From: Escherichia phage Lw1
Length of the DNA stretch: 64,000 nt
Reading direction: 5' to 3' (one strand)
Sequence record: KC801932
Both the position numbers and the translations under genes were made by a program. The notes under the pieces were generated by a model. That model was not told where the DNA came from, did no database searches, and worked only from the letters and a program-made list of their open reading frames with translations. Within the stretch, counting starts at the first letter, position 1; each line of letters begins with the position of its first letter. Positions 1 to 64,000 of the stretch are shown here, piece by piece.

Positions 1-47
1 TAGTCTCTCTACGTGGCTTAGAGGCGTTTTTAAAGGTGGTTGGATAA

Positions 48-440
48 ATGGCTGTTAACCTTCGCTTACTATACAGCGATATCGACCCGAACTTAACGAA
101 AGACTGGAACAAAGACGTTACCTCCTCGAAAGGGGCGGCAGCAGTAAAGAACAGTCTAATCGGTATCGTAACGACACAAAAAGGCACACGTCCTTTCGAT
201 AGCAACTTTGGTTGTGAGATAGGAGAGCAGATTTTCGAGAACATGAACCCGTTAACAGCGGAATCAGTAAGAACCTCGATTGTATCCGCGATCCGCGCAT
301 ACGAACCCCGTGTTTACAATCTGAATGTTGAAGTGATCCCACAGTATGACGAAAACGCGATCACCGTAACCGTTTACTACAGTATCATTGATGAACCGGA
401 AGAGATTGAAAAAATCAAACTCCAGCTATCATCCTCATAA
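48..440 (+). CDS. 25: baseplate wedge subunit gp25 (lysozyme-like fold)
   Basis: 130 aa; near-collinear with recalled T4 gp25 (LYSDIDP..DWNKDV, KNSL.GI.TT.KG.RPFD..FGC, IDEPEEIEKIKLQL); terminator immediately downstream. Confidence 0.85.
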   Translation: MAVNLRLLYSDIDPNLTKDWNKDVTSSKGAAAVKNSLIGIVTTQKGTRPFDSNFGCEIGEQIFENMNPLTAESVRTSIVSAIRAYEPRVYNLNVEVIPQYDENAITVTVYYSIIDEPEEIEKIKLQLSSS

Positions 441-442
441 CA

Positions 443-476
443 AAAAGCCCCTTCCTTTCGGTTGGGGCTTTTTTAT
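443..476 (+). terminator. hairpin + U-run terminator after gene 25 (aaagccccttcctttcggttggggctttttt)
   Basis: GC stem followed by T6; identical 30-nt sequence recurs at 37722-37753. Confidence 0.7.
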
Positions 477-477
477 G

Positions 478-711
478 TTAACGGGTTTTGAGATTAACCA
501 GCCATGAAGTTTGTGTTTCTAAGCTAATCGCTTTCCAGTCATACGCGACACTATATCCAGAATAAGTTTGACACACAACAGCATTTTCATTCAGAAACTT
601 AACTTTGTGCTTCGCTTCCTCTTCGTTCAAAGCAGCGCACACGAAGTTCTTTTCATACACGCCACCGTTAGGCTGGATAATGGTTTCTTCAATCAGATAT
701 ACACTGTTCAT
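478..711 (-). CDS. hypothetical protein (77 aa)
   Basis: ORF in minus-strand gene array; overlaps next gene start by 4 nt. Confidence 0.5.
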   Translation of the reverse strand: MNSVYLIEETIIQPNGGVYEKNFVCAALNEEEAKHKVKFLNENAVVCQTYSGYSVAYDWKAISLETQTSWLVNLKTR

Positions 712-923
712 GCTAATTCCTTCTCGATTGCTTCGATGATGTGGAGAACGTAACCGTTCAATTCTTTTGCTTTGTTGGCGGCTTCAACCATACCGTAACG
801 AGGAACTTCTAAAACGTTCGCACCTTCGAGCAGGTTGCTTTCGATGTCTACGATTACGTAGCTTTCACCGATTACCGCGCCTTTTCTCCAGTCTTTTACG
901 AATTTCATCATTTTAGCTTTCAT
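708..923 (-). CDS. hypothetical protein (72 aa; start moved to internal ATG MKAKMM)
   Basis: AGGAACGAG RBS before internal ATG at 923; the upstream extension to 983 only reads through the conserved PeSL-like cassette. Confidence 0.5.
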   Translation of the reverse strand: MKAKMMKFVKDWRKGAVIGESYVIVDIESNLLEGANVLEVPRYGMVEAANKAKELNGYVLHIIEAIEKELA

Positions 924-945
924 TTTCTCGTTCCTTTTGGCTGTT

Positions 946-1000
946 CCGTTTCGATATGTGTAATATAGCAAAGCCCTCACCATTAGGCAAGGGCTTTTTG
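946..1000 (-). promoter_or_regulatory. PeSL-like cassette 1 (hairpin + TGnTATATT extended -10 + ACACATATCGAAAC)
   Basis: minus-strand reading: hairpin, TGCTATATT, conserved leader, RBS, ATG; one of six near-identical copies. Confidence 0.6.
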
Positions 1001-1005
1001 TATTT

Positions 1006-1650
1006 TTAGAACTTATTATACAGGATGAAGTTTATTCCTATAGAATTCAATGCTTTACATGCAGCATCGAGGTCTTTAGGTTCTATTTCGATGCTATACT
1101 TAATGCTCTTGAGTACAGGAACTGTTTCGGATTCAAAAGAATCAAGAGTAGGAGTTTCCTGAACTGGTTCTGATGATTTCGTAATCACAATTGATTCCAG
1201 TTCGGATTGAAAGCGCGAAATCGCTTTCTTGTTTGCATACTTGAATTCTTTTGCGTATGCAAACAGCGCACGAATTTTCGAACGGGTTGTGACTACCGTA
1301 CTTTCCTTGTACTCAGCACTACGCAGAAACGATTTGTTGTTGATAAACATTTCTGCTGCAACCAGATTGTTTTTGTTGAAGTATGCTATCATTTCGCTCC
1401 GAGAATGAGTATATACAAATACATACACTTCACGATCTACTGTATACAGACGAGTATATACATGGGCTAAAAATAGATTTTCGCATACCTTATTAAAACG
1501 GTCTTCATTACTGATTGTTGAATTTCGTCTTTCTTTTGTATACGCGGAAAATGCAGAGGATTTGAAGTTCTTAGAGAGTTCTTCTATTTCCTCAATCGTT
1601 TTACCGACCATTAACCTCAACAGTTTTTCATTTTTTGATACATAAGCCAT
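1006..1650 (-). CDS. hypothetical protein (214 aa)
   Basis: ORF with no recognised motif. Confidence 0.5.
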   Translation of the reverse strand: MAYVSKNEKLLRLMVGKTIEEIEELSKNFKSSAFSAYTKERRNSTISNEDRFNKVCENLFLAHVYTRLYTVDREVYVFVYTHSRSEMIAYFNKNNLVAAEMFINNKSFLRSAEYKESTVVTTRSKIRALFAYAKEFKYANKKAISRFQSELESIVITKSSEPVQETPTLDSFESETVPVLKSIKYSIEIEPKDLDAACKALNSIGINFILYNKF

Positions 1651-1666
1651 ATTTCAATTTCTCTTT

Positions 1667-1957
1667 TTAGTGCATAAAAGATTTGATGTAGGTCACAATA
1701 TGTTCCCGACACGAGTCTACTGAGGTGTTTTCAGCAATAGCTGCATTGCAGAAGATTTCACCATCAAGCCAAAACGACAGCAGATATTGAATATCCCTTC
1801 CTTCGTTTTCCTCCTGGTGTTTCTTGATCCGTTCAAAGGCATCTTCGACGCTTTCGGTAGCGGTCAACAGTTCAGAATCACCATCAACCCCAGCCATTTC
1901 CCCAGCTTCTTCGCTGAATTCGCTTTCCAGTTCTTCCCAGTATACGATCGTTATCAT
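1667..1957 (-). CDS. hypothetical highly acidic protein (96 aa)
   Basis: about 23 Asp/Glu versus about 6 Lys/Arg, strongly negative net charge. Confidence 0.5.
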   Translation of the reverse strand: MITIVYWEELESEFSEEAGEMAGVDGDSELLTATESVEDAFERIKKHQEENEGRDIQYLLSFWLDGEIFCNAAIAENTSVDSCREHIVTYIKSFMH

Positions 1958-2090
1958 TGATTACCCCAAACAGATTTTACATTTACAGAGAGGACATTCT
2001 GCCTCTTTAACGCGTAGGCGTTTCGTTGTTGTCTTCTTTGCCGTATTGTGATCATATACATGAAGACAACGGAAGCAGATCACCAAACGT

Positions 2091-2558
2091 TTAGCCGTCA
2101 TAACCGCCACCGCATTTAACATCACCTTCAATGAACAGTTCGCGGTTGTCTCTCAAAAGATTGTATTTCTTTTCGAGTTCCGGCCCGAATGCGTCAGCGT
2201 CTTCATAATAGCTATAATTATAACAACCGCATTCATCATCCCATTCAGGATCATCACCGCATTCGTTGAAATGTACCACTTTGATATCATCAACGCCCAG
2301 TTCTTTCATTTTATTCCAGATATACCGGATGTCAACGCTATGATAACTGAATGCTTCAAGGGTGATACTATCACCATCAATTTGAGGAATACCCCATTTA
2401 GAACGTTGGTCATCGGTAATGATATCCAGTAAAGATTCTACGTTTTCATGTCCGTAAATCTTCGCGACCTCTTCCTCTTTACCAGGACGAACAAGCCCGA
2501 TCCCGATAATAAAGCTACTGCTTGAACTGTTACTTACAAAACCAGAACGGATCTTCAT
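2091..2558 (-). CDS. hypothetical protein with N-terminal leader MKIRSGFVSNSSSSSFI (paralog A, 155 aa)
   Basis: first 17 aa identical to ORF 5968-6480, remainder unrelated; ATGA start/stop overlap with upstream membrane-protein gene. Confidence 0.6.
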   Translation of the reverse strand: MKIRSGFVSNSSSSSFIIGIGLVRPGKEEEVAKIYGHENVESLLDIITDDQRSKWGIPQIDGDSITLEAFSYHSVDIRYIWNKMKELGVDDIKVVHFNECGDDPEWDDECGCYNYSYYEDADAFGPELEKKYNLLRDNRELFIEGDVKCGGGYDG

Positions 2559-2746
2559 CGTCTTACCTCGTATTTCGCGTTCTCAGCGATTTTTTCTTGA
2601 TAGATGTTATATGACATTACCAGAGGCGCAATCGCCACGATAAGCCCTATAAAGCACACAGAGAACTCACGTTTATTGAAAGCCAGGAACGCAATTGCGC
2701 TCCCGACTACAAACACACCTAATGCCAGTAAGAAGAATAGCGTCAT
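2555..2746 (-). CDS. small membrane protein (63 aa, two predicted TM helices)
   Basis: hydrophobic segments LLALGVFVVGSAIAFLAF and FIGLIVAIAPLVM. Confidence 0.5.
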   Translation of the reverse strand: MTLFFLLALGVFVVGSAIAFLAFNKREFSVCFIGLIVAIAPLVMSYNIYQEKIAENAKYEVRR

Positions 2747-3360
2747 TTCGGCAACGTGTCCATTTTGCGTGATTTTTCCAACAGGGTTTTGATTACCGTA
2801 TCCATCGCCTGTTCTGTATCACCATCATGATAGATGATCGCGGTTTGATGCAAACCTTTCACCAAACGATTAATAATGTACGCCATTTCGGTCGGTAACA
2901 GTTTACCCGTTTCGTTGAATTTTTCAAACAGTTTGAACAGTTCTTCGTTATTCCCTTTCTTACTGAAATTGAAATTGTGCATACCAGACAGAAGACCATC
3001 CAGATACAGAACTGTTTTGTTATCAGAGCGGAGGTGTCCACCGATTTTGTAGTAGTTGCTGAAAACGTATGGCGCTTCACGAACATCATTGATTTCTAAA
3101 CCAGCATCATCGATATTGCCTACGTGGGAGAAGAAATCCGCATCGTTATCGAACAGGTTGATCGCGCCTTTCTTGTACGGGAAGCCAGCCAGATTAATGA
3201 CCCCCTTTTCATACGCATTATCGTTATCAACGACAACGTATTCAGGAAGCATAGGGGCATACGGTTTGTTTTTGTCGTGGTTTTCGCGATACGCTAAAGG
3301 TTCAGCCAGATAGAGGATATCGCCTTGTTTGACTTCATCCCAAAAGATATTACGTGACAT
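2743..3360 (-). CDS. hypothetical protein (205 aa; start at MSRNIFWDE)
   Basis: ORF track extension to 3528 overlaps the upstream gene and is rejected; start set at the internal ATG just downstream of the 3375-3395 hairpin. Confidence 0.45.
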   Translation of the reverse strand: MSRNIFWDEVKQGDILYLAEPLAYRENHDKNKPYAPMLPEYVVVDNDNAYEKGVINLAGFPYKKGAINLFDNDADFFSHVGNIDDAGLEINDVREAPYVFSNYYKIGGHLRSDNKTVLYLDGLLSGMHNFNFSKKGNNEELFKLFEKFNETGKLLPTEMAYIINRLVKGLHQTAIIYHDGDTEQAMDTVIKTLLEKSRKMDTLPK

Positions 3361-3400
3361 ATTAAATTCCTCAATATGCCCCCTTTCGGGGGCTATTTCA

Positions 3401-5620
3401 TTACAGTTTAACTTCTTTTTCTTCCAGAACGATTTCGCAATCGAATGTTGCATCTTTCCAGAACTCATGCGGGATGATTTTGTCTGCTTTAACCGATACT
3501 TTGGTTTCTTCAAAATCCAGATCCGCAAACCAGGCGTGGCCTACAACGATACCGTACATTACACGGCTCAGGCGCTTGTTCAGTGCGCGTACTTCGTTGA
3601 TGGTTGCCTTTGTTTCTTTATCAAGGTACTCGATTACCTTATCCTTGTCAAGCGCTGCGAGTTCAGCTTTAACAGCATCGTAAGCCCACAGGATGATCAG
3701 GTCGCCGTTGTTCAGTTTCTTCTTACCTTCGGCACGTTTCGCAACAGTTGCCGCTACAGCAGGAAGGGAGGAAACACCCTTGATTTTCAGATTCAGTTCT
3801 TTCGACATATAAACATCAGTCGAATCGGTACGGGTTACTTTCGGGGAGAATCCATAATCACGAATACCCTGTTCAGATAACCATTCACCAGCGGCTTCAC
3901 CGTATTTCTGTTTCAGACCTTCGGCATTACGTAAACCGATCGCGTCGTCACGGAAGAACTTCATCACCTTCTGACGACCTTTCAGGATTTCCAGACGGAT
4001 AGAGTCGTTTACATACTCTTTACCGGAGATCCCGCGAGTCATCGCACGGTTAACCAGAGGCAGACTTGTAAAGTCAACCAGTACCGACATGCGGTCTTCA
4101 CCGATTTTTGCCAGCGGCTTGATAGTCAAACCAGAAGCGCGAAGGTTTTTCAGTGTCGGAATATCGGTTTCCAGTGGCAGAACCTTAACGTTTACGATCC
4201 CATCTTTAACGATGGTGAAGTTACGCACCTGCTTAGTTTCGATTTTTTCCGGCAGTCCCAGTTCTTTCTGTTTGCTTTCTGGGATAGTTACGTAACCTTG
4301 CAGATCCGTGTTAATGGAAATGTTAGGACGTGAACTGTTGCCGACCAGATGTTTAACCGATACTTTGGTTGTTGTCTGGGTAAATTTCGGTGTCCATATT
4401 TCGTGCGTTACCATTTGTGCGGCTAATGCTTTGCGTTCTTCCGGTGTTTTCGCATTTGCGATCTGTTCTGACAGTTGATCCAGAGTATCATCTTCTTTCT
4501 GTACTGTCTGACGGCCTGTACGGTTGTACGCCCAGTGTTCAGAAGACAGGTCGATCACTGTGTCAGTTTCTGCCAGCAGTTCGAGAGCATCAACCAGAGT
4601 GAATGCGTTTTCGTCTGGAACCATGTTGTAATCAACACCTTCAATCAGACGTTTACCCGCATCAACTACCGCTTCCGCGATCAGGTCTTTGGCGTTGGAA
4701 TAATCCTGCTTAGTAAAGCAGTTATCGTAAGCCTTAATCAGACGAACGTCACCGACTTTTTTCAGCACTTTCCATGCCAGATCAGGGTTCATGGTATGAA
4801 GTGCATGATACAGAACCACGTACAGAACCTGTTCACCTTCCATCGTAGCCGGATCAAATCCGTCGATATCGTTGATTGCGTTTTCACCCAGCGCCCAGAT
4901 GTTTTTGATGTGTTCTGGAACCAGTACAACACCATTTGCAGCGTTCAGGACATACACGCGCCCTTCGTCCAGATAGATCGCATGGGTAGCGTCACCGACC
5001 TTGACTTCAACACGCGGTGATGTTTGCGCGGTGATGATTTCAGCAAATGCTGGCTCGTATGCGTCGAAACCTTCAACGAATTTATGCAATGCGTTGGTTG
5101 CTTCTGCCATTTTTTCCAGCAGCGGACGGTTTACATAATAACCGTATTCCAAGAACGCGATGCTGTTAAAAGTCAGCGGGAGAACCGCACACGCTTTCAG
5201 GATGTCATCGGTACGCCAGCAGTTATCATAACCATCCGTAAGGAAGATCAGGCTGTTCAGATTGCCGTTTTCGGATTGCAGATCAGTTGCGATTTCCGCA
5301 GCCAGGTTCAGAGGTTCAACGAAACCAGTACAACCAGTGGGTTTCAGATAGCGGTCGATCGCGGTGCAGATGTTAGTCAGATCGGATACGTTGCTAACCT
5401 TCTCACCACGGAACACAGTACCGTAATCGCCTTTGCTGGAGAAGTACAGAATCGAAACTGTATCATCCTGTTTAACCAGACTCGCCAGGTTTGCTTTCAG
5501 ATGTTTACGGATTTTCGGGAGTTCGTTATACATAGAACCGGAAACGTCACACACGAAAACGTGGTTGGTCGGAGTCGGCTTCGATACTGCGTTTTTGAAT
5601 TCGATATTTGTAATTGACAT
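3401..5620 (-). CDS. von Willebrand factor A (vWA) domain protein, 739 aa
   Basis: N-terminal MIDAS-type motif VFVCDVSGSM ... LYFSS ... FLTDG (DxSxS..T..D); long C-terminal region of unknown function. Confidence 0.6.
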   Translation of the reverse strand: MSITNIEFKNAVSKPTPTNHVFVCDVSGSMYNELPKIRKHLKANLASLVKQDDTVSILYFSSKGDYGTVFRGEKVSNVSDLTNICTAIDRYLKPTGCTGFVEPLNLAAEIATDLQSENGNLNSLIFLTDGYDNCWRTDDILKACAVLPLTFNSIAFLEYGYYVNRPLLEKMAEATNALHKFVEGFDAYEPAFAEIITAQTSPRVEVKVGDATHAIYLDEGRVYVLNAANGVVLVPEHIKNIWALGENAINDIDGFDPATMEGEQVLYVVLYHALHTMNPDLAWKVLKKVGDVRLIKAYDNCFTKQDYSNAKDLIAEAVVDAGKRLIEGVDYNMVPDENAFTLVDALELLAETDTVIDLSSEHWAYNRTGRQTVQKEDDTLDQLSEQIANAKTPEERKALAAQMVTHEIWTPKFTQTTTKVSVKHLVGNSSRPNISINTDLQGYVTIPESKQKELGLPEKIETKQVRNFTIVKDGIVNVKVLPLETDIPTLKNLRASGLTIKPLAKIGEDRMSVLVDFTSLPLVNRAMTRGISGKEYVNDSIRLEILKGRQKVMKFFRDDAIGLRNAEGLKQKYGEAAGEWLSEQGIRDYGFSPKVTRTDSTDVYMSKELNLKIKGVSSLPAVAATVAKRAEGKKKLNNGDLIILWAYDAVKAELAALDKDKVIEYLDKETKATINEVRALNKRLSRVMYGIVVGHAWFADLDFEETKVSVKADKIIPHEFWKDATFDCEIVLEEKEVKL

Positions 5621-5629
5621 TTAAATTTC

Positions 5630-5968
5630 TCAGTATTTGGTTGTTTTATGTGCGTTTAAAATGCTTTGGATTTTTTCGGAAATCGTTTGCTGGTCTGGTT
5701 CACATCCCAACTTACCGCCAATCACCTTATAAAAATCTTCAACAGAGCTTACGTTAAAATCCGACATATCGAAACCTAAAGAATACATATGTGGATTTGT
5801 AAATTTGTAAACACCTACATCATACTCGTTAAGGTCGAAACGTTCAAGATATTTCTTCAAAGAGAATAAATCGAACGGTAGCGGAAGATGTTGTTCAATC
5901 GATACAGGTTCCCCCAGCTTATGCGCTTTTAGCGTTGCCGCTTTCGTGTACGTCATTTCTTCTTTCAT
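5630..5968 (-). CDS. hypothetical protein (112 aa)
   Basis: ORF; ATGA overlap with upstream gene. Confidence 0.5.
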   Translation of the reverse strand: MKEEMTYTKAATLKAHKLGEPVSIEQHLPLPFDLFSLKKYLERFDLNEYDVGVYKFTNPHMYSLGFDMSDFNVSSVEDFYKVIGGKLGCEPDQQTISEKIQSILNAHKTTKY

Positions 5969-6480
5969 CAGTGGTGACTCTTTGATGTATGTTCAAGGTT
6001 ACGGAAGATGTCGCCGTGTTCCATTTGTGTTCCAACAGGTCCGCATTCATCCGAGTAAGTAAACTCGTAGATAAACACACCGTTCTGATTACCGTACTTC
6101 ATGTTGTACTCTTCATACAACCACATCTTGATCAGAGCGTCTTTCTCTTCGGTTTCTAAATCGTACCAATCCCGACCATCATATGCAAGCGCAATTTGAG
6201 GATTTGAACGATAACGGGTTTCCGCGCTATCTTCGGTTTCCCAATCATAACGCTTATCGTCATAAAACGATTCAAAGCTGTTACCCATATGACCGCCCAA
6301 ATCACGGTGTACATGGTTGATCACTTCTTCGGATGTCAGCGACGGGGTATAGTAACCGCACGTAGGATGACAGTCACCCATCATTTCGCGCAGGTTGTCG
6401 ATATTAGTCGGATCTTTCGGGAACCGGACAATGAAACTACTTGATGAGCTATTGCTCACAAAACCAGAACGGATTTTCAT
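5968..6480 (-). CDS. hypothetical protein with N-terminal leader MKIRSGFVSNSSSSSFI (paralog B, 170 aa)
   Basis: same 17-aa N-terminus as 2091-2558, encoded with synonymous differences; ATGA overlap with upstream gene. Confidence 0.6.
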   Translation of the reverse strand: MKIRSGFVSNSSSSSFIVRFPKDPTNIDNLREMMGDCHPTCGYYTPSLTSEEVINHVHRDLGGHMGNSFESFYDDKRYDWETEDSAETRYRSNPQIALAYDGRDWYDLETEEKDALIKMWLYEEYNMKYGNQNGVFIYEFTYSDECGPVGTQMEHGDIFRNLEHTSKSHH

Positions 6481-6728
6481 TGTGCATCCTCAAAATTAAT
6501 TAAATCTTTTGTAATCGTAGGTATGTCTTTTTTCGAAACGGTCGCGTTACACAACAGTTTCCCCGTGAAACCATCGTATATACTGACGCTATAATAGGCA
6601 CACGTACATTTGACTTTCTCTAGTCTTTTCATTTCGTCAATGATTACATGGATGGAAACGGATGTCGCCTTTAAATCAACTAATTCATAATAATCATGCG
6701 ATACAGTTTCAAGAGTATAGATATTCAT
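6477..6728 (-). CDS. hypothetical protein (83 aa)
   Basis: ORF in overlapping gene chain. Confidence 0.45.
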   Translation of the reverse strand: MNIYTLETVSHDYYELVDLKATSVSIHVIIDEMKRLEKVKCTCAYYSVSIYDGFTGKLLCNATVSKKDIPTITKDLINFEDAQ

Positions 6729-6934
6729 GGTTTGCCTTTTGTTTCGGATTTCAGGACGATGTTACTGTAAGGATCTTTTGCTACCAGTTCCCACAGGTCG
6801 CCAGGGTGTTCACCGCTACGGTAAACCGACGAACATATAATCTCATTAAATTTGCTTACGGCTTCGTCGATGTCGTCATACCCGTGTTTGAGGGGCTTAC
6901 GATTACACCGGATGAAAAACATTTCTTTATTCAT
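6725..6934 (-). CDS. hypothetical protein (69 aa)
   Basis: ORF in overlapping gene chain. Confidence 0.45.
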   Translation of the reverse strand: MNKEMFFIRCNRKPLKHGYDDIDEAVSKFNEIICSSVYRSGEHPGDLWELVAKDPYSNIVLKSETKGKP

Positions 6935-7205
6935 TGACTTTCACCATATTAGACATTATTTCTTCAAATGTCACGGGAATTTCTTTAGGATCGCGATCAC
7001 CATCGTCCCATTCCTCTCGATGTCCTTTAATTTTGCTAACTGCGATCTTTTTGTCGTTTTCCCACACGGTTACTTCAATGCGGTCGCCAACGTAAGGAAA
7101 GCTGGGGTGTTTGTTGATTGCATCAACACAGGTTTGGAGGGATTCAGAGACTTGAATGACTTCACCGAAATCATAATCTCCATGACGGGCCAGAACATAG
7201 ATCAT
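6927..7205 (-). CDS. hypothetical protein (92 aa)
   Basis: ORF in overlapping gene chain. Confidence 0.45.
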   Translation of the reverse strand: MIYVLARHGDYDFGEVIQVSESLQTCVDAINKHPSFPYVGDRIEVTVWENDKKIAVSKIKGHREEWDDGDRDPKEIPVTFEEIMSNMVKVNE

Positions 7206-7375
7206 AGAACCCCCAGGGTGCGCCCCATTTTACTCATGATATCAGCAAATATCATGAAGTTGACAATAAACACAACGACAATACAAATATTAGATGTTAT
7301 GCGATGCCCTCGTTCGGCACATGCCATAGAAAGATATAACAACACATAAAGGAAAACAATTATTAGCCATAGCAT
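7202..7375 (-). CDS. small membrane protein (57 aa; start at MLWLII)
   Basis: GAGGA RBS 9 nt upstream of ATG at 7375; hydrophobic throughout. Confidence 0.45.
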   Translation of the reverse strand: MLWLIIVFLYVLLYLSMACAERGHRITSNICIVVVFIVNFMIFADIMSKMGRTLGVL

Positions 7376-7385
7376 AATATAATCC

Positions 7386-7589
7386 TCACTGGATATAGCG
7401 GTTGTAGTTGACGTGCCACATGAGACTTGACACAACATCATAAGCAAGCAAAGAGAACAAGACAAAAGTCACTATCAAAAGGATAGCTAACCAAGTAGTT
7501 CCGATCTGGTGTTTTGAAGATAACAACAAACACACGATACTGACAAAAGAAAGTACAGTGATAACAAGCATCACGATTGAAGGGGCCAT
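7386..7589 (-). CDS. small membrane protein (67 aa)
   Basis: two hydrophobic helices; GAGGA RBS; preceded by terminator hairpin 7607-7622. Confidence 0.5.
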   Translation of the reverse strand: MAPSIVMLVITVLSFVSIVCLLLSSKHQIGTTWLAILLIVTFVLFSLLAYDVVSSLMWHVNYNRYIQ

Positions 7590-7630
7590 AATACAATCCT
7601 CACAAAAGCCCCTTTCGGGGCTTGATTTAA

Positions 7631-7909
7631 TCAGTGTCCGAACACACCACGAATTGATTCAGCGAAAGCGTAGAACGCGGGGTTGTTTTCTTTCAACATT
7701 GCTTCTGATTTCAAAAGATACTCACCTTTAAACTTAGTACCAAACAGACAGTAAGAGAAAGAGCGATCCCACATGAAGCAGTTGTAATACTCACCACAAC
7801 GAACTTCAACCATCACGTAACCAGGATTAGAACCTTCGGCATACTCTTTCAGGAGGTTGTATTTCGCATCAGCACCAGGAAAACCAGCCAGCAAATCGTT
7901 GTAAGTCAT
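7631..7909 (-). CDS. hypothetical protein (92 aa)
   Basis: ORF followed by hairpin terminator. Confidence 0.5.
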   Translation of the reverse strand: MTYNDLLAGFPGADAKYNLLKEYAEGSNPGYVMVEVRCGEYYNCFMWDRSFSYCLFGTKFKGEYLLKSEAMLKENNPAFYAFAESIRGVFGH

Positions 7910-7981
7910 GATGTATTCCTTTTTCGGTTTCGTTTCAACAAGGACACTGTATTATAATTCAATCATCATTGCAAGCACTTT

Positions 7982-8236
7982 TTAAAAAAGATGCGTTAAA
8001 TGTCCTGCATTGCTGGGGTATTCGACGTAATCACCACGGAAGATGTTCAAATCTTTATCAAATTTAAACCCATGTCCTTGAACATCTTCATGACGAGATA
8101 CATAAGATACTCCATACTTTTCAAGGTCTTCCATATACATTTCGGTGATTCTCTTCGCTTTATCCAATCCGCGTCCCTCAAATCGAGAACGTCGATAATT
8201 CGCAAGAAGAAACGCATATAATTCTTCGTATGTCAT
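7982..8236 (-). CDS. hypothetical protein (84 aa)
   Basis: ORF; overlaps upstream methyltransferase gene end. Confidence 0.45.
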   Translation of the reverse strand: MTYEELYAFLLANYRRSRFEGRGLDKAKRITEMYMEDLEKYGVSYVSRHEDVQGHGFKFDKDLNIFRGDYVEYPSNAGHLTHLF

Positions 8237-9144
8237 TTCAATACCTTTCTGATTTGTTTCGCTATGGCTTCGATCACGGGTATTGAAACTGAATTTCCCG
8301 CTTGACGATATGCCTGTTTTTTACTATCCGGTATGATAAATGAATCAGGGAATCCCTGCAAACGAAAACACTCACGGGGAGTAAGTCTTCTGGGGTTCTT
8401 TCCTTCCTGCAACACCAGACATTGAACGCCGTCCTTGTAATACTGCTGGGTTATCGTCCCAGTGTGCGTAGAATCGCTTGTGACGGCCTGATAACCAAAC
8501 CCCTTACCATTCGCCTTGTTTCGTTCCTTACGCTCTCTAAAGCCTTTCCACGCGTTATCTGATAGGGTGTATGAATCATCAGCATCTTCGAGGATATCGC
8601 CCACTCTCGTAGGGGTACGCGGAGGAACAGGAAACGAAAAGAATACATCATCCAGGAAGCAAACAATAAACACACGTTCACGTCTTTGTGGTAGTCCGAA
8701 ATCTTTTGTATTCAGTCGTTGATAGAATACGTTATATCCTTCGGCCTCCAGAAGCCCGTAAATCGTTTTAAACGTCTTCCCCTTGTCATGGGTTAGTAGT
8801 TCAGGCACGTTCTCAAAGAACAGCACACGGGGCTTTTTAGCGCGTATGATGCGGAGTATTTCAAAGAACACAGTACCGCGAACATCATCGAACCCCAGTT
8901 TTAATCCTGCTTTACTGAATGCCTGACACGGGAACCCAGCCAACAGGATATCGTGATCAGGTACTTCGGTTTCTTTTATCTGGAACAGATCTCCCTGTAG
9001 GTTATCATTGCCCCAGTTTTCGATATATGTTTGCTGTGCGAACTTGTCGATTTCAGACGTTAAAAGGCATTCGACACCGCCGAACGCCTTATCAAATCCT
9101 AATCGAACCCCGCCCACACCAGCACAGAGGTCAATTATTTTCAT
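8233..9144 (-). CDS. DNA (cytosine-5)-methyltransferase, Dcm-like
   Basis: all canonical C5-MTase motifs in order: I DLCAGVGG, IV GFPCQAFS, VI FENVPEL, VIII QRRERVF, IX RLTPRECFRLQGFPDSF, X GNSVSIPV. Confidence 0.9.
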   Translation of the reverse strand: MKIIDLCAGVGGVRLGFDKAFGGVECLLTSEIDKFAQQTYIENWGNDNLQGDLFQIKETEVPDHDILLAGFPCQAFSKAGLKLGFDDVRGTVFFEILRIIRAKKPRVLFFENVPELLTHDKGKTFKTIYGLLEAEGYNVFYQRLNTKDFGLPQRRERVFIVCFLDDVFFSFPVPPRTPTRVGDILEDADDSYTLSDNAWKGFRERKERNKANGKGFGYQAVTSDSTHTGTITQQYYKDGVQCLVLQEGKNPRRLTPRECFRLQGFPDSFIIPDSKKQAYRQAGNSVSIPVIEAIAKQIRKVLK

Positions 9145-9401
9145 ACGTCAAAATCAATCTCGTCAATTTTGTATGAGTTTTCGTCAATGTCCGCCCATAG
9201 GGTTACATTGACGTGTTTACTATCTTCGTACAGATTACGCCCGTTCATCCCGCCCGTGTAATTGCTTTCGGTACGTTCAGTAACTTCCAGTCGGAGGCTA
9301 TCGCGCATGATCTGAACAACAGCCTGTTCCAGCGTAACCGCGTCTGGGTTTTTGGTATCGCCCAGTACAACGTCTTTAACGTTCAAAATAACATCAGTCA
9401 T
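9141..9401 (-). CDS. hypothetical protein (86 aa)
   Basis: ORF. Confidence 0.45.
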   Translation of the reverse strand: MTDVILNVKDVVLGDTKNPDAVTLEQAVVQIMRDSLRLEVTERTESNYTGGMNGRNLYEDSKHVNVTLWADIDENSYKIDEIDFDV

Positions 9402-9685
9402 TAGTAAAATTTCCCATAGGTGTTGAAATTTACGTGCGTCGGGCTTGCTTCTTCAACACGAATTTCATAATCATAATCCTCATTTGTTACGGAACGATCA
9501 TGTTTGATGACATCAACGATATATACCCGGAAGAATGCATGATACAGCGCATCGCGGATCTTTTCAGCAAGTACCGGAGGCTCACTATACAGGTTAATCA
9601 TATCGGAAACAATATCCTCTACGCGAGGAATATCGCGTTTATCAATATAACCAGTATATAAATTTACTTCTTTCATTAATGCCAC
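9401..9685 (-). CDS. hypothetical protein (94 aa)
   Basis: ORF. Confidence 0.45.
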   Translation of the reverse strand: MALMKEVNLYTGYIDKRDIPRVEDIVSDMINLYSEPPVLAEKIRDALYHAFFRVYIVDVIKHDRSVTNEDYDYEIRVEEASPTHVNFNTYGKFY

Positions 9686-9921
9686 TCCGTTTCGATACCG
9701 TATTTGTATGCGTCAATCCCCAGAGGGGTGATCAACAGACACATATCAGTATTTTCGTTTGGCGACTTAAACGCCGCAGTTGCGTAACCTTTTTCAATCA
9801 GGGCATTACGCCCTGATTTACTGGGTACGTCATCGAAATCCAATGTTAACACCTGTGATGCATATCTGTAAAGTTTATACAGCACGTCAATTTCAGCACC
9901 GGATAATTTCGGGAATGTCAT
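9676..9921 (-). CDS. hypothetical protein (81 aa)
   Basis: ORF. Confidence 0.45.
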   Translation of the reverse strand: MTFPKLSGAEIDVLYKLYRYASQVLTLDFDDVPSKSGRNALIEKGYATAAFKSPNENTDMCLLITPLGIDAYKYGIETEWH

Positions 9922-10916
9922 TTGTAGTACCCCACAACGTGATCGCGATAAACGCGTTCGATAAAGTCGTTCCAGAACTCGCGATCAACCTCTTTCGGAT
10001 AATTAGAGACTGCTGCAAGGCGTTCGACTTCACCCATGATTTCTTCCAGCTTTTCCTGGACAAAAGTGAAAGGTTTCGTTCCGGCTTTAACTTCTTTTAA
10101 AAGCTGGCTCTCTTCCAGAGGATATACGATATCACCATGTTTGTAAATGCTGATAAGCTGTAAGCCTCCGCGCAATGCGTGAGAAAGTGCTTTCCAGTCG
10201 ATCCCGTTGTTGGCTTCTGCCTGTCTTGCTCGTTCACCATATTCGTCCCAGAGTTTATACACTGACTTTTTCATTTCAGCTACGGTGATCGTAGACTGGA
10301 ATTTGCGCCCCAGCACTTCATAGAAGTCCTGACAACCGGATTTCAGGGTTTTGTCTGTAGTGAATCGACAGAACTCATTGGTCGGGAATGTGTGAGAGAC
10401 TTCACCAACTTTGATGTGATGTGTTGCGTCACCCAGATTAGACGGCATACGAACAATGCGGCTATTTGGTGTATCCTGCAACACATCGTATACTTCACGC
10501 AGTGCAGCCAGGCGAGAACCTTTAACGCCATACTTCGCCGCTTGCTTACGAACATAACCAAACAGGCCAGTTAGTTCCGTAGTGTAGAAACGTGAACGGT
10601 TAGCGCGGATATACTGCCAGATTTCGGAGTTAGCGATCATCTTACTATCATCAGCATGAAGCATATCGAGCGCTACGGTATCACCATCACACGCAAGGCT
10701 AATGAACTTAGGCAGACTATACAACTGACGGTCGATGTCGTCTACGGTGTTCTTAGAGCTTTTATCGCCCGTGCTCGTGTCGATAGTCTTCGGGGCTTTA
10801 CCCAGTAAGATATCGCGTGGATGCGGGAGAAAGATCCCTTTATAATCTTTGTCGCTTGTCGGGGTGTTCAGTCCATACAGGTGAGAACCGAACACAGTTT
10901 CCATTACAATTTTCAT
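9918..10916 (-). CDS. Pol-beta superfamily nucleotidyltransferase (332 aa)
   Basis: N-terminal GS-x9-[DE]h[DE] signature FGSHLYGLNTPTSDKDYKGIF with third acidic residue about 60 aa downstream (ALDMLHADD); helical C-terminal half. Confidence 0.55.
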   Translation of the reverse strand: MKIVMETVFGSHLYGLNTPTSDKDYKGIFLPHPRDILLGKAPKTIDTSTGDKSSKNTVDDIDRQLYSLPKFISLACDGDTVALDMLHADDSKMIANSEIWQYIRANRSRFYTTELTGLFGYVRKQAAKYGVKGSRLAALREVYDVLQDTPNSRIVRMPSNLGDATHHIKVGEVSHTFPTNEFCRFTTDKTLKSGCQDFYEVLGRKFQSTITVAEMKKSVYKLWDEYGERARQAEANNGIDWKALSHALRGGLQLISIYKHGDIVYPLEESQLLKEVKAGTKPFTFVQEKLEEIMGEVERLAAVSNYPKEVDREFWNDFIERVYRDHVVGYYK

Positions 10917-11311
10917 AGTTCAATACCTAATGTTTTTGCGATATCTTTCAGTTGAAATGTAGCGATTTCGGGAACAACAACATAATGAGTACCGAACTCT
11001 TTTCGTATTTTTTCGCACAGTTCAGTACGATACTGAATTTCATTGTATACAGTTTCGCTGCGATACATATAAAATCCACCCCATCCACCACCAGAACCCG
11101 AAGTCAACCCGCACTTACGATCGACTTTCTCAACGTTCCAGTCTTTCGCGTCAGCATCTTTGTTGGTGGATGCGTACAAGTATTGACGAGCAACCTTGAT
11201 TACGTGAAACACGCGAGGATTTTCGACTCTGCGATTATTGTAATTTCTTGTACCCGGATCGTAAATGGTATCACCCACTTTCACATCAGTTAAATCTTTC
11301 AAATTATTCAT
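10913..11311 (-). CDS. hypothetical protein (132 aa, Gly-rich GSGGGWGG)
   Basis: ORF; overlaps neighbours by 4 nt. Confidence 0.45.
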   Translation of the reverse strand: MNNLKDLTDVKVGDTIYDPGTRNYNNRRVENPRVFHVIKVARQYLYASTNKDADAKDWNVEKVDRKCGLTSGSGGGWGGFYMYRSETVYNEIQYRTELCEKIRKEFGTHYVVVPEIATFQLKDIAKTLGIEL

Positions 11312-11559
11312 TTCATTTTCCAGCAGTTTTTCTTTTCACAGTAGAATAACGGGAGTTTAGACAGCACCGGAGTAACCACATCTTCGCCCGTTTTCGTATT
11401 ATGTGTCAGTTCAACAGTCAACGACTGACCAGAAGCAGATTTCACAATATCCAGTTCTAGGATCTCACGATTACCCTTTGTATTGATTTCCGCAACATAG
11501 TAATCATGCCCGTTGATATCGACAACATCGCCCATCAGAATGCTTCTGGTATGTTTCAT
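11308..11559 (-). CDS. hypothetical protein (83 aa)
   Basis: ORF. Confidence 0.45.
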   Translation of the reverse strand: MKHTRSILMGDVVDINGHDYYVAEINTKGNREILELDIVKSASGQSLTVELTHNTKTGEDVVTPVLSKLPLFYCEKKNCWKMK

Positions 11560-12131
11560 TTGAATGTCACCTTCGTATACAGCGAGGACATCAAAGAACG
11601 GTCAACACCGTCAATAACAATCATACCCTGGTACGCGTCTTTGTCTTTGCGGGAGTACATACGGCACAGCAGCGAACCATCTTTTGCGATGTATTCAACC
11701 TGGTATGTGCGACGTTCTGTTTTCAGAATATCACCAATAGCAACCGGACGTTCTACCTTTTCACGAGTATTGAGCGCGAACGATAATACATTGTCACCAT
11801 CACAAACGACCGCTGTATCTTTCGCGGATACATCGCGACTGTCAATGCTATGGATGCTCACGGAATAAACACTATCGGAAATCAACATATGTGCATCACC
11901 GGAACCTACTTTAGCGATGATAGTTGATGCGGTCTTAGTACGCGTATCGGAAGCAAACACATACACAGTAATCGGTACACCACTTTGAGTGTCTTTCGCA
12001 ACAGATTGAACAGTGAACGATTCTTTTAACCCACGAGATCGTGAGTGATTGATATAAACACTATCACCAGGGATCAGAGCGCGACGGACAACTTTGGTTT
12101 CTTCGGTTTTAATAAATGCAGTTTTGTTCAT
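11556..12131 (-). CDS. hypothetical protein (191 aa)
   Basis: ORF. Confidence 0.45.
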   Translation of the reverse strand: MNKTAFIKTEETKVVRRALIPGDSVYINHSRSRGLKESFTVQSVAKDTQSGVPITVYVFASDTRTKTASTIIAKVGSGDAHMLISDSVYSVSIHSIDSRDVSAKDTAVVCDGDNVLSFALNTREKVERPVAIGDILKTERRTYQVEYIAKDGSLLCRMYSRKDKDAYQGMIVIDGVDRSLMSSLYTKVTFK

Positions 12132-12397
12132 AATGATTTCCTCTCAAATTCTTCATCAGATTTCCAGTACACGTTAAAGTTACGGCAATCATGATCAGAA
12201 GTCAACGTATATTTTTCACTTGTTTTTTCATCGGTGATAACCATCGTTTCATTTTCGATAGAGTCAACACCATACACAAACACTTTATCACCGCGCGTAT
12301 TCAGGAACGCGTCACCTTCTTCAATCAACTGCCAACAGTTCACTGGTAAACCGCCCGTGCTTATCGGACGGCTAACAAGACAGTAAGGACGTTTCAT
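12128..12397 (-). CDS. hypothetical protein (89 aa)
   Basis: ORF. Confidence 0.45.
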   Translation of the reverse strand: MKRPYCLVSRPISTGGLPVNCWQLIEEGDAFLNTRGDKVFVYGVDSIENETMVITDEKTSEKYTLTSDHDCRNFNVYWKSDEEFERKSL

Positions 12398-12582
12398 TAA
12401 TCAGCAAGCCTTATGTTATTTGGATCTGGAACGAAAGTATCTTTCTGGGTAATCATGAACACCAGGAAAGCGGCGATTTCAGGATCATCAATAACGTTGA
12501 ACTTGCGTTTGCCTTTCCAGCGTACCGCGATTTTACCATCATCGAGTTTTCTGATTGCTGCAACTTCTGCTTTCTGAGTCAT
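12397..12582 (-). CDS. hypothetical protein (61 aa; start at MTQKAEV)
   Basis: GGAGG RBS before ATG at 12582; upstream extension is read-through of PeSL-like cassette 2. Confidence 0.5.
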   Translation of the reverse strand: MTQKAEVAAIRKLDDGKIAVRWKGKRKFNVIDDPEIAAFLVFMITQKDTFVPDPNNIRLAD

Positions 12583-12593
12583 AATTACCTCCT

Positions 12594-12650
12594 TCGTTTC
12601 GATGCCCCTAATATAACAAAAGCCCTCACGCGAACGCAAGGGCTTTTTTA
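12594..12650 (-). promoter_or_regulatory. PeSL-like cassette 2
   Basis: hairpin aaaagccctcacgcgaacgcaagggctttttt + TGTTATATT + conserved leader. Confidence 0.6.
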
Positions 12651-12750
12651 ATCTTTTTATCGACAGAAAGGACAACTAAACTTATCGCCGCTTCCACCAT
12701 GACGAGGACAGCAAATTTTTTCGATTGGTGTCATTGTTAAAATTTTCATT

Positions 12751-13809
12751 TTAAAGTCCAGTAAACGCAACGATAATCTGATAGTGGTCATCGAAGAACT
12801 CACCACGTTTCTGTTTGACTTCGTGCATAGGCATCCAGAACGCCTCTGCTGCATCGTCAGCGCCTCCCATAATACGGGGCAGACTTCCATCATTGTTAGG
12901 CTCTAACTTGATGTATTGCGCTACAGTCGGTTTTGAGAAGTGTACGGAACGCTTCGGATGGTCGAACAGCATAGAATTGCGGATTGAACCACGGATAACC
13001 TTTTCAGGAACCTTGATCCGAACTTCTTCGAGCAATTCGCGGATCGCACAATCCAGGAACGTTTCATTCGCGTTTTTGTGTCCACCTGGCAGGGCTAATG
13101 CGCCTTTACCTGGTGCAAACTTACGACGAATCACTAACACATGGTTATTACAAACAACCACGCTATCACCAGTACAACAGTTTAACGCGTCGGGGTATGG
13201 GTACGCTTTGAACTTCTCCAGTTCATCTTCCCATTTCTCGAACTCGTAGTACAAGCGCCAGAACGTATCGGTCATCATCCATCCGTTAAGAGAACCCACG
13301 ACAGCAGCAGGAACATAACGGGCGATCTTCTCGTCCCATCCATTTTTATGTAAAAAGATGGTTGGACGCAGGTCGGTAGCAGATAAATCTTTGCCGTCAA
13401 CCTTAACCGGATCAACCGGAACATGAGTCCATCCGAACGCTTTAAGCCAGTACGAATCAGCATCTTTTTCGTAACCGTAGATCGCGATGTTATCGCCTTT
13501 GGTTTCGTCGATTGCTGTACGAACAGAGGTTTTCCATTTTTCTTCATTGTAAAGGTAATCTGGAATCGGCTTGAATTGCACACGGGCTACATCTTCGTAT
13601 TTGAACTCAGACAGTAACCAGCTTGTAATCATACGTTCCCGTTCGGTTGCCGTCAGCGGGTTTAAAACGTTAGGGTAAGCATAAGCTGAACCCAGGAGGA
13701 TATAAACGGTCTTCGACTCTTCCAGTGCTTTACGCACCATTGCCGCGTGACCATTATGGAAGGGTTGGAATCTGCCAATTACGACAGCTTTATCAAATTT
13801 GTATTTCAT
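12751..13809 (-). CDS. bifunctional NMN adenylyltransferase / Nudix hydrolase (NatV/NadM-like)
   Basis: N-terminal (H/T)xGH nucleotidyltransferase motif GRFQPFHNGH; C-terminal Nudix box GGHKNANETFLDCAIRELLEEV; start set at MKYKFDK with GTGGAG RBS. Confidence 0.8.
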   Translation of the reverse strand: MKYKFDKAVVIGRFQPFHNGHAAMVRKALEESKTVYILLGSAYAYPNVLNPLTATERERMITSWLLSEFKYEDVARVQFKPIPDYLYNEEKWKTSVRTAIDETKGDNIAIYGYEKDADSYWLKAFGWTHVPVDPVKVDGKDLSATDLRPTIFLHKNGWDEKIARYVPAAVVGSLNGWMMTDTFWRLYYEFEKWEDELEKFKAYPYPDALNCCTGDSVVVCNNHVLVIRRKFAPGKGALALPGGHKNANETFLDCAIRELLEEVRIKVPEKVIRGSIRNSMLFDHPKRSVHFSKPTVAQYIKLEPNNDGSLPRIMGGADDAAEAFWMPMHEVKQKRGEFFDDHYQIIVAFTGL

Positions 13810-13834
13810 AACGTGCTCCACGTTTAAAGGGTAA

Positions 13835-13933
13835 TCATAAAACAGACGCAATAATCAATACACCAAGCAAACCGCCAATAAAGCCGAAGAATAGCGAAAT
13901 GAAGATAGATAAGATGATCTGTTTTATGTTCAT
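13835..13933 (-). CDS. possible 32-aa hydrophobic peptide
   Basis: ATG..TGA ORF below ORF-track size cut-off; single predicted TM helix; low confidence. Confidence 0.25.
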   Translation of the reverse strand: MNIKQIILSIFISLFFGFIGGLLGVLIIASVL

Positions 13934-13985
13934 TATAGTATTCTCGTTCTAAGAATCAAGCCCCCAGTGCGGGGGCTTTAAAATC

Positions 13986-14912
13986 TTATTTACGGGAATC
14001 GAAAATCACTTTACCAGCGTAATCCGAACCCATGACAGTCTGAGGTACACCACCTTTATAACGGGTAGAGTAGTTCATCTGTACATCCAGTTCTTTCCAG
14101 CGGATCATTTCTGGGGTAATTGTGCGTTGCAGTACGGCGTTAGCCTCCGCTTCTTTCTTCGCTGCGTACAGTTTAGCATCAGCATCACGTTCGTTGGCAA
14201 TCGCATCGTTTTCACGCGCCTGACGATTTGCTTCCGCTTGTTTTACCTGTTGCTGTGAAGTCTGTTCGACTTTTGCCAGTTCCGCACGAGCGGCGTTAAC
14301 CTGTTCTTCACGAATTTTCGTGTTAGTTACCTGTTCCATGATAACATCCGGCAGGGTGATATCCTGCAAGAATACCTGTTTCACGGTGTAACCGTAAGGA
14401 CGCGCATACTCTTCGACTTCCTGTTGAATTGCGGTCTGCAACTGGTTCTGGATCTTAGCATCAAACAGATCCTGTGCTTTTGGAACCGATTTGCCGAACT
14501 CGCGAACGGTTGACAGCAGTTTTTCGGTTACATACTTATCCAGTGCCTGTTCCTGGTCTCCCGCGTTGATGCGGTTGATAGGCGCTTTGTTACCGTCAAA
14601 TTGCAGCATAACGGTCATATCAACAGTGGATTTAAACTTATCCTGTGAAGGAACCTGCAATTTATCGAACTTCTTCGCAATGTCTTTCGTGCTGAAAGTA
14701 TCGAAATCAGCCAGCGGGTTTACGATATGGAAACCAGGCAGTACAGGTTTCGGAGAAACCTTACCCATGAAGGTCTGAGTTTTGACCGTGCCGTCCTGTA
14801 CTACTGTAAAGGAGTTCGGAACCAGCCACAGTGCGGCTACTACGCCCAGAGCGATCAGAGTGGTTTTCTTCGGGTTGTTCAGGATAGTATTCATATTCAT
14901 AGTATGTCTCAT
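13986..14912 (-). CDS. SPFH/band-7 (prohibitin-like) domain membrane protein
   Basis: N-terminal TM helix LIALGVVAALWLV, then SPFH-like core and long Ala/Gln/Glu-rich coiled-coil tail. Confidence 0.55.
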   Translation of the reverse strand: MRHTMNMNTILNNPKKTTLIALGVVAALWLVPNSFTVVQDGTVKTQTFMGKVSPKPVLPGFHIVNPLADFDTFSTKDIAKKFDKLQVPSQDKFKSTVDMTVMLQFDGNKAPINRINAGDQEQALDKYVTEKLLSTVREFGKSVPKAQDLFDAKIQNQLQTAIQQEVEEYARPYGYTVKQVFLQDITLPDVIMEQVTNTKIREEQVNAARAELAKVEQTSQQQVKQAEANRQARENDAIANERDADAKLYAAKKEAEANAVLQRTITPEMIRWKELDVQMNYSTRYKGGVPQTVMGSDYAGKVIFDSRK

Positions 14913-14976
14913 TTAAGTTTATGTTTCAATTCGATAGTTATTCTATCATCACCATTCAGCTTGTCAAATACTTTTT

Positions 14977-15360
14977 TTAAGAAAGTTTTGTCAGCTTGTA
15001 AATCGTTTGATAGCACAAGCCTTTTATCTCGTCCAGGATGTTCTTCAATGAACTATCAACTGCGTCGTAGATTTCTTCGGCTTCGGCGGCTATTTTACGG
15101 AGATACGCTACCGTGTCAAGCACATTTTCAACTTTTAATACGGGTTTGTACCTTCCGGTAATGCCTATATGGATTTCGGTGAACTTATCGACCAGATCCT
15201 GCATATCTTCGTAAAACCCTTCATATGCTTTATGCTGTGAGTATGAACCAGTCGCAAAGTGTGCGCTGTGCATATACGTAACAGACATTAGGCATGTGCC
15301 GATAAAGGCATCGATCTTACTTGTGGTATCGCGTTCTGTAATTTCGTTAAACGTCTGCAT
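14977..15360 (-). CDS. hypothetical protein (127 aa)
   Basis: ORF. Confidence 0.45.
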   Translation of the reverse strand: MQTFNEITERDTTSKIDAFIGTCLMSVTYMHSAHFATGSYSQHKAYEGFYEDMQDLVDKFTEIHIGITGRYKPVLKVENVLDTVAYLRKIAAEAEEIYDAVDSSLKNILDEIKGLCYQTIYKLTKLS

Positions 15361-15370
15361 CTTTCATCCC

Positions 15371-15652
15371 TTATGAACGATGAATAGAAGCGAATTCAGT
15401 TGCTACCCTAAGCCCTAAGCGTTTGCATTCAGGTTCAGATTTACACTGTTTCTGCTGCCATTTTCGTTCCATATAATTATAGAAAAGTTCACTTGTATTT
15501 ACGCTGGGAGGGATGGTGTCTAGATACACCTGTAGCGCTGCATTGATGTAGTAGTCGAATTCTTTCGGTACGACTGAATCATCTGCGTGTGATGCTGGAG
15601 ACAAGATTAACAAACCAAACATCAGCGCTTTGGATATGCGTTTAATGTTCAT
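15371..15652 (-). CDS. small secreted protein (signal peptide MNIKRISKALMFGLLILSPASHA)
   Basis: signal peptide with AxA cleavage motif; TATAAATA on minus strand at 15713-15720. Confidence 0.5.
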   Translation of the reverse strand: MNIKRISKALMFGLLILSPASHADDSVVPKEFDYYINAALQVYLDTIPPSVNTSELFYNYMERKWQQKQCKSEPECKRLGLRVATEFASIHRS

Positions 15653-15760
15653 AAGCAATTTCTCTACGTGCTTACGGATCACCAATAGACCCGTTCCTGT
15701 ATATATTTATAGCAAAAAAGGGGCAATAAGCCCCCTTATGTTAAATCGATATAAAAATAA

Positions 15761-16153
15761 TCAGGTTATGTCATACCAGCATAAGCTACGCTCATATGCG
15801 CGGATCTTGTTGGCGTTTTCGATGTTTTCATCCCACCCAATTACACCAGCTTTCATCCGGCGCAATTCCTGACGCATCTTTTCACGAACTTTTGAATCTA
15901 TGCGCTTCTTTGCAATTTCGAGCATAACGGAAATGTCACCATGTGCTTTGTTACCGTCGCGGTTCACGTTCTTATCAAACCGGATATATGCGCAACCTGA
16001 TTTGTGTTTCCAATTGGTTGTATACCAACGTAAACCATCAGGGCTTTCCCCGTGTTGTGCATAATACTGTGAAAATGCTTTTGTCTCTTCGATCTGTTCG
16101 ATAGAGGACTTATCACGGGCTGGAACATATTTGTTACGGTAAGTACGGCTCAT
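15761..16153 (-). CDS. hypothetical protein (130 aa)
   Basis: ORF followed by hairpin + T6 terminator at 15722-15745. Confidence 0.45.
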   Translation of the reverse strand: MSRTYRNKYVPARDKSSIEQIEETKAFSQYYAQHGESPDGLRWYTTNWKHKSGCAYIRFDKNVNRDGNKAHGDISVMLEIAKKRIDSKVREKMRQELRRMKAGVIGWDENIENANKIRAYERSLCWYDIT

Positions 16154-16183
16154 AATGACTCTCCTTTGTTGTCTGATTACACC

Positions 16184-16768
16184 TTAACAGTTCACACCGA
16201 CTTTATCAAGCACCTTTTCATGATAATGCTTGCGACACAACGAAACGTATTTGTCTTCGGCTCCGATTTCGACTTGCGCCCCTTCTGTTACGAAGTTGCC
16301 TTGTGCGTCGATACGGGCGACCGTAGTTGCTTTACGTCCACAGTGACACATTCCCCTCAGTTCGCGGATCTCGTCAGCCCAGGCAAGCAACCAGTAAGAA
16401 CCCTCGAACAGATTCAACTGAAAGTCGGTACGCAACCCGTAGCACATCACAGGAATTTCGAGTTCATCGACAATACGACACAGATCGAAAACGTTTTTCT
16501 TCGAGAGGAATTGCGCTTCATCAACGAAGATACAAGAGATATTATTCCGGCGCAGGATATCCCAGAACAGATCCATTCTGGGTGCAATCAGTTCACAATT
16601 TGCACTTAGCCCAACACGAGAAGCAACAGTGTGTGATGTGCGAGTATCAAGCATAGGCTTGTAGATCACAACGTTCATACCGCGTTCTTTGTAGTTGTAT
16701 GCGTCTGTTAACAGACGCGCACTTTTGCCAGCGTTCATTGATGCGTAGTGATAATACAGTTTAGCCAT
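16184..16768 (-). CDS. tk: thymidine kinase
   Basis: P-loop YASMNAGKSARLL, FVDEAQF, C-terminal zinc ribbon CHCG..C..H; collinear with recalled T4 Tk. Confidence 0.9.
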   Translation of the reverse strand: MAKLYYHYASMNAGKSARLLTDAYNYKERGMNVVIYKPMLDTRTSHTVASRVGLSANCELIAPRMDLFWDILRRNNISCIFVDEAQFLSKKNVFDLCRIVDELEIPVMCYGLRTDFQLNLFEGSYWLLAWADEIRELRGMCHCGRKATTVARIDAQGNFVTEGAQVEIGAEDKYVSLCRKHYHEKVLDKVGVNC

Positions 16769-16973
16769 GTTTAGCCCGTTCCTCTGCTACTGCATCAAAC
16801 ACCGCGTCTTCAACTTCTTTTTCGACGAATGAAATGATTTCATCAACCATGCGATCGATGTATAATTGGTTGACATTGCGCGAATCTGGATCATCTTCTG
16901 CTGCATAATCCTGGTAAAGTTCTCCCAGTTCTTTCAGCTTGTGTTTTAACACTTTTTCTTCTTGAACTCTCAT
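16761..16973 (-). CDS. hypothetical protein (70 aa)
   Basis: ORF overlapping tk start. Confidence 0.45.
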   Translation of the reverse strand: MRVQEEKVLKHKLKELGELYQDYAAEDDPDSRNVNQLYIDRMVDEIISFVEKEVEDAVFDAVAEERAKHG

Positions 16974-17146
16974 TCTCTCGCCTCTTTACGTTCTTTATCG
17001 ATTAAGTCATCAACGAAACTGACAATATCATCCCACCAGTCCAATGCTTCCTGTGATGCTTTCGCGTCACCTTCGAGGAAACGATCGCGGGACTTTACGA
17101 AGTTCTCTACTTTCTTATAGAGTTTTTCTTTATCTGCGTTGATCAT
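16970..17146 (-). CDS. hypothetical small protein (58 aa)
   Basis: ORF below track cut-off; ATGA overlaps at both ends couple it to neighbours. Confidence 0.35.
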   Translation of the reverse strand: MINADKEKLYKKVENFVKSRDRFLEGDAKASQEALDWWDDIVSFVDDLIDKERKEARE

Positions 17147-17619
17147 AATTCCACCTTACGCATATCAATAGACGGATCGAAGTGTACCACGATGGTCGGA
17201 TAGTCGCCAGTAGAATCGTTTATAATGTCTTTAATGCGTTCCCAGTCGCCTCCAGCAAGCCCCGCACCAATAAGAGGGTAACGTTCAGGACACGCCCTGG
17301 CGCTTTCCACGGCGCTTTCAAAGCATGAACGGATTGCGTCGTAATCCACTTGTGGGCCAGCACCCCAGAACTTAAACTGGGTATAGGCGTTGAACACCAT
17401 ACGACCATCCTCTTGAACATAAACAGAGTTACGGCCCAGTTTTTTCTGGTTGCCTTTAAGCGTCATTGCATCCATTCGAAACGCGCCAGGGATTTTCTTC
17501 TTTACTTCTTTTGCAATCCCCGCACCCATATTACAGAAGCAGTTACACCCATGAATCAGGTGTACGTCACGACGAAGGAACAACTCAACAGCGTTCCCTT
17601 TAATCTCTTTGATAATCAT
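17143..17619 (-). CDS. macrodomain protein, TARG1/DarG-like (ADP-ribose processing)
   Basis: LIHGCNCFCNMGAGIAKEV matches the recalled H-C-x-S/N-x-D/C-x-x-MGAGIA core of TARG1/OARD1-type macrodomains; second Gly-rich loop GAGLAGGDW. Confidence 0.55.
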   Translation of the reverse strand: MIIKEIKGNAVELFLRRDVHLIHGCNCFCNMGAGIAKEVKKKIPGAFRMDAMTLKGNQKKLGRNSVYVQEDGRMVFNAYTQFKFWGAGPQVDYDAIRSCFESAVESARACPERYPLIGAGLAGGDWERIKDIINDSTGDYPTIVVHFDPSIDMRKVEL

Positions 17620-17711
17620 TCTTTATTACCCATTTTATAGCCGATCCCAATGACCAGCCCCATCAAAATAACCGCGCTTATCAAAAGCGCGAATTGTAGA
17701 CCTATGCTCAT
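17616..17711 (-). CDS. possible 31-aa membrane peptide
   Basis: ATGA-coupled to macrodomain gene; hydrophobic core LLISAVILMGLVIGIG. Confidence 0.3.
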   Translation of the reverse strand: MSIGLQFALLISAVILMGLVIGIGYKMGNKE

Positions 17712-17851
17712 TTAAATTGATCGTCCCATAGTTGCCACGCTTCCAGTTCATCATTGTATTCAGGGAGTGAACGTTCCCCTGGTTTCTTGACGTAATACCA
17801 GATAATGATAGCAACGGCGATAACAGTACCGTAAAAGATAATTAATCCCAT
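17708..17851 (-). CDS. possible 47-aa membrane peptide
   Basis: TAATG-coupled to upstream gene; N-terminal TM helix. Confidence 0.3.
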   Translation of the reverse strand: MGLIIFYGTVIAVAIIIWYYVKKPGERSLPEYNDELEAWQLWDDQFK

Positions 17852-18177
17852 TAGTATAATCCTATTCCGGCGTTATATTCATCCACCAGATAGGTACGCA
17901 GTTTTTCGCAGCGTTCCTTATTCGGTGCGCGGGTACAGAGTTTCATCATTGGTTCAGACTGCAAGAACTCGCGTTGTTTAGCCAGCTTTTGACGTTTGTA
18001 CAAGTGCGCGTTTTCTTCGCCCCACACATAAGCCGCGTCCAGTTGTTCCGCGATCACCTGGTAACATACCACAGTATCTTTAATGTCTCGATGGTCGCAG
18101 AGTTCAGACAGACGGTTGTCATCAACAGCGAACACGGAACCAGAAACCAAAGTCAGCAACAGCGCAAGTTTTTTCAT
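17851..18177 (-). CDS. small secreted protein (signal peptide MKKLALLLTLVSGSVFA)
   Basis: classical signal peptide. Confidence 0.5.
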   Translation of the reverse strand: MKKLALLLTLVSGSVFAVDDNRLSELCDHRDIKDTVVCYQVIAEQLDAAYVWGEENAHLYKRQKLAKQREFLQSEPMMKLCTRAPNKERCEKLRTYLVDEYNAGIGLY

Positions 18178-18179
18178 TA

Positions 18180-18581
18180 TTACTCTCCAAGTACGTAAAC
18201 AAAGCGGTCTTCGATTGAATCGTTAACACATTCGTAAATTCCCCCAGCGCGTACAGCTTTACGAATGCCGGATTTTACGATTTCCATGATCTCTTTGTTG
18301 CTTCCCCATACATTCAAATTGAAGTATAGCGCACATTCGATTGGATAGTCTTCTACGTTGCGATACACATCATCACTTTCACATACAAACAGTATGCGCT
18401 TTTCTTCTCCATATTCGAAGTAAATGCTAAACGCGTTCATACTGTTTTTATCAACAGTGATTTGAGTGATTTTAACGTTCGGTTTGCTTTTGAGTTCAGC
18501 AAGAACACTCTGAATAATAGATAACGCATTCAGTTTAATAAGTCCGCATTTTCCTACAATAACACGATGTGATGTACTCAT
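18180..18581 (-). CDS. hypothetical protein (133 aa)
   Basis: ORF; preceded by hairpin/promoter cassette 18585-18650. Confidence 0.45.
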   Translation of the reverse strand: MSTSHRVIVGKCGLIKLNALSIIQSVLAELKSKPNVKITQITVDKNSMNAFSIYFEYGEEKRILFVCESDDVYRNVEDYPIECALYFNLNVWGSNKEIMEIVKSGIRKAVRAGGIYECVNDSIEDRFVYVLGE

Positions 18582-18648
18582 AATTCAACCCTCAATAGTT
18601 GGTACACACATAATAAAAAAGCCCCTGCAAAAATGCAAGGGCTTTCGA

Positions 18649-19296
18649 TTAAATAATTTGCTTTTCTTCTAACAGTTTCGCGGTATGGTTAACCATGCGA
18701 GCATAATCACGGGCTTCTTTCTTCGTATACTTGAAGCCAGCGTTATAGCTTGCCAGCGCCTTTTTCAAGTCGCCTTTGTGGTAATCAAGCCAGTATTCCA
18801 GTTCATGAATGGCAAACTTAGAACCTCCCCGAAGGGATTCGAGCTTATTGATTACTACGCGTTTGGAATATGATTTATCCATCCGTGCGGAAGCACTGTT
18901 TACAGTGACTTGCCAACAGCCATAAGCATGATGACCTTTTTTGCCCTTTCCGGTGTTCTCACATGCGCGAGATTCGATCCAGGCAATAGCCGCTAAATGA
19001 TATCCCAAACGTTTCGATTTTTCTTTTTCAGCAGGTTTTGCAGTCGTTAGATCATAGTCGTTGCCAACTCTGAAAGCATACTCCAAAACCTTTTTCTGCT
19101 TTGGTGTAATTTCGTCCAATTCCTTGACATATGCAGGGGCATTGGCTGGTGCTTTCTTGATCACTGTTGCCTGTTGAAGCGGAAGTGTTGACTGAACAGC
19201 AGGAAGTTTTTCGATGAATTCTCCTAGCGGATCTGTCTTTGCGTGACCAGAAAAAGAGCATAAGAAAATGCTGGTCGCTAAAATAATTTTCTTCAT
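18649..19296 (-). CDS. secreted lytic transglycosylase-like (SLT domain) protein
   Basis: signal peptide; SLT-like motifs IESRACEN...GAYGCWQV and ASYNAG. Confidence 0.5.
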   Translation of the reverse strand: MKKIILATSIFLCSFSGHAKTDPLGEFIEKLPAVQSTLPLQQATVIKKAPANAPAYVKELDEITPKQKKVLEYAFRVGNDYDLTTAKPAEKEKSKRLGYHLAAIAWIESRACENTGKGKKGHHAYGCWQVTVNSASARMDKSYSKRVVINKLESLRGGSKFAIHELEYWLDYHKGDLKKALASYNAGFKYTKKEARDYARMVNHTAKLLEEKQII

Positions 19297-19356
19297 TGAT
19301 TAGTACCTTTTGTAACAAGAGAGGGCAATGATACCCTCACCTTATTATTTACGCAA

Positions 19357-19917
19357 CTAAAATTCTGGTTCTTCCGACTCACCCAGTTTATTGATGATGA
19401 ATTCAGCAACGTTATAGTTTGAAATCGACTTATTGGGATCGTACAGGGAAACGAGTTTTTCGAAAGATACTTGTACGACTTTCTTAAAGTGGACACCCCA
19501 GTTAGTAAAAAAGATCTCACTATTATCGAAACCACAATCAGGACTGAATAAAGCGCGATACTTATATCCGCTATAACCTTCCAGTCGGCTACTATGGTGT
19601 GCGTTACTGGTGATAAGGAAACGCCCCTGATGTGTTTCAACAACATAAAAGAAACCCAGACGTTCTTTATCATCAAATATACTGACAAATTTACGATGTG
19701 ATTCCTCGCGTTCAACACGGGTTTCAATGGCTTTCCATGTTGGTTCGTATTCAGGCCAGTCGTGTTCAACAACAACAGCCTTTAACGGTTCTTTACCATC
19801 ACGGGAACGCTGGCGTTCAACCCGTCGCGCAATAAAACGCAACTTTAGTTGGTCTTCGTATGACATTTTATCTACATCAGACAGTTTGATCACGATATAC
19901 TTTTGTTCGCGTTCCAT
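19357..19917 (-). CDS. hypothetical protein (186 aa)
   Basis: ORF. Confidence 0.45.
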   Translation of the reverse strand: MEREQKYIVIKLSDVDKMSYEDQLKLRFIARRVERQRSRDGKEPLKAVVVEHDWPEYEPTWKAIETRVEREESHRKFVSIFDDKERLGFFYVVETHQGRFLITSNAHHSSRLEGYSGYKYRALFSPDCGFDNSEIFFTNWGVHFKKVVQVSFEKLVSLYDPNKSISNYNVAEFIINKLGESEEPEF

Positions 19918-20093
19918 TATTTCACCACGATTTTATTATGACAGATAGGACAGGTGATCATTCTGTAGGTATCACGACCACCAGTGTAATCAGTATGCGT
20001 TTCTTCACGCACGTCTGTAGCATCATAGGAAAGAAGTGTTTCACATTTCCGACAGATCACTTCTTTTGGTTGCATCTTAACGACTTGTACCAT
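19917..20093 (-). CDS. small zinc-ribbon protein (58 aa; CRKC ... CPIC)
   Basis: ORF below track cut-off; paired CxxC motifs; TAATG coupling to downstream gene. Confidence 0.4.
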   Translation of the reverse strand: MVQVVKMQPKEVICRKCETLLSYDATDVREETHTDYTGGRDTYRMITCPICHNKIVVK

Positions 20094-20100
20094 AATAACC

Positions 20101-20298
20101 TCAGTTCAGATTTAAGTTGACTTTACTACCGCACTTAGGGCAGGTAATGAACTTCTTCACGATGTAGTCAGCAGGACTATAAAACCCGTTGTAAATGGTT
20201 ACTGTCTTGCTTTGAATGTCTTCCAGTTCGTATTCTAACCCAGTACGACAGGATTCACAAACAGTAATTAATTTTGGCGAAACGATAATTTTGATCAT
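20101..20298 (-). CDS. small zinc-ribbon protein (65 aa; CESC ... CPKC)
   Basis: GAGGT RBS before MIKIIV; same CxxC..CPxC architecture as neighbour. Confidence 0.45.
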   Translation of the reverse strand: MIKIIVSPKLITVCESCRTGLEYELEDIQSKTVTIYNGFYSPADYIVKKFITCPKCGSKVNLNLN

Positions 20299-20312
20299 GT
20301 ATACCTCACGAA

Positions 20313-20335
20313 AAAAGGGGCCGAAGCCCCTTTGA
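20313..20335 (-). terminator. hairpin ggggcttcggcccc + T6 terminator
   Basis: perfect GC stem, UUCG-type loop, T-run on minus strand; same stem recurs at 35161-35185. Confidence 0.7.
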
Positions 20336-21679
20336 TTAAAAGTTGTCTTCGACGAATGCTGCCAGGCGTCCACGATACACAGTATTCAGGATTATGTGAC
20401 TAGCATGGTCATATTCTTTAAGTTTTTCAACAGCATAGACAAAACCGTTGTTTACAGCAGTGTTTCGCGGGTTGTCAATCTGCTTAATATTCCCGCATAG
20501 TATCAGAAGTGTATTCTCTCCGCAACGGGAAATAATGGATTTTATTTCATGGTTGCTCAAGTTTTGACATTCGTCAACAATCAGCACTGAACCTTTACCA
20601 GGATCTGGGTGTCCGATAGAACGCCCACGGAAGTAATACAGGCTAGGGAACTGCACCACGCCTTTTTCCAGAAGTCCTTCAACGTACTTGTCAACTTCCG
20701 GTTGATCCTTAAACAGAATATTCAGGCTCGTGATACACGGTTCAACCGATGGTCGGAGTTTTTCACCCAGAGTACCAGGCAAGAACCCTATTTCACCAGA
20801 CAGCGGACTATCTGCCTTGACATACATCAGGTTTGCGAAGTGTCCCGCGTTAACCATGTGCATTGCGCCAGCAACCGCCAGCATTGTTTTACCCGAACCC
20901 GCCGCACCCATGATGGTCACAACGTCATTGTTCTTGTCCAGGATCGCATCAACGAATGACGCTTGCAGAGCATCGCGGGGCTGAATTGTTTTCATCAGCT
21001 TACGCTTTAACGCTTGTTCGTGCTTAATAGGCAACACTTCAAGCTGAAACTCTCCAGCAGCCACCACACGCCCTACAATCTCACCATCCGATAGAATGTA
21101 TTGGTTAGGGTAGAAATCCGCGTCAGGAAGCGATGAATACGTTATAACGGCAACAGGCCCGACATACTCCATGACTTCGACAGTTTCCCAGAACAGCGGC
21201 AGGTCGATATAACCTGAATACAACACATCACTATCTTTCAGCGAGTCATCGCCAGTGTATTGAAGAACCGGACAACCTTTAGACATCGCGATCAACAGCA
21301 TGTTAATGTCACGAGTCACCAGCGTTGCGCCCTGTTGAATACAGGTTGCAATGATCCGCGCATCCTGTTTATCGAGAGGGAACTCTTCGGGGCCGACATA
21401 ATCGACAATTTTGAGTGTTACACTTTCCGGTACTGCTGGGTTTGTTAAGTTTAACGAAACCCCTGTTTGGGTAATTGCTTCATAATTTTGTCCCAGGATT
21501 GCTTTGGACAATAGCCGGATCGCCAGTCGTGCTTCATGAGCGGTTCGCTCTTTGCTTTTCAGGTGATCCAGTTCTTCCATCGTTGCAGCAGTGATAATAA
21601 TTTCAGTATCAGGTTCGATGAAAGAGTAAACTGAATAGGGGTTCGAGATCAAAACGTTTGTATCGAGAACATATTTCAT
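20336..21679 (-). CDS. phoH: PIN-domain PhoH-like ATPase (YlaK-type)
   Basis: N-terminal PIN-like acidic core (LDTNVL...), Walker A GAAGSGKT, Walker B VDECQN. Confidence 0.8.
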   Translation of the reverse strand: MKYVLDTNVLISNPYSVYSFIEPDTEIIITAATMEELDHLKSKERTAHEARLAIRLLSKAILGQNYEAITQTGVSLNLTNPAVPESVTLKIVDYVGPEEFPLDKQDARIIATCIQQGATLVTRDINMLLIAMSKGCPVLQYTGDDSLKDSDVLYSGYIDLPLFWETVEVMEYVGPVAVITYSSLPDADFYPNQYILSDGEIVGRVVAAGEFQLEVLPIKHEQALKRKLMKTIQPRDALQASFVDAILDKNNDVVTIMGAAGSGKTMLAVAGAMHMVNAGHFANLMYVKADSPLSGEIGFLPGTLGEKLRPSVEPCITSLNILFKDQPEVDKYVEGLLEKGVVQFPSLYYFRGRSIGHPDPGKGSVLIVDECQNLSNHEIKSIISRCGENTLLILCGNIKQIDNPRNTAVNNGFVYAVEKLKEYDHASHIILNTVYRGRLAAFVEDNF

Positions 21680-21727
21680 AGAAATTTCCTGTTAATTGCG
21701 GGAACGAGGATTCGCCCCGCACTGCAA

Positions 21728-22195
21728 TTACATACCCAAACGGATGATATGGATATATGGGAACGGGTGTAAATGGCTACGCATACAATAAGTGAGTGTG
21801 CGCACCAGTTCGTAACGTTCGTCCCTTGTTGTGTCGCATTCATCGAAAATCAGGTTGATCGCCTGATGTTCAATTCTACGACCGCGAAATATCGAATCCA
21901 GATCCTGTTTAACTGATAACAGAACTGTATTGTCGCAGTTTTTATCAAGTTCGTATCGAGTAGCACTGTCGATCGCCATATGCTTAGTCGGCGCAACGTA
22001 GATATTCAACACACCTTTTGATTGTTTGATGATATCAAACGCCGCTTTGGTTTTGCCACTCATACGCCCCATATCCAGAGCGGTTTCAAATACTGATACT
22101 TCCCCGATCTGTTCGCCCCATCGACCTTCAATGATACGGGACAGGTGCATATTTCTCGACTGCCTTACAGCGTCAACATAAAATTGTGAAATCAT
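21728..22195 (-). CDS. hypothetical protein (155 aa)
   Basis: ORF. Confidence 0.45.
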   Translation of the reverse strand: MISQFYVDAVRQSRNMHLSRIIEGRWGEQIGEVSVFETALDMGRMSGKTKAAFDIIKQSKGVLNIYVAPTKHMAIDSATRYELDKNCDNTVLLSVKQDLDSIFRGRRIEHQAINLIFDECDTTRDERYELVRTLTYCMRSHLHPFPYIHIIRLGM

Positions 22196-22204
22196 GTTAT
22201 CGCC

Positions 22205-22600
22205 TTACGCAAGTTCAATATGCGGCGCGTCGATGAACTTAGTTTCAATAGGAAGACGCGGATCATTCTTCCAGTTGATACCGAAACGCAGTTTCACGCC
22301 CAGTTCATCACCAGCTTTTTTCATTGCGTCCAGGACAGGCAACCACACTTTCGGGTTTTTCTGCCAACCTTCCGGCAGTACACTAGGATACAGATCCACA
22401 GCATCGCCAGTGATGTGCTTTGATGCCATTGTCTGAGATACACCCTGGCGCACGTATTCGCGCTGTTGCTCTACGGTACGCAGACCTTCACGTACACCGA
22501 AATCAACGGTTGAGAGTTCAAGAGCACGGTTTACAACCTTAACCAGTTCAGGCTTAACACCTTTCAGGTTGTTCAGGCTTTTCTGACTAAATTTAAACAT
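22205..22600 (-). CDS. L-alanyl-D-glutamate peptidase (peptidase M15), T5-type endolysin
   Basis: 131 aa; collinear with recalled T5 endolysin (KPEL.KV..RALELS..DF....G.RT...Q, SKHITGDA.D, GVKLRFG, HIEL). Confidence 0.75.
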   Translation of the reverse strand: MFKFSQKSLNNLKGVKPELVKVVNRALELSTVDFGVREGLRTVEQQREYVRQGVSQTMASKHITGDAVDLYPSVLPEGWQKNPKVWLPVLDAMKKAGDELGVKLRFGINWKNDPRLPIETKFIDAPHIELA

Positions 22601-22666
22601 ACATACCTCTTTATGAAAATACCCTATGGGCTACACAGGGTATTTACGGTTTAAGAGGCGCAACAG

Positions 22667-23062
22667 TTACATTTCCCAGAGAGCATCATCCGCTCTACGG
22701 ATGGTCCATTCTCTGTGCATTTTACGACTTTCTTCTCTGATTTCGAGAGGCAGATTATCGTTGTTGATTTGGTCAACATATTCCCGTGCATCTTTTTCGC
22801 TAAGGAAAAAAGCATGGAAATTATAATGATTGCGCCCCAATACATTTCGATCCATCAATGAACATCGACTATGATTTTCCCAGTCATTGTAAATGGTAAT
22901 ACACTTAACAAATAACCCGATTCCACGATGATTATACGGGAATCCAGTGATGATATGTTTACGACCCATTTCTGCTTTAACACCAGTGATGCTAAACACT
23001 TCATACAGAATAGCACCAGGTTTAATGTCTTTCAGTTGAGCACGTTTTTCAAAAGCATTCAT
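22667..23062 (-). CDS. hypothetical protein (131 aa; start at MNAFEK)
   Basis: GTGAGGTG RBS before ATG at 23062. Confidence 0.45.
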   Translation of the reverse strand: MNAFEKRAQLKDIKPGAILYEVFSITGVKAEMGRKHIITGFPYNHRGIGLFVKCITIYNDWENHSRCSLMDRNVLGRNHYNFHAFFLSEKDAREYVDQINNDNLPLEIREESRKMHREWTIRRADDALWEM

Positions 23063-23117
23063 AATATACACCTCACAATTAGTTTTCATATACAGATTAC
23101 CATAGTCAGGTTATCTG

Positions 23118-23438
23118 TCAACAGGGATTATCGTTTTTTGATGGAAAAGTTAACTGGAACAAACGGTCATGCAACGCGTCGATACGTTCACACGCTTGCT
23201 TGAGTATCACTTTATCCCCCGCGCTGGTTGTCTCAATGCAGCCCAGTTCGTCCGCATCAATCGCGATCACATCATCCATCAGTGAAGCGAATATGTTCAC
23301 GTCAGGGTGAGTCAGTTCCTGTATTTCCAATATCATCCCGTCATGCTGGGATAACAGTTCGATGATATCTCTTTGCAGATCTCCCTGGTACGGGAAACCT
23401 GTTTGAAGATGGTTGATTATTCTTTCTGCTTTGGTCAT
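23118..23438 (-). CDS. hypothetical protein (106 aa)
   Basis: ORF after terminator 23455-23476. Confidence 0.45.
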   Translation of the reverse strand: MTKAERIINHLQTGFPYQGDLQRDIIELLSQHDGMILEIQELTHPDVNIFASLMDDVIAIDADELGCIETTSAGDKVILKQACERIDALHDRLFQLTFPSKNDNPC

Positions 23439-23476
23439 ATTTCACCTACAAAAAAGCCCCTTTCGGGGCTTCTGGA

Positions 23477-23740
23477 TTAAAGTTCACAGCAACGGCACAC
23501 ACCGTAATTGCTGAAAGGTTCTTCGCCGCTCAAATAAGCCCAGAAGTCGCAAGCCTGTTCAGCGGTTTCGAAGATTGCAGCCTCGTAGAAACCACGTTCT
23601 TCATTACCTGCTTCGTTGATATAAACCGGAGTCCAGAGGCTCGGTTTGAAGCAGTCAGAAACAACTACCCAACCATCTTTCGCTTTCATTGCTTCTTTAT
23701 TCGCTTCAACCATTTCCAGAATTTCGTTCAGTAAGCTCAT
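23477..23740 (-). CDS. hypothetical protein (87 aa)
   Basis: ORF. Confidence 0.45.
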   Translation of the reverse strand: MSLLNEILEMVEANKEAMKAKDGWVVVSDCFKPSLWTPVYINEAGNEERGFYEAAIFETAEQACDFWAYLSGEEPFSNYGVCRCCEL

Positions 23741-23811
23741 TTTGAATCCCCTTTAATCCGTTTCGTTGTCTACGAGAGAGATATTATCATACTGGGGATT
23801 CATGTCAACAC

Positions 23812-24075
23812 TTATTCGAAACGAATCGTGCTATTTTTGAAAAACATTCCAGAGCACACAGCACCAGCGATCGGTTTACCGTTTACGCCCGTAGCCGTAA
23901 ATCCGGTTGCGTATGTATCCTTTTCAGAACAGGAAAACCAGCTATATCCTGTGAACTGAATATTCGAATACCCTTGCGCTTCCAGGATACGCTGTGCTTC
24001 TCGTTCGTCGGTACAGCTTGATTGCAATAGAACGAGAACCACAACCAGTAAGACACATCCAATAACTTTAAACAT
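23812..24075 (-). CDS. putative lipoprotein (87 aa)
   Basis: hydrophobic signal ending LLQSSC (lipobox-like). Confidence 0.45.
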   Translation of the reverse strand: MFKVIGCVLLVVVLVLLQSSCTDEREAQRILEAQGYSNIQFTGYSWFSCSEKDTYATGFTATGVNGKPIAGAVCSGMFFKNSTIRFE

Positions 24076-24077
24076 AA

Positions 24078-24524
24078 TTACACTCTTTTTAAGTTGGTTT
24101 TACCTGCTTGAACCCAGCTAACACCTAAAGAACCACAACGGAAACCGCTGATAGCACCGAGACATACAGTTGTATGACTGAAAGTGTTAGGTAAATCGAC
24201 CTGGTTATCAGGAGAGATACCCAAATCATGTACGCTTACATCAGTTGCATACAGATAACCACCAGACACATACAGGGAATTGATCGAACCGAACGCGTCA
24301 TTAGGCCATTTAAAACGGTATTTGTCGCCCCATAGCTCAACTTCATACACCTGATATTCATCGAACAGAGGATCGTTACCCTTCGTTGCTGTATAAAGAG
24401 CACTACGCCATTCATACAGCTTTGCTTCAATGTCACTGACATTGATTTCTTTGCCAGCGCTTAAATCATCAAGCACTTGCTCAAGTTCGCGGATTGCTCC
24501 GCTTAATTCACAAGAAAGATTCAT
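24078..24524 (-). CDS. hypothetical protein (148 aa; start at MNLSCEL)
   Basis: ATGA coupling to upstream gene. Confidence 0.45.
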   Translation of the reverse strand: MNLSCELSGAIRELEQVLDDLSAGKEINVSDIEAKLYEWRSALYTATKGNDPLFDEYQVYEVELWGDKYRFKWPNDAFGSINSLYVSGGYLYATDVSVHDLGISPDNQVDLPNTFSHTTVCLGAISGFRCGSLGVSWVQAGKTNLKRV

Positions 24525-24880
24525 ACAATACCCTCTTCTTTGAGCACTTCCCAAATAAGTTTATCCAGGTGCATTAGGTTCCACATAACAGAGTCATACG
24601 AACCCAGCGAGCGGGAGTAAATTACACCCCATGAACGATATGCTTTTTGAAACTCTTCCGCGCTGTTTGTATCGCACGGCATATCATCACCAGAAGCGAT
24701 CAGCAGTTTAAACACCATCAGGCTGTTGAGCAGTTTTGAACTTGCGTCCTGTTCTCTCAGCTTAGACCAATACCGTTCGATAATCGCTTTTGCTTTCGGT
24801 TCAGTAATACGCCCATTACTACAACGTTCACGATACACATACATCAGTTCATCGAGTATTTCTGTCATAACACACCCCAT
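24521..24880 (-). CDS. hypothetical protein (119 aa)
   Basis: ORF. Confidence 0.45.
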   Translation of the reverse strand: MGCVMTEILDELMYVYRERCSNGRITEPKAKAIIERYWSKLREQDASSKLLNSLMVFKLLIASGDDMPCDTNSAEEFQKAYRSWGVIYSRSLGSYDSVMWNLMHLDKLIWEVLKEEGIV

Positions 24881-25191
24881 TTACTTTTGATTCTGTTGCA
24901 TTCTTCCGCACACTCTTTTTCCGCAAGGATTTTGCGAACAACCGCGTTTCTGATTTTCCAGAGATAATCGATCATCTGCATATCTTCGGGAGTGTGATAA
25001 CCTTTCATATCGCATTCAAATACGATAGCATCGCGTTCTGACATTGCCATTATCGCGGTAGCCGAACAAATGGTCATCCCACTATATTTTTCAATCAACG
25101 ATTCCAGTGTACGCTTTTCTGCCGGAATGTCAACAGTTATCGGAACAGGACGGATTCTTGTAGTCGAATCGTCGAAGGATTGATAAATCAT
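24865..25191 (-). CDS. hypothetical protein (108 aa)
   Basis: ORF. Confidence 0.45.
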   Translation of the reverse strand: MIYQSFDDSTTRIRPVPITVDIPAEKRTLESLIEKYSGMTICSATAIMAMSERDAIVFECDMKGYHTPEDMQMIDYLWKIRNAVVRKILAEKECAEECNRIKSKWGVL

Positions 25192-26342
25192 TTTAACTCC
25201 ACTGCATAAACATCGGTTTCGGGGGCTTTGTGTACGCGCATATCTTTACCACATACCGCATAAGCCGGACAGTTGCGACAACCGTTATGATCCGTGTTGC
25301 CTGTCAGTTCTTTACGGAACTGTTTTGTTTTCGGGTGTTCCCAGATATCTTTGATAAAATCATCGGCTTCAAGGACATTCAAACCTTCACCCCAGCCACC
25401 TTCAACCCAACGTTCGGTAAACGAGCAAGGGAAGAATTCGCCTTTTTCGTTGATGTAAGAGCTAAACATCGTCGCTTCACAATCTTCCGCATACTGCTTG
25501 TATTGTTCGAAGTTCGGGTGTCCCTCCATCGCTTCAACGAAAGCTGGGGCTGAACAGCTATCGAATCCAAATCCTACACCAGAATCAAGGCAGTATTCAA
25601 CAAGTTTTTTGTATTGTTCGCGGGTGACTGTATCCCAGTTCTTACCACGTCCCTTTTGTTTCAGACCCAGGAACACGATCGCGTTGACTTGTTTCAGGCG
25701 CGGATCATTACGCACAGCATCAACAACGGTAAACGCATCATCATAGGTCTTTGAGCTAACCATGAAATGTAGGTTGATTTGCTGTTGTCCTGCTTCTGCC
25801 AGGTTTGCGACGGAATCGAAAGCAACATCGAAGCCAGCATGTTTATAAACCGATACTGCAACAGCCCCAGCAACCGCCGCTAAACGCGCTGCAACGTCTT
25901 TTGATACATCAGCAATGGTAAGGTTCGGTACAATGCCTTTAGAACGCGCATAGGCCATCATATCGAACATATCAGGGTTTGTTTGTCCCTGTGCATCAGC
26001 ACCGAGTGCGCATTGGGTTAACCAGGGCATTTTATCAATGATGGATTTGAAAGAAGCAAGATCCATATTGTAGCCGTTCGGGTTATTGGACTTGTAACAG
26101 AAACCACACAGCTTACCAGCGGGGCCATTACATTTAGTTGTGATCTCGATATCGAGGATAAAAGGAAAATGACTATAAATAGGATCGTCAGCAGGAGTTT
26201 TGCCCCAAGTCATCATATGACCTGTTTTCATATCAAAATTAAAATTAACCTCTTCGGAACGATAGATTTTCTTTCCTTTCGCTTCCAGTAGAAGTCCAAC
26301 AGGCGTTTTGATATGTTTGGCGTTTACTTTAACGTGTCTCAT
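25188..26342 (-). CDS. Fe-S protein, radical-SAM-like with C-terminal SPASM/twitch-like Cys motif
   Basis: ITTKCNGPAGKLCGFCY (Cx7Cx2C, rSAM-like TxxCN..C.FCY context) and C-terminal CRNCPAYAVC (Cx2Cx5C); start set at MRHVKV with GAGGT RBS. Confidence 0.45.
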   Translation of the reverse strand: MRHVKVNAKHIKTPVGLLLEAKGKKIYRSEEVNFNFDMKTGHMMTWGKTPADDPIYSHFPFILDIEITTKCNGPAGKLCGFCYKSNNPNGYNMDLASFKSIIDKMPWLTQCALGADAQGQTNPDMFDMMAYARSKGIVPNLTIADVSKDVAARLAAVAGAVAVSVYKHAGFDVAFDSVANLAEAGQQQINLHFMVSSKTYDDAFTVVDAVRNDPRLKQVNAIVFLGLKQKGRGKNWDTVTREQYKKLVEYCLDSGVGFGFDSCSAPAFVEAMEGHPNFEQYKQYAEDCEATMFSSYINEKGEFFPCSFTERWVEGGWGEGLNVLEADDFIKDIWEHPKTKQFRKELTGNTDHNGCRNCPAYAVCGKDMRVHKAPETDVYAVELK

Positions 26343-26354
26343 AGGAACCTCATA

Positions 26355-27083
26355 ATGTATTACGTTTACAGAATCACAAATGTTATAGAGAACAAGCACT
26401 ATTATGGATCAAGAAAACCTAAAAAGTCAATGCTTGCTTCCGACGATTTAGGGAAACACTATTTCAGTAGTTCCCGTGATAGTCATTTCATCCAAGATCA
26501 GAAGGAAAATCCAGGACACTACAAATATAAAGTAATCGTATCGGGGTTGTCAAGGGAAAAGGCGATGAAACTTGAGAAAAGGTTACACGAAATCTACAAG
26601 GTGGACACGAACCCACATTTTTATAACAAACACATACACAACAGCGTTGATTTTTCATGTACACCAGAAACAGGAAAGAAGATTTCACAAACACACCAGA
26701 AATATGCAGCAAAGAAAATTTCAGAATCACATAAAAGGCGATTCAAGGAAGGTATAGCATCACATAAAGGAGAGAACAACCCACGATACAACGATCATCG
26801 GTCTTATGAAGAGATACACGGAGAAGAAAAAGCGGAGACTATACGCAAAGCACAATCTGAATCAAGAAGAGGAAAAGGCAATTCCCGCGCGGTTACGTGG
26901 AAATTTACTTCCCCTAATGGAGAAGAATTTTTAGTTGAAGGAGAATGTAAAAAGTTTTGCAAAGACAGAAATATTTCCATGCGTAAACTGAAAACCTATC
27001 TGGGTGAAGTCATCACAACATGCGATAAACCCTACTATATCTCTAAGAATACCGTAGGATGGAAATTAGAAAAGATTATTTGA
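26355..27083 (+). CDS. GIY-YIG homing endonuclease (Seg-like)
   Basis: N-terminal MYYVYRITN...HYYGS (GIY..YIG), basic C-terminal DNA-binding region; lone plus-strand gene among minus-strand genes. Confidence 0.7.
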   Translation: MYYVYRITNVIENKHYYGSRKPKKSMLASDDLGKHYFSSSRDSHFIQDQKENPGHYKYKVIVSGLSREKAMKLEKRLHEIYKVDTNPHFYNKHIHNSVDFSCTPETGKKISQTHQKYAAKKISESHKRRFKEGIASHKGENNPRYNDHRSYEEIHGEEKAETIRKAQSESRRGKGNSRAVTWKFTSPNGEEFLVEGECKKFCKDRNISMRKLKTYLGEVITTCDKPYYISKNTVGWKLEKII

Positions 27084-27330
27084 ATCTTCTTTTACGTTCG
27101 TCAGCCAATTCTTGTTTGTACGTTTTAATGTACTTCCCGTTAAGAATTCGAAGTTGCTGGAAAACTTTGTTGCACAAAGCACGTTTCGCTTTGTATTCTG
27201 GTGTATTGCGGATTGATTCGATCGTCATACCCATTTCGTTTTTAGGGTAAGCGCTCAACTCCCTGCCGATCTCTCTGTACCAGTTGCTTAACTGGTCACG
27301 CTTTGCTTTGTACTCTTCAAAAGTTAACAT
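27076..27330 (-). CDS. hypothetical protein (84 aa)
   Basis: ORF; degenerate PeSL-like hairpin upstream at 27347-27384. Confidence 0.45.
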   Translation of the reverse strand: MLTFEEYKAKRDQLSNWYREIGRELSAYPKNEMGMTIESIRNTPEYKAKRALCNKVFQQLRILNGKYIKTYKQELADERKRRFK

Positions 27331-27481
27331 AACAATCTCCGGTTTAGTTTCTATGTGTGTAAGGTATCATTACCATACACACAAAGCAAGCTATATTTTC
27401 AAAATTAATCGGAATAATACAAAACAGAACACAGCAGAAAACACCCAACATACAACGAAGAACAACGCGATTCTTTTCAAA

Positions 27482-27634
27482 TCATTCAAGGAATCTTCCA
27501 AAATCGGTTGCAACATCTTTCGGATCTGCTTCAAGTTCATACAGTTCACGAGCTAACGAACTTGGTTTGATATCACGCCCTAAATGGGCACTAACGGCAC
27601 TTAACCACTTAATGTAAGGATCGAACTTGCTCAT
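27482..27634 (-). CDS. hypothetical small protein (50 aa; start at MSKFDP)
   Basis: shortened from ORF-track call to avoid overlap with upstream gene. Confidence 0.3.
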   Translation of the reverse strand: MSKFDPYIKWLSAVSAHLGRDIKPSSLARELYELEADPKDVATDFGRFLE

Positions 27635-27644
27635 GGTATGCCTT

Positions 27645-27896
27645 TTATTTGATGCGTACTGCGTTGAAAGCCTGGTTACGAAGTTCGAAAGCCTGTTCAA
27701 GCTGTTCCGTGGTGAACAGAGGGCTGTCAGTGTTCGTAGTGAAACTGCAAATCGTTTTGCTGTCTGCGTTGACTTCTTCAACAACGATATCATAACCCCA
27801 GATCCCGCTAAGTTCGCACTTCACATTCCGGTACTTGATGTATACCGCAACAACATCTTCTTTCTTATAATTCCGGCTTTTGTAGATGATTTCCAT
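27645..27896 (-). CDS. hypothetical protein (83 aa)
   Basis: GGAGGA RBS; PeSL cassette 3 upstream. Confidence 0.5.
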   Translation of the reverse strand: MEIIYKSRNYKKEDVVAVYIKYRNVKCELSGIWGYDIVVEEVNADSKTICSFTTNTDSPLFTTEQLEQAFELRNQAFNAVRIK

Positions 27897-27908
27897 GATA
27901 TCCTCCTT

Positions 27909-27960
27909 CGTTTCGATGTGTGTAATATAACAGATCAGGGTTATCGAGTTTTAGCAATTC
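27909..27960 (-). promoter_or_regulatory. PeSL-like cassette 3
   Basis: cgtttcgatgtgtgtaatataac core (TGTTATATT on minus strand); weaker hairpin. Confidence 0.5.
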
Positions 27961-27967
27961 GTGCTAA

Positions 27968-28246
27968 TTATGCCATTTTCTTAGCGATTTTCCAGGCGGC
28001 TTTGAACGCTGGAACGTCTTCAATCTCAACCCAGAAACCAGATCCGAAACCATCATTGTAGCAAGGACAACCGTCGCAGTAGTTTTCCCAGGTCATCACT
28101 TCACCACCAACAGAAGCACCAGTTTCCATAGCGCGTAACGCATCTTCAACTTTTTCCAGTTTTTCGGCGTTGTCGTCGTAAATGGTGAAGTACCATTTGC
28201 CGTTGTATTCGTTACCCAGTTTGATTGCTTCGCGAACAAGTTTCAT
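27968..28246 (-). CDS. hypothetical protein (92 aa; start at MKLVRE)
   Basis: AAGGAAA RBS; ORF-track extension begins at a TTG inside the cassette. Confidence 0.5.
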   Translation of the reverse strand: MKLVREAIKLGNEYNGKWYFTIYDDNAEKLEKVEDALRAMETGASVGGEVMTWENYCDGCPCYNDGFGSGFWVEIEDVPAFKAAWKIAKKMA

Positions 28247-28269
28247 GATGATTTCCTTTTTGTCTGTTT

Positions 28270-28327
28270 CGTTTCGATGTGTGTAATATAACAAAACCCC
28301 TCACCATAGGCAAGGGGTTTCTTTAAC
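28270..28327 (-). promoter_or_regulatory. PeSL-like cassette 4
   Basis: core identical to cassette 3 plus hairpin aacccctcaccataggcaaggggtt. Confidence 0.6.
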
Positions 28328-28335
28328 AAAACGTG

Positions 28336-28584
28336 CTATTTTGTTTCTTCGAGGATTCGAAGGATTTCGGCGCGGGGGATCGGATGTTTTGCCAGCTCAC
28401 GGATCGCATGATCAAGATGCGTTTTACACATCAAGAATTCTTTCCCGCATTTGTGGCATGTCGCATACATATCACCATGTATACGGTCGATTCCATCCAT
28501 CACATAATACTTCATAAAGACGTAAGGTGTTCCACCATTCCAGCCCCGCGCAACGTGATTACACTCTCGATTGAACCATGACAT
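28336..28584 (-). CDS. hypothetical protein (82 aa, Cys/His-rich)
   Basis: ORF. Confidence 0.45.
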   Translation of the reverse strand: MSWFNRECNHVARGWNGGTPYVFMKYYVMDGIDRIHGDMYATCHKCGKEFLMCKTHLDHAIRELAKHPIPRAEILRILEETK

Positions 28585-29186
28585 CAGTAATACCCTGGAT
28601 CTTTGAAGTGTGCTTTCATGTATCGCAGAATTTCATGAAGCATCTGGATTTGCTCATGTCCACGTTGTGAAGACATATCGATCATGACGCGAGTCATTTC
28701 GACGTTCTCCAGGCTTGATATACGCTGTTTTAAGGCGTTGTTTTCCTCTTCCAACTCAACCATACGGTCATATGCTTTGATACGCTCCAGAGGCATATCA
28801 GGGCGCTGTTTGAGGACACGGGCGCGGGACACTTCGCATTCGTGATTTGCTTTCCAGTGATCACGTTCACTAGCAATTTTATCGTTCTCCTGGTGTAGAC
28901 GTACAATCTCTTTAAGGAGGCGTTCAGTGGTATCGGGATCAAACGAAACCATGTATTGCATCAGGGATTGCAACCACAGATCCTCTAGCACCGACTGTAA
29001 CGCTTTAGGCCCAATAATGGTAAACGCGCGTTTCTTCATGTTGCTACCGAAACCGTAGTTAACGTTACCCGTAATCGAACCTGGTTGATTCGTACCATCC
29101 CACTTGTCACCGATAACAGGTTTTACTTGCTGAATAGCACGATTCAGTATTTCTAATTCTTCATCTAAAATCATTTCATATCCCAT
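28584..29186 (-). CDS. hypothetical coiled-coil protein (200 aa)
   Basis: ORF. Confidence 0.45.
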   Translation of the reverse strand: MGYEMILDEELEILNRAIQQVKPVIGDKWDGTNQPGSITGNVNYGFGSNMKKRAFTIIGPKALQSVLEDLWLQSLMQYMVSFDPDTTERLLKEIVRLHQENDKIASERDHWKANHECEVSRARVLKQRPDMPLERIKAYDRMVELEEENNALKQRISSLENVEMTRVMIDMSSQRGHEQIQMLHEILRYMKAHFKDPGYY

Positions 29187-29575
29187 AATTCATATTGTGA
29201 GCGAAGGATAGCGTAAAGGCTACCGATATGGATCGTGTCTACCGGACACTGGAACAGATCCCCGCGCATCATGTTAAACTCGATATCGTTACGTTCAACA
29301 TAGTTGCCGATCATTGATGTCCAGCCCATCACCAGGTTGTAACCATCTTCCGATAACCCATAAGCCAACTTAACCAAGATGCATCGCTTATCAGCCAGTT
29401 CTACGCGCATATGGGTACTGGTATGGGTGACCTTGTTCGGGAATCTGCGAAACATTTTAGTAAGGAGTTTTGCGGTTTCAATATTGAACGCCAGTTCTTG
29501 ATCCTTACTGGTCTGGTTATCATGACGACGATCCAGATATTTCTTCATTTTCGGATTCAGATTCACATGTTGCAT
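29171..29575 (-). CDS. hypothetical protein (134 aa)
   Basis: ORF. Confidence 0.45.
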   Translation of the reverse strand: MQHVNLNPKMKKYLDRRHDNQTSKDQELAFNIETAKLLTKMFRRFPNKVTHTSTHMRVELADKRCILVKLAYGLSEDGYNLVMGWTSMIGNYVERNDIEFNMMRGDLFQCPVDTIHIGSLYAILRSQYELWDMK

Positions 29576-29784
29576 AATATATCCCTCACAGGTTTATAAC
29601 GTTCTTTTCCAGTGCCGTTGCATGAACTGCATTTTGGCGATCCGTGGTTATCATATCGCCCCGAACCATTACATGCAACACATTTCCGTAATTTCCAGCC
29701 ATACACGAACCGCATGTAATAATCGGTTCGTGCTGCCTTGCGCTCATGGAAGTTCATACTTTGTTGTAAACCTGAACAACCCAC
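29563..29784 (-). CDS. small zinc-finger protein (CVACNGSG ... CSSCNGTG, DnaJ-like CxxCxGxG repeats)
   Basis: two CxxCxGxG motifs; start position uncertain. Confidence 0.4.
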   Translation of the reverse strand: MGCSGLQQSMNFHERKAARTDYYMRFVYGWKLRKCVACNGSGRYDNHGSPKCSSCNGTGKERYKPVRDILCNM

Positions 29785-29957
29785 ATTTCGATGTTCGGCG
29801 CGTAAGTAACGTTTACCATCGGCATAGTGCGGTATTTGTAAGCGGCTTTGTACGCATCGAGTTCAGTTGGAACACAGAAAGAGAAACCGTTGTCATAACG
29901 TTCTGCGTTAGAAACTTCATAACCAACTACAGCAGCAATATTTTTGTTCATGTTCAT
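29754..29957 (-). CDS. hypothetical protein (67 aa; start at MNMNKN)
   Basis: AAAGGAAAAC RBS; PeSL cassette 5 upstream. Confidence 0.5.
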   Translation of the reverse strand: MNMNKNIAAVVGYEVSNAERYDNGFSFCVPTELDAYKAAYKYRTMPMVNVTYAPNIEMWVVQVYNKV

Positions 29958-29978
29958 GATGTTTTCCTTTCTGTGTTT

Positions 29979-30034
29979 CGTTTCGATGTGTGTAATATAC
30001 AAAAAAGCCCCTGCATTGCAAGAGGCTTTTGAAT
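29979..30034 (-). promoter_or_regulatory. PeSL-like cassette 5
   Basis: core cgtttcgatgtgtgtaatatac plus hairpin agcccctgcattgcaagaggct. Confidence 0.6.
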
Positions 30035-30993
30035 TATTTTGGCAATTTTTTGATTAATGCTTGTAAGTCGTTGATTTTAGAAAACAGTTCATCGCTATAT
30101 CGCATCAATTCCTGTCTGCGTTTCGCAGCCCATGAAACCAATGTTTTTGCATCATCAACACCATAAGTGTATCCATCAGCGGATAGACGAATGATCGCAC
30201 GAGAACCGTAGTCAGCATTTGCATGTTCGATTAAAAACTTCACCGCTTCGAGAAGTTCGGAATCTTCCTTACTGACTAGAACACCGTTATCATCAGGAAA
30301 TTCGTTTTCATCATGAACACTTGCAAAATCAAGGTCGATATAATCATCCTGATTCACCTGGCGGCGCGTGTTGTCTTCGAGACTTTCAATCTGTGAAACC
30401 ATAGTTTCGACCGGATCTCTTTCAATTGGTTCTCTGTCGGTTCCTACTTCTTCCAGGAACATCAACAACCAACCAGGGATCAACGAATCAAAAGAACGCT
30501 GAATATGGCTTGCATGGTCACTACCCAGTATTTTCAACGCACAACCGTCTTTAGTAGCGGTATGGATATAGATAACATTACGGTCACGCATACGGCGGCT
30601 ACCATGAGAAAGATAGCGACGTAGCGAAGTGTTATGTCCATAGCGTCCCAGATCCAGGTTACACAGGGAATCAATAGCCCCACGGTTAGCAATCCGGTAG
30701 CGCGTACCAGTTTCAAATCGCAACTTTTCGGTAGTCACTGGTGTGAATTCTTCGTAAAGAATGTAATATTCTTTCGGGATCTCGCGATCAAGAACTCTCA
30801 ATACACCATTCTCCGAAGGAGTGAGCACAGAACGAACATTACCGTTCGCATCGCAATGTACCTGCATGACTTGAGGATAATAGAACCCTTTAGCCTTTAG
30901 GGTGTATTCATGCAAACGACTCAAGCGCTTTCTGTAGTACCATTTACCAGTAACAAACGGGGTTGCAGATCCTGCTAAACTAATTGGTTTCAT
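30034..30993 (-). CDS. hypothetical protein (319 aa), co-transcribed with DUF262 gene
   Basis: ATGA overlap with upstream DUF262 ORF; no motif recognised. Confidence 0.5.
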   Translation of the reverse strand: MKPISLAGSATPFVTGKWYYRKRLSRLHEYTLKAKGFYYPQVMQVHCDANGNVRSVLTPSENGVLRVLDREIPKEYYILYEEFTPVTTEKLRFETGTRYRIANRGAIDSLCNLDLGRYGHNTSLRRYLSHGSRRMRDRNVIYIHTATKDGCALKILGSDHASHIQRSFDSLIPGWLLMFLEEVGTDREPIERDPVETMVSQIESLEDNTRRQVNQDDYIDLDFASVHDENEFPDDNGVLVSKEDSELLEAVKFLIEHANADYGSRAIIRLSADGYTYGVDDAKTLVSWAAKRRQELMRYSDELFSKINDLQALIKKLPK

Positions 30994-31523
30994 TTTGTGG
31001 CCTTATACATTTCAATTACGCGTTTCATGTGCTCTTGTGATTGAGGCACACCAGCGAAGTTCAATTTAATGAAGAATTCAAGACGATCCTTTTTGGTGCA
31101 TTCATCCAGCCCCAGGGCAGGTAATGACAAGTTTTCAAAGGCTCGTTGTTCATGTCGTTGCATATCATCCCAGAACAGACGGGAACCATCCGGCATAGGA
31201 ATCCCAATCTCACCCTCATAGACTTTGATGATAGTCGTCAGGCGTTGTTTCCCGTCGATTACTTCTACCCAATGGGATTCATTGAATTCACTATCAACGG
31301 CAATCGCGATAATACCACATGGGAAACCAGTGATCAACGTAGTCAGGAATTCATCTTGTTCTTTCTGCGTCCACACGTAGGGGCGCTGATACGATGGATT
31401 CAGATCCAGATCCTTATTTTTCCACCAGTGAATATAACTTCCAACCATGATCGCATGTTCACGACTTTTGAAAGTTATCCGTTCACGAATTCGGTTACGG
31501 GCTGGGATATCATCTTTAGACAT
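30990..31523 (-). CDS. DUF262 (ParB/Srx-like, GmrS N-terminal-type) domain protein
   Basis: NPSYQRPYVWTQ ... VIDGKQRLTT resembles the DUF262 QR-x-yvW and DGQQR motifs. Confidence 0.5.
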   Translation of the reverse strand: MSKDDIPARNRIRERITFKSREHAIMVGSYIHWWKNKDLDLNPSYQRPYVWTQKEQDEFLTTLITGFPCGIIAIAVDSEFNESHWVEVIDGKQRLTTIIKVYEGEIGIPMPDGSRLFWDDMQRHEQRAFENLSLPALGLDECTKKDRLEFFIKLNFAGVPQSQEHMKRVIEMYKATK

Positions 31524-31845
31524 TATGGATCACCCACAGCAATAAACAAGAATTGATAACCGCGAAAGTGGTACAAATTGCAGCAAAAACACGCGCATTA
31601 TGAACATCAGTTTTCAGTTCTGCGATCTCTTGATCCTTTTCGCTTTCGAATTCGTCGCGGGTTCCATAGTAACCAGGATCAGCAGGGGTAGCAATACGCA
31701 CAGCATCTTTTTCTACAATAGTCGCATAACCATTGTTTACATTTGTTGCACCGTACCAATCACCACGGTCATTGTTAATGATCAGGTGTTGTCCCTTTTC
31801 ATTGTGCTTTGCTTCACCAGTGACAACTACACGTTTACCGTTCAT
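31516..31845 (-). CDS. hypothetical protein with C-terminal TM helix (109 aa)
   Basis: ORF. Confidence 0.45.
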   Translation of the reverse strand: MNGKRVVVTGEAKHNEKGQHLIINNDRGDWYGATNVNNGYATIVEKDAVRIATPADPGYYGTRDEFESEKDQEIAELKTDVHNARVFAAICTTFAVINSCLLLWVIHNV

Positions 31846-31848
31846 AAT

Positions 31849-32109
31849 TTATTCCTTCACATGTTGTAACAGGAAGTCTAACAGCTTTCCTTCCTCTTGC
31901 ATAGCATAAACTTTATTAAGTTTTGCGATGTTTTGAAAATCAGTGGTGTCGGCATATTCCCAGACACCATCATCAGAAACAATAGCACCCACTGATAAAC
32001 CAGTTTCGGGGTTGCGAGTTAACGCCAGCCCCAGCGGGTGCAATATTTCTTTGTTGATTTTCCAGATCAGCCCCATATCGGACAGGGTGTTGAAATCAAC
32101 AATTTTCAT
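31849..32109 (-). CDS. hypothetical protein (86 aa; start at MKIVDF)
   Basis: shortened to avoid overlap with upstream gene. Confidence 0.4.
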   Translation of the reverse strand: MKIVDFNTLSDMGLIWKINKEILHPLGLALTRNPETGLSVGAIVSDDGVWEYADTTDFQNIAKLNKVYAMQEEGKLLDFLLQHVKE

Positions 32110-32110
32110 G

Positions 32111-32497
32111 TTATGCCTTTGGGACAACACCGAATGCCAGAAGACCCATACGATGATCGTTATCTGCCTCTTCACGGAAGAAATAGTATTGTTCATCGGA
32201 AATATCGATTACGGTGATACCCTCTTTCAGATACGGCAACAGATATAACGGGATCAGCATCAAATCAGATTCACTGCTCCATTTACGGAAACCCAGATTT
32301 TCCATTTCTTCCCGCGTCAAATCATTAGGATCTACCGGAAAGAAATTAGGCGATTTCATCAGGCGACCAGGAAGGTCACGAATATTGCTGATTGCGAATT
32401 CCGTTCCCCATGAAGTGTATTCAATAGGTTCGGCGGCACGGGTTGCGGTAGCAACGAGAATCATTTGGCACAGTTGAAAAGTATTTGGATTGCTCAT
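32111..32497 (-). CDS. hypothetical protein (128 aa)
   Basis: ORF. Confidence 0.45.
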   Translation of the reverse strand: MSNPNTFQLCQMILVATATRAAEPIEYTSWGTEFAISNIRDLPGRLMKSPNFFPVDPNDLTREEMENLGFRKWSSESDLMLIPLYLLPYLKEGITVIDISDEQYYFFREEADNDHRMGLLAFGVVPKA

Positions 32498-32907
32498 GAT
32501 ATAGATCCCACAAGTTTAGTCAGAAGGTGTCCCATAGTCTTACGCGCATGATCGCGGATTTCGCTATAAGGAACATATTTGAAACCATCCATTTCTGTTA
32601 TAGTTCGACCATTCTTAACGAAGGTTGACGCACAGAAACATTTTTCGGCTTCGGGGTAAGTATCGCCTTTGTAGACAAACAATGCAAGTTTTTTCTTGTT
32701 TGTATAGTCCAAAACACCCAGGCTGATCAGTTGGTCGGGGAACACTTCAAAGCCAGTTTCTTCGAAGCATTCACGAATAGCAGCATCAATATGGGCTTCG
32801 CCTTTTTCAACATGCCCCTTTGGGATATCCCAGTGGGGCGTTTCGGTAGCGTGACCCATTAGAATGCTGCCGTTATTCAGAAAGAGAATACCAGCAGACA
32901 ATTCCAT
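32494..32907 (-). CDS. Nudix hydrolase (NudE-like)
   Basis: Nudix box GHVEKGEAHIDAAIRECFEETG; start set at MELSAG. Confidence 0.8.
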   Translation of the reverse strand: MELSAGILFLNNGSILMGHATETPHWDIPKGHVEKGEAHIDAAIRECFEETGFEVFPDQLISLGVLDYTNKKKLALFVYKGDTYPEAEKCFCASTFVKNGRTITEMDGFKYVPYSEIRDHARKTMGHLLTKLVGSIS

Positions 32908-32908
32908 G

Positions 32909-33136
32909 TTATACCCCTTTAGAGGTAAACTGTGCGTCGTATGCTGCAAGTGCATTATCTGCACGTTTTTTCGCTTCGGTATGCCCACGACTATCATTGA
33001 TAGCACGACGATACATTTCGACCCAGAATACGCGACGTGTATCTTCGTTCGCTTCAAACAGTTTAATATCGCGGTATACGTTTTGCTCTTTGATCATTTG
33101 AGCAAGTTGCAGGTCATGTTCGGTTTGGAAAGTCAT
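32909..33136 (-). CDS. hypothetical protein (75 aa)
   Basis: ORF. Confidence 0.45.
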   Translation of the reverse strand: MTFQTEHDLQLAQMIKEQNVYRDIKLFEANEDTRRVFWVEMYRRAINDSRGHTEAKKRADNALAAYDAQFTSKGV

Positions 33137-33387
33137 AATTCACCCATTTCTTTCAGTTCAGTTTTGAGTTTTTCGAGCGTAGATTGATATTGAATGCCTT
33201 TCATGTTTGACAGACGGCTATAATACAATGTACGCGTTTCGTTAATTTCTGCCAACACTTCTTGATCTAACTTAGAAGAATCAGCACCGAATGCCATATG
33301 AAACAGCGCTTCGGCTGTAGGGGCAAACCCATGTTGAAAGGCTATACCCAGTTTTGGTTCAAATTGCATCAGGGAAACATTAGCCAT
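33133..33387 (-). CDS. hypothetical protein (84 aa; start at MANVSL)
   Basis: shortened from ORF-track call. Confidence 0.4.
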   Translation of the reverse strand: MANVSLMQFEPKLGIAFQHGFAPTAEALFHMAFGADSSKLDQEVLAEINETRTLYYSRLSNMKGIQYQSTLEKLKTELKEMGEL

Positions 33388-33673
33388 AATATTCTTCGTA
33401 GTCCTCGCAATCTGGGAGATACGTTTCGCAGAACATGCACAACGTGAAGAAAGTAGGCTGGCGAATCCCTGGATTATCAGGTAGATACATCCAGAACGTG
33501 TTAGCAAACACGATGAAGGTTTTCAGGTTTTCAACGGTTACTTCGCTGATACCATCATAACCGGATTGAGCAATAGCGCGTTCCAGGGGAACATGGTATT
33601 GCTGGCAGTAGTCGGCGTAATGTTCACTCAATACCATTGAGTTAGCCGCTTTTACGAGATCGATAATTTTCAT
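33380..33673 (-). CDS. hypothetical protein (97 aa)
   Basis: ORF. Confidence 0.45.
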   Translation of the reverse strand: MKIIDLVKAANSMVLSEHYADYCQQYHVPLERAIAQSGYDGISEVTVENLKTFIVFANTFWMYLPDNPGIRQPTFFTLCMFCETYLPDCEDYEEYYG

Positions 33674-34008
33674 GCTTTTACATATTCCACTTTAACAGGT
33701 TTGGCGATAAGGTGATCTTTGGTGTAACCTTGTCCGTCGCAAACATCACAAACGATTTTGAAATCTTCCATTTGGTCGACCCATCCATAATCAGGCAATC
33801 CAGAAGGGTACGTGTTGAAGGTTTTAACACTGTATCCTTTCCCATCACACTTAGGGCATTTATACGGGTATTTCGATTTGATCGCACTATACAATTGACC
33901 CAATGTGGTCGAATGATCAAAGTGTATAACAAATGCTTCAATGTCAGCAATACGCAGTTCGTTTGGCTTGATCACAGTAAACACATTTGAAGGTATGTTT
34001 GAGCGCAT
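33670..34008 (-). CDS. zinc-finger protein (CPKCDGKG ... CDVCDGQG)
   Basis: two CxxCxGxG motifs; start set at MRSNIP. Confidence 0.45.
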   Translation of the reverse strand: MRSNIPSNVFTVIKPNELRIADIEAFVIHFDHSTTLGQLYSAIKSKYPYKCPKCDGKGYSVKTFNTYPSGLPDYGWVDQMEDFKIVCDVCDGQGYTKDHLIAKPVKVEYVKA

Positions 34009-34250
34009 AATATATTTCTCACTTAAAGAATTTTTTGATGAAAGAGAGGAACAATCCACCACCGAACATGATCCAGTATCCCGCGCCGTCACCGTGAAAC
34101 AGGACGTAAACCGCGACACCATAACAAAAGATTTCTGCAATATTCAGTAAGTTTCTCATAATCCCCTCCCTTTTCTCTACACCAGGTATTTTACCAGAAA
34201 ATAGACTACTGTCAACAACAAAGTTTTATCAACGATACGATCACCAGTCA

Positions 34251-34391
34251 TCAGTAGTCACCCATAGGTTGAGAAGAAGCAACGCTCAATACGAGGAAAG
34301 AGCACTTGTTGATCCGGCAATATTCTTTTGCACAGTGAACACTACCTTTCATCACAAACCCGTTTGAGAACACCAACCAGTAAAGTTTCAT
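34251..34391 (-). CDS. hypothetical small protein (46 aa; start at MKLYWL)
   Basis: AGGAGGTAA RBS; PeSL cassette 6 upstream. Confidence 0.4.
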   Translation of the reverse strand: MKLYWLVFSNGFVMKGSVHCAKEYCRINKCSFLVLSVASSQPMGDY

Positions 34392-34403
34392 GATTACCTC
34401 CTT

Positions 34404-34458
34404 TGTTTCGACACCCCTAATATAACAAAAGCCCCTGCACGAATGCAAGGGCTTTTTC
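34404..34458 (-). promoter_or_regulatory. PeSL-like cassette 6
   Basis: core tgtttcgacacccctaatataac plus hairpin agcccctgcacgaatgcaagggct. Confidence 0.6.
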
Positions 34459-34626
34459 AAATATTTTTCAACATGCGTAGTTGAGGTGGACAATCTGGAG
34501 AAGCAATCAAACGATCCAGGCGAGACATAACGCGACGGTATCCGTCATACTCAAACTTGATTTTAGGCGGTACGTAGTTCACGTTAATTGCGTTGCGCGT
34601 GTTAATGTTCGCTTCGTACTCAGGGA

Positions 34627-35148
34627 TCACGAACTCTCGCCGCGATGTTCGATGTGCTCCGTGATATCCTCAACAGTCTTATCAAGGTCCAGAGATTCAG
34701 CATCTTCCTTGATAATAGTCAAATCTACAGGCAGTGTCAACAGTCTTTTCACTCCGCTGATATCTTCGATACGAGAATCATACGCAAGGGTAACATGCGG
34801 TTTGTAGTTGTCAAAATCGTAAGTCGCTCCGGCATCCATCGCATCATTGAAACGGCTATGCAGATAATCAGACTCCAGAACACCGACGATAGTGTTACCG
34901 TATTTTGTGTCCCACTTCTCTACGTCAACCAGTCGGGCAGGTTCAGAGATACCAGAGGCAGGGAACAAATCAACCGTCTTACGGCTATACACAATCGTTG
35001 TATGAAGTTTTTCAGCAGACACCGGATTCTCTACACCCAGAAGTTTTTGCACTTGTGCAAGCGCTTCACAGGAAGCCTGATCGAACTTCGCACACATATA
35101 GATCCCCGAATCAACTACGGGTTTCGCAACTTCAATAAAACTTTTCAT
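34627..35148 (-). CDS. acb1: 2H phosphoesterase, Acb1-like anti-CBASS nuclease (T4 gene 57B position)
   Basis: two H-x-T-x motifs (LHTTIVYS and PHVTLAYD) about 70 aa apart; immediately downstream of 57A as 57B is in T4. Confidence 0.7.
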   Translation of the reverse strand: MKSFIEVAKPVVDSGIYMCAKFDQASCEALAQVQKLLGVENPVSAEKLHTTIVYSRKTVDLFPASGISEPARLVDVEKWDTKYGNTIVGVLESDYLHSRFNDAMDAGATYDFDNYKPHVTLAYDSRIEDISGVKRLLTLPVDLTIIKEDAESLDLDKTVEDITEHIEHRGESS

Positions 35149-35160
35149 GTGTACTCCAAA

Positions 35161-35185
35161 TGAAAAAGGGGCCGAAGCCCCTAGT
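35161..35185 (-). terminator. hairpin ggggcttcggcccc + T5 terminator between 57A and acb1
   Basis: same stem-loop as 20313-20335. Confidence 0.6.
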
Positions 35186-35202
35186 GGTTAAACGCCTAAG
35201 CG

Positions 35203-35454
35203 TTAAGCATCTTTTGTTTCTGCGTCATCGGCTTCCGGCAGAAGTGCTTTGATAGCACCCAGCAGAGCATCAGGGGTTACACCCTGGGAACCGTCGATTT
35301 CCAGCAGACCGCAAATTTGACCGACGAGTTGGCGATGGCTTTGCAGTTCCTGATCTTTACCCTGAATGATTTCGTTCAGATCGAATACACGGGCTTTCAG
35401 AAGCAGGATGTCACTTTGCAGTTGCTGGGTTTGGTTTTTGGTTTGTTCAGTCAT
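35203..35454 (-). CDS. 57A: tail fibre assembly chaperone gp57A
   Basis: 83 aa, coiled-coil, acidic C-terminus; recalled similarity to T4 gp57A; synteny with gene 1. Confidence 0.75.
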   Translation of the reverse strand: MTEQTKNQTQQLQSDILLLKARVFDLNEIIQGKDQELQSHRQLVGQICGLLEIDGSQGVTPDALLGAIKALLPEADDAETKDA

Positions 35455-35465
35455 TGTTTACACTC

Positions 35466-36125
35466 TTAAAAGTTAAATACATTCAGCACGTCAGTTTTCA
35501 ATTCACCAAGCGTACCATTATTTAGGATGATAATATCGTTTGGTTGGGGTTTCAATCCTTTCTCAGTTGAATGGCTATCGTCTTCCCCAGTTTCGCGTTC
35601 GATGAATACAAATTTAGTCCCGAACTTGCTCAGGTATTTATATTCATGTTTTTGTCGAACGTCTGTAATGATAAAGTGATCTTTATCGGATTTCAAGATT
35701 TTCTTCAATACAATGTCAGTCCATACAGAATCGTTCTCATTGCAAACGATGTCAGTACCGAAAACCTGCATCAAACGGCGTATTGTCCAGGGATGTTTGT
35801 TTGTTTGGCAAATTTCATACGCGATGATATCAGCATTATTAAGCCAGTACCCGCGTTTAGTCAACGATTCAATGCCATTAGCAAACAGCATACGCGCACC
35901 TTCGTTAGACATCAACAGGGGTGCTTCCCGATCCCCTGAATAGAATGGGTTTGTTTTAGAGAGTTCTCGCAGATAGCGATCCCCTGATGCAGACATTCCA
36001 TTTCTCAGGATACTCTTTATTTCATCAGCAAGCGCGATTGCTTCAACGTTCTGATAGTTATCCAAAACGAATTGAGAAACGGTGTCTTTACCTGTTCTCT
36101 TTTTTCCGCAAATACCATAAATCAT
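35466..36125 (-). CDS. 1: deoxynucleoside monophosphate kinase gp1
   Basis: P-loop GICGKKRTGKDT, WTIRRLMQVFGTD, ITDVRQ; collinear with recalled T4 gp1. Confidence 0.85.
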   Translation of the reverse strand: MIYGICGKKRTGKDTVSQFVLDNYQNVEAIALADEIKSILRNGMSASGDRYLRELSKTNPFYSGDREAPLLMSNEGARMLFANGIESLTKRGYWLNNADIIAYEICQTNKHPWTIRRLMQVFGTDIVCNENDSVWTDIVLKKILKSDKDHFIITDVRQKHEYKYLSKFGTKFVFIERETGEDDSHSTEKGLKPQPNDIIILNNGTLGELKTDVLNVFNF

Positions 36126-36661
36126 GATTCTTTTTTCCGTGGAGTCGGCACGAGTACCTTTCCGTCTATCTCAATTTCCATATGTGCGAAGTTGAACATA
36201 GCCATACAGGAAACGGCTTCATCCGAGTCATTAGTGTACATAAGCTCAAGCTCTCCCAGGTTGGAGGGCCAAGCACCATAAAAGCGAAATGTCGCCACAG
36301 TTTTTGATTGCGAGTTATCCAGGATGTGTAAAGCCATTGCCTGTTGTGGTTCACTCCATCGAATTGAATCGAAGGTGTTAAAATCACAGGTTCCAAGCAT
36401 CCACAGGTAAACACCCAGATACGAACGCAATTCTTCATCAACAGCAAAACGGATAGTCAACGGATCGAACTCCATTGCAGATCCAGGGATTTTCCCACGG
36501 ATCATAGGGTTCAATGGTACGTCCGTAATTGGAATGTTGACAGAAGGTAGTGTAACACCCTGAATTTGTAGTTTCAACCCTTTCATATAATCATTATCAG
36601 GAATATCTAACATAAAGTTAGTTGGTGAAATCTGGTTCAGGATCATAGCAGTAGTGTTCAT
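36122..36661 (-). CDS. 3: tail tube terminator / tail completion protein gp3
   Basis: 179 aa in the conserved 4-2-3-1 order; called by size and synteny only. Confidence 0.55.
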   Translation of the reverse strand: MNTTAMILNQISPTNFMLDIPDNDYMKGLKLQIQGVTLPSVNIPITDVPLNPMIRGKIPGSAMEFDPLTIRFAVDEELRSYLGVYLWMLGTCDFNTFDSIRWSEPQQAMALHILDNSQSKTVATFRFYGAWPSNLGELELMYTNDSDEAVSCMAMFNFAHMEIEIDGKVLVPTPRKKES

Positions 36662-36695
36662 TAATGATCTCCATTTTGTAGATATTTATGTAGAC

Positions 36696-36860
36696 CGTGA
36701 GCGAAGCGAACACACGAACGAAGTGAGTGTTTTTAACTCAACTACATAATTATATATTTATATTTTATATATAGAGAAAAATGTAGTTTTTGGTATGGTT
36801 TTTAACCAACTGTAAACTATCCGTCTTCGCTTCGCTTGACGGAACTCGCTTCGCTCGTGA
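36696..36860. repeat. composite inverted-repeat element: GAGCGAAGCGA / TCGCTTCGCTC arms flanking an AT-rich core with nested CTACAT..ATGTAG palindrome
   Basis: left arm 36699-36709, right arms 36827-36836 and 36846-36856; alternating TA tract 36750-36775; TATAAATA on minus strand at 36755-36762. Confidence 0.6.
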
Positions 36861-36931
36861 TCTTGAAAAACTATTTGACCCTTTCAATAAATAGGTATAT
36901 CATACCTATACTTTCAAAAGAGATTGAAAAC

Positions 36932-37717
36932 ATGAAATCATTCAAAGAACTACTGTCTGAATCTGTTCAGACCAAAAAATTTGCTAAAACTGTTGATCTG
37001 GTTGACCGTGGTAATGCTTCAAAAGGTCAGATCGGTTTCCTGCACTTTGCACACGGTGCTGATTACGATGTGTATGCGCCGGACTCTCACGATCTCGCCT
37101 ACTTCGGTAAAGGTGTTGTTCGCCTGAAAGGTAAAACCACTGGTAAAACTCAGGCTGCATATGTTGACTGGGCGAAAGGTACGGTTTCTTTCTATAGCGG
37201 CGATCCGGCAGATGACCTGAAATTCGACAAGCCAGCGAAATTCAAAGGCGCTTCCCTGTACAAAGAAGCCGAAGAAAATCTGGATCTGTATAATCAGTTA
37301 GCGGAAGACTTCGAAATTGATGTACCGATGGATGAAGCACTGGTGAAAGGTAAGGTGTACAAGCTCCCAAGCAACGATATGCGCTTGCTGTATACCGGAC
37401 GTACCAAAAACAAGCCTACAGGTGAATACGCTGTGTTTACGGTTGTAGATGCCTCCGGTAAGCCTCGTCTGGTATCGGGTAAACGATTTACCCAGGAATA
37501 CAAAGGCGATATGCTGTCTAAACTGGTTCTCGCTGAATCGGAAGATCTGAACGAGGCCGCTAAAGGCATTCGCGAAAAAGTTATTGCGGTGTTGGTGAAG
37601 CGCGGGTTTAACGAAAAAGATGCAGAAAAGATGGTTGATAAAAACCTAAAAGATGCGATGAAAGTTCGCCCTGGTGCAACTCCAGGAAAACTAGCGGAAA
37701 TCGTGAGCACCTTGTAA
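36932..37717 (+). CDS. candidate internal head protein with capsid targeting sequence
   Basis: N-terminus MKSFKELLSE matches the T4 IP CTS pattern MKTYQEFIAE with an L-x-E protease site; E. coli-optimal codon usage; AATAAATA upstream; plus-strand insert in minus-strand module. Confidence 0.5.
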   Translation: MKSFKELLSESVQTKKFAKTVDLVDRGNASKGQIGFLHFAHGADYDVYAPDSHDLAYFGKGVVRLKGKTTGKTQAAYVDWAKGTVSFYSGDPADDLKFDKPAKFKGASLYKEAEENLDLYNQLAEDFEIDVPMDEALVKGKVYKLPSNDMRLLYTGRTKNKPTGEYAVFTVVDASGKPRLVSGKRFTQEYKGDMLSKLVLAESEDLNEAAKGIREKVIAVLVKRGFNEKDAEKMVDKNLKDAMKVRPGATPGKLAEIVSTL

Positions 37718-37721
37718 AAAT

Positions 37722-37753
37722 AAAGCCCCTTCCTTTCGGTTGGGGCTTTTTTT
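37722..37753 (+). terminator. hairpin + T7 terminator, same sequence as 443-476
   Basis: identical 30-nt sequence. Confidence 0.7.
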
Positions 37754-38606
37754 AATATCGGTTCCAAACTTTTTTCGCGCTGTATGGTTTTCCTTTCGAC
37801 TGGAAAGCCTGTGTAGGCAACCAAACTGCTTTCGCCCAGTCTTTTGGGGCTATCTCTGCAAGAGGTGATCGCAGGTGCGCAGGTAAGTATGCTTTGATCA
37901 TTTGATCTGCACCGCGCATCCCTTTCACGTTGTTCCAGTTGATTTTCAATCTGGTTTTGTTTGAAAGGCGATCTGTTGAACCATAACCACGTTTCAACAG
38001 TTCTTCTAAAAACTCTTGACGGGCTTTAGGTGGCGCATAGTGCAAGTTCAAACCGTACAGAACAACGTTACCCGCTTTAGAACGTCCTGAACCCAGGAAG
38101 ATGATTAGCGGGAACCGATCCCAGTATGGTAAGGTGTCTTTATATTTCGCGTCATACACGAACGTATACAGGCGACCTGTTGCTGGTTTCGCTACCCTGT
38201 GCGTTTTGATGCTGGTTTTGATGAAGTCACCAAACCAATCGGTTGAATCCTTTTGACGTTTCGCAGCAGAAACACCAACTGTAATTTTCCGTAAACTATT
38301 TCGGAAGTCGTTGATGATGTCAACTGTATGTTTTTTGCGATAGTCATTGCGTTTTCGTCGGGCTTCGGTTTCTGCTGTACGTCGCGAGATTTCATCATCA
38401 ATCTGCTGTTTATAGCGGTGCATAGACTTTGTGAACGTTGCGTATGCAATCCCGTTTTCGTCCGCGAATTTTTTGGCTGTCATGCCTTTTAATTTTGCGC
38501 GTCTGAATTTAACACCCAGTTCAACCCATTCACCAAGTTTTCGCTTCGGTGGCGGTTTCGGCTTATCTTCTTCTGCGATGATCTCAAACTCAAATATAAA
38601 ACTCAT
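37752..38606 (-). CDS. 2: DNA end protector protein gp2
   Basis: 284 aa basic protein between genes 4 and 3; size and synteny with T4 gene 2. Confidence 0.65.
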   Translation of the reverse strand: MSFIFEFEIIAEEDKPKPPPKRKLGEWVELGVKFRRAKLKGMTAKKFADENGIAYATFTKSMHRYKQQIDDEISRRTAETEARRKRNDYRKKHTVDIINDFRNSLRKITVGVSAAKRQKDSTDWFGDFIKTSIKTHRVAKPATGRLYTFVYDAKYKDTLPYWDRFPLIIFLGSGRSKAGNVVLYGLNLHYAPPKARQEFLEELLKRGYGSTDRLSNKTRLKINWNNVKGMRGADQMIKAYLPAHLRSPLAEIAPKDWAKAVWLPTQAFQSKGKPYSAKKVWNRY

Positions 38607-38627
38607 AATTCCCTCCGTTTAGGGTAT

Positions 38628-39095
38628 TTATTGCCCTTTCCATCCAAATACACGTTTCAACGTGTCTTCTGTGATGATCTTAAACTCCCAGCCCTTTTGT
38701 TTTGCTGCTGCATTAGCGGCTTTCCATTTGTCAATGTTTACTGCATAAGTATACAGCGCATCAACAAATTTCTTTTTGTTGTGAACGTTGTTATTCGCTG
38801 GTTTCGGTGGTGGCAATGTTTCTTTCATCGGTTTGACTTCCCATAGGTAGGTCACTCCGTTATCCATTTCAACATAAAAATCCATGAAGTAACGCCGTCT
38901 TTTACCGTCTGCGTTGCTGAAATAGGGGATAACAACCTCTTCACTGTTCCAGCGCTTTACATGCGGGTTTCGATCAAGCCAGTTCATAATATATTTTTCC
39001 CAGCTTGAACGATACGTTATCTTTCGGGGATCGCCTTTATATTTTGTGATGTTCTGGGGCATAAAAGACCCCTTGTACGTCTGTCTTCCAGCCAT
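38628..39095 (-). CDS. 4: head completion protein gp4
   Basis: 155 aa; MAG.QTYKGSF...KYKG...ITYRSSWE...EE..IPYFS recalled from T4 gp4; divergent from gene 53. Confidence 0.8.
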   Translation of the reverse strand: MAGRQTYKGSFMPQNITKYKGDPRKITYRSSWEKYIMNWLDRNPHVKRWNSEEVVIPYFSNADGKRRRYFMDFYVEMDNGVTYLWEVKPMKETLPPPKPANNNVHNKKKFVDALYTYAVNIDKWKAANAAAKQKGWEFKIITEDTLKRVFGWKGQ

Positions 39096-39138
39096 TTTAG
39101 ATCCTAAATATAGTAAACATTAGATAGGGGAAATTACA

Positions 39139-39693
39139 ATGTTGTTCTCATTCTTCCCGCCTGTTGATTATAAAGGCACACCAACTACTGATATCTACCG
39201 CGATTATCGTTTTTACTTCAATCGCGTAATCAGGAATTATAAGCCCCGCACATATCAACTGACAGGATCATTAAGACCTGAACAATTAGCGGAAACGCTA
39301 TACGGAAACCAACAATACTACTGGGTTATCCTGATGCTCAATGATAATTACGATCCGTTCTATGGATGGATTACAGATCAGGAAACCGCTTATCAATGCG
39401 CTGTTCAGCGTTATTCGAAAGTAGGTGGTGAGCAAGTTCTTTACCATATGGACGGACAAAGCAACCGTTATTATAACCTGGTTGAAGATCCGACTAACCC
39501 CGGTCATTGGTATGACAAGGGTGATAAAGATATGCGTTATTTGCAGTATCAGGGAACTTTAGTCCCTGTAGATATTTATGAAGATGCCGTGTTGCAAAAT
39601 GAAGCACTTCGTACCATTAAAATTATCAATCCCTCTGATATTCAATCGTTTGTAAGCGATTATATCAAGGAAATGGAAAAGGCGAACACATGA
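39139..39693 (+). CDS. 53: baseplate wedge subunit gp53
   Basis: MLF.FF.P..Y...TDI.R.Y..YF.R, NDNYDP.YGWIT.QE.AYQ, YDKGDK, collinear with recalled T4 gp53. Confidence 0.85.
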   Translation: MLFSFFPPVDYKGTPTTDIYRDYRFYFNRVIRNYKPRTYQLTGSLRPEQLAETLYGNQQYYWVILMLNDNYDPFYGWITDQETAYQCAVQRYSKVGGEQVLYHMDGQSNRYYNLVEDPTNPGHWYDKGDKDMRYLQYQGTLVPVDIYEDAVLQNEALRTIKIINPSDIQSFVSDYIKEMEKANT

Positions 39694-41456
39694 GATACGG
39701 TGGAAATGCAAACTCCCCGTTTTTTGATGGGGTTGTTGAAGAAGTTGATGACCCGTTATTTCTGGGACGGGTTCGGGTTCGCGTATTTGGTGAACACCCA
39801 GCACAGAAACAGAAATCTGAAACTATCGGTATTCCTGTTGAGGAATTGCCGTGGATGGTTCCTATCCAGAACATCACCAGCGCTGCTGTATCAGGAGTTG
39901 GGTTCTCTCCGACTGGTATCGTAAGAGGTAGCTTTGTATTCGGCGTATGGCGCGATAAATGGCATCAGGACGGCGTTATACTGGGAACCTATGCAGGGCA
40001 GTATGTTGAGAAGCCCGACACTCAGAAAGGCTTCTGTGACCCGTTTGGTGAGTATCCCCGCTACGTTGGTAACGATGTCAACGTATTGGCTCGTGGTGGT
40101 GTAGAAGGTAGGACATCAAGTAGTGTTGTTATCCGTGATGCAAACAGTTCATTGGCAGTAAACCCAGACGATCGCCCACTGGACGAAATACCGGAAGATA
40201 ACCGACCGGACACTGGCGGTTTCACCATTGAAACAATGATCAAGCAGGATGAAGGTATTCGGTTGACGTGGTATTATGATGTTAAAGGTTATACAATCGG
40301 GATTGGACACTTTTTCTTAACCGCTCCACAAGGTACAGATCCGGCAGTTGTTAACGCAGCGTTATCTAAACAAATTGGTAGAACTGTTACTGGTGTTCCT
40401 GGATCAATCACAGCAGAAGAAGCGGGCGTTTTATTTCAGCAAGATTTAGCTAAAGTTCATAGAGATATTCAGAATAATAGCAAAGTTCGTGAAGTATATC
40501 ATGATCTTAACCGTCCGCGCCAGATGGCTATTGAAAACATGTGCTTTCAGATGGGTGTTGGTGGTGTAGCAAAATTTACAAATGCTCTGGCTGCTATGAA
40601 GAGTCAGGACTGGCAAACCGCCTACAACGAACTGAGAAACTCAACATGGGCTAACCAGACACCAGGACGTTCTTCACGCGTATCTAAAATCGTGCTGACC
40701 GGAAACCTTGAATCATATGGTGTTATGGTTCCAGATCCAGAAGGAAGAAGCCTAAGCGCTGCTTATAACGCTGTAGTTCTGCAAGCCAGTAACCCAGAAG
40801 ACCCTTTTGTTCCTGGTGATACCCGTGTAATGTTCGAGGAACCAAAATCTGCATACGCTGCTGAATATCCTTACAATATGGTGTTTGAATCTCGTTCGGG
40901 ACATATTCAAGAATTCGACGATACACCAGGATTTGAACGTTATAACCGCGTTCACCCGGCAGGGACATATGAAGAAATTCGTCCTGATGGAAGCCGTGTC
41001 GTAAAAATTATGGGTGATGATTATCAGATTGTTATGCAGGGCAGGAAACTGAACGTTAAAGGCAATTTGCAAGTGGTAGTCGAAGGTGATGCGTTCATTT
41101 ACAATATGGGTAACGTTCAACAGACTGTTGATGGAAACGTAACTGAGTTCGTGCGCGGTAACGTAAACCAGACTGTCGAGGGTGAATATGTGGGACGCGT
41201 AAAAGGTAACGCAGAATTAACCGTCGAAAAAGATGCTACTATAAACGTGGATCAGAATTTAATGGCTAACGTTAAACAGAATGCAACTGTTAACGTAACC
41301 GAAGATGCAACTGTTACCGCAAAAAATGCGATGATGGATATTGAACAAGACTTCGATTTAAACGCGAACAATATCACAATGGTTGCCCGACAAAATACAT
41401 TAATAGATTCCGGTTCTCTGACTAAGATAACTGGTGGAACAGTCCAGGTAGGTTAA
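39690..41456 (+). CDS. 5: baseplate central spike / tail lysozyme gp5
   Basis: N-terminal OB domain (LGRVRVRVFGEH), T4-lysozyme-type domain (GYTIGIGHF), C-terminal beta-helix VxGxxxxxVEG repeats. Confidence 0.9.
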   Translation: MRYGGNANSPFFDGVVEEVDDPLFLGRVRVRVFGEHPAQKQKSETIGIPVEELPWMVPIQNITSAAVSGVGFSPTGIVRGSFVFGVWRDKWHQDGVILGTYAGQYVEKPDTQKGFCDPFGEYPRYVGNDVNVLARGGVEGRTSSSVVIRDANSSLAVNPDDRPLDEIPEDNRPDTGGFTIETMIKQDEGIRLTWYYDVKGYTIGIGHFFLTAPQGTDPAVVNAALSKQIGRTVTGVPGSITAEEAGVLFQQDLAKVHRDIQNNSKVREVYHDLNRPRQMAIENMCFQMGVGGVAKFTNALAAMKSQDWQTAYNELRNSTWANQTPGRSSRVSKIVLTGNLESYGVMVPDPEGRSLSAAYNAVVLQASNPEDPFVPGDTRVMFEEPKSAYAAEYPYNMVFESRSGHIQEFDDTPGFERYNRVHPAGTYEEIRPDGSRVVKIMGDDYQIVMQGRKLNVKGNLQVVVEGDAFIYNMGNVQQTVDGNVTEFVRGNVNQTVEGEYVGRVKGNAELTVEKDATINVDQNLMANVKQNATVNVTEDATVTAKNAMMDIEQDFDLNANNITMVARQNTLIDSGSLTKITGGTVQVG

Positions 41457-41458
41457 TC

Positions 41459-43531
41459 ATGATCATGGATTATGAAACGATAATTGATGGAATTATGCAA
41501 AATTTTCAGCATCCTTGTGATGCTGAAATACCTGCTGGATCGTACAGACGTATTATCTGGCAGGGACATACAGAAGACTACCCCGCTGTTGGGGTAGAAT
41601 GGGATACTGAAATCATTCCGATCGGGACGCATCTTTACACGCAATCCCCGTTCGGACAGAAAAGCGATCCGCTTCCGGTAGTCAACTCCCCAGGAACCGA
41701 TCCAGGAACTGGGGAAGCAACCGGGATTCTGGTAGAGAAGATTGGTTATTATTTCACCACACAACAGGAAATTGACGATTATATCACTTCTATTGGTGCA
41801 ACGAAACTAACTGGTAACGATTGGTACGGCGCGGATCTGACAAAAGCAAACCTGTTTAAAAATCCGGGGGAACTCGCAATGTATAAAGTCGAGAACTCTG
41901 GTGGTTATCTGATGACTTCTGGACCTCGCTGTGATCCACGTATCAGACAGGCTTATAACGTCGATACAGGGGCGTTTACGAGCATTGATTACGATTGGAA
42001 TGGTAATCGTATTGCTTACATGAAACATGACGACACAGGGGCGCACAATTGCAAATACGTAGGGATGATGGTCAACACCAACGCAGATACGAGCATTCCT
42101 CCGGTTCCTCCGGCTATGCCGTCTGTGTATGGTGCGTTACCGAGCGAAATTTCAATGATGCGATCTGGTTTGGGTTGTGTTCCGGCGACCGTTGGGTTTG
42201 CCTACACAAACATCAGTGATGCGATGCTCGAAGCATGGAACGAAACCAGGAAATCATTCAAACTTGTATTTGACATGCTTTCTGGGATCACTAAATCGGG
42301 TTCTGGTGGTATTTCTACAATGTATGATGGTTTGTGTATCGCGATGGAAGAAATTGCAGCAGGTGCTCTTGCTTTATCCCAGCAAGCATGGCAAGCCGCA
42401 ATGAAAGTGTTTCGTGATGTTATTTCATCAGCATTGAACATTGTAGGTGGTGCGTGGGACATGATAAAAAGTTTTCTGCCTACGGTGACCATTATGGGTG
42501 TGTCGATAAACATATACGATCTGATTTTTGGTGATAACTCTGTTCAGACACTAAAAGACGCATTTCAGGCAATCATTGATTCTGGTGTACAAACATATGA
42601 AGCAATCATAAACGAAATATATGCCACTATAGGCAGTGTTTACAATTATGCGGTAGAATATGTCAAGGCTGGCGCTAGAGACCTCGTAGACGCGTGTAGT
42701 GCGTTATTTGATTGGTGTATTACTATGTTCCAGAATGGTTGTGTGGCACTGGTTGATTTATACGGAAGGATCATGCAGATCTGGTCAATGCCTCCGATGG
42801 TTCCAAACCCGTTATGGGCTGCTGTTTTGGCTATCAGAAACATCCTTATGCAGATCAAACCTCTTGATATAATTTTAAGCGGTAACTTTCCTGGTTTTAC
42901 TGCGATGGACTTGTACCAATGGGCGCAAGAAAAAGTCAAGGAATTTATTGATCAATCATACGAACAGATACGCGGATATTATGAACAGGCTAAAAATCTT
43001 TACAACATGCTAACATCGCAGACTCAGGAAAGGGATGCAATAAAACGTAAATTTGACCAGTATCTTAACTGGATGTGGGGTGCTGTTACTGATGCTGCTA
43101 CCGCTGCATATCAGGCCGCGTTGGACGCTGCAAACGAAGCAATCGAACAAACAAAGGCAATGATAGATGGTGTTAAAGCACAGATAGCCGCTCTACAGGA
43201 CGCGTTGAAAGACACGTACAGTCTCGCAATGGAAGAGTTAAAGAAACTGCCTATCATGCAGCAGATTAACGAATTCTTAGGCTACTGTGGTATTGCTTTC
43301 GATGACTTACTGAAAACGTATGATAACGCGGTTACGGGCGCAAAATCCCTGTATAAAAACTTTGTGGACAGTTCCCGATCGTTCAAGGATACCTGCAAGG
43401 TGATATACAACCAGATATGTACGCTGGCACTAAGTAAGGTGACTCAATACGTGAATAAACTGTTGTCTCTAATCGGACTGATGATCAATTTCGCATCAAT
43501 CAATATTTGCGTTCCGATGATTCAACTATAA
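41459..43531 (+). CDS. large hypothetical protein (690 aa) between genes 5 and 6
   Basis: ATG 3 nt after gene 5 stop; predominantly helical with hydrophobic stretches and hydrophobic C-terminus; no T4 counterpart of this size recalled at this locus. Confidence 0.6.
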   Translation: MIMDYETIIDGIMQNFQHPCDAEIPAGSYRRIIWQGHTEDYPAVGVEWDTEIIPIGTHLYTQSPFGQKSDPLPVVNSPGTDPGTGEATGILVEKIGYYFTTQQEIDDYITSIGATKLTGNDWYGADLTKANLFKNPGELAMYKVENSGGYLMTSGPRCDPRIRQAYNVDTGAFTSIDYDWNGNRIAYMKHDDTGAHNCKYVGMMVNTNADTSIPPVPPAMPSVYGALPSEISMMRSGLGCVPATVGFAYTNISDAMLEAWNETRKSFKLVFDMLSGITKSGSGGISTMYDGLCIAMEEIAAGALALSQQAWQAAMKVFRDVISSALNIVGGAWDMIKSFLPTVTIMGVSINIYDLIFGDNSVQTLKDAFQAIIDSGVQTYEAIINEIYATIGSVYNYAVEYVKAGARDLVDACSALFDWCITMFQNGCVALVDLYGRIMQIWSMPPMVPNPLWAAVLAIRNILMQIKPLDIILSGNFPGFTAMDLYQWAQEKVKEFIDQSYEQIRGYYEQAKNLYNMLTSQTQERDAIKRKFDQYLNWMWGAVTDAATAAYQAALDAANEAIEQTKAMIDGVKAQIAALQDALKDTYSLAMEELKKLPIMQQINEFLGYCGIAFDDLLKTYDNAVTGAKSLYKNFVDSSRSFKDTCKVIYNQICTLALSKVTQYVNKLLSLIGLMINFASINICVPMIQL

Positions 43532-43534
43532 ATA
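43527..43534 (+). promoter_or_regulatory. T4-type late promoter TATAAATA upstream of gene 6
   Basis: exact TATAAATA 20 nt upstream of the gene 6 ATG. Confidence 0.6.
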
Positions 43535-43554
43535 CCCGATAAAGAGGGGTAATA

Positions 43555-45468
43555 ATGGCTACCGTAAAGAAACAAATTAATCAGATCCCCGATATTTTCG
43601 TCGGGGCTACTTTTGATGAAATCAAATCAGATTTAATTAACTGGCTTCGTGGTCAGGAAGAATTTAAGGATTACGATTTCGCTGGCTCTCGTATGAACGT
43701 ACTGGTTGACCTGCTTTCGTATACTACACTGTACATTCAGCAAATGAGTAACACCGCACTATTCGAATCATTCATTCGAACTGCGGCGCTTCGTAGTTCT
43801 GTTGTACAAAAGGCTCAGGATCTGGGATATATGCCGGACTCTCGCACCGCTGCAAATACCTCGATTCTAATTACTGCAAAGAACCCGCTGAACCCTACGT
43901 CAATTCGTATTCCACGAGGGACGAAGTTTATCGGTACTGTAAAAGAAACAAACAGCTTCCCGTTTGTCGTATCCGATGACGTGGTGATCGTGCGTGACAA
44001 AGACAACAACTATGTTTCTATGTTAAACATTGTCCAGGGGCGTTTAGTTCGTACTGAGGTAATCTACGATGGTTCTACTATCCTGATTCGCGATCCGAAT
44101 ATAGACCGTAACCAGGTGCGTGTGTCTATCAACGGGGCGCAATGGGATGACTGGACAAACGAAAGTATCGTAAACGCAACGGGCGCAAGTACCGTGTTTT
44201 ATATGCGGGAAACCGTTGACGGACACACTGAGGTTTACTTTGGTGAAGGTGAAACCAGTCAACAGGTGGCAGGTGGTGCTCTTACCGCTGACTACATCGG
44301 GGGCTTGAAACCTGCTAACGGTTCTGTCGTTGTTATTGAATATATTTCAACCAATGGCGAAGAAGCAAACGGTGCGGAAAACTTTGTTTACGTGGATACG
44401 TTGACAAATATCAGCATTACAAGTATTGTTGAGAACCCGACCAACTCTCAGGACTACGTAGGTGCTGATGGTGGCGGTGAACCGGAAGACATTGAGCGTA
44501 TTCGTGAACTTGCTCCGATCATGCGTGAAACACAACGTCGTTGTGTTACTGCGTCGGATTATGAATCGTTCCTGTCTCACAGATTCGGTTCGGTGATCCA
44601 AGCTGTACAGTGCTTTACTGACAGTGAAAAACCTGGATATGCGTTTATCGCGGTTAAACCGAAATCAGGGTTGCGCTTAACCTCTGTGCAGAAAGAGGAT
44701 ATGCAAAACTATCTGGCGAAGTATAACCTTGCGACGATCACGCCGTCTATTCTCGACCCTAACTATCTGTATATTGTACAAAACATCAAAGTTACGTATG
44801 ATATCAGTAAATTGATTGAGTCAGAAGAATGGCTTCGTGGTCAGGTAATCAACGAAATCGACAAATACTATACTGATAACGTTGAAATTTTCAACAAATC
44901 ATTCAGTAAGTCCAAGATGTTGACCTATGTTGATAACGCGGACGTGTCGATCATCGGTTCTTCTGCAACGATTAACATGTTGCGTGAACTCGATAACTAT
45001 TACAGTGCTCCGATGTCTGGTATTCATTTCTTAAACCAGGTCGCATCACGATCCATTATATCGAACGGATTCAAGTATACAAATGCTGATGACGATTCAT
45101 ATGATGTGCGTTATGCGTCTACTGATATGGACACTACGACCGGACTTGCTAAAATCGTAATAGGGCCATTTAAAGATGGTGATATCTCAATCACTCCGTA
45201 TGCTGGGGATGATTTCGATAAATACCCTGGGGTGACGGACAGAACGAAATACTATGAGGTCGGTTATGTTGAACATTACAACGACTTCATTAGCTTCGAT
45301 CTGGGTGTTTTAAACGTCCCATCAGAACGCTTTAGCGCTGCTTATATCGAACTGACGGCTAAACCATTAGAGGAAACTATCTTTACCCGTGATGGTTCTC
45401 TGATTGTGTTTGAAAACGATCTGCGTCCTCAATATACCACGTTGACGATGAACCCGATCAGCCAATAA
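43555..45468 (+). CDS. 6: baseplate wedge subunit gp6
   Basis: IP.IFVG.TF.EIK..LI.WL.GQ.EF.DYDF.GSR.NVL.DLL.Y.TLYIQQ recalled from T4 gp6. Confidence 0.85.
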   Translation: MATVKKQINQIPDIFVGATFDEIKSDLINWLRGQEEFKDYDFAGSRMNVLVDLLSYTTLYIQQMSNTALFESFIRTAALRSSVVQKAQDLGYMPDSRTAANTSILITAKNPLNPTSIRIPRGTKFIGTVKETNSFPFVVSDDVVIVRDKDNNYVSMLNIVQGRLVRTEVIYDGSTILIRDPNIDRNQVRVSINGAQWDDWTNESIVNATGASTVFYMRETVDGHTEVYFGEGETSQQVAGGALTADYIGGLKPANGSVVVIEYISTNGEEANGAENFVYVDTLTNISITSIVENPTNSQDYVGADGGGEPEDIERIRELAPIMRETQRRCVTASDYESFLSHRFGSVIQAVQCFTDSEKPGYAFIAVKPKSGLRLTSVQKEDMQNYLAKYNLATITPSILDPNYLYIVQNIKVTYDISKLIESEEWLRGQVINEIDKYYTDNVEIFNKSFSKSKMLTYVDNADVSIIGSSATINMLRELDNYYSAPMSGIHFLNQVASRSIISNGFKYTNADDDSYDVRYASTDMDTTTGLAKIVIGPFKDGDISITPYAGDDFDKYPGVTDRTKYYEVGYVEHYNDFISFDLGVLNVPSERFSAAYIELTAKPLEETIFTRDGSLIVFENDLRPQYTTLTMNPISQ

Positions 45469-45475
45469 TTTTAAA

Positions 45476-45502
45476 CCCCTGTCATCCGGCAGGGGTTTTT
45501 TG
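45476..45502 (+). terminator. hairpin aacccctgtcatccggcaggggtt + T-run
   Basis: GC stem + TTTTTTGTTT. Confidence 0.6.
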
Positions 45503-45547
45503 TTTCCTAAATATGGGATATAAGTAACGCAAATTTGGAGAAACATA

Positions 45548-48500
45548 ATGATTAAAGCGCCGTCAATTACCAGTTTGCGCGTTGATAAACTGGCTGCTAA
45601 CTTCGTTTATTTGAAGTGGGATAGCGTCGGCATGGATTTTTACTATGTCGTGGAAATGGCTGAAACTCGCGGTGCGGGTGGTGCTGTGATTCCAGATGCG
45701 GATCTAACATGGTTCCAGTTGGGCTATGCGTATGTGAACGAATGGTTCTCTACTGCTGTGCAACCGGATAGCTTTTACAAATTCCGTATTAAGGTTACAC
45801 ATCAGGGATTTGAACCGTCTGATTGGGTTTACAGTGATGAACTCTGGACATTCACCCTTAACGCCTACGCATATTCAACCATGCGCGAATTTACACCAAG
45901 TGACGCATTTATAAACGAAAAATTCGCAAAGAACAATCAGAATTACGTGAATTTTAATACAGATGTGGTAATGGCAGCGTTGATGAAAGAAGACTTCGTG
46001 TTTTCTCCACTGTACACTGACGTATCCCAGATTAGTGATAAGATTCTTACACAGGAAAACTATCACGAGATCCAGGATCACATTGAACACGTTTGTAATG
46101 ACATTAACAGAACTTTTCTGGTAGCGTCAAACGGTTTGTTATATCTGTTTGAACGTTTTCAGAACATGGCTAAGGTATCCAATGACAAGGGGCAAACATG
46201 GCATTACTACAAGGCGTTTAACGACCGCGTAGGAAACCCCGTATCGCGCTCTGTAGCGTACCAAAGCACAAACACAACATATGTACTGGGTTATGACCGG
46301 ATCTTCTACGGGCGCACTTCAACGGATATTCGCTGGTCTGCGGACGATGTGCGATTCTCTGCTGATGACGTTACGTTTGCTAAACTGGGGAACCAGGCAG
46401 GGCTTGATTTCGACGTTGACTCATACAACACATTTGCAAAACTGCCTGGTGATGTATCGAAATATGCAGAAGCAATTGCATGTTCTGATGAATGGCTTTA
46501 TGTTGTAGCAAAAAACGTTATGCGTCGTATCGCTCTGAAACAGACACCGATCGACACCGATCCGAGTTCACCAACGTTCGGGGAAAAGATTTTCGACACA
46601 ACAAGCTATACTGTTGTACCAGGGAATGATAAAATTGTTGTTAAGAAAATGGATGTAATGAACGGTATATTATACGCGCTCGTTTCGGGTGAAGTAAAAA
46701 CAGCTCTACAAGATCCGACAAAACCGGAAAACGTTGTTCCGTCTGATGATTCTGGTGTGTATCAATGGCAAGAAGACACTAAAACTTTTGTTCGCCTGTA
46801 CGGTAATACAGAAGAGGAACGTTTCTTCATTGAACACGAATATACCAATATGTCAACAAACGGGAAAGAGATTTTTATCTCTGTTGCAAATTACAAGTAT
46901 CCTGGGACTTTGCCAGATCCAGAACTGTTGGTCACTAACCCTGAATTAATCAGTGCTGTGAAATATGATTTGCGTCCTGGTTACACTGCCAGCCTGTCGA
47001 TTAACTTCGCAACTATTCGCGCACATATCGACGACCCTACAGTATGGGAGTTCGGGCCGCAAGAATATTACAACGAAGCAAACTATAGCTGGTTTTTCCG
47101 TGATTCCGTTCGTACATGGATCACTAATGACAACCGTCCGTTGGTGGTATATCCGAAAATTGTATATGAACTCGTTACGGATACTGCGGGACCGTCCTCT
47201 ACGTTGCGCGTCAACAAAGAAGTATGGGATCGCGGACATGTTACGATTTACATAAACAACATCAAGTTCACAGGGTTCACAAAGTATACAAACGGCGTGT
47301 TGCTGTATAAAAGTTCCGGTGAAATTATCGGGTTCTTTGAACTGAGTTATCGTGCTCGTGATAGTCTAACGATTTTCTGGAAACCAGACAACACATTGCT
47401 GATTGCTGATTTAATCCAACAGGAACGCGAACAGCCTTACGTACCGGATCTGTCTTCTGGACTGATTGACCCAGATTTAAGCCATATGATTACTCGCTTT
47501 GCACCTCAAAGCTATCTGGATCAGGAATACTTCGAAAAGTTCGGTGAATACTATTTGCAATTCGTTTCTCTGGGTGAAAACACCTACTATAACAAGTTGC
47601 TGAACCTAATCAGGAACAAATACCCACGCGAGAAAAACAGCGTTGAATATCTGTGGTCGGAAGTAAACCGTCGCAATATCTACCTAGATAAAACGAAGCG
47701 TGATCAGGTTGTACGATTCTTTGAATCCCGTGCTAGTGATTTTTATTCTACGAAGGGGATCGAGGCAAGCTATAAATTCCTGTTTAAACTCCTGTATAAC
47801 GAAGATGTGTCTGTAGAGATTGAAAGTTCAAACACCCTCGAATATGATATTTTGGTTTCTTCAACGAATATCAGTCAGGATATTGTAGGACGGACGATCT
47901 ATACACCAACTGCACGAGCAAACGTAACGTACATCGAACGAGATTACAAAGACGGGCAACTGCGTTGGTCGATGACGTTACACAACGTGATCGGTAACTT
48001 CCTGGAAGGGCAGGTCGTTAAGTCTGAAAAGACTAATTTCACAGGTAACATACTGCGTGGTGTTCGTGGTAAGCAAATGGCGAATAACTCGATCGACTAC
48101 TTCAACCGTGGGCGCTCGTATTATGTGATGAAAATCCGTTCAAACCTTCCGGCTTCCCGTTATAAGGATGACGTGTTACGGTTTGTGCATCCGGTAGGAT
48201 TTGGCTTTATCGGTATTACCATGCTTACGGTTTTCATTAACTCCGGTTTATCGATGACGCATAGTGAAACGATAATTGATATCCTTCGAAACTATCGTTT
48301 TGATAGTGGGTATCCTAAGTTCTGGCCCGATCGTGTTGCGCGTCTGGATGGTAACGGAAACCAGACATTTGACCTTGTGACAGGCGAAGCATTGTACGAA
48401 CCTCACCCTAACGCGGGGCAACCGTTCGATGTTCCTCCAGAATACGACATTGACGAACAACCGCTGAATGGTGTATTGCCGTCCGCGCGTAGATTCGATC

Positions 48501-48631
48501 AAAGTCCGCTGTTCGATAGTTCTGCGGTTAAATACTCTCAGTTCCGTAACTTAGTGGAAAAACGATTGAAAGACGACGCGGGTAATCCTCGCGATCCGAA
48601 TCCACCGACTCAGATAAAGGTAGGAAAATAA
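45548..48631 (+). CDS. 7: baseplate wedge subunit gp7
   Basis: 1027 aa (T4 gp7 about 1032) in conserved 6-7-8 order. Confidence 0.75.
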   Translation: MIKAPSITSLRVDKLAANFVYLKWDSVGMDFYYVVEMAETRGAGGAVIPDADLTWFQLGYAYVNEWFSTAVQPDSFYKFRIKVTHQGFEPSDWVYSDELWTFTLNAYAYSTMREFTPSDAFINEKFAKNNQNYVNFNTDVVMAALMKEDFVFSPLYTDVSQISDKILTQENYHEIQDHIEHVCNDINRTFLVASNGLLYLFERFQNMAKVSNDKGQTWHYYKAFNDRVGNPVSRSVAYQSTNTTYVLGYDRIFYGRTSTDIRWSADDVRFSADDVTFAKLGNQAGLDFDVDSYNTFAKLPGDVSKYAEAIACSDEWLYVVAKNVMRRIALKQTPIDTDPSSPTFGEKIFDTTSYTVVPGNDKIVVKKMDVMNGILYALVSGEVKTALQDPTKPENVVPSDDSGVYQWQEDTKTFVRLYGNTEEERFFIEHEYTNMSTNGKEIFISVANYKYPGTLPDPELLVTNPELISAVKYDLRPGYTASLSINFATIRAHIDDPTVWEFGPQEYYNEANYSWFFRDSVRTWITNDNRPLVVYPKIVYELVTDTAGPSSTLRVNKEVWDRGHVTIYINNIKFTGFTKYTNGVLLYKSSGEIIGFFELSYRARDSLTIFWKPDNTLLIADLIQQEREQPYVPDLSSGLIDPDLSHMITRFAPQSYLDQEYFEKFGEYYLQFVSLGENTYYNKLLNLIRNKYPREKNSVEYLWSEVNRRNIYLDKTKRDQVVRFFESRASDFYSTKGIEASYKFLFKLLYNEDVSVEIESSNTLEYDILVSSTNISQDIVGRTIYTPTARANVTYIERDYKDGQLRWSMTLHNVIGNFLEGQVVKSEKTNFTGNILRGVRGKQMANNSIDYFNRGRSYYVMKIRSNLPASRYKDDVLRFVHPVGFGFIGITMLTVFINSGLSMTHSETIIDILRNYRFDSGYPKFWPDRVARLDGNGNQTFDLVTGEALYEPHPNAGQPFDVPPEYDIDEQPLNGVLPSARRFDQSPLFDSSAVKYSQFRNLVEKRLKDDAGNPRDPNPPTQIKVGK

Positions 48632-49623
48632 TGGCTCAACAAAACATCTACCGTGCGGTCGTAACTGGTAAGTTCCGCACGGAAAACATGATGAACTTTC
48701 GTGATATGATCGGGGATGACCCCGATCACAACTCGATTTATATGTCAATCGGGAGAACAGAACAATGGGCTGATAATGAATCAGATCCTGAGTTTGCTCC
48801 CCCGTATCCGAACGATGATACAGATGGTATTGTTGATATGTGGACGCATATGATCGGCACGACGAAAGTTCCTGGCGAAATGATTGATGCAATCGTTCCG
48901 CGTAAAGACTGGGGCGATACTCGATACCCAAACCCGAAAATATTCTATGTGAATGATATCGTGGTTGTCAACTCCGCTCCTTATAACCGTACTGACTATG
49001 GTAAAGGATGGATGGTATACCGCGTTGTAGACGTTCCTGATATCGGTTCTTGCTCTATCTCCAGTATCACGGGTAAAGTTGAATGTGTGCGCATTGGTGG
49101 CGTTTGGACGCCTACTCATGAATCTGTCGAACCCCCGCGCGGGGAAGCAAACGGGATTGATATGGGTGACGGGTATATTTGGGAATATCTCTATACTATC
49201 CCTCCTGATGTCGTGATCAACCGTTGCACAAACGAACATATTGTCGTTCCATTCCCTGATGAACTTGAAGAAGATCCGGTACGCTGGGGTTACGATAACG
49301 TGATTAAATGGTATCCAGATATGTATGATTTGGTGTTCCGTATGAAGGTACACTCAATGCGATTCCGTGCATATATGGATTCTCTGTTCTTCCCGCAAGC
49401 CTCATTACCTGGCAACCGTGGGTTCCGTCAAGTCAGCGTGATTGTTAACCCTCTGCTCAAAAAGGCGCAACCAACAGATCCAGAAGTGAAAGCAACCGGA
49501 CAATTTTATACACGGGATCAGCTTGAACTTGATTCAGGGCAAATGATCTACATGGAAAACAGACAACCGATTATTCGTTCTCCTGATCAGACCGAAGAAG
49601 TCAGTATTATTTTCGAATTCTAA
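48631..49623 (+). CDS. 8: baseplate wedge subunit gp8
   Basis: 330 aa, TAATG coupling to gene 7, synteny. Confidence 0.7.
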   Translation: MAQQNIYRAVVTGKFRTENMMNFRDMIGDDPDHNSIYMSIGRTEQWADNESDPEFAPPYPNDDTDGIVDMWTHMIGTTKVPGEMIDAIVPRKDWGDTRYPNPKIFYVNDIVVVNSAPYNRTDYGKGWMVYRVVDVPDIGSCSISSITGKVECVRIGGVWTPTHESVEPPRGEANGIDMGDGYIWEYLYTIPPDVVINRCTNEHIVVPFPDELEEDPVRWGYDNVIKWYPDMYDLVFRMKVHSMRFRAYMDSLFFPQASLPGNRGFRQVSVIVNPLLKKAQPTDPEVKATGQFYTRDQLELDSGQMIYMENRQPIIRSPDQTEEVSIIFEF

Positions 49624-49633
49624 GGAAAACATA

Positions 49634-50497
49634 ATGGCATATCAAACAGGCAAAAAATTAATTGACGTGGGGCAGATCGGCAACCCGTCAACTGGTGACC
49701 CGCTGTATGACGGCGGTGTAAAACTTAACGAAATCATCACCAACGTGTATAACGCGTTTGGTGATGTGCGTTTACTGACTGCAAACGATGGTGTGGGTAC
49801 AATGCTGCTCCACGCTACCGGATATTTTCAGAAGTTACCACGTACCTATTATTCAGGCAATCCGATCGAACTGGGTTCCTTGCATGATATGGATACGTCA
49901 ACAGGACCGATCACGGTTGTTCTTCCTTCTGGCAAAGCGGGTGAAGGATGTTATTTCATAAATAGTAACGGTAGTATTTCTGTTGACCGTCCTCTGGTGT
50001 TCCGTCCTCAAGTTGGCGATAATATCAAAGGTGTCCAGGATCAGCTTTACATCACCTCTCCATACACCCAGATTAAATTGTGGTGTGTTAAGAAAGAGGG
50101 TTCTGTAACCACATGGGATTATTCAGTCGAATCAATGTTCGGCTCTAAAACAATGCCAGTGGATACTACCAAACTAATTCTGAAAGCATCACCGACCGCA
50201 ATTCCTTTATTCGGTTACACTGAATTCAGCGGGGCGAAATTGCTCGTATATGCTGAAAGTATGACAGGAACAGTCAATAAAATGGCTGAAATCCTTCTCG
50301 CGGTAGACCGTATTGCTAAAGGCGTGTATTCAACAGAATATGCTGTTCTGAAAAATAGCGATGACGATATGTACACCCTTACTTTCACTGTCGGCGCTGG
50401 TGATGTGGTATATGCAAACGTACAATCCAAAGTCGAAGATCGCATTAAGTTTTCGATTAAAGCGATTGACACCATTAAATCAGGGATCGCAGCATGA
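49634..50497 (+). CDS. 9: baseplate wedge / long tail fibre attachment protein gp9
   Basis: KKLID.G.IGN.STGD...DGG.K.N, YNAFGD, FINSNGSISV, SPY...L.C, W.YS.ESMFG recalled from T4 gp9. Confidence 0.85.
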   Translation: MAYQTGKKLIDVGQIGNPSTGDPLYDGGVKLNEIITNVYNAFGDVRLLTANDGVGTMLLHATGYFQKLPRTYYSGNPIELGSLHDMDTSTGPITVVLPSGKAGEGCYFINSNGSISVDRPLVFRPQVGDNIKGVQDQLYITSPYTQIKLWCVKKEGSVTTWDYSVESMFGSKTMPVDTTKLILKASPTAIPLFGYTEFSGAKLLVYAESMTGTVNKMAEILLAVDRIAKGVYSTEYAVLKNSDDDMYTLTFTVGAGDVVYANVQSKVEDRIKFSIKAIDTIKSGIAA

Positions 50498-52311
50498 AAC
50501 AAGAAATTATTATAGGTAACGTGGTTGATGACGGCGCTGGCGATTACTTACGCCGTGGTGGTCAAAAAACAAACGCGAACTTTACCGAATTATATGAAAA
50601 GCTGGGTGACGGGGAAATCCCTCACCCAGCGGGTGCGTGGAAAACGCATTCCGCTCCTACATTGAACCCTATTTTTGGTGATTCATGGGCGCTGAATACC
50701 AGTAACAACCGTATTACTGTAAACCTCCCTAAAGGGGGCGTAAGCGATTATAACAAGGTTATTCGTCTGCGTGATGTTTGGAGTAAATGGGCGGTTAACA
50801 ACGTGCGTATCGTTCCGGCAACGGGAGACACCATCAAAGGTTCACCAACTTACAAAGAACTGTACAAAGATTTCATGGATGTTGAACTGGTTTATTGTGC
50901 TCCTGGGCGTTGGGAATACGTCGAGAACAAACAGGTTGACAAAATAACAACTTCGGATCTGGCTACCGTAGCGAAAGAAACCTATATCGCAACTCAGGGA
51001 CAGACAGACTTCCCGAATGTGTTCGGTCCTGGCAACATGTACAACGTTCGTGCTCTCGAAGTCTACTATCGTGGTAACTTGCTGTACATCGACGATAAGA
51101 ACGGCTTTAATGAAGCAAACAGTGATTACGGTTCGCCTGGGGCAACTGCGGGGCAACTCGTAGAACTGGATGGAACCAACATACGCCTTAAACGTCCCTG
51201 TAACGCTGGTGACACGCTTCAATTTGTCACCTATATGGATGGTATAGCAACATGGCGTTCGACGTATGAAGCGCATACAATGCGCGTATACAACACTGGA
51301 GACACTGAACTTGTGAGCGTACCTGGTGAAATCTGGGTTGGCGATCTGGCTAACAAGAAAGAATTCACCACTGCTGAATTTGGTATCAGTTCCCGTGTGT
51401 TGATTAACCCGAATTCATTCGAACTGCTGCTGAACGGTCGTCAGCTTGTAAAAGCAGGTGATGCGGATCTTCCTACGTTTGTTTGTGAAGGTGCGGAAGG
51501 TTATGATGAAGATAGCTGTTTGGCTAACTCCGGTTTATGGGTTCCGTCTGGACAGGATTACAGTCTAATCTTTGTTAACTCTATTGTGACTGGGATTAAG
51601 TTTCATCAGGCACTGGAAACCCGCGATGTGGTAACAATCCGTTGGTTCAATAACGATATCGGAACCGTAATGGAATGGGACGGCGTAGGCGGTATTAAAG
51701 AGCATACGGATAAACTGTATCTGAATAACGAAGACGAATTGACTTTGGTTAATCAGATTGAATATACAGACTACAACAACCCGTCACAAAAAACAATGCG
51801 TAAGGTTGCAGATCCTTTCGTTGGTCGTCTGTTGGATTTGCAAGCGTTTTTCGATGTGATTCACCCTATTGGGACAATTTACGAAAACGCACACAACGAC
51901 GCAAACCCAGGCGATTATATGGGATTTGGTATCTGGACACGATATGCAGAAGGGATGTTTATTGCTGGTTGGACTACCGATGCAGCAGATAGCGATTTTG
52001 GGCTGAACAATAACGATCTGGATGGTTCCGGTCAACCTACACACACATCAGGTGGTACTGGTGGTGAACGCGGCTACGAAATCAAACCGATCAACGTTCC
52101 ACAAATCGAATCTACCGATAAAGTTCTGATTAAGGACGATAACGGGATCATTATCATTGGTGGTTGTCAGGTTGACCCAGATGCAACAGGACCAGGATAC
52201 ACTAAATACCGTGAGGATGTATTGAAAGTAAATCAGGGTAATACTACTCCTGATAAGCTGAAAACGCTCCCTCCGTATATTACTGCACATCGCTGGATAA
52301 GGGTAGCATAA
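50494..52311 (+). CDS. 10: baseplate wedge subunit gp10
   Basis: 605 aa (T4 about 602), ATGA coupling, synteny. Confidence 0.7.
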   Translation: MKQEIIIGNVVDDGAGDYLRRGGQKTNANFTELYEKLGDGEIPHPAGAWKTHSAPTLNPIFGDSWALNTSNNRITVNLPKGGVSDYNKVIRLRDVWSKWAVNNVRIVPATGDTIKGSPTYKELYKDFMDVELVYCAPGRWEYVENKQVDKITTSDLATVAKETYIATQGQTDFPNVFGPGNMYNVRALEVYYRGNLLYIDDKNGFNEANSDYGSPGATAGQLVELDGTNIRLKRPCNAGDTLQFVTYMDGIATWRSTYEAHTMRVYNTGDTELVSVPGEIWVGDLANKKEFTTAEFGISSRVLINPNSFELLLNGRQLVKAGDADLPTFVCEGAEGYDEDSCLANSGLWVPSGQDYSLIFVNSIVTGIKFHQALETRDVVTIRWFNNDIGTVMEWDGVGGIKEHTDKLYLNNEDELTLVNQIEYTDYNNPSQKTMRKVADPFVGRLLDLQAFFDVIHPIGTIYENAHNDANPGDYMGFGIWTRYAEGMFIAGWTTDAADSDFGLNNNDLDGSGQPTHTSGGTGGERGYEIKPINVPQIESTDKVLIKDDNGIIIIGGCQVDPDATGPGYTKYREDVLKVNQGNTTPDKLKTLPPYITAHRWIRVA

Positions 52312-52973
52312 TGACACAATTTATTTCAAAGACAAGGGAGGGGGCGAAAGTCCCTTCTCGTGAAGCAGACTTTTTGCAATATGAAATGGGTACGAAAGAA
52401 CCCCTTATTGGTGGTAAACGTACCATCGGCGGTGCAAACGTTGATCAGCTTCGCAAAGGGATAGACTATCCCAACGTACAATCAGCAATCGATGACCTGT
52501 ATTCTCTGACTCAACAGATCCCGATTAACGGGGTTATCATGATGACAGAAGACAGTCCACCGACCGCTGTTCAGCAGGTAGAAACAATCACGTTTGATGG
52601 AACTGTACAAAATCCAGATCCAGACCAAACGAAAGCAACCGTTCATGTTTATGGCTTTCCGTTTGTATTCGATAACACAACGAACGCCTCTACGGTATGC
52701 GAAACAGTATTCAACAAGTTTACTGAATTTGTCAACGACGAAAAATATTTCGATCTGGTTACGCGTAAAGGATTGAACGGGGAAATTCTGGAAGTTCGTT
52801 TTATTGATGCGGTTCCACATCCGGTAACTAACGCAACAGAAAACGGGATCTCTATGGTTGGTGTAATCGACGTACAGGCGCGTTCTGGTTACGGTACGTG
52901 GTCGAAACTGGGTGAGATTGATCTTGCTGTAACTCCACCTGTTCCGATTTATTATTTCAAACGTATTGCGTAA
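52311..52973 (+). CDS. 11: baseplate wedge subunit gp11 (short tail fibre connector)
   Basis: 220 aa (T4 219), synteny. Confidence 0.7.
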   Translation: MTQFISKTREGAKVPSREADFLQYEMGTKEPLIGGKRTIGGANVDQLRKGIDYPNVQSAIDDLYSLTQQIPINGVIMMTEDSPPTAVQQVETITFDGTVQNPDPDQTKATVHVYGFPFVFDNTTNASTVCETVFNKFTEFVNDEKYFDLVTRKGLNGEILEVRFIDAVPHPVTNATENGISMVGVIDVQARSGYGTWSKLGEIDLAVTPPVPIYYFKRIA

Positions 52974-52982
52974 GGATAACCA

Positions 52983-54374
52983 ATGAGTAACAACACAATT
53001 AACCACGTAAGCGATGCGTCAGTTTACGTGACTTTCGATCCGGCTGGTACGCAATGGCCTTCGACGTTTACCAACGTACAGCAAGCCCTAGCCTCTATAG
53101 GCTCATGGGCGCGTGAAGATGTGGGTTTGCCTAACGCTGCCCCTGGTGTGCGTGGTATCGCTGCTATTGCTACCGAGGCGATGATTGACGCAGGTACTGA
53201 CACCGAAACGATCGTTACTCCAGCGCTGTTGGCATATCGTTTACAGAATCCTCATGCGTCACAAACTGTATGGGGTTATACCCGTTATGCGACCGATGCA
53301 GAAGCAACCACAATCACTAACGATTTGGTTTCTGTAACTCCGCGTTCTGTTGATGTTATTTTCAACACCAGACAAGCAACAGAAACTGTATGGGGTTCTG
53401 CGAAACTGTCAACTACAGCACAAGCAACATCAGGTACTGATGACACAACCGCAATGACTCCATTGAAGGTTAAACAAGCGATCTCCGCTCTGGTTCCGGT
53501 TCAATCTAACGCAACGGAAAGTTCGTTCGGTTTGGTTCAGTTGGCTACGGTTGCAGAAGTCCGCGCAGGTACTATCCGCGATGGATTTGCAATTTCACCA
53601 TATACGTTTATTCGTCTGAATGCAACAGAATCCGATCTAGGTATTATTCGAATAGCTTCACAGGGTGAAGTCAACACAGGCGCTGATGATACAAAAGCTG
53701 TTACCCCGCTGAAACTGGCTAACTTGAAAGGTTCTGGTAGCGCGTTTGGTTTGGTTAAATTATCAACAGATGTAAACACAGGGCTGGCGAACACAGCGCT
53801 TTCTGCTGGTGCTAACGTGGTTCCGAGCAACCGTGATAGTGCAATTACTGGTGGTGCTCTGTATCAGGGTTCAGTTACTGGTGCTAATAAATACCAAACA
53901 CATAGCGACGTTGAAGCAAATATTCCTATTGGGTGTATGATGCTCGCGGCATTCAACTCAGATTACGGAAACCTGTTTATCGCAAACGGTCGCGCGATGA
54001 ATAGAAACGCAAACCCAGAACTATTTGCACGTATTGGCTACGCATATGGCGGTAGTGGTGATATTTTCAACCTCCCAGATATGCGCGGGGTTGCTGCTCG
54101 TGGTTTCGATGCGGGACGTGGGTTAGATCCTGGTCGCGGGTTTGGTACATATCAGGCCGATGCGTTTGCGTATCACGAACATAACCTACAGATGATTTTG
54201 CTGAACGGCGGTAATATTCCATCAAGTCAGGCTGTTTATGAACTGAAATGGGCCAAGAAAAATGACCAACGAATCTATGATTTAGATCCGAACTATAGCA
54301 AAGCTAAGGGTGTTGGTGCTAACGAAACGCGAATGAAAAACGTTGCGGTCAACTATGTAATTCGAGTACGATAA
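52983..54374 (+). CDS. 12: short tail fibre protein gp12
   Basis: MSNNT..HVS....YV.FDP; repeated TPLK/ATES.G..QLATVA.VR.GT; C-terminal LPDMRG...NETR.KN..VNYVIRV recalled from T4 gp12. Confidence 0.85.
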   Translation: MSNNTINHVSDASVYVTFDPAGTQWPSTFTNVQQALASIGSWAREDVGLPNAAPGVRGIAAIATEAMIDAGTDTETIVTPALLAYRLQNPHASQTVWGYTRYATDAEATTITNDLVSVTPRSVDVIFNTRQATETVWGSAKLSTTAQATSGTDDTTAMTPLKVKQAISALVPVQSNATESSFGLVQLATVAEVRAGTIRDGFAISPYTFIRLNATESDLGIIRIASQGEVNTGADDTKAVTPLKLANLKGSGSAFGLVKLSTDVNTGLANTALSAGANVVPSNRDSAITGGALYQGSVTGANKYQTHSDVEANIPIGCMMLAAFNSDYGNLFIANGRAMNRNANPELFARIGYAYGGSGDIFNLPDMRGVAARGFDAGRGLDPGRGFGTYQADAFAYHEHNLQMILLNGGNIPSSQAVYELKWAKKNDQRIYDLDPNYSKAKGVGANETRMKNVAVNYVIRVR

Positions 54375-54386
54375 AGGGGTTAATCC

Positions 54387-56675
54387 ATGATTTCAAAACT
54401 TAACCCGTTACCAAAGATCCCGTTTGTTGATGGTGTCCCTTCGGACACCACACAAACCCCGATCAGTTGGATTCTTAACGGTGAGACTCTCGACGGGGCC
54501 AAAACAAAGGTCACTAGCGAGGGTTCTTTAAACAGATGCGGCGTTCTGGTTCAAAAGAACGCGGTGCAATTGGAAACAAACACCATTACGCAAACGGCAA
54601 AAATCAACGAAGTTATCGATCAAGTTAACCTCATTAGTGAAAACCTCGCGGCTATTTCTGATGAAAGCGTGATCGAAAAACTGGATCAGGTCGTTGCTGA
54701 TGTGGAAGTGTTAAAAGTCGATATGACTGCGGTTCAAGGTTCTACCGCAAGCAATACCCTGAAAATTCAGGATCTCGATAAAGATATCGGGACATGGGAT
54801 GCTACAACAGATCCAAAACACCGAACCATTCGCAAAGATATTATTTTTCTGAAAGGGGAAATGGGCGCATATCCTGGATTTAATCAGGACGGTGACGTAG
54901 ATCCTACTTCAACTGGCTCTGGAATGAAATACAAAATCATGACGAACGCGCAAGCGATTTCGATTCATGAAGGGCGTATTACCAGACTGGAAGACGATTG
55001 GGCCAACTCAGATGTAGGCCATTTAACTGATGAAGTTACCGACTTGCGTAATGAAATGGGGCCGAAACATTTAGCAACGTTTGAATCGGTGTACGTTCGT
55101 CTGAATAAAATTGGTACGGATATCACTGGGATTAATACCGAACTGACAGAAATCAACCAATATATCGGTCGTACTGGTACAGGTGGTTCTGGAAGTATTT
55201 CTGCTCGAATGACTACGGCAGAAACGAATATTGTTACTCTGCAAACGCAGATGAATGATTCTTCCGTTGGTGTTCTTCCTCGCGTAATTTCTCTTGAAAA
55301 CCAAGTTGGGAATTCGCAGGTTCCGGGTAGTATTCGTTATGATATCAGTAATATCAAACGTGACATTAGCGACCTGAATATGGTTGTTGGTGAATCAAGC
55401 GATGAAGGGCTACGGGGCGAAATGGCTCAGGTTATGTCCGATATCGGTACAGATTCACAACCTACAAGCATTAAAGGCCGTCTGCTTAACGTAGAGAATA
55501 CGCAGCGCGACGATCACCAGCGTTTGATTGATGTCGAATCTATTGTTGGTAACACCTCAAGCGGACTTGTTGCGGCTAACATCGCAATGGGTAAAGCGGT
55601 TTATGGTGATGCAACCAGTTCAGATCCGTTCCTCAAAGACGGTATTCAGAAAACGACTCGCGATAGCAAAACTGCAATTGGTGTCAACACTACAGGTTCT
55701 GAAACTGGAATCTATAAGTTGATTTCCGATCTGACTGCTCGTGTTGCTGCTCTGGAAAGTGGTTCTGGTAGTGATCTCGAACAGCGTGTTTCCGATCTTG
55801 AAGTCAATAAAGCATCGCATCAGGACGTTACAAACGCACTGGTTCCGTATATTACTGAAACTGAGGCCGATATCAAGTACGAACCGAAGAAGATTCCGCT
55901 TGCGTTCACTCAAAACCTCGTTGGTCGAAATGATTATATCGAAGGTGATGACATTTCTCTGATGGTTACTGTATCTGGTGGTAAAGTCCCTTATGCGTAC
56001 CAGTGGAAGAAAGACAACGCGAACGTAGGTACGAACGCATCAAGTTTGATGATCCAGACCATCACATCGGCTAACGCTGGCGTGTATAAGGTTGAAGTAA
56101 CTGACGCAGATAACACGGTTATCACTTCTAACGAATTGACAATTGCTGTTTATCCGGTTCCTCAGTTCGATACTAACCTGGCTGATAAATCAGTGGTTGA
56201 CGGTGATCCTCTGACTCTGGAAGTTGTGTATAGCGGCGGTAAACCTTCGTACACTTACGAGTGGTTCAAAGATAACTCTGTTATCTCTGGGGCAACATCA
56301 GCAACATTTACCAAATCTGCGGTTACAAGTGCCGATGCTGGTGAATACTATGTTTCTGTGACTGACTCGATGAACAACCAAAATGATTCAGTGAAAGCAA
56401 ATGTGACGGTAACACCACGTCCTGCACTGGCATTCACTACGGATCTGAGTTCTACTAAATCATATAGCACAGGTGCTGATATGGACCTTGCTGTTGTCGT
56501 AACTGGTGGTAAAACACCATATACGTACAAATGGTTTAAAGACACTGCGGAAATTTCCGGTCAGACAGGCGCAAGCCTTACCACTGTAGCAGAAGATGGA
56601 GTGTATAAAGTCGAAGTGACTGATGCACTAACGACTAAAATCACATCAACTGAATGCACGGTAACTGTTGCATAA
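54387..56675 (+). CDS. wac: fibritin (wac, whisker) with three C-terminal Ig-like domains
   Basis: N-terminus LP.IPFVDG......ISWI.NGE..GA.T...SEGS.NR like recalled T4 Wac; central coiled-coil heptads; three about 85-aa repeats (GGK.PY.Y.WFKD....G.....T..A..GVYKVEVTD) replace the foldon. Confidence 0.75.
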   Translation: MISKLNPLPKIPFVDGVPSDTTQTPISWILNGETLDGAKTKVTSEGSLNRCGVLVQKNAVQLETNTITQTAKINEVIDQVNLISENLAAISDESVIEKLDQVVADVEVLKVDMTAVQGSTASNTLKIQDLDKDIGTWDATTDPKHRTIRKDIIFLKGEMGAYPGFNQDGDVDPTSTGSGMKYKIMTNAQAISIHEGRITRLEDDWANSDVGHLTDEVTDLRNEMGPKHLATFESVYVRLNKIGTDITGINTELTEINQYIGRTGTGGSGSISARMTTAETNIVTLQTQMNDSSVGVLPRVISLENQVGNSQVPGSIRYDISNIKRDISDLNMVVGESSDEGLRGEMAQVMSDIGTDSQPTSIKGRLLNVENTQRDDHQRLIDVESIVGNTSSGLVAANIAMGKAVYGDATSSDPFLKDGIQKTTRDSKTAIGVNTTGSETGIYKLISDLTARVAALESGSGSDLEQRVSDLEVNKASHQDVTNALVPYITETEADIKYEPKKIPLAFTQNLVGRNDYIEGDDISLMVTVSGGKVPYAYQWKKDNANVGTNASSLMIQTITSANAGVYKVEVTDADNTVITSNELTIAVYPVPQFDTNLADKSVVDGDPLTLEVVYSGGKPSYTYEWFKDNSVISGATSATFTKSAVTSADAGEYYVSVTDSMNNQNDSVKANVTVTPRPALAFTTDLSSTKSYSTGADMDLAVVVTGGKTPYTYKWFKDTAEISGQTGASLTTVAEDGVYKVEVTDALTTKITSTECTVTVA

Positions 56676-56682
56676 TTTAACA

Positions 56683-56703
56683 AGGGGCGCAAGCCCCTTT
56701 TGA
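56683..56703 (+). terminator. hairpin aaggggcgcaagccccttttg
   Basis: GC stem + T-run immediately after wac. Confidence 0.6.
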
Positions 56704-56710
56704 GGATCAT

Positions 56711-57634
56711 ATGATTACGAACAACCCTGAACAATTGAAGGATGAAATTCTTCGTCGTCTGGGCGCACCAATCATCAAAATCGAAATCACACAAGACCAG
56801 ATTTACGATTGCATTCAACGCGCACTGGATCTGTATGCGGAATATCATTACAACGGAACAAACAAAAGCTATATTATTCTGACACTGGGCGAAGATAACC
56901 CACGCAACGTATTTGATTTGAGCAAAGAACACATTTTCGCGATCACAAAAGTATTGCGTACAAATATCGGTTCCCTGGTTTCTATGGATGGTACAGCGGT
57001 TTATCCGTGGTTTACCGATTTCCTGATGGGGCTTACTGGTGGTTCATTGGGCGGTCGCTGTTCATCCAGTGTATACGGTATGAACGCATACGGTGCGGAT
57101 CTGGGGTATTTTACACAGATGATGTCCTATCAGCGCTCGATGCAAGATTTGCTGGCTCCGTTGCCTGATTACTGGTACAACGATGACACTGGTCAATTTT
57201 GCGCATGGGGTAAAGTCAACTACGGTGATATCATTGTTATTGAAGCGATGGTCCGTTCTTTCGTTGACGTTCCTAGTGCCGTAGGAAGCGTTGCAGGATA
57301 CGCTACAGCGGGTTCTAACGCAGTAGAAGACCAATCTATAGCCGACATCTACGATAACCCTTATAACGCGGTTGTGGGCGGTGTACGTGCGGGGCAGGGA
57401 ACAACTGTTACTGGTGGAACCTCTGCATATAACAACCGTTGGGTAAAAGACTACTCGACCGCGCTGGTAAAAGAAATCAACGGACAAATTCTGGCTAAGT
57501 TCCAGGGTATGCAATTGCCTGGTGGTGTTGCTCCTGATGGAACGCGACTGATCCAGGAAGCAGAAACCAAATTACAAGGATTGCGCGACGAACTGATTTC
57601 TATGTCTGACGCAGTTCCTATTATTATGGTGTAG
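56711..57634 (+). CDS. 13: neck protein gp13
   Basis: 307 aa (T4 309), synteny. Confidence 0.7.
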   Translation: MITNNPEQLKDEILRRLGAPIIKIEITQDQIYDCIQRALDLYAEYHYNGTNKSYIILTLGEDNPRNVFDLSKEHIFAITKVLRTNIGSLVSMDGTAVYPWFTDFLMGLTGGSLGGRCSSSVYGMNAYGADLGYFTQMMSYQRSMQDLLAPLPDYWYNDDTGQFCAWGKVNYGDIIVIEAMVRSFVDVPSAVGSVAGYATAGSNAVEDQSIADIYDNPYNAVVGGVRAGQGTTVTGGTSAYNNRWVKDYSTALVKEINGQILAKFQGMQLPGGVAPDGTRLIQEAETKLQGLRDELISMSDAVPIIMV

Positions 57635-57642
57635 GGGGAATA

Positions 57643-58389
57643 ATGCAAAACTGGGATGAAAGTTTATTCGCTCAGTTGTCAACGGGAGAGGGAGTTGATC
57701 GCAACTTAAAGGATCAAGTTACTAACCCGTATGTAAACTGGTACAAATATAACCCGACACAACAGCTACACGATTCACTGACAGCAGAATCCATACAGAT
57801 GAAATCACCTGATATGTATTATGTCAGACGTGAATTTGTGAATATAGATAAAATACTGGGTGAAGACCGAGAATCTAAATTTACGAAATCGTGGAAGATT
57901 GCGGCATATATTGAATCATACGCCAACTACGAAGGACAGCGGGACTTCTTTAGCAAATTTGGGTTGAGTTCTAACGACGAAATGACGCTGGTACTGAATC
58001 CGCGTTTATTTGCACATCAAACTGATGGTGGTATTCCTGTGTTGGGGGATTTGATTTATTTCCCTATGGACAACAGCCTGTTTGAAATTACATGGGTGGA
58101 AGCAGATCCGTTCTATCAGTTCGGTGATCGTCCTCAACGTAAAATCAACCTGGCTAAATTCATCTACACGGGCGAAGAATTGGCTCCTGAATTGCAGCGA
58201 AACGAGGGAATCCATATTGAACCTGATGCAGAACTGGATCTTGAACCTATTCGAAATCTCGACGGGCTGGCAGATATCAACATTGAACAGTACGAAGAAG
58301 ACAAAGAATTTGAAAAAGAAAGTGACGAGTTCATCGATTCTTTTGATGTTGTCAACGGACGCGGATCTCCATTCGCAACGTTGCCCTAA
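57643..58389 (+). CDS. 14: neck protein gp14
   Basis: 248 aa (T4 256), synteny. Confidence 0.7.
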   Translation: MQNWDESLFAQLSTGEGVDRNLKDQVTNPYVNWYKYNPTQQLHDSLTAESIQMKSPDMYYVRREFVNIDKILGEDRESKFTKSWKIAAYIESYANYEGQRDFFSKFGLSSNDEMTLVLNPRLFAHQTDGGIPVLGDLIYFPMDNSLFEITWVEADPFYQFGDRPQRKINLAKFIYTGEELAPELQRNEGIHIEPDAELDLEPIRNLDGLADINIEQYEEDKEFEKESDEFIDSFDVVNGRGSPFATLP

Positions 58390-58398
58390 ATAGTTTAT

Positions 58399-59172
58399 AT
58401 GGGTATAGGCGAAAGTCTGTACCCTCTTCGAAGAGGATTTTATGATATGGTTGCAAAAATCTCTATAGAACAAAGAGAACATCAATTAAAAGAACGTTGT
58501 GCGGAATTAGAACTATCTTTTGATGGATGGGTAGACCAATCAGCGATCACAAAATATTCAAAGTTTTATGTTGTTTGCAGTAAAGGACATAGAACAGAAA
58601 AACAGATCAAACCATTTGTCAACAAAAGTCGTCCAAACGGATGTTATTTGTGTTCCCCTAAGATGAAAATATCAAAGGAAAACAGAATCGAGGAAATCAA
58701 AACTCTTGCAGATTCAATTGGATATACATTCGTAGATTTCGTTGGGGTGTATAAAGATGCACACACAAAAATATCAATGGTTTGCGATAAAGGCCATAAT
58801 TGGGATGTAAGTATAGTTGCTTTTCTCAATCAAGGTCATCGCTGTAAAAAATGCGCAACGTCTGGGTTCAATCCGAACAAACCAGCATACGTATACGTAC
58901 AATCACTATCTGGAAAATTTCTGAAATTTGGGATAACCAACAGAACACCAAAGAAAAGAATGTGTGCGCAATCAAATAAATCCGTTTATAAACACGAACT
59001 GGTTTATCAAAAATTATTCGATAAAGGTATTGATGCAATGAGTATTGAACAGAAGATCAAACAATCTCTTGTTTGTGGCGTAGTCGATAAATCAGATATG
59101 ATGGATGGATATACAGAAACAACAGATATATCCAATTACGATAAACTGTTGAATATTATAGAAGGAGTATAA
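58399..59172 (+). CDS. T5orf172/GIY-YIG-like putative homing endonuclease inserted between genes 14 and 15
   Basis: two C-x-KGH...C-x2-C zinc-finger-like modules followed by AYVYVQSLSGKFLKFGITNRTPKKR (GIY-YIG-like); start may be the internal MVAKIS. Confidence 0.5.
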   Translation: MGIGESLYPLRRGFYDMVAKISIEQREHQLKERCAELELSFDGWVDQSAITKYSKFYVVCSKGHRTEKQIKPFVNKSRPNGCYLCSPKMKISKENRIEEIKTLADSIGYTFVDFVGVYKDAHTKISMVCDKGHNWDVSIVAFLNQGHRCKKCATSGFNPNKPAYVYVQSLSGKFLKFGITNRTPKKRMCAQSNKSVYKHELVYQKLFDKGIDAMSIEQKIKQSLVCGVVDKSDMMDGYTETTDISNYDKLLNIIEGV

Positions 59173-59174
59173 AA

Positions 59175-59992
59175 TTGTTTGGCTACTGGTATAATAGCTC
59201 ACTGCGTAACTACATTGTTCTTATGGGACAATTGTTTAACCATGTTCAGGTTAAAAGAGTTCGCGGCGACCAAGAAAAATTTATTAAGGTTCCAATTACC
59301 TACGCATCGAAAGAGAAATTTCTTGCTTCCATGAATAAACTCAACTATGCGTATAGTCAGGAAAACGTAGCAAAGACGGAAACCATTTTACCGCGAATGA
59401 ACTTATCACTGGTCGATCTGCAATATAACGCAATTCGTAAAACCAGCATCGCGGTCAACCAAAAAATGACGCAATTGCAATCACCCCGCAAGACGATCAC
59501 GCAGTTTAACCCTGTGCCTTATCGTTTAATTTTTGAACTGGGTGTGTATACGCGATATGAAGACGACATGTTTCAGATTGCAGAACAGATTTTACCGTAT
59601 TTTCAACCACATTTCAACTGCAAGATTACCGAACTGCATAAGAACGAAATCACAGTTGACCGAGACATCAAAATCAGTCTCCAGTCGGTTGCACCAGATA
59701 CAACGTTTGAGGGCGAAGCATCACAGCGCCGACATGTTGAATGGTCTTTCATGTTCGAATTGCAGGGTTATCTGTACCCGCCTGTTACTGACGTTAAGGG
59801 CGAAATCAGAACAGTATACACGGATTTCTTTGCCAATATGAACCCATTGGATAAAGATAACTTTGAATCCGTTGATAGTCAAGCCGATCCGGTAGATCTG
59901 CCTTTGCAGGATTACACGGGCGAAGAATATATTCAGACGTATTCGCACGATAAGCCGATCCCGTCTGGTGATGAACCTCCTAAGCCGAGGGA

Positions 59993-59996
<4 letters not shown>
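59175..59996 (+). CDS. 15: tail sheath stabiliser / tail completion protein gp15
   Basis: MFGYWYNSS.RNY..LMG.LF recalled from T4 gp15; apparent TTG start with GGAG RBS 7 nt upstream. Confidence 0.85.
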
Positions 59997-62336
<2,340 letters not shown>

Positions 62337-62354
62337 ATTAGAGGAAATTCTATA

Positions 62355-64000
62355 ATGGCTTTACAATCTCCAGGTATTGAAACCAAAGAAACATCGGTAC
62401 AATCTACCGTTGTTCGAAATTCAACTGGTCGCGCTGCCATTGTTGGTAAATTTTCATGGGGGCCAGCTTATCAGATCCGTCAGATTTCTAACGAAGTCGA
62501 ACTGGTAAACTATTTTGGTTCCCCAGACAACCTAACCGCTGATTATTTCATGAGTGCTGTTAACTTCTTGCAGTACGGTAATGATCTCCGTGTGGTTCGT
62601 GTTGTCGATAAAGATGCCGCAAAAAACGCAAGCGCAATTTTTAACCAGATCAAAACAACCATTGCTTCGCAGGGTTCCAACTACACCGTTGGCGACGTAA
62701 TTAAGGTAAAATATAGCAACAACGTAGTTGAAGAAAATGGTAAAGTGTCAAAAGTTGACAGTAACGGCAAAATCCTTGCGGTAGTCATCCCAAGCGAAAA
62801 AATCGTTGCTCGTGCAAAACAGATCGGGACTTATCCAGATATTTCTACTGGCTGGACTACTGAAATCGTTTCTCAGTCTTCTGGTGTGTCTGCGTCAATC
62901 ACGATCGATGGTATCGAAAGCGATTCTGGTATCACTCTGCTGAACCTGGATATTGCTAAAGAAACCATTCAAGGAACTGCGTTCCAGACACTGACCCAGA
63001 AATACCAGATCCCATCTGTTGTGGCTCTGTATCCTGGCGAACTGGGTTCTACTGTAGAGGTGGAGATTATCTCCAAAGCTGCTTACGATTCTGGCGCTAT
63101 GATTTCCGGTTTCCCTTCTGGGATCTCCGTTAAAAACAGCGGTCGCTCTGTGATGACTTATGGTCCACAGACCGAAAACCAGTACGCTTTTGTTGTGCGT
63201 CGTGGTGGTATTGTACAAGAATCTTTCATCGTGTCAACAGAAAAAACCGACAAAGATATCTACGGCGTAAACATCTATATGGATGACTTTTTCGCTAACG
63301 GTGGTTCACAGTACGTATTCGGTACTTCTATGAACTGGCCTAAAGGCTTCTCCGGTATTCTAGAATTTGGTGGTGGTTTGTCCTCAAACGACACCGTAGG
63401 CGCTGATGAACTGATGACTGGTTGGGATATGTTCGCTGATCGCGAAGCCCTTCACGTCCCGCTGCTGATTGCTGGTGCTTGTGCTGGTGAAACCGTAGAA
63501 GTAATGTCTACTGTTCAGAAGCATGTTATCTCGATCGGTGACGAACGTCAGGATTGTACTGTGTTTGTATCGCCTCCGCGTTCTCTTCTGGTGAACATTC
63601 CTCTTGCTCAGGCAGTGGATAACATCGTTGAATGGCGTATGGGATATACAATCAGTGGTAACACTCCGGTAGACAACAACCTGAACGTAAGTTCAAGCTA
63701 TGGCTTCCTGGATGGTAACTATAAATATCAGTATGATAAATACAATGACGTGAACCGCTGGGTTCCGCTGGCAGGTGATATCGCTGGCCTGTGTGTTTAC
63801 ACTGATAGCGTTGCGCAACCGTGGATGTCTCCGGCTGGTTACAACCGTGGTCAGATCCGTAACTGCATTAAACTGGCTATTGAACCGCGTACTGCACACC
63901 GTGACGCGATGTATCAAGTTCAGATTAACCCGGTAACAGGTTTTGCAGGTGGCTCTGGTTTCGTTCTGTTCGGTGATAAAACACTGACTAATGTTCCGAG
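62355..64000 (+). CDS. 18: tail sheath protein gp18 (3'-truncated by window end)
   Basis: MALQSPGIETKETSVQSTVV.NSTG.AA..GKF.WGPA.QI.Q..NEV.LVN.FG and FLQYGNDLRVVR recalled from T4 gp18; TATAAATT 16 nt upstream of ATG. Confidence 0.9.
   Translation, partial: MALQSPGIETKETSVQSTVVRNSTGRAAIVGKFSWGPAYQIRQISNEVELVNYFGSPDNLTADYFMSAVNFLQYGNDLRVVRVVDKDAAKNASAIFNQIKTTIASQGSNYTVGDVIKVKYSNNVVEENGKVSKVDSNGKILAVVIPSEKIVARAKQIGTYPDISTGWTTEIVSQSSGVSASITIDGIESDSGITLLNLDIAKETIQGTAFQTLTQKYQIPSVVALYPGELGSTVEVEIISKAAYDSGAMISGFPSGISVKNSGRSVMTYGPQTENQYAFVVRRGGIVQESFIVSTEKTDKDIYGVNIYMDDFFANGGSQYVFGTSMNWPKGFSGILEFGGGLSSNDTVGADELMTGWDMFADREALHVPLLIAGACAGETVEVMSTVQKHVISIGDERQDCTVFVSPPRSLLVNIPLAQAVDNIVEWRMGYTISGNTPVDNNLNVSSSYGFLDGNYKYQYDKYNDVNRWVPLAGDIAGLCVYTDSVAQPWMSPAGYNRGQIRNCIKLAIEPRTAHRDAMYQVQINPVTGFAGGSGFVLFGDKTLTNVP

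Follow-up and report, generated by a model that had tools for sequence, protein, structure and literature searches.

An RB43-type fibritin with three C-terminal Ig-like modules and a conserved junction in place of the T4 foldon hairpin

At 54387-56675 (+), the window, a stretch of 64,000 nucleotides, carries one intact ORF of 762 codons, situated between gp12 and gp13 (Table 1). The product was matched by the phrog_1056 'fibritin neck whisker' profile (E=1.2e-180), and the gene is accordingly denoted wac. The gene order derived from Pfam and PHROG profiles, gp10-gp11-gp12-wac-gp13-gp14, is identical in T4 and RB43, where wac likewise lies between gp12 and gp13. The gap between wac and gp13 spans 35 nt, and the ORF list contained no chaperone ORF between the two genes. 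The T4 late-promoter consensus TATAAATA was absent directly upstream of wac, and its count in the window was not above chance.

Table 1 Features of the wac locus, with positions given for the whole window and residues for the Wac protein
Feature	Position	Strand	Evidence
gp10 gene	50494-52311		Pfam and/or PHROG profiles
gp11 gene	52311-52973		Pfam and/or PHROG profiles
gp12 short tail fibre gene, upstream neighbour of wac (T4 synteny)	52983..54374	+	phrog_910 E=1.3e-164; Pfam Collar
wac gene, RB43-type fibritin (neck collar/whisker protein), 762 aa + stop	54387..56675	+	ORF; phrog_1056; RB43 Wac 92% aa; T4 fibritin E=1.5e-47
N-terminal neck-binding domain, residues 1-60	54387..54566	+	T4 Wac identity; PDB 1ox3/2ibl; family conservation
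Segmented coiled-coil rod, residues 61-457, colinear with T4 fibritin	54567..55757	+	phmmer 2bsg/3j2o; AF2 helices; heptad test; Pfam Fibritin_C
Junction, residues 458-502: extra short helices and putative tandem beta-layer motif NKAS...PYITETEADIKYEPKK; no foldon	55758..55892	+	family conservation; PMC4786415 consensus; HMM negatives
Ig-like module 1, residues 503-590, cassette type A	55893..56156	+	repeat HMM 151 bits; AF2 beta-sandwich pLDDT >90; 81% vs RB43 group
Ig-like module 2, residues 591-677, cassette type B	56157..56417	+	Pfam Ig_3/I-set/Ig_2 best stretch 592-671; repeat HMM 143 bits; AF2
Ig-like module 3, residues 679-762, cassette type C	56421..56672	+	repeat HMM 135 bits; phrog_3945 Hoc-like 697-760; AF2; 98% vs RB43 group
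gp13 neck protein gene, downstream neighbour of wac	56711..57634	+	phrog_211 head-tail adaptor Ad2
gp14 neck protein gene	57643..58389	+	Pfam T4_neck-protein E=3.9e-87

When compared to related phages, wac was 87% identical at the DNA level and 92% at the protein level to its counterparts in RB43, RB16, the Citrobacter phages Miller and IME-CF2, and related Pseudotevenvirus members. The RB43 fibritin (Wac; AAP04365.1 / YP_239189.1) is likewise 762 aa long, with the 92% identity extending over the full length, and shares with the window the order of the three Ig-like modules (A-B-C), the junction and the gene neighbourhood. The 8% of amino acids that differ are concentrated in the first Ig module and the junction, which were the least conserved regions relative to the RB43 group (81% and 84%, respectively), against 93–98% for the rod and the second and third Ig modules. 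The surrounding 24 kb showed 90.5% nucleotide identity to RB16 and 88% to RB43; at only ~88–90% nucleotide identity to RB43/RB16, the window therefore represents a distinct species-level relative within a well-known genus. By its sequence, it is assigned to Pseudotevenvirus as an RB43-like T4-type phage, and we regard the identity and domain architecture of the wac product as those of an RB43-type fibritin as very nearly certain.

The preliminary description of this locus likened the first 50 residues to the collar-binding start of T4 Wac and placed coiled-coil heptads in the middle of the protein, and both assignments were borne out. Residues 7-65 aligned to residues 5-62 of T4 Wac with 29 identities in 58 positions (score 124, compared to a maximum of 46 in 500 shuffles), the fibritin N-terminal fragments 1ox3 and 2ibl from the PDB matched residues 9-66 (E=3e-8), and most columns of the domain were invariant among 24 family members. 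The similarity to T4 fibritin (Wac; PDB 1AA0, 2BSG, 3J2O) continues well beyond this domain: using phmmer, residues 9-457 were found to be colinear with residues 7-455 of the T4 protein (2bsg/3j2o; E=1.5e-47), so that the N-terminal domain and the segmented rod are common to both proteins up to residue 457 (T4 455). The Pfam Fibritin_C model scored 78 bits on the protein (cut-off 21). In an AF2 model of the full-length monomer, ~17 helical segments alternate with short loops between residues 50 and 497, a segmentation resembling that of T4. A Fourier test, run on 28-residue windows for a 3.5-residue periodicity, proved uninformative for such a segmented rod, as only two windows exceeded the 95% shuffle level, and the heptad evidence was instead taken from a register test within the AF2 helices. 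Here, the a/d positions of the best register held 74 hydrophobic residues compared to 51.4±2.3 in shuffled sequences (z=9.7).

The C-terminal third was previously described as three tandem repeats of ~85 aa with a GGK...GVYKVEVTD pattern and an Ig-like beta-sandwich fold, and the present analysis agrees on both counts. The repeats, delimited in Table 1, share 38–52% pairwise identity (local-alignment z=19–29 relative to shuffles), and the pattern GGK.PY.Y.W(F/K)KD...G(V/E)Y.V.VTD is present in all three. Each module has a tryptophan in strand C (YQW, YEW or YKW), a tyrosine-corner motif of the form (N/D/E)(A/D)G(V/E)Y.V.V, and a valine at the classical Ig cysteine position. In Pfam, the scores for Ig_3 (73.2 bits, cut-off 30), I-set (47.4 bits, cut-off 23.7) and Ig_2 (50.7 bits, cut-off 27) were all above the gathering thresholds, and the Hoc-like PHROGs 2973, 4069 and 3945 also matched the region. 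Of the domain types suggested beforehand (Big_2, I-set, Ig-like), the modules are thus Ig-like and of the I-set/Ig_3 (Hoc-like) type, not Big_2. An AF2 monomer of residues 455-762 yielded three beta-sandwiches with a mean pLDDT of 90 (92–98 for the individual blocks). A Foldseek search with this model returned, at a probability of 1.00, titin I67-I69 (3.5e-17), RB49 Hoc (3shs; 1.1e-15, compared to E=2e-7 by sequence), NCAM and further Ig arrays, and phage decoration, tail and Ig-domain proteins were matched in the viral structure library BFVD. The Ig HMM had no other match in the 64-kb window. At the DNA level, the only repeat detected between the modules was a single 19-nt, 74% match that is probably due to chance; the modules are therefore old, diverged cassettes and their triplication is not recent. 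Each module is also ~45% identical to the one Ig domain that T5-like decoration proteins carry, which is about equal to its similarity to its sister modules.

Similar cysteine-free I-set modules are found on the virion surface in Hoc (T4/RB49, PDB 3SHS) and in decoration proteins of the T5 pb10 type (PDB 5LXK). These proteins differ from the fibritin in being monomeric and capsid-bound via a separate domain, whereas the modules of the window would terminate a trimeric fibre of the neck. As a rule, Ig domains are monomers, which makes a nucleation of trimerisation by them hard to explain.

T4 fibritin ends in the foldon, a 27-residue beta-hairpin, whereas the protein studied here continues past the rod with a 45-residue junction and the three Ig modules. 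Whether a foldon is retained was initially ambiguous in the alignments. The Pfam Fibritin_C model matched end-to-end (residues 373-489, whole profile 1-93), and on T4 the same model reaches residue 482, where the foldon ends. Furthermore, MAFFT placed PYITETEADIKY of the window beneath 13 T4 residues, and a tblastn alignment to Mosigvirus fibritins extended to residue 502, both suggestive of a foldon remnant. This idea was ruled out by five tests. A foldon-only HMM, built from T4, one Mosigvirus and both SP18 motifs, recovered T4 at 2.4e-18 and gave no match at E≤100 in Wac or in the six frames of 54000-57000. An HMM of the T4-type C-terminus aligned to Wac only as far as residue 457, and the phmmer alignment to T4 fibritin ended at the same residue. 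Finally, Fibritin_C scored 77.1 bits on residues 372-457 alone (profile 1-64) and 85.3 bits on residues 372-489, the extension over residues 458-489 adding only ~8 bits, and residues 458-508 on their own gave no Pfam match. Residues 458-502 also contain no tryptophan, so the foldon core Trp is missing. What survives of the remnant idea is the positional equivalence of one beta-layer triplet: in the MAFFT alignment, YIT of the window is aligned with YIP of T4, the beta-layer that opens the foldon. The foldon hairpin is absent from Wac, and the hairpin is the only part demonstrably gone. The proposed replacement of the foldon by Ig-like domains therefore stands as far as the loss of the hairpin is concerned, but not as a direct exchange, because the conserved junction separates the rod from the Ig array.

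The junction, of sequence SGSGSDLEQRVSDLEVNKASHQDVTNALVPYITETEADIKYEPKK, links the T4-homologous rod to the first Ig module. Seven of its residues (K475, A476, Y488, T490, A494, D495 and K501) were invariant or nearly so in 24 diverse family members, despite the differing Ig modules of these proteins. The junctions of distant relatives read SKANVSDVYTRTQADNKF, LQSKANVSDVYTRTQADNKF or ISTKANNTDVYSKVESDARY and fit the consensus LxxKADKxxVYTKxE, which was described by Hartmann et al. 2016 (PMC4786415) for the tandem beta-layers of trimeric fibres, e.g. the prophage hyaluronidase 2C3F. This module is situated at the end of a coiled coil and forms triangular beta-layers in the trimer (PMC4786415). 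T4 fibritin 450-465 appears in the same study, with 'YIP' counted as a beta-layer. Compared to the consensus, the window reads VNKAS-(10)-YITETEAD, and a spacing of 10 residues, not 3, separates the putative layers. The AF2 monomer pLDDT was low in the junction (46–69). A strict regular expression for the tandem motif was found in 47 of 121 family members and was discarded as evidence, the Slopekvirus sequences being without the first K-A-x layer as written. We consider that beta-layer elements of the conserved junction probably close off the coiled coil and would hold the three chains in register before the three Ig arms emerge, and that, going by sequence, this beta-layer-like segment is the likeliest trimer clamp.

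In contrast to the junction, the Ig array is highly variable within the family, which we defined as the 289 homologues found at E≤1e-10 in a large protein collection. Modules were counted as matches to an HMM of the window's own repeats, and cassette types were defined by clustering at 50% identity. Proteins of 571–587, 663–679, 759–770, 851–853 and 941 aa encode 1, 2, 3, 4 and 5 modules, respectively. The cassettes occur in the orders A-B-C (the window and RB43), A-B-C-D, A-B-D-C, A-E-C, A-E-C-D, A-B, C-D, C, F-G-H and I-J-C-H-C. Among the database members, one, P0050 (493 aa), seems to stop directly past the junction, without any Ig module. The fibritin of KP15 and other Slopekvirus phages (583 aa) belongs to the same family, has the junction motif (LYIKEADADLRYESKN) and an Ig-like C-terminus in common with the window, and differs in carrying a single Ig module of another cassette type, at ~51% identity to the Wac protein described here.

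Previous work has already established much of this picture. The three Ig-like domains of RB43 fibritin and the single one of KP15 were reported by Letarov et al. 2005 (J Bacteriol 187:1055), as cited in PMC3797505, and the sequence of RB43 wac (AY266305) has been publicly accessible since then. According to Letarov and Krisch 2013 (PMC3797505), distant fibritins have all kept the N-terminal domain and the shaft and carry alien C-terminal domains. The small foldon drives folding only in the T4 and JS98 fibritins; the others, including that of RB43, for which the same article reports the trimer state from biochemistry, need an expanded C-terminal domain for folding and trimerisation. Ig-bearing fibritins were also proposed to be accessory adhesins that bring the virion near the host (PMC3797505), and the adhesion idea in the preliminary description is thus a speculation already in print. 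A literature search combining neck whiskers with an Ig-like domain returned nothing. With the three-Ig architecture of RB43 and the adhesin proposal published in 2005 and 2013, the present finding is therefore already known, and its value lies in the clean confirmation by profiles, AF2 and Foldseek rather than in discovery. The additions made here are modest: the 1–5 Ig modules in mosaic orders, the beta-layer-like junction and the first Ig module as the least conserved one. Together with the loss of the foldon hairpin, the varying copy numbers with their shuffled cassette orders and the junction are details of use to those who engineer or type such phages. RB43-like and Slopekvirus phages are potential therapeutic agents against Klebsiella, Enterobacter and Cronobacter, and any ligand of the whisker Ig modules would thus be of some practical interest.

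A further point from the T4 literature concerns fibritin's C-terminal moiety, which touches the long tail fibre (LTF) close to its knee, helps the fibres to attach and serves as a sensor of the environment (PMC3797505); the Ig modules of the window may by analogy bind the phage's own fibre and not the host.

Taken together, we favour a reading, with a probability of about 0.85, in which wac encodes an RB43-type fibritin consisting of an N-terminal anchor, a rod, the junction and three Ig modules. The conserved N-terminal domain of ~50–60 residues would anchor the fibre to the gp13/gp14 neck, and through this domain trimers would build the collar and whiskers, as suggested by T4 biology (PMC3797505). 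Residues ~50-457 would form a trimeric, loop-interrupted coiled-coil shaft as in T4, and each chain ends in three I-set Ig-like beta-sandwich modules with the T4 foldon hairpin replaced. The C-terminal part would presumably also supply the start of folding and trimerisation, the task of the foldon in T4, in line with the biochemistry of RB43 Wac (PMC3797505). The exposed Ig modules may bind weakly and multivalently to surface polymers (LPS, capsule, mucin-like glycans), to the long tail fibres of the phage itself, or to both, thereby helping adsorption or fibre positioning. Accessory adhesion to polymers of the host surface or the environment appears the likeliest main role of the array because of the variable copy number, the cassette shuffling and the modules shared with surface proteins of the Hoc/pb10 type; as a statement on function, it comes close to even odds at best. 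A more far-reaching proposal combines two parts: that residues 475-502 form a tandem beta-layer 'neck', which took over from the foldon hairpin as trimer clamp of the C-terminus but retained the beta-layer with which the T4 foldon begins, and that the Ig tail is a cassette-shuffled array (1–5 modules, ~11 sequence types) drawn from a pool common to decoration and tail proteins of the Hoc/pb10 type, by which the whiskers would become an accessory adhesin that diversifies rapidly. As a conjunction, this is a tentative suggestion that we would sooner doubt than accept.

The roles considered for the array are not mutually exclusive and can coexist. The best-surviving alternative is that it chiefly binds the phage's own long tail fibres, taking over the knee contact of the T4 foldon region in fibre assembly and in the retracted 'up' state. 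The knee contact and sensor function of T4 fibritin (PMC3797505) speak for this, as does the rod, which has kept its length relative to T4 up to residue 457, so that the C-terminus would sit at a similar height along the tail. The 1–5 copies and the shuffled cassette order in close relatives are, however, hard to fit with a geometry-dependent contact, and like Ig modules are also displayed by head decoration and tail proteins of phages that are unrelated. As the chief role, fibre binding is less likely than not. It is less probable still that the modules are chiefly a folding or stability device without a ligand, i.e. a C-terminal nucleus that sets the register of the coiled coil in place of the foldon. 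That fibritins outside the T4/JS98 pair, including that of RB43, depend on an expanded C-terminal domain to fold and trimerise (PMC3797505) is in agreement with such a device, as is the lack of a chaperone ORF downstream of wac; on the other hand, a single module is enough in KP15-type proteins, P0050 appears to manage without one, additional modules (up to five) are not accounted for by the needs of folding, and the trimer clamp is more plausibly sought in the conserved junction motif. The possibility that the C-terminal repeats are not Ig domains at all and instead represent coiled coil or disordered low-complexity sequence, which the preliminary description had named as the outcome that would contradict it, retains next to no probability; nothing was found in its favour, and it is contrary to the Pfam scores above threshold, the all-beta AF2 sandwiches (pLDDT >90) and the Foldseek matches to the titin, Hoc and NCAM Ig arrays.

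The Ig modules also matched the C-terminal part of another neck-associated protein. Residues 633-759 aligned to residues 115-237 of the chain in PDB entry 9OCC (E=2.6e-9), a siphophage protein of 238 aa without detected homology to the fibritin N-terminal domain or rod, which its depositor named 'putative neck whiskers protein gp24'.

RB43-type fibritins differ widely in their C-terminal decoration, with homologues in public data carrying one, two, three, four or five Ig modules. When the modules were assigned to lettered cassette types, in which the Wac protein of the window and that of RB43 both read A-B-C, relatives (P0002, P0006, P0023, P0030, P0037, P0038 and P0041, among others in the protein collection) displayed the mosaic orders A-B-C-D, A-B-D-C, A-E-C, C-D, C and I-J-C-H-C. 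The only module counts mentioned for such fibritins in the literature found are one, for KP15 (PMC3797505), and three, for RB43.

Within Wac, conservation relative to the RB43 group was lowest in Ig1 (55893-56156; 81% identity), compared to 95% for Ig2 and 98% for Ig3 (together 56157-56672) and 93% for the coiled-coil rod, which suggests that the first module has evolved faster or arose by recombination. A further family member of 493 aa, P0050 (four member sequences, 31.6-kb contig), contains no Ig modules at all, its C-terminus (...DYYTKVESDAKFQPKAV) lying immediately past the conserved junction motif. Either the gene call was cut short or this fibritin naturally lacks Ig modules, and the protein bears on the question of whether the trimer could be clamped by the junction alone. 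The junction of Wac also appears to contain a short internal duplication (RVAALES-GSGSD-LEQRVSDLE; 55740-55830, residues ~452-482), and around 15 residues are missing at this site in the single-Ig relatives P0038 and P0042 (...RVAFLETNKAS...).

The T4 late-promoter consensus TATAAATA was not found directly upstream of wac (around 54300-54386), and the nearest copy on the + strand is located at 43527-43534, just 5' of gp6; the motif occurs six times in total, which is not above chance. The gene is probably co-transcribed with the baseplate genes upstream.

Two ORFs in the surrounding gene order were also noted. The ORF following gp5 matches phrog_5296, a family of unknown function, with E=0; its other matches are weak and of tape-measure-like coiled-coil type only, and no Pfam domain above threshold was found in it. 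In T4, only the small ORFs 5.1, 5.3 and 5.4 are known at the corresponding position.

Coordinates and strand of the two ORFs and of the genes flanking the first
Feature	Position	Strand	Remarks
gp5	39690-41456		neighbour of 690-aa ORF
690-aa ORF	41459-43531	+	between gp5 and gp6; phrog_5296
gp6	43555-45468		neighbour of 690-aa ORF
Endonuclease-like ORF, 257 aa	58399-59172	+	between gp14 and gp15; phrog_681

The second ORF matches phrog_681, annotated as 'endonuclease' (E=1e-62), and contains two stretches of CapR homology (Pfam), whereas the same slot in RB43 is occupied by a different gene, encoding the 205-aa homing endonuclease mobE. Over 40000-64000 of the window, RB16 aligns across 100% while RB43 and Miller cover 97%, and RB16 may therefore share this insert. 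The 257-aa ORF probably encodes a free-standing homing endonuclease that was exchanged for another at a site of repeated insertion.

Follow-up and report, generated by a model that had tools for sequence, protein, structure and literature searches.

The Seg (GIY-YIG) and Mob (HNH) homing endonuclease genes (HEGs) of T4 are promoter-less cassettes that lie between essential genes and co-convert their flanks, and hairpins that sequester the ribosome-binding site (RBS) are a known trait of T4-type HEGs (PMC2988022). In their 2010 review, Edgell, Gibb & Belfort describe no cassette that bears the start codon of the host gene following it (PMC2988022). The T5orf172 HEGs with CapR, DUF723, or DUF4379 domains form another class, found in ICP1, T5-like, and Aeromonas phages (PMC10448857). 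These genes are also free-standing, sit beside essential genes for structural proteins, at loci that other HEG classes also use, and encode proteins with N-terminal zinc fingers and a C-terminal nuclease. T4 itself lacks the T5orf172/CapR class (Barth, Dunham & Seed 2023; PMC10448857), and that study contains no discussion of RB16-type phages or of host-gene start codons. The gene considered here is on record as RB16p203 of Escherichia phage RB16, annotated as an 'endonuclease' (NC_014467). The same gene is present in Cronobacter phages leE, JC03, and Cronuts and in Klebsiella phages phi1_146010 and phi1_146015.

In the present study, we analysed a window of 64,000 nt from Escherichia phage Lw1 (KC801932), which is classed here as an RB16-like Pseudotevenvirus. 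Its gp14-gp15 stretch is 97.3% identical to that of RB16. Gene 14 (neck protein/head closure Hc2; 57643..58389; PF11649, E 3.9e-87; PHROG 679) and gene 15 (tail sheath stabilizer/terminator; 59175..59996; PF16724, E 1.7e-97) both lie on the + strand, as do all of the features described below, with gp13 and fibritin upstream of gene 14 and the terminase subunits downstream of gene 15. The preliminary description had stated that genes 14 and 15 are adjacent in T4, and they are 41 nt apart in the T4-type genomes compared (L021-L023). The gap widens from 58-80 nt in those insert-free relatives that were examined to 785 nt in nine records with the insert gene. Both open reading frames reported earlier are present in Lw1, namely, 58399-59172 (257 aa, ATG) and 59175-59996 (273 aa, TTG). 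gp14 and gp15 are separate, complete reading frames, and the insert is not located inside a self-splicing intron or an intein; Rfam matched no group I intron or other family over 57600-60100. No sigma-70-type or T4 late promoter (TATAAATA) was found in or adjoining the insert, terminator-like matches in and near it occurred at the level of shuffled sequence, and the 64-kb stretch contains no paralogue of the insert gene elsewhere.

The frame and stop of the 257-aa reading frame hold; however, its proposed start at 58399 probably does not. The ATG at 58399-58401 has no Shine-Dalgarno (SD) sequence and is located in the 5' arm of a hairpin at 58401..58424 (10-bp stem, GAAA loop by RNA folding). 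This hairpin lies outside the insert, and Margaery, leB, and KPN12i, all of them insert-free, have the same sequence; the alignment of inserted and empty sites parts at 58424/58425. The homologues all open with MVAK or MVAR at the equivalent of 58447, and the annotations of RB16, leE, JC03, and Cronuts start the gene at that position. Since the hairpin ATG is native and lacks an SD, the opening is conserved, and the annotations agree, the gene most likely spans 58447..59172 and encodes 241 aa. The cassette begins with a leader ('tcttcgaagaggattttATGAT', 58425..58446) that is predicted to mask the SD of the endonuclease gene: the GAGG at 58433-58436 is sequestered in a small hairpin, or palindrome, at 58423-58437, similar to the hairpins of T4-type HEGs.

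The two C-x-KGH...C-x2-C modules noted earlier correspond to two CapR-homology zinc-finger domains (PF21817; E about 7e-18 to 9e-18), one at ~58507-58656 (C44/H48/C66/C69) and the other at 58696-58857 (C113/H117/C133/C136). The segment 'AYVYVQSLSGKFLKFGITNR', previously proposed as GIY-YIG-like or of the T5orf172 type, opens the C-terminal domain (58873-59169). The predicted fold of this domain best matches GIY-YIG nucleases and is a GIY-YIG-like alpha/beta fold with conserved Tyr, Arg, and Glu residues. Y150, K160, G162, R171, E201, and E224 are invariant in 20 homologues. The profile models were less informative. At E<=10, Pfam detected nothing beyond CapR and DUF4379 in the whole protein or in its C-terminal 98 aa, and the T5orf172 (PF10544), MUG113, and GIY-YIG models matched neither sequence. 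The nuclease domain had no NCBIfam match, and a profile search of PDB sequences for it was also empty. Among the 20 homologues, weak matches were obtained to T5orf172 (four; best 1.6e-3), MUG113 (four; 4e-4), and GIY-YIG (two; 6e-4). The predicted fold, these weak homologue matches, and the invariant residues point to a GIY-YIG-type nuclease domain in the C-terminal ~100 residues.

PHROG 681 'endonuclease' matched the protein (1e-62), and homologues are present in 510 phage records. The endonuclease is under purifying selection, with a dN/dS of 0.08 versus locus L040; pN was 0.17 versus L039 and L041, with synonymous sites saturated. Similar to the T5orf172 class, the zinc fingers precede the nuclease, and the protein shares 37% identity with T5.141, which precedes the T5 tape-measure gene. 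In contrast to that class, the Pfam T5orf172 model misses the Lw1 protein, and the link to it consists of the fold and the homologues. The domain order is the reverse of that in Seg proteins: the DNA-binding part is N-terminal and the nuclease is C-terminal, and PF01541, which is N-terminal in Seg proteins and followed by DNA-binding modules, has no match in the Lw1 protein. On these sequence comparisons, we assigned the insert to the CapR-zinc-finger/T5orf172-like (GIY-YIG superfamily) kind of free-standing homing endonuclease gene.

We found 89 related phage records for the region. The insert gene occurs at no less than 95% amino-acid identity (>=95%) in 9 of the 89, always at the 14/15 junction. 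A different gene, MobE (HNH/NUMOD3 type), or its remnants occupy the same junction in 19 of the 89, and the span is insert-free in all other records among the matches listed. The preliminary description proposed comparing this junction in relatives lacking the insert; in most relatives the junction is empty and gp15 starts with ATG (17/17 of the empty sites first sampled). gp15 starts with TTG in 8/8 loci with the CapR cassette (seven distinct carriers, with RB16 counted twice) and with ATT in 12/12 MobE-type loci (11 distinct, with RB43 counted twice). The 12 ATT loci include the decayed remnants in Fraggle and phi1_146002, Slopekvirus KLB25, the 79%-identity lineage L013, and metagenome contig L078. 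When metagenomes were scanned for the DNA pattern of the gp15 5' end, 43 loci matched, one of which (L078) is a real gene 15 while the rest are chance matches. Most relatives lack the insert, which is a mobile gene of the endonuclease type rather than a conserved structural component, and the 14/15 junction is a recurrent landing site for homing endonuclease genes in T4-like phages. Lw1 itself differs little from the RB16-type genes (98-99.6% amino-acid identity, same position, gp15 TTG). Its 726-nt gene has six nucleotide differences from that of RB16, none of them substantive, and the records of RB16, leE, and Cronuts already give TTG as the gp15 start.

Between carrier genomes, the insert shows 99.0-99.7% identity, versus ~90% for gp14 and gp15. 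Lw1 shows the same pattern: its gene 14 has ~90% nucleotide identity to relatives with a 99%-identical insert, with greater divergence at its gp14 3' end and spacer (86-90%). In comparisons with insert-free leB, gp15 of JC03, leE, and Cronuts differs at nt 1, 9, 12, and 36-69, and then at almost nothing. The same three phages are identical to RB16 over gp15 nt 1-69 and ~10% different after ~nt 87. The edges of the tract are sharp, at 58424/58425 on the left and at gp15 nt 69-86 on the right. These identities indicate that the transferred unit would extend from 58425 to ~59243-59260 and include the SD, the TTG, and 23 codons of gp15. The high identity of the insert and the dragged gp15 nt 1-69 (59175..59243) appear to be a signature of homing and co-conversion. 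Carriers and non-carriers also differ most from each other in this 5' stretch of gp15, with 13 mismatches per 40 nt versus a mean of ~5; this makes it the best candidate for the endonuclease target. gp15 nt 1-69 may thus be the recognition or cleavage region, a proposal that derives from the asymmetry of the co-conversion tract.

We consider it probable that a homing endonuclease cassette carrying the gp15 start signal accounts for the locus as a whole, with the TTG being secondary. The mobile unit (~58425 to ~59243-59260) would comprise the leader, the endonuclease gene, the gp15 SD, the TTG, and the first ~23 codons of gp15. In a mixed infection, the enzyme would presumably cleave genomes that lack the insert, within or close to the 5' end of gene 15. 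The whole unit would then be copied during repair, and 'AGGA...ATG' of the recipient would be replaced by 'AAGGAG...TTG'. The TTG would have hitch-hiked with the cassette.

MobE genes offer a parallel at the same site. They are found at the junction in RB43, Miller, HMGUkp1, Taquito, and KLB25 (Slopekvirus), with NUMOD3 and a weak HNH match. MobE shares with the Lw1 cassette its site and its leader with the SD-masking hairpin. A gap of 1-3 nt separates its stop from the start of gp15, whose SD is, as in Lw1, encoded by the final codons of the endonuclease gene. However, MobE belongs to an unrelated nuclease family, is paired with ATT instead of TTG, and has short right-hand tracts, with gp15 co-conversion of only 3-12 nt. 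Accordingly short differences separate near-isogenic pairs: Miller and L009, and KLB25 and L010, differ in 5' gp15 only at nt 3, or at nt 3 and 6. The two kinds of cassette have left traces in each other. Taquito, Fraggle, and phi1_146002 carry MobE and ATT on a JC03-type gp15 tract. Conversely, the Lw1 leader (58425-58446) corresponds to the leader of MobE together with the opening 5 nt of its reading frame, and is identical in the Fraggle and phi1_146002 remnants, with one A/G difference in HMGUkp1 and Taquito. The MobE leader on a CapR cassette indicates that the RB16-type cassette is chimeric, with a CapR/GIY-YIG reading frame having replaced that of MobE. Rival endonuclease cassettes thus appear to have turned over at one site, each replacing the other.

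MobE-like genes also occur at the junction in L120 (gp15 ATG) and in L125 and L136 (ATT). Their C-terminal tails after a conserved 'DNC' motif match the local start signals, and the tail in L125 is the start signal of insert-free L130. Since the tails match native signals, the pattern suggests that MobE-like genes arrive just ahead of a gp15 start signal that was already present and extend into it. The uninserted ATT sites in L085 and L130 may be scars of MobE loss or native signals into which MobE inserted. More generally, some uninserted AUU and UUG sites may be scars of lost endonuclease genes.

In Lw1, gp15 was reported to begin with TTG just after the insert stop, served by a GGAG inside the insert, and the sequence agrees with both points. 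The stop is TAA at 59170-59172, the TTG is at 59175-59177, and the GGAG at 59164-59167 is part of an AAGGAG (59162..59167) within the last codons (E-G-V) of the endonuclease gene, 7 nt upstream of the TTG. This close stop/start spacing, as in T4 Seg and Mob genes, suggests translational coupling (PMC2988022). RNA folding around the gp15 start was unexceptional (z = -0.18). The SD/anti-SD duplex was -8.3 kcal/mol at the TTG versus -4.3 at native ATG sites and -5.6 at ATG-linked homologues. A phmmer comparison with T4 gp15 (3J2M/4HUD; E 8e-85) aligned residues 1-272 of the query with residues 1-271 of the chain, so that the first residues coincide and the TTG at 59175 falls on Met1. Upstream in the same frame, a stop is reached after 11 codons and no start codon intervenes, and codons 2-16 rank among the best-conserved parts of the family. 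TTG initiation is well supported because of the Met1 alignment, the absence of another upstream start, the strong SD, and these conserved codons; the conserved N-terminus of gp15 would be made only from the TTG at 59175.

Several database annotations assume instead that gp15 starts at the internal ATG of codon 17 (59223), the next ATG after the TTG. JC03, phi1_146015, HMGUkp1, Miller, Taquito, and KLB25 are annotated in this manner, and the RB43 annotation uses a still later internal codon. We regard such a start as highly improbable. Codons 2-16 (FGYWYNSSLRNYIVL) are intact in 17/17 non-ATG haplotypes, down to 47% overall identity, and codon 17 is preceded by no SD (dG +0.6, versus -8.3 before the TTG). 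Residue 17 is Leu in the L088 and L020 lineages; therefore, codon 17 is not a conserved alternative start. The nature of the insert protein was similarly weighed against other readings. Ordinary recombination without a nuclease drive could in principle produce the high identity of the insert. The protein may also be a domesticated DNA-binding regulator rather than an active homing nuclease. The CapR-homology domains are its best-scoring feature, and CapR of the Vibrio PLE satellite is reported to be a repressor derived from such endonucleases (PMC8096241; PMC10448857). However, the residues of the nuclease domain are invariant across the 20 homologues, and the presence/absence polymorphism, the 99% identity on diverged backbones, and the co-conversion tract fit mobility better than a fixed host function. 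A regulator is very unlikely on this evidence.

The question of why gp15 starts with a non-ATG codon concerns the remaining alternatives. The preliminary description proposed that the insertion was accommodated by recruiting a non-ATG start. On this view, the native start signal was destroyed, or moved out of place, when the gene inserted. In keeping with recruitment, the insert is mobile, the empty close relatives use ATG, the SD lies in the 3' end of the insert, and only the TTG is workable. In Pseudotevenvirus and Slopekvirus, the start codon follows the occupant of the site without exception (ATG when it is empty, TTG with CapR cassettes, and ATT with MobE cassettes). Across 45 start-signal haplotypes (ATG 28, TTG 7, ATT 9, GTG 1), non-ATG starts occur in 6/8 inserted versus 11/37 uninserted haplotypes (Fisher p=0.039, although the haplotypes are not independent). 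However, a non-ATG start is not needed. Two Logan contigs (L039 and L041) carry 73%-identical homologues of the insert gene at the same junction, and these precede an ATG; L120 has a MobE-like gene with ATG. TTG or ATT is already present in 11/58 uninserted IMG/VR loci, and the L125 tail, being the signal of insert-free L130, suggests landing upstream of a pre-existing signal. A perfect rule that insertion equals a non-ATG start was considered and fell on wider sampling. Recruitment is distinctly unlikely. The 3' end of the gene is 'ggaataTAAaATG' in L039 and L041, which is nearly the same as the native empty-site signal 'ggaaaaTAAaATG', while the Lw1 junction reads 'ggagtaTAAaaTTG'; it differs from 'ggaataTAAaATG' by one inserted T (ATG to (A)TTG) and an SD-extending A>G. 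Because L039 and L041 keep ATG with a near-native 3' end, the TTG appears to be a later change in the RB16-type cassette. It would have arisen in the cassette lineage by the 1-nt T insertion, alongside the SD-strengthening A>G, and not as a requirement of the insertion. L040 (94% amino-acid identity, dS 0.32, TTG) was dropped as a sign of long TTG persistence because it is a mosaic, with divergence confined to 58650-59000 and ends that are near-identical to Lw1. It is also possible that the start-codon change confers target-site immunity in competition between HEGs. The ATG region of gene 15 would then belong to the site that one or both endonucleases recognise or cleave, with ATG>TTG and ATG>ATT blocking cleavage by the enzyme itself or by a rival. 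Unrelated cassettes change the same 1-2 nt (AAAATGTTT to AAAATTGTTT or AAAATTTTT), the near-isogenic pairs described above differ in 5' gp15 at nt 3, or nt 3 and 6, alone, and the cassettes replace each other, as seen in the Taquito, Fraggle, and phi1_146002 tracts and the MobE leader on the CapR cassette. Nevertheless, a mismatch abutting a large heterology is co-converted anyway; therefore, linkage alone explains the start-codon pattern. Moreover, the L039 and L041 carriers retain ATG, and MobE evidently displaced the CapR cassette, so the TTG is not a complete barrier. We consider immunity unlikely. A broader proposal is that the junction is an arena in which rival CapR/GIY-YIG-like and MobE/HNH cassettes alternate, each rewriting the gp15 start (ATG to TTG or ATT, with a stronger SD), and in which AUU is a genuine and recurrent start. 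We advance this only tentatively, and the homing cassette that carries the gp15 start signal remains our preferred explanation.

Non-ATG starts of gene 15 are unusually frequent, being present in 17/65 sampled genomes, in each case together with a strong SD. The 65 T4-like loci from IMG/VR comprise 48 with ATG, 10 with TTG, 6 with ATT, and 1 with GTG, and more uninserted TTG and ATT cases were found where gene callers truncated or extended gp15. ATT occurs in nine independent start-signal haplotypes, and in several of these an in-frame stop closely precedes the codon and no alternative start is available. Gene 15 probably uses AUU and UUG starts recurrently. The mean SD dG was -8.9 for TTG, -9.4 for ATT, and -7.3 for ATG (Mann-Whitney p=0.0009, 45 haplotypes); this is a correlation across related haplotypes, four of which were picked for mis-set gene-caller starts. 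Gene 15 appears to tolerate or favour weak start codons with strong SDs. gp15 forms a hexamer in each virion according to structural knowledge of T4 (PMC12929629), and weak starts may be tolerated because only six copies per virion are needed.

The insert gene itself is ordinary; it belongs to a known class of selfish nucleases and was already annotated in RB16. The novelty is modest and lies in the gp15 start signal, which appears to travel with a homing cassette, and in the probable recurrence of AUU and UUG starts in gene 15. The findings also bear on annotation. The RB43, Miller, HMGUkp1, JC03, Taquito, and KLB25 records shorten gp15 by 16-28 residues, and many records do so because pipelines avoid TTG or cannot call ATT. 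The junction provides evidence for the turnover of one endonuclease for another at a single site. It would also be a clean natural example of a co-converted tract that contains the RBS and start codon of an essential host gene. Since the tract holds both, homing at this site would alter the translation of gene 15 and not only its neighbours.

Predicted non-ATG starts of gene 15 were identified at 14/15 junctions with and without an insertion. In all genomes carrying MobE, the rival HNH/NUMOD3 endonuclease gene at this junction, the codon aligned to Met1 of gp15 was ATT (RB43 [L003] at 2938; L004, L030-L033, L013, and the metagenome contig L078). A strong GGGGGA Shine-Dalgarno (SD) sequence precedes ATT in the RB43-type loci, and an in-frame TAG is located two codons 5' of ATT in RB43 and L013, the loci checked. 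The database records of RB43, Miller, HMGUkp1, Taquito, and KLB25 annotate gp15 from an internal ATG, by which 16-28 conserved residues are lost.

The comparison of loci also revealed many T4-like lineages in which gene 15 starts with TTG (L096, L097, L107, L108, L111, L118, L119, L122, and L131) or ATT (L101, L130, L085, L088, and L089) at an uninserted junction. A strong SD sequence was present at every TTG or ATT start. Overall, non-ATG starts were found in 17 of the 65 IMG/VR loci, inserted and uninserted together. The frequency of these predicted TTG and ATT starts in gene 15 far exceeds the usual frequency, above all for ATT.

In insert-free genomes, a 15-codon ORF, MGIGGSLYPTTHTGK, begins at the ATG of the spacer hairpin (Margaery [L002], 2257-2305). 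Its frame is that of position 58399 in the window, and its TAA stop is located 1 nt 5' of the gp15 ATG. The endonuclease ORF of the window also ends with a TAA-type stop in the frame of this spacer ORF; the shared stop and frame may be a coincidence. The 14/15 spacer of L020, a distant T4-like contig in which gp15 starts with GTG, holds two direct copies of an approximately 47-nt palindromic element, aaaagtgatcgagttatctcttatagtcttatagaaataactcgatca (2322-2477), which resembles a small repeated intergenic element. The gp14 stop is overlapped in most relatives by ATAAATA, which is similar to the T4 late-promoter core; the window has CTAAATAG at this site (58384-58394). The exact TATAAATA was not found near the insert in the window.

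Among the neighboring genes in the window, the small terminase gene 16 has two candidate ATG starts (59993-60001), one at 59993 overlapping the gp15 stop (ATGA) and the other at 59999, the start annotated in RB16. The fibritin (wac) homologue (54387-56675) ends in three tandem repeats of approximately 90 aa, each bearing a 'GGK(V/P/T)PY(A/T)Y(Q/E/K)W(K/F)KDN'-like motif. These C-terminal repeats appear to be Ig-like; a weak Pfam Ig_3 match was noted in the product of one relative (L085 gene table).

The L040 endonuclease, which is 94% identical to the window copy, was a mosaic. Both of its ends are near-identical to the window copy, from which it diverges only across the second CapR module and the beginning of the nuclease domain (window positions 58650-59000). 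This pattern resembles the domain shuffling described for the CapR/T5orf172-like endonuclease class.
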